29,953 nucleotides of DNA from positions 1 through 29,953 of the forward strand of contig NIVC01003756.1 of NCBI GenBank assembly GCA_002269645.1. The letters run 5' to 3'. The translations under genes and the position numbers were made by a program. The DNA is from Macrostomum lignano (Eukaryota). Shown here piece after piece: positions 1 to 29,953 of this stretch (its first letter is position 1; each line of letters begins with the position of its first letter). Under the pieces are notes generated by a model. It was not told where the DNA came from, did not search any database, and worked only from the letters and a program-made list of their open reading frames with translations.

Positions 1-99
1 CGGGCTCCTCACATTCGATGTACAGCCGGAAGCGGCTGAGCAAGCTGCGCAATTCGGGTCGGACACCCAGTAGCTCCCGTTTCAATCCATAGACGACAG
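1..99 (-). CDS. MCMDC2: MCMDC2-like continuation carrying the MCM arginine-finger motif (different frame from exon 4; gene probably runs off the window)
   Basis: Frame starting at 100 reads AVVYGLKRELLGVRPELRSLLSRFRLYIECEEP. LLSRFRL (SRF at 37-29) matches the MCM LLSRFDL motif, and IECEE resembles INCNE of MCMDC2. It is preceded by a CAG at 102-100. Confidence 0.65.
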
Positions 100-137
100 C
101 TGATCGTCAACGTCGGCTTGATCGTTGCCATAGCAAC

Positions 138-369
138 CATCGGCTTCCGGCGCCACTCGACGACCGCAGGCGGCTCGTTCAAGCAGGCCGAGAATGCCGC
201 AGAGCAGCGCGCGGTCCGAGCGGACAACGGGCGGGTTGGGCGCTGCGGCCATTCCGGCCTCCATAGCCCAGGCCAAGCTGTGCAGGTCCGGAGTTCGCAT
301 CCCCGCCAGATAAGGGAACACGGCCAAGTTGCCGGGACCGGCCAGGGCGAGAGTGCCCGCTTCCGCTGC
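138..369 (-). CDS. MCMDC2: MCMDC2-like exon 4 (3' boundary uncertain; without splicing the frame stops at 82)
   Basis: Pyrimidine tract plus GACAG acceptor at 370, phase 0. AEAGTLALAGPGNLAVF...DLHSLAWAMEAG resembles IQAGSALLAKGGICFIG...KLEQLQTVLESR. The Walker B position is degenerate. Confidence 0.7.
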
Positions 370-480
370 CTGTCGGATGGGAGGTGAAAATAATTACAAT
401 AGCTGCGTAATGCCTACTCTTGGGAATTTGAGATTGGGTGGAAATTCGATTCTTCAAAATTGACAATAAATCAGATTTCT

Positions 481-690
481 AATAAATGGCAGTCCATTCC
501 TAGAAACATGACAATAAATGGCAGTCCATTCCTGGAAACATGGCAATAAATGGCAGTCCATTCCTGGAAACATGGCAATAAATGGCAGTCCATTCCTAGA
601 AACATGGCAATAAATGGCAGTCCATTCCTAGAAACATGGCAATAAATGGCAGTCCATTCCTAGAAACATGACAATAAATGACAGTCCACA
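481..690. repeat. 32-bp minisatellite (about 6.5 copies) in MCMDC2 intron 3
   Basis: Unit AATAAATGGCAGTCCATTCCTAGAAACATGGC read directly; period 32 (481, 513, ...). Confidence 0.95.
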
Positions 691-783
691 ATTTTTTCCT
701 AAGGATATAAGAATAGCCAAAAAAAATCATATTCCTACAAACATTCAAAAGTTCAGTAATTTTTCTGATTATCCCTGCCTCAC

Positions 784-1138
784 CTGGGCGGCGGGCCCCC
801 ACCAGGGCAGCTTGGCGGCCAGAGCGGCGGCAACCGGCACGCCGCTACGGTGAACGACGCAGGCGTCGCCAAGAGCGGCGGTCAGAGACTGCAACAGGCA
901 ATGTACCGAATTATAATCGCCAGGCGACATAATGCATAGCGACACTGGTCGCAGTCTCTCCGCTTCATCAACGCAATTGTATTGATCGTCGCCTACAGCG
1001 GCCAGCAGTTGCATCAGGATGGCGAGTTTGACGGTCATCCAGGAGCCCGGGGGGCTGGCGTCAGCGCACAGGTAGAAGGCCGCATGCAGGGCGGCGCCGT
1101 ACCGACTGCCCGACAGGTCGTCTTGAATGTGCAGCGGC
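784..1138 (-). CDS. MCMDC2: MCMDC2-like exon 3 (start of degenerate AAA+ domain)
   Basis: CTTACAG acceptor at 1139 (phase 2) and CAG|GTGAGG donor at 783 (phase 0). ASPPGSWMTVKLAILMQLL resembles ITPPGTYNLLKLCLLMSLV. The Walker A position reads VSLCIMSPGDYNS and lacks GK[ST]. Confidence 0.8.
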
Positions 1139-1339
1139 CTGTAAGTAGTGGGTGCGGTAAATGGGGTTGGGATGGGTCTTGGAAGCAAGCGAGAGTTGGA
1201 GAAACTAATTTACTATGAGAATTATACTGGCTTATTACAGTAGCCAGTGAGATTCATTTTTAATCTCCCGATGGGATCACAGTATCCCTGTTATGTTATG
1301 TTAAACTGAAACGGAAGCACGAGAATTGACTGCAGACGA

Positions 1340-1700
1340 TTTAGGTTAGGTTGGGGTTATGGTTTAGGTTAAGTTGGGGTTTAGGTTAGGGTTTGGGTAG
1401 GGTTGGGGTTATGGATTACGTCAGGTTGTGGGTCAGGGTTTAGGTTAGGTTAGGGTTTTGGTTTAGTCTTAGATTAGGGTTTATGTTTAGGGTTAGGGTT
1501 TAGGCTAGGTAGGGTTTTGGTTTAGGGTTTAGGTTTAGGGCTTAGGGTTTAGGTTTAGGGTTCAGGTTTAGGGTTCAGGTTTAGGCTTTAGGCTAGATTA
1601 GGGTTTAGGTCTAGGGTTAGGGTTTACGCTGGGTTAGGGTTTAGATTAGGGTTTAGACTAGGTTCGGGTTAGTTTAGGGTTAGATTTAGGATTAGGTTCG
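1340..1700 (+). repeat. Degenerate telomere-like (TTAGGG/TTTAGGG/TTTAGG) array in MCMDC2 intron 2
   Basis: Many TTAGGG and TTTAGG(G) variants on the + strand. Bracketed by inverted repeats CACGAGAATTGACTGC (1318-1333) and GCAGTCAACTCGTG (1701-1714). Confidence 0.85.
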
Positions 1701-1786
1701 GCAGTCAACTCGTGGCAGTCAAATTGTGACTAGTCAATTATCATAGATCCAACTGGAACACCCCAATTCAACTCTCTCAGACTCAC

Positions 1787-2184
1787 CTGACATCAGGCCC
1801 GTCCATTAGCTCACTCAGCACCGGTTCGCAGTCGACAATCTCAAAATGGCAGCCCTGGCCGACAGCGTCCGCCACTGGCAGGCCGATGAGGCGGCAACGC
1901 CGGCCAAGCGCCAGCTGCCTAATCAGCCGGTTGCCAATAGCAACGCATCGGATTGGACGGCGAATGCCAGAACTGGCCGGCTGGTTAGGCAGGGCGATGG
2001 CCAGCAGTCGCGGCGACTGCACCCGGCCGGCGGCAATTTCGGACATGACCGAGCCGCAAGCCGGACAGGGAACGCTGGGCGCACCAGATGTGGACTCGGG
2101 CATTGATATGGCGGTTGCTAAGGCGTATCCAGGGCGACGCTGCAGCATCAGGGAGCTGCAGCCGCCGCTGGCGTCTTTACTATG

Positions 2185-2220
<36 letters not shown>

Positions 2221-2314
2221 TTTGGCATCAGCGTCATTGTTTTCGTTGCAGTCGTCGTTCTTCCGGACCAGAGCCACTGGACATTGCGGATCGCGGCACT
2301 CAAATCGAATGGCT
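1787..2314 (-). CDS. MCMDC2: MCMDC2-like exon 2 (zinc-finger/OB-fold region)
   Basis: TTGCAG acceptor at 2315 (phase 2) and AG|GTGAGT donor at 1786 (phase 2); 528 nt. AIRFECRDPQCP resembles GARFLCSDEACP, CPACGSVMSE resembles CNLCASSLQE, and RQLALGRRCRLIGLP resembles NKMNIGNEYKIIGIP of MCMDC2. Confidence 0.8.
2183..2220. repeat. (ATC)n trinucleotide run encoding poly-Asp inside MCMDC2 exon 2
   Basis: A GATCATCATC... run on + translates as a run of about 11 D in the minus-strand frame. Confidence 0.9.
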
Positions 2315-2346
2315 CTGCAATGCGCGAGTTTCAATGCTTTTAGACT

Positions 2347-2826
2347 GCTGAATCGGCTTCTATAGGGTGCTGAATTGGCTTCTATAGGGTGCTGAATTGG
2401 CTTCTATAGGGTGCTGAATTGGCTTCTATAGGGTGCTGAATTGGCTTCTATAGGGTGCTGAATTGGCTTCTATAGGGTATTGAACTGGCTTCTATAGGGT
2501 ATTGAATTGGCTTCTATAGGGTGCTGAATTGGCTTCTATAGGGTATTGAATTGGCTTCTATAGGGTGCTGAATTGGCTTCTATAGGGTGCTGAATCGGCT
2601 TCTATAGGGTATTGAATTGGCTTCTATAGGGTGCTGAATTGGCTTCTATAGGGTGATGAATTGGCTTCTATAGGGTGCTGAATTGGCTTCTATAGGGTGC
2701 TGAATTGGCTTCTATAGGGTGATGAATTGGCTTCTATAGGGTGCTGAATTGGCTTCTATAGGGTGCTGAATTGGCTTCTATAGGGTGATGAATTGGCTTT
2801 ATAGGGTGCTGAATTGGCTTCTATAA
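2347..2826. repeat. 22-bp minisatellite (about 22 copies) filling MCMDC2 intron 1
   Basis: Unit GCTGAATTGGCTTCTATAGGGT repeated with few substitutions. Confidence 0.97.
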
Positions 2827-2877
2827 GGTGAGAATAAGCAAATCGCAATGAGAACCGCCCCCACCCCGCAGACATAC

Positions 2878-3341
2878 CTATCGCACAGCGCCGTCTCATC
2901 AACGCAGACAATCTGACAGTCGAGGCAGCTCAACCGGCAAGCCGAGTGCGCATCTGTTTAGCGCTGGCAACCCGGCTGCGGCGCCGGGAAACTGAAAGAT
3001 TCTGGGCAGAACCAGCAGTTGGCCGGCAGCGGGCTGCGGCCTATGCTGGCTGTGGTAGCTGAGCAGAGCAGACTGGCAATAGCGTCAATACAGCCAGCAA
3101 AGTCTGTTATAAACAGTTGGGCCAGCATCGGCTGAGACTCGGCAAGCAGAGGAAAATCGATGGGTACGCAGACTTCCTTTAGAATCTCGTCCGAGTGGCA
3201 GCGCTCGCACAGGCGGTCAATATCGTCAAGTAGGTCTTGCAAAGTGCCGGCGTAATCAAAGTAAAGCAGCCAGGACTCCTGCTCTTCGGTTTCAGATTCA
3301 GAATCGATGTCGAAATTGAGGGAATCTGGAGATGCGGACAT
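2878..3341 (-). CDS. MCMDC2: MCMDC2-like (MCM domain-containing protein 2) exon 1; contains an in-frame TAA at 2958-2960
   Basis: ATG at 3341. LLYFDYAGTLQDLLDD resembles the human MCMDC2 N-terminus LIYLDRSGGLQKFIDD (recalled). The frame continues past the TAA (TDAHSACRLSCLDCQIVCVDETALCD) to an AG|GTATGT donor at 2877, phase 2, matching the next acceptor. Confidence 0.75.
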
Positions 3342-3399
3342 GTCTCAAGACTGGCAGGAATTGCAAAAGATTTGGTAAGGAAACACCTTATATATACTG

Positions 3400-6300
3400 C
3401 TGTATTATTATACACAAAGACCCAACTAATTCAACAAGTATTTAAGTGATTTATTATAATCTTACTTCTATAGGGAGCACTGGCTTTAGTTCAAAGGCTA
3501 CAAATGAGGGCACTGGCTTCTATTAAAAATGGGGTACTGCAATCTGGCTTCAATCTACTAGGAAAGGCACAGGATTTGGTCTACTAGGAAAGGCCTCGTT
3601 GCCTTATTTATATTATAGTGTTTTGCTCTATCTATCAAGAAATTCCTAAAGCTGGGATGTCAAGGCTTATGTAGGAATTCCTAAGATGTCAAGGCTTATA
3701 GTAGGAATTGCTGAAAGATCAAGGCTGATGGGAAGAATTGCTGAGATGTCAAGGCTAAGAGATGAGAATACAGAAGTTATATACAGTTTATAGGCTTTTC
3801 AAAAAATTATTTTGTTGGCTCCCAATCCAAATAGGGAGGCACTAATGGTAAGTTTAAATGTAAACCATAATTGCACAATATTACTAAATATAATTGTACA
3901 TAATTGCCCTGCTAACAAATTTTCCTCTTTATATAAAAAGGCTTAGGCTCTAATTATAAAACTATTTAATTTTCTAGCTTATTATATTTAATTAATTATG
4001 ATTTTTCTTGATTTTTCTAGATTTTTAGGCTTATAACAGCTAATAAATTCATGGAAACATAAATAGGCCAATTTAACTTTATTTTATGGAGACTAATGAC
4101 TTAACTATCTATATCAACACTATATAGATCTTTGGCCTATTCTAAGGCCAAAAGTAAAGCAATTCATAGTACTTTTAATGCCTTATCAATGCCTTATCTA
4201 TAGCATTGCTTTTTTCTAGGGAAAGTTTGATAACTTCTCTTAGAATAAGAAACTTAAGCAAATAAATGCTATATAAGTTTTTGTTCCCAAATTGCCATAC
4301 AAAGATTTTATCTAAGTGAAAATATTAAAAATATCATAACTAATTTTATATAGTAAACAATGAGATCAGGGACATAGGAGGTGACTTGACTAGGGAGATA
4401 TATCCTTTACCAAATAGCCAAAAAATGTTTCTTTGAAGTTTGCGCTTTTAGGGATATCTTAGGCCTATTTCATTCTAAAGAAAATTTATAGCTATGATTT
4501 TGCATGATATTACCAAAAGCTATATGATGTAAAGAAAATTAGGGCTTAGGCTTTTAAATTTAAAATTCAAAACTTAAACTTTTAAAACTCAAAGTTTTTA
4601 TATTATATTTAAAAAAATAGTAAACTATAAAACATAAAAATTAGCATTATTGGGCCAAAATATCAAGCCAATGTAGGCCTTAATAAACTTTTAAAAATCA
4701 GACTTTTTATTAGTATTATTGAATTGAATTTAATTTAATTTTTTACAAAATTCCTAGGCCCTACTTTTTCGAGCTACTTTTGCAAAAATAGCAAAAAAAT
4801 CTTTTATAGGGGCCTAGTCATCTTGGCTTAGGCCTATGCATTTTTTGGCCTAGGCTTTCTTCATATTGGGATATTGCTGCAAAGTTTTTTATAATAGGCC
4901 TATTAGGCCTAGTTTTATTTGCTGGATAGGGCCTATTCGAGAAAAACTATTTATGTGTATGGCAATGCAGTGCATTTTAGATTAAGCTCGAGACAACTAG
5001 CTTTGATTTGGAGGGTTTCTCTCATTTCTTAGGGGCCTACAACTGCAAGTGATGCCAACGCCAATGGGCAATGGCAATGTCAAATGACAATGCCAATGAA
5101 CAGGGGCATAGCCAAGGGGAGTCATGACCCCCCCCCCAGCCGGCTGATCCAGGCCAAATTTTCAGGCCCCCTCCCCCGTCGCAGAGGCCTAGCACCCTCT
5201 GCCCCCGGTTGCCGCTGTGAGCCTGTGACTGACTGTGACCCCCCCCCCCCAGAAGGAAATCCTGGCTACGCCACTGCCAATGAATGAATGTGGATTCTTC
5301 TGTCGCGCGTGTCGGTACATTAAATATTTACAAATTACTGAAACTGGATTCTGGGATAGAAAATTTAACGGAGCTCGCTTATTACTTCTATAATAGATAA
5401 ACAATAGACTAAATTTAGTTTAGTAAAGCTTTGAAAAAAATCTAGTAAAAACCAGCTAGCAACTTTGAAAAGTTCTCAAGTTCCAGTTTTTTTCTGCGCC
5501 AGTTCCAAGAACAAGAGGGAAATATTAGGTAGCAGCACTTACAGCCTCTCTATTGAAAAACCTATACTTTCAAAAATGACTTTTACAACTCATTTTTTAT
5601 GTTTAGAATTATCTGTTAATAGTTTTATTTTGTTAATGCAACAGATTTTAGAACGCGCGTTTTTTAAACAGCTAAACTTAACAAGTTTCGATGAAATTTG
5701 TATTGGCGACACGACGAGCCTTTGACTGAACTACAGCTACAGGTATACGATGCGGCTTAACCGACCAGGACAATACCGAATAAATTACTTGCTAGTCTAG
5801 GGTCTAACTTTTAGCAGTGTTGTCGAATAAAAATACTTGTAGGTTATAAAAATGTTTATCTGCGAATTTCAACAATGCTGAATTCTATTGACTTACTAGT
5901 ACTAGTACCACCAACTATACCATAAAGCTTTTTAATGATTCCTCTAATATAAGTTATGGGCAAATATGTCCTGCTATCTGCTCTGGCCACCTTAATACTA
6001 TGCCTAAATATTTCTCAGCATAATGTAGAATCTAAAACAAGAGAGACATGTAAGTTCTGTGTGTATCTTTTTGGTTTTTTTAAAAGCATTTTTTTTGTAG
6101 GCCCTATATAATAGTCAAAAATTCAAATTCAAATTGATTGAATTTTGGTAGACTTTGTAAAATTTTAATCATGTTTTTGATAGAAAATAAAGTTAGTAAT
6201 AGTAACATTGATAAAATATTTTTTAAATTCAATATAGGCCCCTAATTTATTTAATCACAGGGGCCTACTATCTTTTGAATAGAATCCACTTTAGTAATAG

Positions 6301-7900
6301 CCACTTTGCCTTTGGTAACAAAGCAGATTTACAACTTTCAACAGTTTATATTTATGGTTATTAATTTTAGCAATAATTAGTTTATTAGTTAACATTTCAA
6401 ATGTCTTCTGCTACATACAGTTAAGTTTTCTAGTTAAACTATATTATAATTTGTTTAAACTTGTGCATTAACTTTATAAAAATTTTAAAGACAAAGAAAA
6501 TTAAACAAAGCTTGCATACATTGAAATTGAAAATTGAAAACAATTAATAAAGAAAACAATAGATTCTGTAATTTTAAGTCATTATTTACTAACTAGATTA
6601 TAGATTATTATGTACATACTACACAATATTTGGTCAATTACAAGGTGTCTTGATGCATCACATATTTGACTTATCTAGAAATTAAAATAGATCAATTAAT
6701 TAAAATACTTTTAAACAAGTAAACACATGCAAGTAAAATTGACTGATTTCACTTATTATATTTTTTGCCTCATTTGCTTGCAGGGTTTTATTTTTTGCTA
6801 AAGACAAGGTGTGAAATCACACCCTGTGCTCAATTTTAAGATGCAATTTTAAGGCTCAAAGTGTAGTTTCTCTTTTTTCTTATTTTAAGGCAGTGCAAAT
6901 GAGGCTTCAATCGAAAAAAGAAAAAATTAGGGTGCATTTGGACACTGCGCATAAAAAGAAACCTAATTTGTTAGGTAATATTTATAGTATAGAAAATATT
7001 TTGTTGATAATAAACTATAATTTTGTAAGTTGTAGCACTTAAAACATTAAATCAAGAGTTTAAGGCTTATAAAAATATGACAATCCTTCTTTTATTTATT
7101 GAAAATTATTTTTACATGTTTTATAAAATAATAAAACATGGCAAGTATAATATGCATAATAAAATAAAATAGATTTACATATGACTATCTATAATTTATC
7201 AGATAGAAAGTTTTAATTAGTATATGTCTTGTATTGTATTGTATATTTATATAATATTTGTTTTATTATGTCTAAAGTACCCAAAGTCTAAAGTATTGGG
7301 TCATTCTACAAGAGGGTCCTATCATGTTTTTGAACTTTAAGCACTTGTAACTTTTAAACCATAATAGATAAAACAAAGCTTTAAAAAGCTATCTATGTCA
7401 AACTTCTAGTTCTATATTTTTTGCATAGCTGCTTATGAATTCTGAAACAACTAAACATATAGCAGAGCCATAAACTATGCTAATGGTCATTTTTAATTAC
7501 CAAACAACTATCAAAATAGTTAATGCTCTGCTCTGGTATGCTCTGGTATAGCTTATATCAATATTAATACTATTAGGCTATACACCTAGGTACACTTTGA
7601 GTGTCATTTTTTAAACTAGCTAGAGTCATTTTTGCCATTCTACTGATTCCTCCTAAGTAAGCACACAAGTGCTTAGATATGTGCAAGTCATATGCATAGA
7701 TTCACACTCATATAGGAGTGTACAGGGCACTAACTTTATTTTTTATTAGCCATGTACTCTTACTGTGCCTTGGGGGTTGGCCCTTAAGGGCATTAACTTA
7801 GCCCCAGTGAAATAAAGTCGTCAGAACTTTATTGCAACACAAAAGCACAAGCGACATAGCAGCTTAGCCAGCTTTTGCACATGTATGCTACTTGGCCTTG
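3400..7900. other. AT-rich, largely CpG-depleted domain between the divergent MCMDC2-like and CUB-LDLa genes
   Basis: Rough hand count of about 5 CpG in 3481-5000. The 5000-5780 segment, which includes the MITE, is an exception with more CpG. Confidence 0.6.
5101..5276. mobile_element. hAT-type MITE, 176 bp
   Basis: TIRs CAGGGGCATAGCCAAG (5101-5116) and CCTGGCTACGCCACTG (5261-5276), 13/16 identical. Perfect 8-bp TSD CCAATGAA at 5093-5100 and 5277-5284. No coding capacity. Confidence 0.85.
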
Positions 7901-8055
7901 ATGCTTGGTACCTTAGCAAATCCCCCATGAGATCCCCCATGATCTCTCTAAGTTGAGATTAAAATGGAATGCACTTTTTTCTATTGTTTCAAATGTGTCA
8001 TTCATTCAGGACAAATAATTCCCAGCCTTTTAAACAATTTACCACCTGGCAACAG

Positions 8056-8419
8056 ATTACCTCACTCGCGACTGTCAGTATCAGAATGGCGCCGCTGGCA
8101 CTGGCAAAGGCGTTATGCGCACCCGAGTCACGTCGGCGCAGATTCTATCCCACCGATTTGGCAAGGAGCCATATCCAGCAAATTTCTCCTGCGAAGTCTA
8201 TTTGTCTACTAGAAGCACAGATCGATTCCTTGTGTGGTTCAACCATCTGTACATACCGGATGTTGACCAAATGTGCGAAAACGTGCTGCACTGTTTCAAT
8301 ACCAACACGCCAATTAGCGAGGGCATGCAGGAGGCTGGCGGCCAGACTGGGCTGTGCAAACGGTCCTATCCTAAGCAGCCGCTTGTTACTACTGCGCACT
8401 ACTTCACGTTTACGTTTAG
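8056..8419 (+). CDS. CUB-domain exon of a CUB-LDLa-TM membrane protein (Neto/SOL-1/LEV-10-like)
   Basis: CAACAG acceptor at 8055 (phase 1) and AG|GTAAGC donor at 8420 (phase 2). YLTRDC...ILSHRFGKEPYPANFSCEVYL...FLVWFNHLYIP...C...GLC...LVTTAHYFTFTF fits the CUB pattern. Confidence 0.7.
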
Positions 8420-8480
8420 GTAAGCGCTTGAGCTTGTTTAGTTTCTCATTGGTAGCTACTTTACCAACTCTAGTCAGTCA

Positions 8481-9138
8481 TTCAGTAGCTACATGAACTA
8501 GACCCACCTCTAAGTCCTTCAGTAGCTACTAGACCCACCTCAAAGTCCTTCAGTAGCTACTAGACCCACCTCTCAAAGTCCTTCAGTAGCTACTAGACCC
8601 ACCTCAAAGTCCTTCAGTAGCTACTAGACCCACCTCTCAAAGTCCTTCAGTAGCTACTAGACCCACCTCAAAGTCCTTCAGTAGCTACTAGACCCACCTC
8701 TCAAAGTCCTTCAGTAGCTACTAGACCCACCTCAAAGTCCTTCAGTAGCTACTAGACCCACCTCTCAAAGTCCTTCAGTAGCTACTAGACCCACCTCAAA
8801 GTCCTTCAGTAGCTACTAGACCCACCTCTCAAAGTCCTTCAGTAGCTACTAGACCCACCTCAAAGTCCTTCAGTAGCTACTAGACCCACCTCTACTAGTC
8901 CTTCAGTAGCTACTAGACCCACCTCAAAGTCCTTCAGTAACTACTAGACCCACCTCTGAAAGTCCTTCAGTAGCTACTAGACCCACCTCAAAGTCCTTCA
9001 GTAGCTACTAGACCCACCTCTCAAAGTCCTTCAGTAGCTACTAGACCCACCTCAAAGTCCTTCAGTAGCTACTAGACCCACCTCTCAAAGTCCTTCAGTA
9101 GCTACTAGACCCACCTCTGAGTCCTTCAGTAGCTACTA
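8481..9138. repeat. 31/33-bp alternating minisatellite (about 20 monomers; 64-bp dimer)
   Basis: Unit CTACTAGACCCACCTC(TC)AAAGTCCTTCAGTAG; periods alternate 31 and 33 (8521, 8552, 8585...). Confidence 0.97.
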
Positions 9139-9979
9139 AGAACATCCTCAGTAATCCTTTAGAAGCCTACCATCCCTAGCCTTCCTAACATGGCTACCTA
9201 CGAGTACTTGCATCAATAGACAATATGTTTATTCCGCAGAAGGCGGAGATAAACAAGTAAAAAATGACTAGAGCAAACAGTTAGGGATGCTGTGTTGAGA
9301 GCTCTAATGGAAAAAATTGGAATGCAAGCTTTTGGCTTGGCAACATTGATTAGGCGTCGGTCAGCGGCTCAGTCTATCTCTTATCCTCTGCTCCTGCCAG
9401 AGACTTTTCTGGTTTCTGCGCAGTCATTCCGTAGCGTCGATATTCGGTTTTCTGGATATACTCGTATGCCTGTTAACAAGAGATTGGGAACTGTGTGCAT
9501 GCAGGAGAGGAGGAAGAGAGTAAGGACTAATACATGGATTTATGGGAAGAAATGAAGTCAGCCGCCTTGAGCCGAGGGATTTCTCCAAGAAAGAAGAGCT
9601 GAGGCTTGCCATAGTTGGTTGGTAGTTCAGGCGCCGCCTTCTGCTTGGTCTGGGTCTGCTATTCTACAGCTCATTCATCTAATTCCTAATAAGAAAACTA
9701 AATTGCCGCCTTCTAGGATGGGTTATTTGATGCTGCTTAATAACTGCTTTTTATTGCTGTCAGGAAAATAGTTCGTTGCTTGCCTCGTTCGTAGACGAGT
9801 GCCCAAAATTTATTACCGTAATAGCTGCGTTTATAGGACTTTTTGGGAACAGTTTATTAAAAATTTTCATCCAAATATAAATCATTTATTGACTTTTCTT
9901 CAATTTATGCTTAGTCTGAAAAATCTAAACCGTAGCATAGACTTACTGCTTTAAAAAACTGTGCCTGGTCCCCAATCGA

Positions 9980-11340
9980 TGCTGAGAATGGTCCCTAATC
10001 AATCCTGAGAATGGTCCCTAACCAATCCCGAGAATGGTCCCTAATCAATCCCGAGAATGGTCCCTAGTAAATCCAAGAATGGTCCCTAACCAATCCTGAG
10101 AATGGTCCCTAATCAATCCTAAGAATGGTCCCTAATCAATCCTGAGAATGGTCCCTAACCAATCCCGAGAATGGTCCCTAATCAATCCCGAGAATGGTCC
10201 CTAGTAAATCCCAAGAATGGTCCCTAACCAATCCTGAGAATGGTCCCTAATCAATCCTAAGAATGGTCCCTAATCAATCCTGAGAATGGTCCCTAACCAA
10301 TCCCGAGAATGGTCCCTAATCAATCCCGAGAATGGTCCCTAGTAAATCCCAAGAATGGTCCCTAACCAATCCTGAGAATGGTCCCTAATCAATCCTAAGA
10401 ATGGTCCCTAATCAATCCTGAGAATAGTCATTAATCAATCCTGAGAATGGTCCCTAATCAATCCCGAGAATGGTCCGCTAATAAATCCCAAGAATGGTCC
10501 CTAACCAATCCTGAGAATGGTCCCTAATCAATACCCGAGAATGGTCCCTAATCAATCTTGAGAATGGTCCCTAGTAAATCCCAAGAATGGTCCCTAACCA
10601 ATCCTGGGAATGGTCCCTAATCAATCCTAAGAATGGTCCCTAATCAATCCTGAGAATAGTCATTAATCAATCCTGAGAATGGTCCCTAATCAATCCCGAG
10701 AATGGTCCGCTAATAAATCCCAAGAATGGTCCCTAACCAATCCTGAGAATGGTCCCTAATCAATACCCGAGAATGGTCCCTAATCAATCTTGAGAATGGT
10801 CCCTAATCAATCCCAAGAATGGTCCCTAACCAATCCTGAGAATGGTCCCTAATCAATCCCCGAGAATGGTCCCTAACCAATCCCGAGAATGGTCCCTAAT
10901 CAATACCCGAGAATGGTCCCTAATTAATCCAGAGTATGGTCCCTAATCAATCCCGAGAATGGTCCCTAATCAATCCCAAGAATGGTCCCTAATAAATCCC
11001 AAGAATGGTCCCTAACCAATCCTGAGAATGGTCCCTAATCAATACCCGAAAATGGTCCCTAATCAATACCCGAAAATGGTCCCTAAAAAATCCCGAGAAT
11101 GGTCCCTAACCAATCCTGAGAATGGTCCCTAATCAATCCTGAGAATGGTCCCTAATCAATCCTGGGAATGGTCCCTAATCAATCCTGGGAATGGTCCATA
11201 ATCAATCCTGAGAATGGTCCCTAATCAATCCTAGGAATGGTCCCTAATCAATCCTGAGAATGGTCCCTAATCAATCCTAGGAATGGTCCCTAATCAATCC
11301 TGGGAATGGTCCATAATCAATCCCGAGATGGGTCCCTAAC
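9980..11340. repeat. 23-bp minisatellite (about 59 copies) with higher-order blocks
   Basis: Unit GAGAATGGTCCCTAATCAATCCT. The TAGTAA variant recurs at 10065, 10202 and 10340; the AATAGTCATT variant recurs at 10423 and 10655. Confidence 0.97.
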
Positions 11341-11733
11341 TGGCCAATAAAATAGCCAGTAAATTGTGCAGTTAAACTACATGTCTGACATGGCTCTGAA
11401 ACAAAGACCGTATCTTATCTGCAGACGCATGTCGTGACTTCTTGTTTTCAATTTAGCTTTCTTTGACTTATTGAATCCTACTTTCTTTATTTCATCGCCT
11501 CTTTGAAACAGAATCTGCTTTTTAAAAATGCTTCATTTAGCTCGTTGTTCCCCTCTAAAGCTGCGTGGCTGGCAATTCAATCCGACTTGAAAAGACTTCC
11601 ACTTGATCGGATTAGCCAGCAGCCAGATTCTTTCAGCGCTCAGTCAATGCGGAATCAGTGGCGGGGAGGGGAGCAGAGGGCGAGGCCGTACCTTTCCCCC
11701 ATTCTCAAAGTCTCTGTCATCTCGCTACATTAG

Positions 11734-11854
11734 GCTGTGACAGGCCAGCTGCGTGCTGCCGGAGCCTGGACTGGCTTCATCGTGGGGATTAGCTACTATA
11801 TTCTTCCCAAACGACCGTTATTTCAGCCATCATTTATCATTGACAGTTATGTAT
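11734..11854 (+). CDS. Candidate internal exon of the CUB-LDLa gene
   Basis: TAG acceptor at 11733; open frame AVTGQLRAAGAWTGFIVGISYYILPKRPLFQPSFIIDSYV with a CUB-end-like GFxVxISYY. The GTGAGT donor at 11855 is phase-compatible with 15551. Its phase-0 start does not match the phase-2 donor at 8420. Confidence 0.3.
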
Positions 11855-13056
11855 GTGAGTTTTAGTTAAGCTACTATACCAAGCCTACATGCAGTATTGA
11901 ACTGATACAATCTGAATAAAAGTGCAACCTACAATCTGCCTTTATCAGCCCCGGTAGTGGCTTATCAAGGACGCCAGAAAGTTTTGGTTGATAAATTATT
12001 AATGTATATAAAGCCCCGTGGCTGTCTTAGATCTTGTTTTCAAAAACTGAAACTTGGGTCAATGTTTTTTCGAGAATTTTTTGTCAGACATAGAGATAAA
12101 TCCGTCTTGTAACTGTATGTATGGTATTTTTATACGATAAATTAAAGACGGCCTTACGGTTTTGGCATCTGTTCTGCCGGGCTTAACCGCCTAGGTGAGC
12201 ACACCAAGTAAAAAGAGTTATGCGCTGGCAGCTTGGAGTATGCCTGTCTAATATGCCTAGGTGAAACAGAGGTCGCTACTGTTCTGTAGGGCCTCACTCC
12301 TCCATTGTCACCTCAGCCTATCAAGCTGGGAAAGTTCAGTAGGCTTTTTTGTTTCCTATTGCCTCTCTCCCAGCGAGCCAAGTCCTTCAAATGAGTCACA
12401 CTCACACATCAGGCATTGAGCTTAGCAAAGAGAAAATTATAAAGAGGTGAAAGCAATTTGGAGTAGATTTTGACACAGACTAGTTTACAATACCTAAATA
12501 CAGTGTATGCTTATAGTGAATCCAAATACGAGTAGTTCTCTCTGTTGGCATTATATTTTGAAAGCTTTTAGCTCAGCAACAAATGTAGTGACTTTTTTCT
12601 CTGCATTCCTCTCTTCCCTAACGAGATGTTGAAGCAGTTTCGGCTTTTGCGCCCGCGGTGATGAAGTAAAATTAGGGAAGCTGAGAGAGAGGATTTTTAG
12701 GAGGCTGGAGTGTGTCTACAGCGGGCTGAGGATTTCCATTGCCCCATCAGACGGTGTCAATGAATCGCCTCGTTTGTCTCCACCTCCCGCATCTGCGTCT
12801 AGGAACCAAATATCTTAGGGGTTGAGGGCTACTTTTCTACGAAAATAGCTCGTCAGTTGGTCGGCTTAGTTATCCCCGGCCGGGGCCTTGATTGCAGCTG
12901 CGCCTTCTCTCGCCGCTGCAGCCACTCCACCTCTGTCTCTGTCAGGGCCCAGCTTAAACTGGCAACGGTGGCTTTTGGAATTTCTGGGATTAGGCAATAA
13001 CTGATAAGCTGTCACTAGCGGATAGTGCTTCTGTGTGAAATGCTGGCTTTTGTGGC

Positions 13057-13143
<87 letters not shown>

Positions 13144-13213
13144 CACTAAGACAGACAGACCGGACAGACAGACAGAGAGACGGGCAGGCAGACAGACAGA
13201 AGGACAGACAGAC

Positions 13214-13246
<33 letters not shown>

Positions 13247-13342
13247 GAGACGATCAGGCAGACAGACAGACAGAAGACAGAGAGACGGGCAGGCAGACAG
13301 ACAGACAGACTGACAGACAGACAGACAGGCAGGCAGGCAGGC

Positions 13343-13406
<64 letters not shown>

Positions 13407-13500
13407 CGACAGACAGACAGACAGACAGACAGACTGACAGACAGACAGAGAGACGGGCAGGCAGACAGACTGACAGACAGACAGACAGGCAGGCAGACAG
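13057..13500. repeat. Compound microsatellite (AGAT)21 followed by degenerate (AGAC/AGGC)n
   Basis: Perfect AGAT run 13057-13140, then an AGAC-rich tract to about 13500. Confidence 0.98.
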
Positions 13501-14015
13501 ATACGGAATGCCGCACCAAAACTGCATAGGTCAGTTTATCCAGTGAGCTTAGCGCTATAACGATGATTGAAATAGTGTGCAGTGGGGATTATGGGTCTAT
13601 TAGTAGGGGGAAGCGAGCGAGAGTGGCGGAGTGAGAGTAAGTGCGCGTGCTCAGGAATTAATACGATGAGGCCCGGGCCGCAATTCCTGGCTTCAGGAGA
13701 GTGAGTTAGATAAGCAAATAGCGGGTGGAGCAGCCATTCTGTGGAGAGCTTCGCGAATGAAGCGCTCTCGCTCTCCTAACTTTGAACCCTTAATCCCCAC
13801 TCGTCGAAGCCTTCAATCTCCCTATTATATCTGTATAGCTAGCGCCAAGAGTAGCGTCCTACATTTTTTCTATATAGCTTGACCTGTGTGCCAACCGCAT
13901 CCCTTTCCAACTCAATCCTGGGTTAGTTCTATTTATTCACTTTTTTGGGAGCAAAATGTATATTTTCTATTTGCTTTCCTTTTTGGACTATTTAGACTAT
14001 TTAGACTACTATTTA

Positions 14016-15502
14016 GGCCAATTTAGATAGTGCTTTAGTTACTGGCCAATTTAGACAGTGCTTTAGTTACTGGCCAATTTAGACAGTGCTTCAGTTACTG
14101 GCCAATTTAGACAGTGCTTCAGATACTGGCCAATTTAGACAGTGCTTTAGATACTGGCCAATTTAGACAGTGCTTTAGATACTGGCCAATTTAGACAGTG
14201 CTTTAGATACTGGCCAATTTAGACAGTGCTTTAGATACTGGCCAATTTAGACAGCTGCTTTAGTTGGTGGCCAATTTAGTCAGTGCTTCAGATACTGGCC
14301 AATTTAGACAGTGCTTTAGATACTGGCCAATTTAGACAGTGCTTTAGATACTGGCCAATTTAGACAGTGCTTTAGATACTGGCCAATTTAGACAGTGTTT
14401 TAGTTACTGGCCAATTTAGACAGTGTTTTAGTTACTGGCCAATCTAGACAGTGCTTTAGTTACTGGCCAATCTAGACAGTGCTTTAGTTACTGGCCAATC
14501 TAGACAGTGCTTTAGTTACTGGCCAATTTAGACAGTGCTTTAGTTACTGGCCAATTTAGACAGTGCTTTAGTTACTGGCCAATTTAGACAGTGCTTTAGC
14601 TACTGGCCAATTTAGACAGTGCTTTAGTTACTGGCCAATTTAGACAGTGCTTCAGATACTGGCCAATTTAGACAGTGCTTTAGTTACTGGCCAATTTAGA
14701 CAGTGCTTTAGATACTGGCCAATTTAGACAGTGCTTTAGATACTGGCCAATTTAGACAGTGCTTTAGATACTGGCCAATTTAGACAGTGCTTTAGTTACT
14801 GGCCAATTTAGACAGTGCTTTAGTTACTGGCCAATTTAGACAGTGCTTTAGTTACTGGCCAATCTAGACAGTGCTTTAGATACTGGCCAATTTAGACAGT
14901 GCTTTAGTTACTGGCCAATTAAGACAGTGCTTTAGATACTGGCCAATTTAGACAGTGCTTTAGATACTGGCCAATTTAGACAGTGCTTTAGTTACTGGCC
15001 AATTTAGACAGTGCTTTAGATACTGGCCAATTTAGACAGTGCTTTAGATACTGGCCAATTTAGACAGCTGCTTTAGTTGGTGGCCAATTTAGTCAGTGCT
15101 TCAGATACTGGCCAATTTAGACAGTGCTTTAGATACTGGCCAATTTAGACAGTGCTTTAGATACTGGCCAATTTAGACAGTGCTTTAGATACTGGCCAAT
15201 TTAGACAGTGTTTTAGTTACTGGCCAATTTAGACAGTGTTTTAGTTACTGGCCAATCTAGACAGTGCTTTAGTTACTGGCCAATCTAGACAGTGCTTTAG
15301 TTACTGGCCAATCTAGACAGTGCTTTAGTTACTGGCCAATTTAGACAGTGCTTTAGTTACTGGCCAATTTAGACAGTGCTTTAGTTACTGGCCAATTTAG
15401 ACAGTGCTTTAGCTACTGGCCAATTTAGACAGTGCTTTAGCTACTGGCCAATTTAGACAGTGCTTTAGCTACTGGCCAATTTAGACAGTGCTTTAGTTAC
15501 TG
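14016..15502. repeat. 28-bp minisatellite (about 53 copies) with an internal 813-bp block duplication
   Basis: Unit ACTGGCCAATTTAGACAGTGCTTTAGTT. A rare variant ACAGCTGCTTTAGTTGGTGG occurs at 14251 and 15064, each followed by the same order of variants. Confidence 0.97.
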
Positions 15503-15550
15503 AGCAATTAACAGGTCAAACTTAGCATTTTAATCTCTAGCAAATTGCAG

Positions 15551-16063
15551 TGCGGCTCATTCTGTTTGTCTCTGTCCAAGCCTCCGATCCCCAACCAATC
15601 AAAACGCCACTCAGGTCCAAGCCGGACAGACTGCCAGCCGACATGCTCGCCGACTCCAGCGCCGGTTTTCGCCTGACCGTCACGTCGGTGGGCATTCCGG
15701 ACGCCAAGACTCGCGCCTGTCCAGCTACAAAGACTTCTACAAAAGCTTTGGCGCCGTCGTCTTTGTCCTCCCCAGCGGCGTCGGCTCCGACTGATAGCGG
15801 CGCCGGCGCTGGCGCGAATCTGCTAGGCGCCGATGAAGTGGAACAGCTGCGTCGCTGCACGTTCCGTCGGGCCGCGCCGCCTCCGATGCCGCCGCACTCC
15901 TTGCCAATGTCGGCTATTGATGGCGGCGCGCCCGCAGCCGGGTCGGCGACATCCGCAGCGCTGATGCCGCTGACTACGTGGTGCCTGCCGGTCGAGGCTC
16001 TGTGCGACGGATTGGCGAACTGCCCGGACTCCACAGATGAGCAACCGATCTGCCGGCGGGATG
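15551..16063 (+). CDS. Exon with CUB C-terminal strand and LDL-receptor class A module
   Basis: TGCAG acceptor at 15550 (alternative TAG at 15540). SSAGFRLTVTSV is CUB-end-like. WCLPVEALCDGLANCPDSTDEQPIC matches the LDLa C-terminal half. G|GTGAGC donor at 16064, phase 1. Confidence 0.8.
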
Positions 16064-16171
16064 GTGAGCTGAAGTTCATTTTAAATAAGCTACTGCAGAA
16101 AGGAAATAAAACCTACTACAATTTCTAGTAGTATATAAGGCGTATAGCTAGCATTTTTATCCGAATTCCAG

Positions 16172-16962
16172 TATCTTTAATGTCCCGCCTGCTCTCGCTT
16201 GGCGTTGCCGCGTCGGTTGCTATGGGCGTAGGCGCAGTCGCTCTGAGCATGGGCTGCGTGCTCGGCCTCGCCTGCTGCTGCTATCGAGCGCTGAGCTCTG
16301 AGCCGCCGCCGAACACTGCCAGCGCCGTCCCCAATGCCGCCATGACAACGCTGCATCATTCGCCTGGACAGGCTCAGCATCTTCTGCAACTGCAGCATCA
16401 GCAGCGCCTGCTCCTGCCGGCCCGTCAGAGCCCGTCAGTTGGGCTCCGACGCCCGCCGCCAGAAGCGGCGTCCTACGCGGGGAATTCTTCCCATTATTCG
16501 CTGGCGGACAGCAGCGGGGGCGGCAGGTATTATCAGCAGCAGCAGCAGCAGCAGCAAAAGCCACCTGTCAGCTACCAGCAGCAGCAGCAGCGGGCCTACA
16601 ACAGCACAGAGCAGCTGTTTGGCTATGGCAACCATGTGTACCATCAGCAGCAGCAGCATCCGCATAGTCACTATCATCAGCATCCGCAGGCCCAGTGCCG
16701 CCTGTGCCAGCACCATCCGCCGCCTGCCAGCCATCACGGCGGCTTCAGCGGCGGCGCCGGCGGCAGTCGCACCCCGACTAGTTCAAGGAGCGCCAAAAGC
16801 GGTCGCAGCGGCCGAAGCTCCTACGGGCCCGGACACCAAATTCGGCCGGTGCCGCCGCCGTCTAGAGCGGACTCAGAGACTGGAACCGGCCATCATCATC
16901 AGCAGCAGCAGCAGCCTGGCAATGGGTCTCGCGATCGCATTGTCTATCCTGTACAGTTATGA
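16172..16962 (+). CDS. Terminal exon: transmembrane helix plus Gln/His/Gly-rich cytoplasmic tail
   Basis: TTCCAG acceptor at 16171, phase 1, joins in frame with the LDLa exon. Hydrophobic LLSLGVAASVAMGVGAVALSMGCVLGLACCCYR, poly-Q runs, TGA at 16960-16962. Confidence 0.8.
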
Positions 16963-18482
16963 GCTGGCTAGAAAATCCATCCGCTTCTTGATCTGAATTG
17001 TTTGTTTATGAGTTTATTTCCTATAATGAGCTTTATGATTCCGTTCTACGTGCATATCGATGATGGATTTGCCGATTGCGAATCTCACCTGTGCGTTTAT
17101 CATTCACATGAACTGATTATGCGCTACTCCGAACTGCAATTTTTCAAGTATACTACTTATACATGTACTCTGTGTGCTACTAATGAGTAGCCGCATGCGA
17201 AAACAAACTAATCAGAGCAATGCAAGCAATAGAGTTTGTTCAGCCCTTTTTTCAATTCTGCTTTTTATTGAATTCTCTCTACCTGTATTTATTGCATGAA
17301 AATTGGCCGTTGTTATCTAGGAATTATTATGCAATTAATCCCCAGCCATCATTAGGCAACTGCCCAGAGTTCGTGACAATTTTACTGCTTTTTTCGTCTT
17401 TTTTCTCTTCTATACCCTGTACCAAGCGGAGCTCTTTTGTGCTCAAGCCATTTTTATATTTATATATTTGCCTGATGATATTATTGTCTCTGATTTTTAT
17501 ACAAAAAGCTTGCCTATATCCTTAATCTCTATGCTATATTATTGATGTTATTAACTCAGTTGTGCCCCATATGTGCAATTATTGTTACCTGCTCATTTAT
17601 GATTTATTTATACATTTATCTGAACTCCGCTCTTCAGTGCAAAGCTTGCCTCCCGACTATGCAATTCCTTCTATTTCTTACTGTTGTACGCTGGTGTCTT
17701 CTATCTACTCATGTTTTAGTAGTAAATGTCGTGACCAACAGTTTCTAATACATTTTAAACAAGCATACTTGAAGTTCCTGTCCTGAGTTATTCCTTTGCC
17801 GGACTAGCTAAACAGAGAAAAATATCAGTTTATGTTTCTAATAAACTGAAACAACGAGATTACCATAAGTTGTATTTTAACTCATTTAAATCCGAATCAT
17901 AGTACATAGCAACTGTAAATAAGAAGCGACTTCCGCAATAGTGAGTCTTCAGTCATTATAAATGGAACACGATTCGTTGGCATGCAAATTTGGTAGGTTT
18001 CCTAATTTTTGGAAAGCGTTCAATTTTAATAGGGGACGCGATACAACAAAAATATTACAAATTTGTGAAAAAAATTAACAACATCCTACTGATAGTAGAG
18101 TACTGTGGAGTGAGTAACTATTTTTGAATCAGTTTTGTAAAAAAAGCGAAATTCACTTGGGGAAATCATATCAACTTTAATCAAAGACTTACAGTATCGG
18201 GCGCTCGGTCAGTAAAAGTGCATTACGATAATTTTGCAATGATTATAATTAATCAGACATTATTGGCTGGGTTTAACAAGACACTGAGACACTGAAAAAA
18301 CATTTAACATCAGCCTACTAATAGTAGAAGAGCCAATCGAATGCATGATTTTGAGTCAACGGCAATTTGACCGCCTGAAAAAGCCTCAATTAGTTCAACT
18401 TAGGATTGGTGGCAGTCCAATGACTTTTCGCTTACCACTTAGTAAACTTGAATCAACAAATCAGTAATTAATGAGAATTCAG

Positions 18483-19034
18483 TTATAGCGGCACATGCGA
18501 GAACAGATAAGAGACGCTCTCGCCATTATGCGTGCGCCTGATAGCTTCGCCAAGCATCATGCTGACGTCGATGCACTGAATCTTGGAACAGTTGCGCATG
18601 TTGTTCTCCTGCGAGATTGTATTAGTGACTACTACAGCTTCGAAAATGCTTCGATTAATACGATCGATAGCCGCCCCGCTGAGAATGCCGTGCACACAGA
18701 TGGCGTACACCCTGGAGGCGCCGGCCTCCTGCAGCTTCTCGGCCGCGTGACAAATTGTGCCGCACGTGTCCGCCATGTCGTCAACTAGGATGGCCACTTT
18801 ATCCTTCACGTCGCCTACCAGGACCATCCGGTCAACCTCGTTCGCCTTCTTGCGCTCCTTGTGAATCAGGGCGAACTCCACTTTGAGCCGTTCGGCTACG
18901 GAGGTGACCCGTTTTGCGCCGCCAGCGTCTGGGCTAACGATGACAGAGTCCTGCCAGCCGGCCACGTTCTCCATGATCCACTTGATCACGGCTGGCTCCG
19001 CGTACAGATTGTCCACCGGGATGTCGAAGAAGCC
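18483..19034 (-). CDS. PRPS1: Ribose-phosphate pyrophosphokinase (class I PRPP synthetase) exon 3
   Basis: CACAG acceptor at 19035, phase 0. [14 protein letters not shown]...[10 protein letters not shown]...[11 protein letters not shown]...[12 protein letters not shown]-stop is nearly identical to animal PRPS1/2; paralog assignment is not possible. Confidence 0.97.
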
Positions 19035-19049
19035 CTGTGGTGGGGGTGG

Positions 19050-19680
19050 CAGTAGGGCACCGTGAATGGGTGTGGGGTATCTCCAGCACCGTGAATGGGT
19101 GTGGGGTAGCGGGGTATCTCCAGCACCGTGAATGGGTGTGGGGTAGCGGGGTATTTCCAGTCACTGACGCCACCGTGAATGGGTGTGGGGTAGCGGGGTA
19201 TTTCCAGTCACTGACGCCACCGTGAATGGGTGTGGGGTAGCGGGGTATTTCCAGTCACCGACGCCACCGTGAATGGGTGTGGGGTAGCGGGGTATTTCCA
19301 GTCACCGATGCCACCGTGAATGGGTGTGGGGTAGCGGGGTATTTCCAGTCACTGACGCCACCGTGAATGGGTGTGGGGTAGCGGGGTATTTCCAGTCACC
19401 GACGCCACCGTGAATGGGTGTGGGGTAGCGGGGTATTTCCAGTCACCGATGCCACCGTGAATGGGTGTGGGGTAGCGGGGTATCTCCAGTCACCGACGCC
19501 ACCGTGAATGGGTGTGGGGTAGCGGGGTATCTCCAGTCACCGACGCCACCGTGAATGGGTGTGGGGTAGCGGGTTATTTCCAGTCACCGACGCCACCGTG
19601 AATGGGTGTGGGGTAGCGGGGTATTTCCAGTCACCGACGCCACCGTGAATGGGTGTGGGGTAGCGGGGCAGTTCAGCCAC
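19050..19680. repeat. 47-bp G-rich minisatellite (about 11 full plus 3 truncated copies) in PRPS intron 2
   Basis: Unit GCCACCGTGAATGGGTGTGGGGTAGCGGGGTATTTCCAGTCACTGAC; period 47 (19169, 19216...). Confidence 0.97.
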
Positions 19681-19708
19681 TGTAAACGGAAGGGAAGTCG
19701 AATTATCA

Positions 19709-20077
<369 letters not shown>

Positions 20078-22950
20078 TCAACTGTACATTTCTATAGGGT
20101 AAGAATTTCTATTTTGCTCATTCATTTTGAGGCATCTAGCAGTGGAGAATGATGTTATTCACTACTATTTACTAGTATATATTGCATTTCTATAGTTTAC
20201 AATTGAAATTGGAGAAAAATGGCTCACTAGCTTAGGGTGGATACTTATCAATGTCTACCAGTGTAAGTTATAGTTGATTAGTTTCATAATTTTTTGTATA
20301 GTTAATGATTTGGTATGATATACTATAGCCTAAATGAGTGAAGATAGCCTAGATGATTGTATATACGCTTATATTGTGTATACACTTAGCATCATTTATT
20401 ATATGATAGAGATTTCTAGTACACATTTGTGATAGCCAATAGTACATAATTTTTAAACCCTATAGTATATCGGTTGGTATTTAATAGAAAGTTGAAATAT
20501 AGCATGCATGGCATATATTTATTCTAGATCTAGAGTCTACCATGCTACTATAGTTCATAAAAGCACAAAAATCATACTAACTATATAAATTTTTGTATTA
20601 CCCTTTTAAAAATTCAATAAGAAAAATCATGTAATATAATATGATATTCCAAAATTAATTAACCCCCTCAGCCTCATACTAACCTCAGCCTTGTATGCGT
20701 TGTACTACAGAAGCTAGGATTCATGTTCTACCTGATAGATTCCTTTAAATAATTGACTCAGAGCCCAAACTCTACATAGCTACTTGACATATATACATGT
20801 GCATGTGTATAAGTAAGTTCATTATTTAAGCATACAAATTCTTGTAAGGATCAGAAAATTGCATTTTACTTAGCTTCTACTAAAGCGATTTTGAAAAAAA
20901 TTTCCTGCATACATGCCATGGTGATACATGTTTTAGTGTAATTACATTGTTTTTCGTCTCTTAATAAGCATACAGTAAGCATCTGATTTGGATGCTGGGT
21001 TCACATTTTCTGGTACCATTTTTTACCCAAAATTTTCAAGTCTAAATATAGGCATATCACAAACACTAATACTATGCAAGTTGATATTTAAATGAAAGAA
21101 AATAACTTAGATTATTTTGCAACAAGGAATTAGCGGTATATTTACTTTTAGAGAAAGATGTTTGCTGGCAAACTTTGCACTTTAAATTAGTATGAATTTT
21201 CTAGAGTTTATGTGGTTTTAGAAAAACTTTGAAATCCTTAGAAAGACTTCATCTTTTTGAATAAAATATAAAGTAAAACACATTTTACTTTCTGTTTTGT
21301 AAGTAGTAAAACATTAGCTTTCTCCTAAGGCCTACAAGTTTTAAAATTAATTGTTTATTATTGAAAAAAGGGAAACAAAAATGCAAATCGGTTAACTTGG
21401 ACTTTTTAAATGCTTTTTTATTGGTTTTTTCTTATTTATTCAACGATGTATAGCATGAAAACAATAGTTTTTATCTAGAACTATTTTTAAAGACCTATCT
21501 GTCTTTCAAAAAGCTTTTTAGATACATTACCTTCTATCAAATGTCCACAGATTTGTTTTACCATTTTATCCCATATTTTTGGATTTCACCATATGATTTT
21601 AGAAAGTGCACGCCAGTTGTGTATACACATTACTGTGCAGGGCCCTTCCTGATTCTTTTACAAAATTGATAATTGTATAACTCATTTTGAATGCGTGCCG
21701 AATCTAGGAAAACACATTTGTTATAATACACATAATTTTCATAATATTTTACGCAAACTAATTTTTGTTTAAACTAGCAGTAAATTTTAGTATAAATAGA
21801 AGCATTTTTGGCAGAGGAGAGACCAACCTTGTGCATTGCAGTTCCTTAAGAAAGAAAGCCAGTATTGAATAGTAAGAGTTCCAAGTAAACATTATTAAAG
21901 ATTGATTGAGAGTTATTTATTTGCATAAGTAAAAGTTAAGTAGGCTGAAGCATATATAGTATATACTAATGAAAAGTGGAAATAGTAAGAGACTATGAAG
22001 TAGATCCTAAATCAATACATGTAAGAATAACTGGAGGCTGTGACCCTCTGATCTTGGTAACATCCAGGACTGAAAATAGATACAATACATATACCAATAA
22101 GCCAATATACCTTTTAGGCCAAATTACTAGTAGAACACTACCAGAATAACAGTAAATGCTACTAGAAATATAGAAGAATGATACTCGTAAGGGCTAGATA
22201 GTATTCTAAGAATAGTTGACAAATTGAATAATTAGACTTATACTCAGAATAAATTAGAATTATTTTTAGAAACATTTCTCAGACTTATTCTAAGAAAATT
22301 ACTCATAATTTATTAATAGAATAGTCTTGGTGTTAGCTACTAGCATTTAGAACATTTAATATAGAAAGTATAGCCCTAGTACAACTCAGTAATAGCTTTA
22401 GGATAATTCATAAAGACAGGGAAATAATATATAGTACAACTTGGTGGCATTGCTAGAATAGCTAAAAGAGGGAAGCAAGACCCCTGTTACAACTTTGGTA
22501 GAAGTAGTGGGATTACATATTGTATAGGAACACCACTAATACATTACTTTTTTAGGAATAATACATGCCAATTGTATAATACCTGCAAGGCCAATGCATA
22601 CCCAAATTTTTGGGCATAATATTACATGATCTAGAATGTGACATATCAAGTATACCAAGAATTGGAAATGTGACTTTGTAATGTACACCATAATTTCAAA
22701 ATTATCCCACCTTACTTTTGAGTTGCAACAACAAATGACCTTTTTACTATTGTAACATTTATATAGGGGGCCTATGCAATTTTGTTTGGATATAATATTT
22801 TATTACATTAAAAAAGTGTCATGTCTATTACTTCTTGATAAAAACTTGCAATTACACAAAGTAAAAAATAAGCTTTTCTAATTTATTTAGAAATATTTTG
22901 ACCAAATAAAATAAATTTATTTGAAATCATTTTTAGTTAAAAGATTTTCA

Positions 22951-23414
22951 GGCATAGTTCTAGTTTACTTTGCGATATTATTTCATAGTTATAGTTTACT
23001 TTGCGATATTATTTTTATGTGTTTTTTTGCATTTACATAGCATATTCTGCATTTGTACCCAAACCACAACCCTTTCAGCTTAATTTGCACAATGGCCGGC
23101 CACCTAGCTACCCCAACATCAAGGGCACCTGGGCCCTTGCCAAGAGGCGCCTGCGCGCAATGCATGGTACAAGTGATGCACTCTTCGAGAGTCATCTCAA
23201 AGAGTATATCTGGCGCCGCCTATACCCGAACAATGCATTCGGCATCATGCTTTACTGGGCTTCCATGTATTAGCCTGTTGAAGTGACTTGGCAGCTTCAA
23301 TTGACTGTTTTTCTGACTTGTGACACTTAAGCTGAACCTGGAAAGTGATAAAAACAGGGTGAAATAATTTAGCAAAAGGCAAAATAATATTGCAAAGTAA
23401 ACTAGAACTATGCC
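22951..23414 (+). mobile_element. Non-autonomous Merlin (IS1016/IS1595-related) DNA transposon, 464 bp, in PRPS intron 1
   Basis: 32-bp TIRs starting GG (22951-22982 and 23383-23414; 1 mismatch). Perfect 8-bp TSD GATTTTCA (22943-22950, 23415-23422). Internal NIKGTWALAKRRLRAMHGTSDALFESHLKEYIWRR matches the IS1595-type transposase C-terminus. Confidence 0.92.
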
Positions 23415-23598
23415 GATTTTCATTTTTAGTATATCTGAAATACATTTTTGGAATTTATGGGAGAGGGGTAAAGAAGGATTGCCAAATTTGCTTACCTAGC
23501 TTTTATACACAAATGTATGCCAATGGACTTATATTGCATACAAAATTAAATTAAATTCAAAACAAAAACAAAATTCAAAACAAAACTTGCTAACTTAC

Positions 23599-23720
23599 CA
23601 GGTCTCCCGATTGCTAAACTTGTTTGTAACTACTTTGCCTAGCTCATGCCCAAGCCTTTCACAAATCTTTTTAGCAAGGTCTAGATTTGAATTACCAGAA
23701 AATATTTTTATATTTGGCAT
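23599..23720 (-). CDS. PRPS1: PRPS exon 1 (not in the ORF track)
   Basis: [40 protein letters not shown] then TG|GTAAGT at 23598, phase 2. 122+283+552 = 957 nt = 318 aa plus stop. Confidence 0.96.
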
Positions 23721-24309
23721 TTTTATTAGAGAATTGCAAGGCCTAAAAAAGAAATATTTGAAATATATAAAAAATTCTATACTTTATTTTTACTTATTCA
23801 ATAAACCCTGCCTCTATCAATGTATGTATAGTTTTTGGCTTTGGCTAGGCCTATGTTGTCTGGTTTGCGATTGATGCCGTTTCAGTTGACAAGCCAACAC
23901 AAAAAGTATCTAAAGCTGGTCCTTAATAAATAATAATAATAATTAAGTTAGTAAATAAATTATTTGTAGGCCTGGCTAGGTCTATAGTTATTCGATTGTA
24001 GTATTGAATGCAGTTGTTGAATGTCTGAATTGCTGGGGTGTTTTTGCAGATTAAGGCCCTATTATAATTATTGCTGTCTTATAAGTTATATTTGCGAATA
24101 ATATATGTTTTCAATGAAAAATGTGCGAATTCTAAAACTTCATTTAAATAAAAATTATTAGTAGTATAACTAAATTTACTTTCGTTGCTTTCGGATTAAG
24201 GTAAAACTTGACATACTGATTCTGCTTATTGCATCTTCCAACAGACTCTTTGATTAAAATATTACTTTTCAAACATCTTAGGCTCAATTATGTACTAAGG
24301 GACTATTAG

Positions 24310-24902
24310 CAAAGACGACTTAAGTAGGACGGGAAACCTCGTTTCTTAGAAAATTGAGAAGGCAGGTTTCCCGAAAAATACACTACGGAGATAGGAAGTT
24401 TTCATTTTTTCATTACGTTTTAAAAAAATAGGATTCTATGTTCATTTTTTATTCTACGTACATTTGCTCATATCTTTGTGCCTAAAAACCATTAGAATAG
24501 CACGGCTCAGCTCTTTGGTTTTATGAGTATATTTTATCATTCTTAGCTGACTTTGTAACAAATATGCGTAGCACAAATGATAAAATGGATTCATAAAACC
24601 AGATTTAGAGCTGTGCAATGCATATTTATTATTTTTAAGTACCGGAAATGTACGTAGAATAAAAAATTAACATAGAATCCTACTTCTTTGAACGAAAAGC
24701 TTTATAAATATCGATAGAGCAATAAGAAAGGCACGATTCATATCAAAAGATGAACACTGGATCTGCTTCCTATCAAAAGCAATAACAATTTTTGTGCTGA
24801 AAAACGAAAACTTCCTATCTCCGTAGTGTATTTTTTCAGGTAAACTTGCTTTCTAAATTTTTTTATTAAACGAGGTTTCCCGTCCTACTTAAGTTGTCCT
24901 TG
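24310..24902. mobile_element. Foldback-like MITE, 593 bp, P-like termini (CAAGGAC)
   Basis: Terminal arms CAAAGACGACTTAAGTAGGACGGGAAACCTCGTTT and AAACGAGGTTTCCCGTCCTACTTAAGTTGTCCTTG, with three further nested inverted-repeat pairs. Flanks CTATTAG and CTATTTAG fit an 8-bp TSD with a 1-nt deletion. Confidence 0.75.
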
Positions 24903-25035
24903 CTATTTAGTCGTACTTGATCAGTAGTTCTTAAGTATCGCGATCGCAGATGCATCTTTGAGGCTTCCCGTCCCGCATAGCAAAATTACGTATCCAATAG
25001 AAAGTGGGACGTCTCCGATACGTAACTTTTTTGGT

Positions 25036-25216
25036 TGCAGGAACGTCCTTGATACGCATCCAATTTTTATGATCCTCTCTAAATAAGCTCGTTTCTACAA
25101 AAATGGTGGAATAAATAGTCAATAAAATTACAAGCCTTATCTGTCCACCATTTTTGTAGAAACGAGCTTCTTTAGAGGATCATAAAAATTGGATACGTAT
25201 CAAGAACGTTCCTGCA
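25036..25216. mobile_element. 181-bp hairpin element (about 75-bp inverted arms), probable MITE
   Basis: 25036-25110 and 25144-25216 are near-perfect reverse complements with a 33-nt spacer; no TSD found. Confidence 0.6.
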
Positions 25217-25221
25217 CTACC

Positions 25222-25267
25222 CAAGGACCACTGAAGTCACTTTGTTAAACTTCTTAAGTAGTCCTTG
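25222..25267. mobile_element. 46-bp minimal P-like TIR element
   Basis: Ends CAAGGAC...GTCCTTG; perfect 8-bp TSD GCACTACC at 25214-25221 and 25268-25275; terminal motif shared with the 24310-24902 element. Confidence 0.7.
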
Positions 25268-25277
25268 GCACTACCAT

Positions 25278-26180
25278 ATGATGGAGCAGATTCGGGCCCA
25301 AGGCGAAGCCGAGGACGAACTGCGTAAGTTTTTTATGCATATACTAGAAGAAGATGTTAACAGCCTTGTAAACGTATAGTGATGACGATTCTTAATTTAG
25401 TTTGCATCTGCCTCGCAACTCCTCCCTCATTTTTATGTACTTCTTCAATAGGCCATCAATTGAGCGGAGTTCGTGAAAAGCTGGGGGAAGCTCAAGCTGA
25501 AAATCGTCAGCTGCAAGCTTAAGTTCATCGGTTGAAGGCTGTCTCCGCTACGTCGTGCTCGTCGGAATCCGACACGACCGTGGCGAGAAGTTATGCGGTG
25601 CACGTTCTGGGTCGCGTCGCAAAGCGGTAGGAACAATCGCTTGGGCTCATCAATGAAGTGTGCAGCACTCTGGGCGGTTCCGATATGCGCCCTGCAGATG
25701 AAAACGGTCCGGATTCGCACGATGAGTGAGTGCGACCGTCGGGCTCCACAATTAGACCCCAGCGCATCCTCCGCATTATTCATCCAAGGGCGTATTAGCA
25801 CCGGTCAAACCAAGCAACTGCACCGCAGTATGCACTAGGTTTTGGCTGTGCATTCGTCGAACGCAAAGCAAGGCAAGTCTGGAGTCATTATTTGTTGCGA
25901 CACTGATCCAGCTTTCAAAGATGTCTTGGTGAGCATGCGCTACCGGCTATAGAAGCGCTGGCCGTAAAAAACCGTGGACCCACAAAGAAGATGGTGCAGG
26001 CGGATGAAAACTTCATTCGTTTGGACCATTCTGTGAGTCGTTTTCTCCGTTGAGGAGTTTAAAAACTCGAGCGTCTCCGGTCGTTGCAGCTCGCATGGCG
26101 AAGCTGAACAAGTCCGTGCAGCTAACACCGATAAACTGCATGGAGACTATCCATGGTTACTGCAAGCACGTTTACGTATA
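25278..26180 (+). pseudogene. Decayed intron-containing coiled-coil + BEN-domain gene
   Basis: MMEQIRAQGEAEDEL, phase-1 GTAAGT...TAG intron (25324-25451), then coiled coil VREKLGEAQAENRQLQA*VHRLK. Later TSFVWTIL*VVFSVEEFKNSSVSGR...TDKLH (about 26010-26140) resembles the BEN consensus FxxxLLxxxFxxEELxxSSxxG. Stops at 25520, 25628, 25836 and 26034 plus a frame change. Confidence 0.5.
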
Positions 26181-27499
26181 TAGCGAGCTGTATAGCGAGT
26201 GATCCGCCCAACGGGTGCATTTAGGGGTAGGCGATGGGGATCCCTGAAGAGTATCCAATGTTGCGATAGTATTTAATGGACGTACATTAAGGTATATCAA
26301 GCCGTATATAAATATACCGTAAGTAGGATCAAAGTCGACCTGCCCATCTGGGTGTCATTGAGAAGGCCAGAAAAGCGATTGATAGCGTTTTGTTTCGGAA
26401 AGTGAAATATAAAATTTACAGTTTTGTACAAGTGAATTTAATATTTCTCTTCGAGGACGGCTAAATCAAATTTGTAGTCGTGAAAAATTGGAACAATGAG
26501 CCGTTCTTAATAATTTTATGCTACGTAATAAGCACAGGATTTGGCTGCAGGGATCCGGTTCAGTCACCCAGAATTCATTCGGAACTGTCACCCGAATTTT
26601 TATAGAGATACTTTTTTATGCTTTTAGTACTGCTACTGTACAATATACGCAGTCGCCTTGCTGCCGAGAGCCTTCTTTTATCGGCCTGAACAGCTACATC
26701 GATAATTTGGATATCTGTTCATATTCATTTACTCAAAAGATACAACACCTACTAAATACACTGCAGGTGTCGGCTAACACTAAATCACTTAATTAGCCTT
26801 CTAGCTACTCGACCTGGATTTATTCATCATCGGAGGATTAAATTGAAAAAGGTTTTGTGCTAATCTTCTATTAGTATAATCTGTCTCAAATTTTCGGTAT
26901 TACATTATATTTTGAGCGAGTGACCTTACAGCTAGCTGCTTGTACATGTCTGACTGAATCGAGTGTGTAAACAATTTTTTCCAAGCTCAATGCGGAGATT
27001 TTATTGTGAATTAATTAACAGAAACAGAAGATAGGTCTACACCTGTCATATAAAAGCAGCCGATTCTCTACATGGTCGTGATGCTTCTGCAAATTACGAG
27101 AAAATGCCGACAGATGCTCGTCATTTTAGCGTTGCTAGCAAGAACTGTATGAAATAGATTTTCGTGGGAAAATCAATCAGTTCTTTTTGCGATCACGAAC
27201 ACTTACTCGATCAAAGATTTAATTGTAGCTGCTGTGGGGATTTTTCCCACAAGCAATTGTAAATGTTTTCTTGTCTCTTTAAAAATCTTCTTTTCGAACC
27301 GATGAAATGATACTATGATACAAATGTGCACTTGCACTTCACCATTGGCCGTCCGCTCAGATACGACCCACCTTCCGGCTCAGTCTGGCAGCCGACATTG
27401 ACTGCAAGGGTGCGGGGGGACTTCAATCTGGCAACTGCGACAGCACTGACCTCAGGCCGGAGTTCGTGCTTCTGAGCTTTGCCTGCTTCTGAAAATTGT

Positions 27500-27930
27500 C
27501 TGAAACTTCGACTGGAATCCTGGGATGGTGGAGCAGGTCGGGCAGTCAAAGTACAAGTAGTCAGCCTGGAAACGCGGTTTCTTGCTAAGAAGGTCGGTGT
27601 TAACACGAGAAGCTCCGGGACAGTGGATCACCTTGAAATTGTATTCTGCCATGCGCTTCGTTGTTTACCGGTCCGAATTCAATGCACTTATATTTTCAGT
27701 CGTTGCCCCAGCGCTAATTTATTTTTCTGCGTCCCTGAACAGCAAGTTTCCGGCTCTGTTGGGGCTCGCCGGCCTCGACTTGTCTCGTTAATTAAAAAAA
27801 AGCCTACGACTATGCTATGCTCAACTGATAACGGCCTTCAACTTAACGCAGAGTATTAGCGCAGAAACACAACAATGCTCTGCAGCATCTGCACGAGCCC
27901 AAGTAGCTTCATCGTAAAACAGTAGTCGTC
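27500..27930 (-). mobile_element. Degenerate Ty3/Gypsy pol fragment (RNase H C-terminus and linker)
   Basis: RMAEYNFKVIHCPGASRVNTDLLSKKP...CPTC resembles LxEYDFxIxHRPGxxNxxADxLSR(RP)C..C; upstream YCFTMKLLGLVQML is RNase H-like; in-frame stops present. Confidence 0.6.
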
Positions 27931-28389
27931 GCTGCGTCGACTGTTTTAATTCGCAGTGACGAGCCCTGTAGTTGCAGGCGTACGTGCCAGAAACTTTGCC
28001 TCTGAGGGCCGTATATTTAACTTACAGTATGTATGGGCTACCTGCCGATGTGCAACTTTATGTTGCGTAATCAATATATAGGCCCCGTGCACGGTGGGGA
28101 GAGGGCAAGGAAAAGTGCAAAGGTAGCTTGTACACTAAATCTCTTCCCCACGCGAGAAAAAAACCACGAACTTACAAGTAATGAATAACAATTTTGACTT
28201 GATTGTTGTGTCTCTTGAATCACGAAAAAAGGGAAAAAACAAAGACAAAATATAGCGGTCGTTACAGCGCAAAATGAGAGTTACAGGCGCCTGGTCAAAC
28301 TCGGGTCACTGTAATTGTGCCGTCACTGGCTGTGCCTGTCGCACTAGCGGTCTGTCAGGCCCGTGATCGCCTTCCGAATACAGGTCGTC

Positions 28390-29070
28390 CAACTCCCAGG
28401 GGCATGACTCAAAGCGGCTTCATGTTCCGCCGCATGGCAGCTACGTCACACTGCAGCGTCATTGCATCGCCATCGACAGCTTTGACGACCCAAAGGCCGT
28501 GGGGTCGAACGGACAACTCAGCGTGGCCTTTTCCGCGGTCTCTGAGCATCACCGTGTGTCACAATACCGTGTTGCTGAAGCTGGTTCCCGAGGCGGCCTA
28601 GCTGCTTTGTAGGACCGGTGGGCAGGATGTCACTGATGTCTCTGTTGAGCACGAAGTTATTAAATGGATGTTTGGTGCCCCGTGGCACTGAGTTGCGGTA
28701 TCCGAGCAGCCTTCTATCGTGGCGGCATTGACAGTCTACGGTTGAAGCGCTCCACCTCGACGTTCGCTGCCGGGTTAGAGAGGGTTGACTCCGTGATGTT
28801 GAACTCCAAGGCCGTCGATCAGAAACTCCTGGAATCGTCGCTCGTAAGGTAAGGTCGGTTTGTCCGTGGCGAGCTGCTGCGGCTCACCGAATCGGTTGAA
28901 GGAGGCCATATACATGTAGCACAGTTGATGACGCTAGTGAGGCTGCGCACCACGTTAAAGTCTGGGGTAGCTGCTGAAGTATTCTAGACCACCAAGACCA
29001 CATTTGTAGGGAACGGCCCGCAGGCGCTCAGCAAAGTTGACGGTAGTCAAAGTTGAGCATGATAGTGAAA
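28390..29070 (-). mobile_element. Degenerate Ty3/Gypsy integrase fragment
   Basis: FNRFGEPQQLATDK...FQEFL...GVQH, a frameshift, then PAANVEVERFNRRL, matching the rve core FARFGxPxxLxSDN...F..FL..GV.H...P.SNG.VERFNRTL. A PFDPTAF...MRRN C-terminal remnant follows. Confidence 0.75.
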
Positions 29071-29953
29071 TTTCCAAGTGCAGAGATTCTATAAACCAGT
29101 TTAAGCCGGTTTTGCAGACTTGTGACTTGCAATTGGTTGTAACCCAAAATATTAGTACAGAGTCAAGTAAAGTATAGAGACTTAACTGACTGCCGAGTTG
29201 TCTGGATTTGTCTGACGCGCTTGCTCTGTGTGAAGTGCTCTCTTACACTGGCGGATCTTTCACTTTAGCGTCTCGGTGGGACCTCCAGAAATATATGTAG
29301 TGTGTAGCGAGTCCGATATGTTTACTTTGTGAAGGTGGTTAGGGTGCAGTTTCAGTAGTAGTATCTGATCCACGTCACGGCTGCCACACGGTTACAGGAA
29401 AAAAGACAAAAATCTACATGTAATCAAACAAATTTACCAAACACGATAAATAAAATACGCTAGAGAAATAGCATCCCTTGGTAGTGCTTCTTTGGTTTAT
29501 TTTTTTACTTATTATATCTGCAGTTCTTTTAAAACGACAGAATGCGCAGGGCACAGGTATGAATTCAATCCCAGCTCAGCCAGAAACGAAGCGAGACAGC
29601 TTGAGCAGTCCGGAGAGTCCAGCAGCAGTGATGCCGCATCAGTCTTATGGCTGCGGCTTCCTTTTACTAGCAGTCTTATACAGGGGCACAAGATGATTGA
29701 CGCCGCCCAACTTTCCTGTAGATCATAATTCTATCTCAGGCAAATTACAGGTATGAACGCGATGAAATTATACACGGCTCGTATCTGTTTCTGACATTTT
29801 TCTGCACAAAATAACCAAGAATTGTTTTGAGAAGCAGACTTTTTTTTTTACTTTTGTGACTTATCATTTTAAATCTATTCACTGAGGCCTAAGCTGTTTT
29901 AATCTGTGTAGTAGTAAAGTCTCAATCCAAAAACGGCTTAGTTCAAAAAGGTA

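Follow-up and report, generated by a model that had tools for sequence, protein, structure and literature searches.

The window analyzed here, a 29,953-nucleotide stretch of Macrostomum lignano DNA (contig NIVC01003756.1 of assembly GCA_002269645.1), carries on its minus strand a putative MCM-like gene of four exons, which begins with the ATG at position 3341 and whose reading frame is broken twice, by an in-frame TAA in exon 1 and by a TGA in exon 4 that is followed by an apparent change of frame. A first-pass annotation had proposed that both breaks can be removed by candidate micro-introns of 38 to 39 nt. Our results indicate that these two segments are most likely ordinary exon sequence and not introns. 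On balance, we favor the view that this copy of an MCM-family-like gene contains two real disabling lesions and is at an early stage of decay. Pseudogene or allele and assembly error, which the first-pass annotation had named as alternatives, are the readings that the evidence favors.

Apart from the two breaks, the open reading frames of the exons are joined in phase across all three long canonical introns (Table 1). Both this phasing and the presence of the TAA had been annotated previously and are read directly from the sequence. The GC content of the three introns (0.37 to 0.44) was lower than that of the exons flanking the two segments (0.53 to 0.70). In its upstream frame, exon 4 also includes the motif LAWAMEAG and the residues AVFPYL, which occupy the Walker-B position of MCM proteins in the alignments described below. 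A search of Rfam identified no RNA family within the window.

Table 1 Features of the MCM-like gene of M. lignano and of the two candidate micro-introns (window coordinates)
Feature	Position	Strand	Description
Exon 1	2878..3341	-	From ATG 3341; single TAA, otherwise open
TAA, in-frame, first ORF break	2958..2960	-	Context CAG CGC TAA ACA GAT
Candidate micro-intron 1	2954..2992	-	39 nt, GTTTCC..CTAAACAG, ends AAACAG
Intron 1	2315..2877	-	563 nt, GTATGT..TTGCAG
22-bp minisatellite	2346-2830		22 copies, fills intron 1
Exon 2	1787..2314	-	Cys-rich zinc-ribbon-like motifs CRDPQC and CPACG, plus poly-Asp run
Perfect (GAT)12 microsatellite	2185..2220	-	In exon 2, codes for 12 Asp
Intron 2	1139..1786	-	648 nt, GTGAGT..TTACAG
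Degenerate telomere-like TTAGGG/TTTAGGG array	1340-1698		In intron 2
Exon 3	784..1138	-	Putative MCM-like AAA+ domain, first half
Intron 3	370..783	-	414 nt, GTGAGG..CGACAG
32-bp minisatellite	481-688		6.5 copies, in intron 3
Exon 4, upstream frame	82..369	-	Terminates at TGA 84..82
EAGTLALAGPG	331-363	-	In exon 4, upstream frame
Candidate micro-intron 2	100..137	-	38 nt, GTTGCT..GATCAG; upstream frame reads GCYGNDQADVDDQ
Second open frame	1..110	-	Reads ..AVVYGLKRELLGVRPELRSLLSRFRLYIECEEP; leaves window edge still open
SLLSRFRL	23-46	-	Second frame; matches MCM arginine-finger motif

The first-pass annotation described the gene as MCMDC2-like. An MCM-like identity is plausible at the level of motifs and agrees with a weak collinear similarity, but no database match supports the MCMDC2-like assignment. 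A local HMM constructed from eight archaeal MCM cores scored the protein at 4.3 bits, above all 2000 shuffled sequences, and the corresponding alignment, although weak in score, was collinear over 120 residues. Comparison with the MCM core by hhalign gave a P value of 0.004, yet a probability of only 8.5%. The sequence SLLSRFRL aligned with allsrFDL of the MCM profile. In alignments of marginal significance, the Walker-A position was occupied by SPGDYNS (positions 907-927, exon 3), with loss of the lysine (PGDYNS versus PGxxKS), and the Walker-B position by AVFPYL, with loss of the Asp-Glu acidic pair (versus CIDEFD). Searches of Pfam returned no family at an E value of ≤1 with the whole protein and none at ≤10 with its C-terminal half, PF00493 being unmatched, and a PDB sequence search returned no chain at ≤10; two sub-threshold hints of zinc ribbons in exon 2 were the sole yield of these searches. 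Whether or not the poly-Asp run was included, the spliced protein had no match at an E value of ≤10 among the 8000 candidates considered in a search of 5.8 billion clustered proteins, a ceiling at which distant relatives may have been crowded out; exon 3 alone, compared by HMMER to 1.84 billion representative proteins, retrieved only one repeat protein, which was spurious. A Foldseek search of the PDB with a single-sequence AlphaFold model of exon 3, which was poor (pLDDT of 57.6), found nothing below an E value of 2. The literature contained no paper connecting Macrostomum with MCMDC2. The one match from a metagenome scan, a zinc ribbon of 25 residues on a single contig, was judged irrelevant. 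The weak but collinear similarity to MCM AAA+ cores makes an MCM-like identity plausible, and, judging from the sequence, the gene most likely encodes a fast-evolving MCM-family-like protein with degenerate ATPase motifs. MCMDC2 and the Mei-MCM proteins (MEI-217 plus MEI-218) are MCM paralogs; their ATPase motifs are inactive, and they participate in meiotic recombination (PMC5070785; bioRxiv 10.1101/080887). Insofar as the weak alignments can be trusted, the M. lignano gene resembles them by the loss of the Walker A lysine and of the Walker B acidic pair, and it keeps the SRF arginine-finger motif. It differs from them in that no Pfam MCM match, PDB match, or protein homolog was found in the above searches.

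As stated in the first-pass annotation, excision of the 39 nt at 2992..2954 drops the TAA with the frame kept, and excision of the 38 nt at 137..100 connects exon 4 to the SRF-containing frame reading ..SLLSRFRLYIECEEP. Both segments have GT..AG ends and fit the microintron length class (<75 nt, mode about 37 nt). These ends are nonspecific, given that the exons of the gene contain 59 GT..AG pairs of 30 to 50 nt, every one of them with a donor at least as good as that of candidate 1. Donors were scored at the 9 positions of the consensus CAG/GTRAGT. All six verified introns of the window (three in the MCM-like gene, two in PRPS, and one in the LDLa gene) matched at 7 to 9 of these positions, versus 2 of 9 for candidate 1, in which GT alone is conserved, and 5 of 9 for candidate 2. 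The pyrimidine content upstream from the AG was 0.45 in the candidates versus 0.50 to 0.75 in real introns, and neither candidate contains a pyrimidine tract. In candidate 1, the distance between the CTAAA sequence and the AG is only 4 to 6 nt. Among the verified introns of the window, the smallest is 108 nt long, is AT rich, and has a GTGAGC donor.

Base composition and codon usage likewise pointed to coding sequence, since the GC contents of candidates 1 and 2 (0.69 and 0.53, respectively) were exon-like. On a codon score for which in-frame coding windows averaged 0.59 ± 0.32 and intron windows -0.58 ± 0.34, candidates 1 and 2 read in the upstream exon frame reached 0.48 (34th percentile of real coding windows) and 0.83 (77th percentile), respectively, and both exceeded essentially 100% of the intron windows. 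For candidate 2, the score was clearly higher in the upstream frame than in either of the remaining frames. A TAA planted in the confident coding sequence of the window was rescued by a bare GT..AG segment of 30 to 50 nt in 51% of the codons, and a planted 1-nt deletion was rescued in the same manner at 84% of the positions. At the locus itself, break 1 can be repaired by six GT..AG segments of ≤150 nt and break 2 by twelve, including a second 38-nt segment at 111..74. Because planted lesions are rescued at these frequencies and many alternative pairs are available, restoration of the frame by the candidates does not exceed chance expectation. Thus, the exon-like GC content and codon usage, the poor donors, the lack of a pyrimidine tract, and the rescue expected by chance leave unsupported the class of weak-donor micro-introns suggested in the first-pass annotation.

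In a recently disabled copy, the first lesion would be a nonsense mutation generating the TAA (2960-2958), for example, by a single C>T substitution within a CAA codon. The second would be a frameshift by 1 or 2 nt between positions ~110 and ~85, the interval to which the sequence confines the frame break if it is real, and would end the ORF at TGA 84-82, just upstream from the putative arginine-finger motif. In the published M. lignano assembly, non-repetitive duplicated blocks with ≥95% identity total 180 Mb (PMC5730564). Because this assembly is highly duplicated, the decay of a null allele or of a copy that is redundant could be free of cost. The decay would be very recent, since the splice sites are intact and the 1.6-kb ORF is otherwise open; the ORF affected by the lesions comprises at least 546 codons, and its three canonical introns are in phase. 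The other coding sequence of the window (PRPS and the LDLa gene), about 2.9 kb, contains no stops and no frameshifts, indicating that the lesions are concentrated in the MCM-like gene rather than scattered as random consensus errors would be. We infer that the lesions lie in the DNA, not in the consensus, and that the gene is intact in another copy elsewhere in the genome. The gene resembles an unprocessed pseudogene, or a null allele of a duplicated gene, by its preserved exon-intron structure, by the small number of lesions in an open ORF, and by its location in a highly duplicated host genome (PMC5730564). It differs in that redundancy is deduced from the literature and that the two lesions could be a sequencing artifact. 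Some observations speak against a disabled copy. The lesions are only two, and the three canonical introns retain perfect sites and phase, so that a pseudogene, if the gene is one, would be extremely young, and the gene could be functional; moreover, both breaks are removable by GT..AG segments of nearly equal lengths, close to the 36- to 37-nt mode of parasitic flatworms, and the change of frame depends on a motif of 8 residues.

Alternatively, one or both of the breaks may be consensus errors, or paralog variants imported by short-read mapping, in a gene that is in fact intact. We regard this explanation, the main competing one, as rather unlikely, although the assembly provides grounds for it. 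The published sequence was obtained from error-prone PacBio reads assembled with Canu, and Pilon was run on Illumina DNA reads and also on RNA-seq reads to polish it, in a genome in which near-identical duplication amounts to 180 to 312 Mb (PMC5730564). One missing or extra base between ~110 and ~85 would suffice to generate break 2, and the remainder of the ORF and all of the splice sites are undamaged. However, errors of this type would have spared the 2.9 kb of other coding sequence, the interval from 110 to 85 contains no homopolymer, the usual site of long-read indel errors, and consensus errors seldom create a stop codon by substitution.

It is improbable that both segments are spliced despite their GTT donors to produce a full-length protein, perhaps by a removal in the germ line similar to that of exitrons. 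Exitrons, reportedly defined by Marquez et al. in 2015 as introns inside coding exons, are by definition stop-free and keep the frame upon retention. The candidates are akin to exitrons in their location within coding exons, their exon-like GC content, and their weak sites, and the 39-nt length of candidate 1 is a multiple of three; candidate 1 differs by the TAA that it contains, and candidate 2 differs by its length of 38 nt. In favor of splicing, the two segments are of near-equal length, their removal leaves a single open frame that is no shorter than 546 codons, and the rest of the gene has an intact appearance. A class of microintrons (<75 nt) is documented in flatworms, with modes near 37 and 90 nt; the mode is 36 to 37 nt in parasitic flatworms, and M. 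lignano also has microintrons (PMC6530080). The candidates are like members of this class in length, GT..AG ends, and phylum, but they differ by their weak donors, exon-like GC content, and in-frame codon usage, whereas the splice sites reported for flatworm microintrons are stronger, being nearer to the consensus than those of other introns (PMC6530080).

As to the later switch of frame, also put forward in the first-pass annotation, a second open frame containing SLLSRFRL is present. The switch is suggested by the 8-residue match of this sequence to the MCM arginine finger, and codon statistics do not decide the matter. Past TGA 84..82, two frames are open to the edge of the window with similar codon scores (means of 0.09 versus -0.01), and a scan of codon statistics for the position of the switch gave too small a signal. 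It is quite improbable, in our estimate, that there is no switch, TGA 84-82 being the true stop or a second nonsense codon and SLLSRFRL a remnant or a coincidence, or that an intron with other borders is used, such as 164..100. The similar scores of the two frames and the lack of a significant profile match in the tail beyond the 8-mer are compatible with the former possibility, but SLLSRF.L is found at the place expected for the MCM arginine finger, following collinear Walker A, Walker B, and AMEAG sequences. For the latter possibility, the 65-nt segment at 164..100, one of the twelve options for break 2 and already listed in the first-pass annotation, would separate AMEAG from SRF by 50 residues, in comparison to 59 for the 38-nt segment and 72 for a single indel; the spacing is 47 residues in real MCMs, which is suggestive in favor of the 65-nt model but does not decide the matter. 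The donor of this segment, GCG/GTCGTC, nevertheless matches the consensus at just 3 of 9 positions.

It is very improbable that M. lignano splices exon-like segments of 38 to 39 nt with a bare GTT donor and no pyrimidine tract, signals far poorer than those of any verified intron nearby, and that their retention by default acts as an exitron-like switch, a germ-line MCM-like protein arising only upon splicing of both segments. If the micro-introns were real, a flatworm spliceosome would accept, in GC-rich introns of very small size, donors that are hardly complementary to U1, and the gene would be an example of gating by two such introns. Two other means of passing the TAA were rejected. Reassignment of the stop codon is ruled out, in agreement with the first-pass annotation, which had deemed recoding unlikely because TAA terminates the highly conserved PRPS ORF. 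Trans-splicing of a spliced leader onto the AG at 2954 would bypass the TAA, but translation from the out-of-frame ATG at 2953 would meet a stop within eight codons.

In GC-rich exons, nearly any stop codon or frameshift can be explained by a short GT..AG segment. Since rescue is so easily obtained, short introns without junction reads should not be accepted by gene predictors or by readers. Read as a recently disabled copy, the locus illustrates the slightly damaged gene copies of the duplicated M. lignano genome, which complicate knock-out and expression work. Studies of Mei-MCM and MCMDC2 evolution may also find interest in a putative MCM-like protein whose ATPase motifs are dead and for which homologs were not detected, provided that a full-length intact copy is first obtained. 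Elsewhere in the window, the PRPS exons are identical to an M. lignano protein of UniRef, in which two PRPS proteins are present, as fits duplication.

The MCM-like gene, designated MCMDC2-like in the first-pass annotation, is located on the minus strand and starts at an ATG codon at position 3341. Its exons (GC content of 0.53 to 0.70) are separated by three long introns that join the reading frames in phase, as had been claimed, and all three introns are filled with minisatellite or telomere-like arrays, including a degenerate TTAGGG/TTTAGGG array in intron 2. The presence of approximately 546 open codons in a sequence of 60% GC indicates that the gene is coding or was so until recently. The open reading frame is interrupted by an in-frame TAA (2960..2958) and by the end of the exon 4 frame at TGA 84..82, while a second frame, reading ..AVVYGLKRELLGVRPELRSLLSRFRLYIECEEP, is open from about 110 to the edge of the window. 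Coding exon 2 also contains a perfect (GAT)12 microsatellite (2185-2220) encoding a run of 12 Asp residues; so perfect a repeat is suggestive of recent expansion and perhaps of relaxed constraint on this copy of the gene.

Coordinates of the features located in the window
Feature	Position	Strand	Description
MCM-like gene, exon 1	3341..2878	minus	
MCM-like gene, exon 2	2314..1787	minus	
MCM-like gene, exon 3	1138..784	minus	
MCM-like gene, exon 4	from 369	minus	frame ends at TGA 84..82
MCM-like gene, three introns			563, 648, 414 nt; donors GTATGT, GTGAGT, GTGAGG; acceptors CAG
LDLa gene, two exons	15550-16962	plus	LDL-receptor class A-like Cys motif (CLPVEALCDGLANCPDSTDEQPIC)
LDLa gene, true small intron	16064-16171		108 nt; GTGAGC..TTCCAG; GC 0.33
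Regular long tandem arrays	481-688, 1340-1698, 2346-2830, 8497-9138, 9966-11339, 13056-13501, 14016-15509, 19124-19668		introns and intergenic DNA
Near-perfect long inverted repeat	25036-25216		hairpin of ~180 nt; 33-nt loop

The first-pass annotation had proposed that the two breaks are removed by micro-introns with GTT donors, namely, candidate 1 (2992..2954, 39 nt, GTTTCC..CTAAACAG) and candidate 2 (137..100, 38 nt, GTTGCT..TTGACGATCAG). Both segments are present as described, and their removal leaves a single open frame. Four independent criteria (composition, codon usage, donors, and 3' ends) nonetheless speak against the candidates being introns. Their GC contents, 0.69 and 0.53, are exon-like, compared to 0.37 to 0.44 for the introns of the MCM-like gene and to the value for the small LDLa intron. 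Based on a codon log-odds table derived from the confident coding sequence of the window, the upstream frame scored 0.48 in candidate 1 (SFPAPQPGCQR*T) and 0.83 in candidate 2 (GCYGNDQADVDDQ), where it was strongly preferred over the other two frames. Reference segments of the same lengths scored 0.59 ± 0.32 (in-frame coding), 0.07 ± 0.40 (off-frame), and -0.58 ± 0.34 (intron). Both candidates exceeded ~100% of the intron windows and read as translated sequence. The six introns of the window that are verifiable by phase or homology matched the CAG/GTRAGT consensus at 7, 9, 8, 7, 8, and 9 of 9 positions, versus 2 (the GT only) for the donor of candidate 1 (TCA/GTTTCC) and 5 for that of candidate 2 (ATG/GTTGCT). 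The exons of the MCM-like gene contain 59 GT..AG pairs of 30 to 50 nt, with donors at least as good as that of candidate 1 in all 59 pairs and as that of candidate 2 in 10, indicating that a spliceosome accepting such signals would also cut exons elsewhere. The pyrimidine content at positions -23 to -4 was 0.45 in both candidates and 0.50 to 0.75 in the real introns (at least 0.65 in five of the six). The branch-like CTAAA noted earlier is located merely 4 to 6 nt from the AG of candidate 1. In the one study of flatworm microintrons identified in our literature search (PMC6530080), such introns are reported for M. lignano too, and their splice sites are reported to be nearer to the consensus than those of other introns, the opposite of what the candidates display.

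Rescue of the frame by short GT..AG segments does not exceed chance. Six GT..AG intervals of at most 150 nt (18, 39, 84, 120, 135, and 138 nt) delete the TAA in frame without introducing a new stop, and twelve repair the frame break, including a second 38-nt interval (111..74) and the 65-nt interval considered in the first-pass annotation. Lesions were planted at every codon of the confident coding sequence of the window, comprising the MCM-like gene and the two other coding genes, PRPS and the LDLa gene (799 positions). A planted TAA was removable in frame by a bare GT..AG segment of 30 to 50 nt at 51% of the positions and of 35 to 45 nt at 36%; a planted one-base deletion was repairable at 84% and 65%, respectively. 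According to these rates, finding two segments of similar length is approximately a 1-in-4 to 1-in-2 event after the fact. The observation is real as sequence, yet it is not special.

The switch of frame near position 100 was accepted as likely, even though the choice of frame is not supported by codon statistics. Beyond the TGA, the old and new frames are both open to position 1, and their codon means (0.09 versus -0.01) both fall between the coding and off-frame distributions. Since these values do not discriminate, the switch was deduced from SLLSRFRL, which aligns with allsrFDL, the arginine-finger motif in genuine MCM proteins. The distance from LAWAMEAG to SLLSRFRL is 50 to 72 residues depending on the model, versus 47 in real MCMs. 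Good coding character persists in the upstream frame through 138..85, and a TGA lies in the downstream frame at ~113-111. One base missing or added at approximately 110 to 85 therefore accounts for the break no less well than an intron would.

Searches with the MCM-like protein revealed no Pfam family, no PDB chain, and no homologue among the matches listed from 5.8 billion protein clusters. Exon 3 returned nothing real among 1.84 billion representative proteins, and the quality of its single-sequence AlphaFold model was too low for use. An MCM2-like probe, used for retrieval only, yielded eight MCM genes from archaeal plasmids, and we built a local profile from the AAA+ cores that they encode. 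Against this profile, the C-terminal half of the MCM-like protein scored 4.3 bits, above all 2,000 composition-matched shuffles, in an alignment collinear over 120 residues. In this alignment, VKLAILMQLL corresponds to the pre-Walker helix, LCIMSPGDYNS to the P-loop with the lysine replaced, EAGTLALAGPG to the MCM-typical EAGALVLAD, AVFPYL to Walker B with loss of the acidic pair, and LAWAMEA to AMEQQ. The hhalign comparison gave a P value of 0.004 but a probability of only 8.5%. It is therefore only proposed as plausible that the protein has an AAA+ domain derived from an MCM, its ATPase motifs being dead; by this weak alignment, the protein would resemble MCMDC2 and the fly Mei-MCMs, which have been described in such terms (bioRxiv 10.1101/080887). 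Our literature search found no paper connecting Macrostomum with MCMDC2. In a metagenome contig (Ga0335085_10053761, 735-809), 25 encoded residues match the zinc-ribbon segment of exon 2 that contains CPACGSVM with 60% identity; the resemblance is most likely fortuitous and due to an unrelated protein with a zinc ribbon.

Among the explanations of the breaks, we lean toward a null allele or an unprocessed pseudogene, very young in either case and set in a genome that is duplicated, because the lesions cluster in the MCM-like gene while 2.9 kb of neighboring coding sequence is clean. The published M. lignano assembly contains 180 Mb of nonrepetitive duplicated blocks at ≥95% identity, since the sequenced line has extra chromosomes (PMC5730564), and M. 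lignano has been called a hidden polyploid (PMC10468722). Less probable is an error in the consensus or its polishing, at either site or at both. Such an error is credible from the history of the assembly, which was obtained from PacBio reads with Canu and then polished by Pilon with DNA and RNA reads (PMC5730564), but the frame break lies outside any homopolymer and a stop made by substitution is an unusual error. Both explanations had been fallbacks in the first-pass annotation and are now favored over real micro-introns at both breaks, which we regard as improbable, although both segments have fitting lengths and GT..AG ends, the remainder of the gene is intact, and introns of the exitron type may look exonic. 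About equally improbable are the remaining readings, with the TGA as the true stop or an intron with other borders at the second break. One such intron, the 65-nt interval, gives the closest fit to the MCM spacing but has a donor matching at 3 of 9 positions. An altered genetic code, already deemed unlikely, was rejected as an answer to the TAA because PRPS ends in TAA.

On the minus strand, the last PRPS exon (18483-19016) shares 99% identity with a Macrostomum lignano protein in UniRef, which confirms a flatworm as the source of the window. By tblastn, the PRPS exons of the window show full identity to this UniRef entry, which differs only at a translated intronic 47-bp minisatellite. The UniRef model, A0A1I8IDB1, translates part of this minisatellite in PRPS intron 2 (19038-19744). 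The true exons (23720-23601, ~20041-19745, and 19037-18486) match vertebrate PRPS1 without the minisatellite, and the model is a database misannotation. One 90% cluster holds two PRPS entries, consistent with duplication.

Minisatellites of the window (period by copies) include 22 bp by 22, 32 bp by 6.5, 64 bp by 10, 23 bp by 59, 28 bp by 53, 47 bp by 11.6, and (CAGA)112, consistent with the 15% tandem-repeat content reported for the genome (PMC5730564). For the product of the LDLa gene, a membrane helix is predicted, and its tail is rich in Gln and His. The arms of the inverted repeat form two pairs, one nested within the other, of 43 nt (95% complementary) and 34 nt (97% complementary). The repeat matched no Rfam RNA family and could represent either a MITE-like element or a locus producing a hairpin RNA. 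Finally, the region 25300-29300 contains moderately GC-rich stretches in which short, interrupted ORFs are numerous on both strands and no gene is evident; these stretches look like decayed mobile-element remnants.
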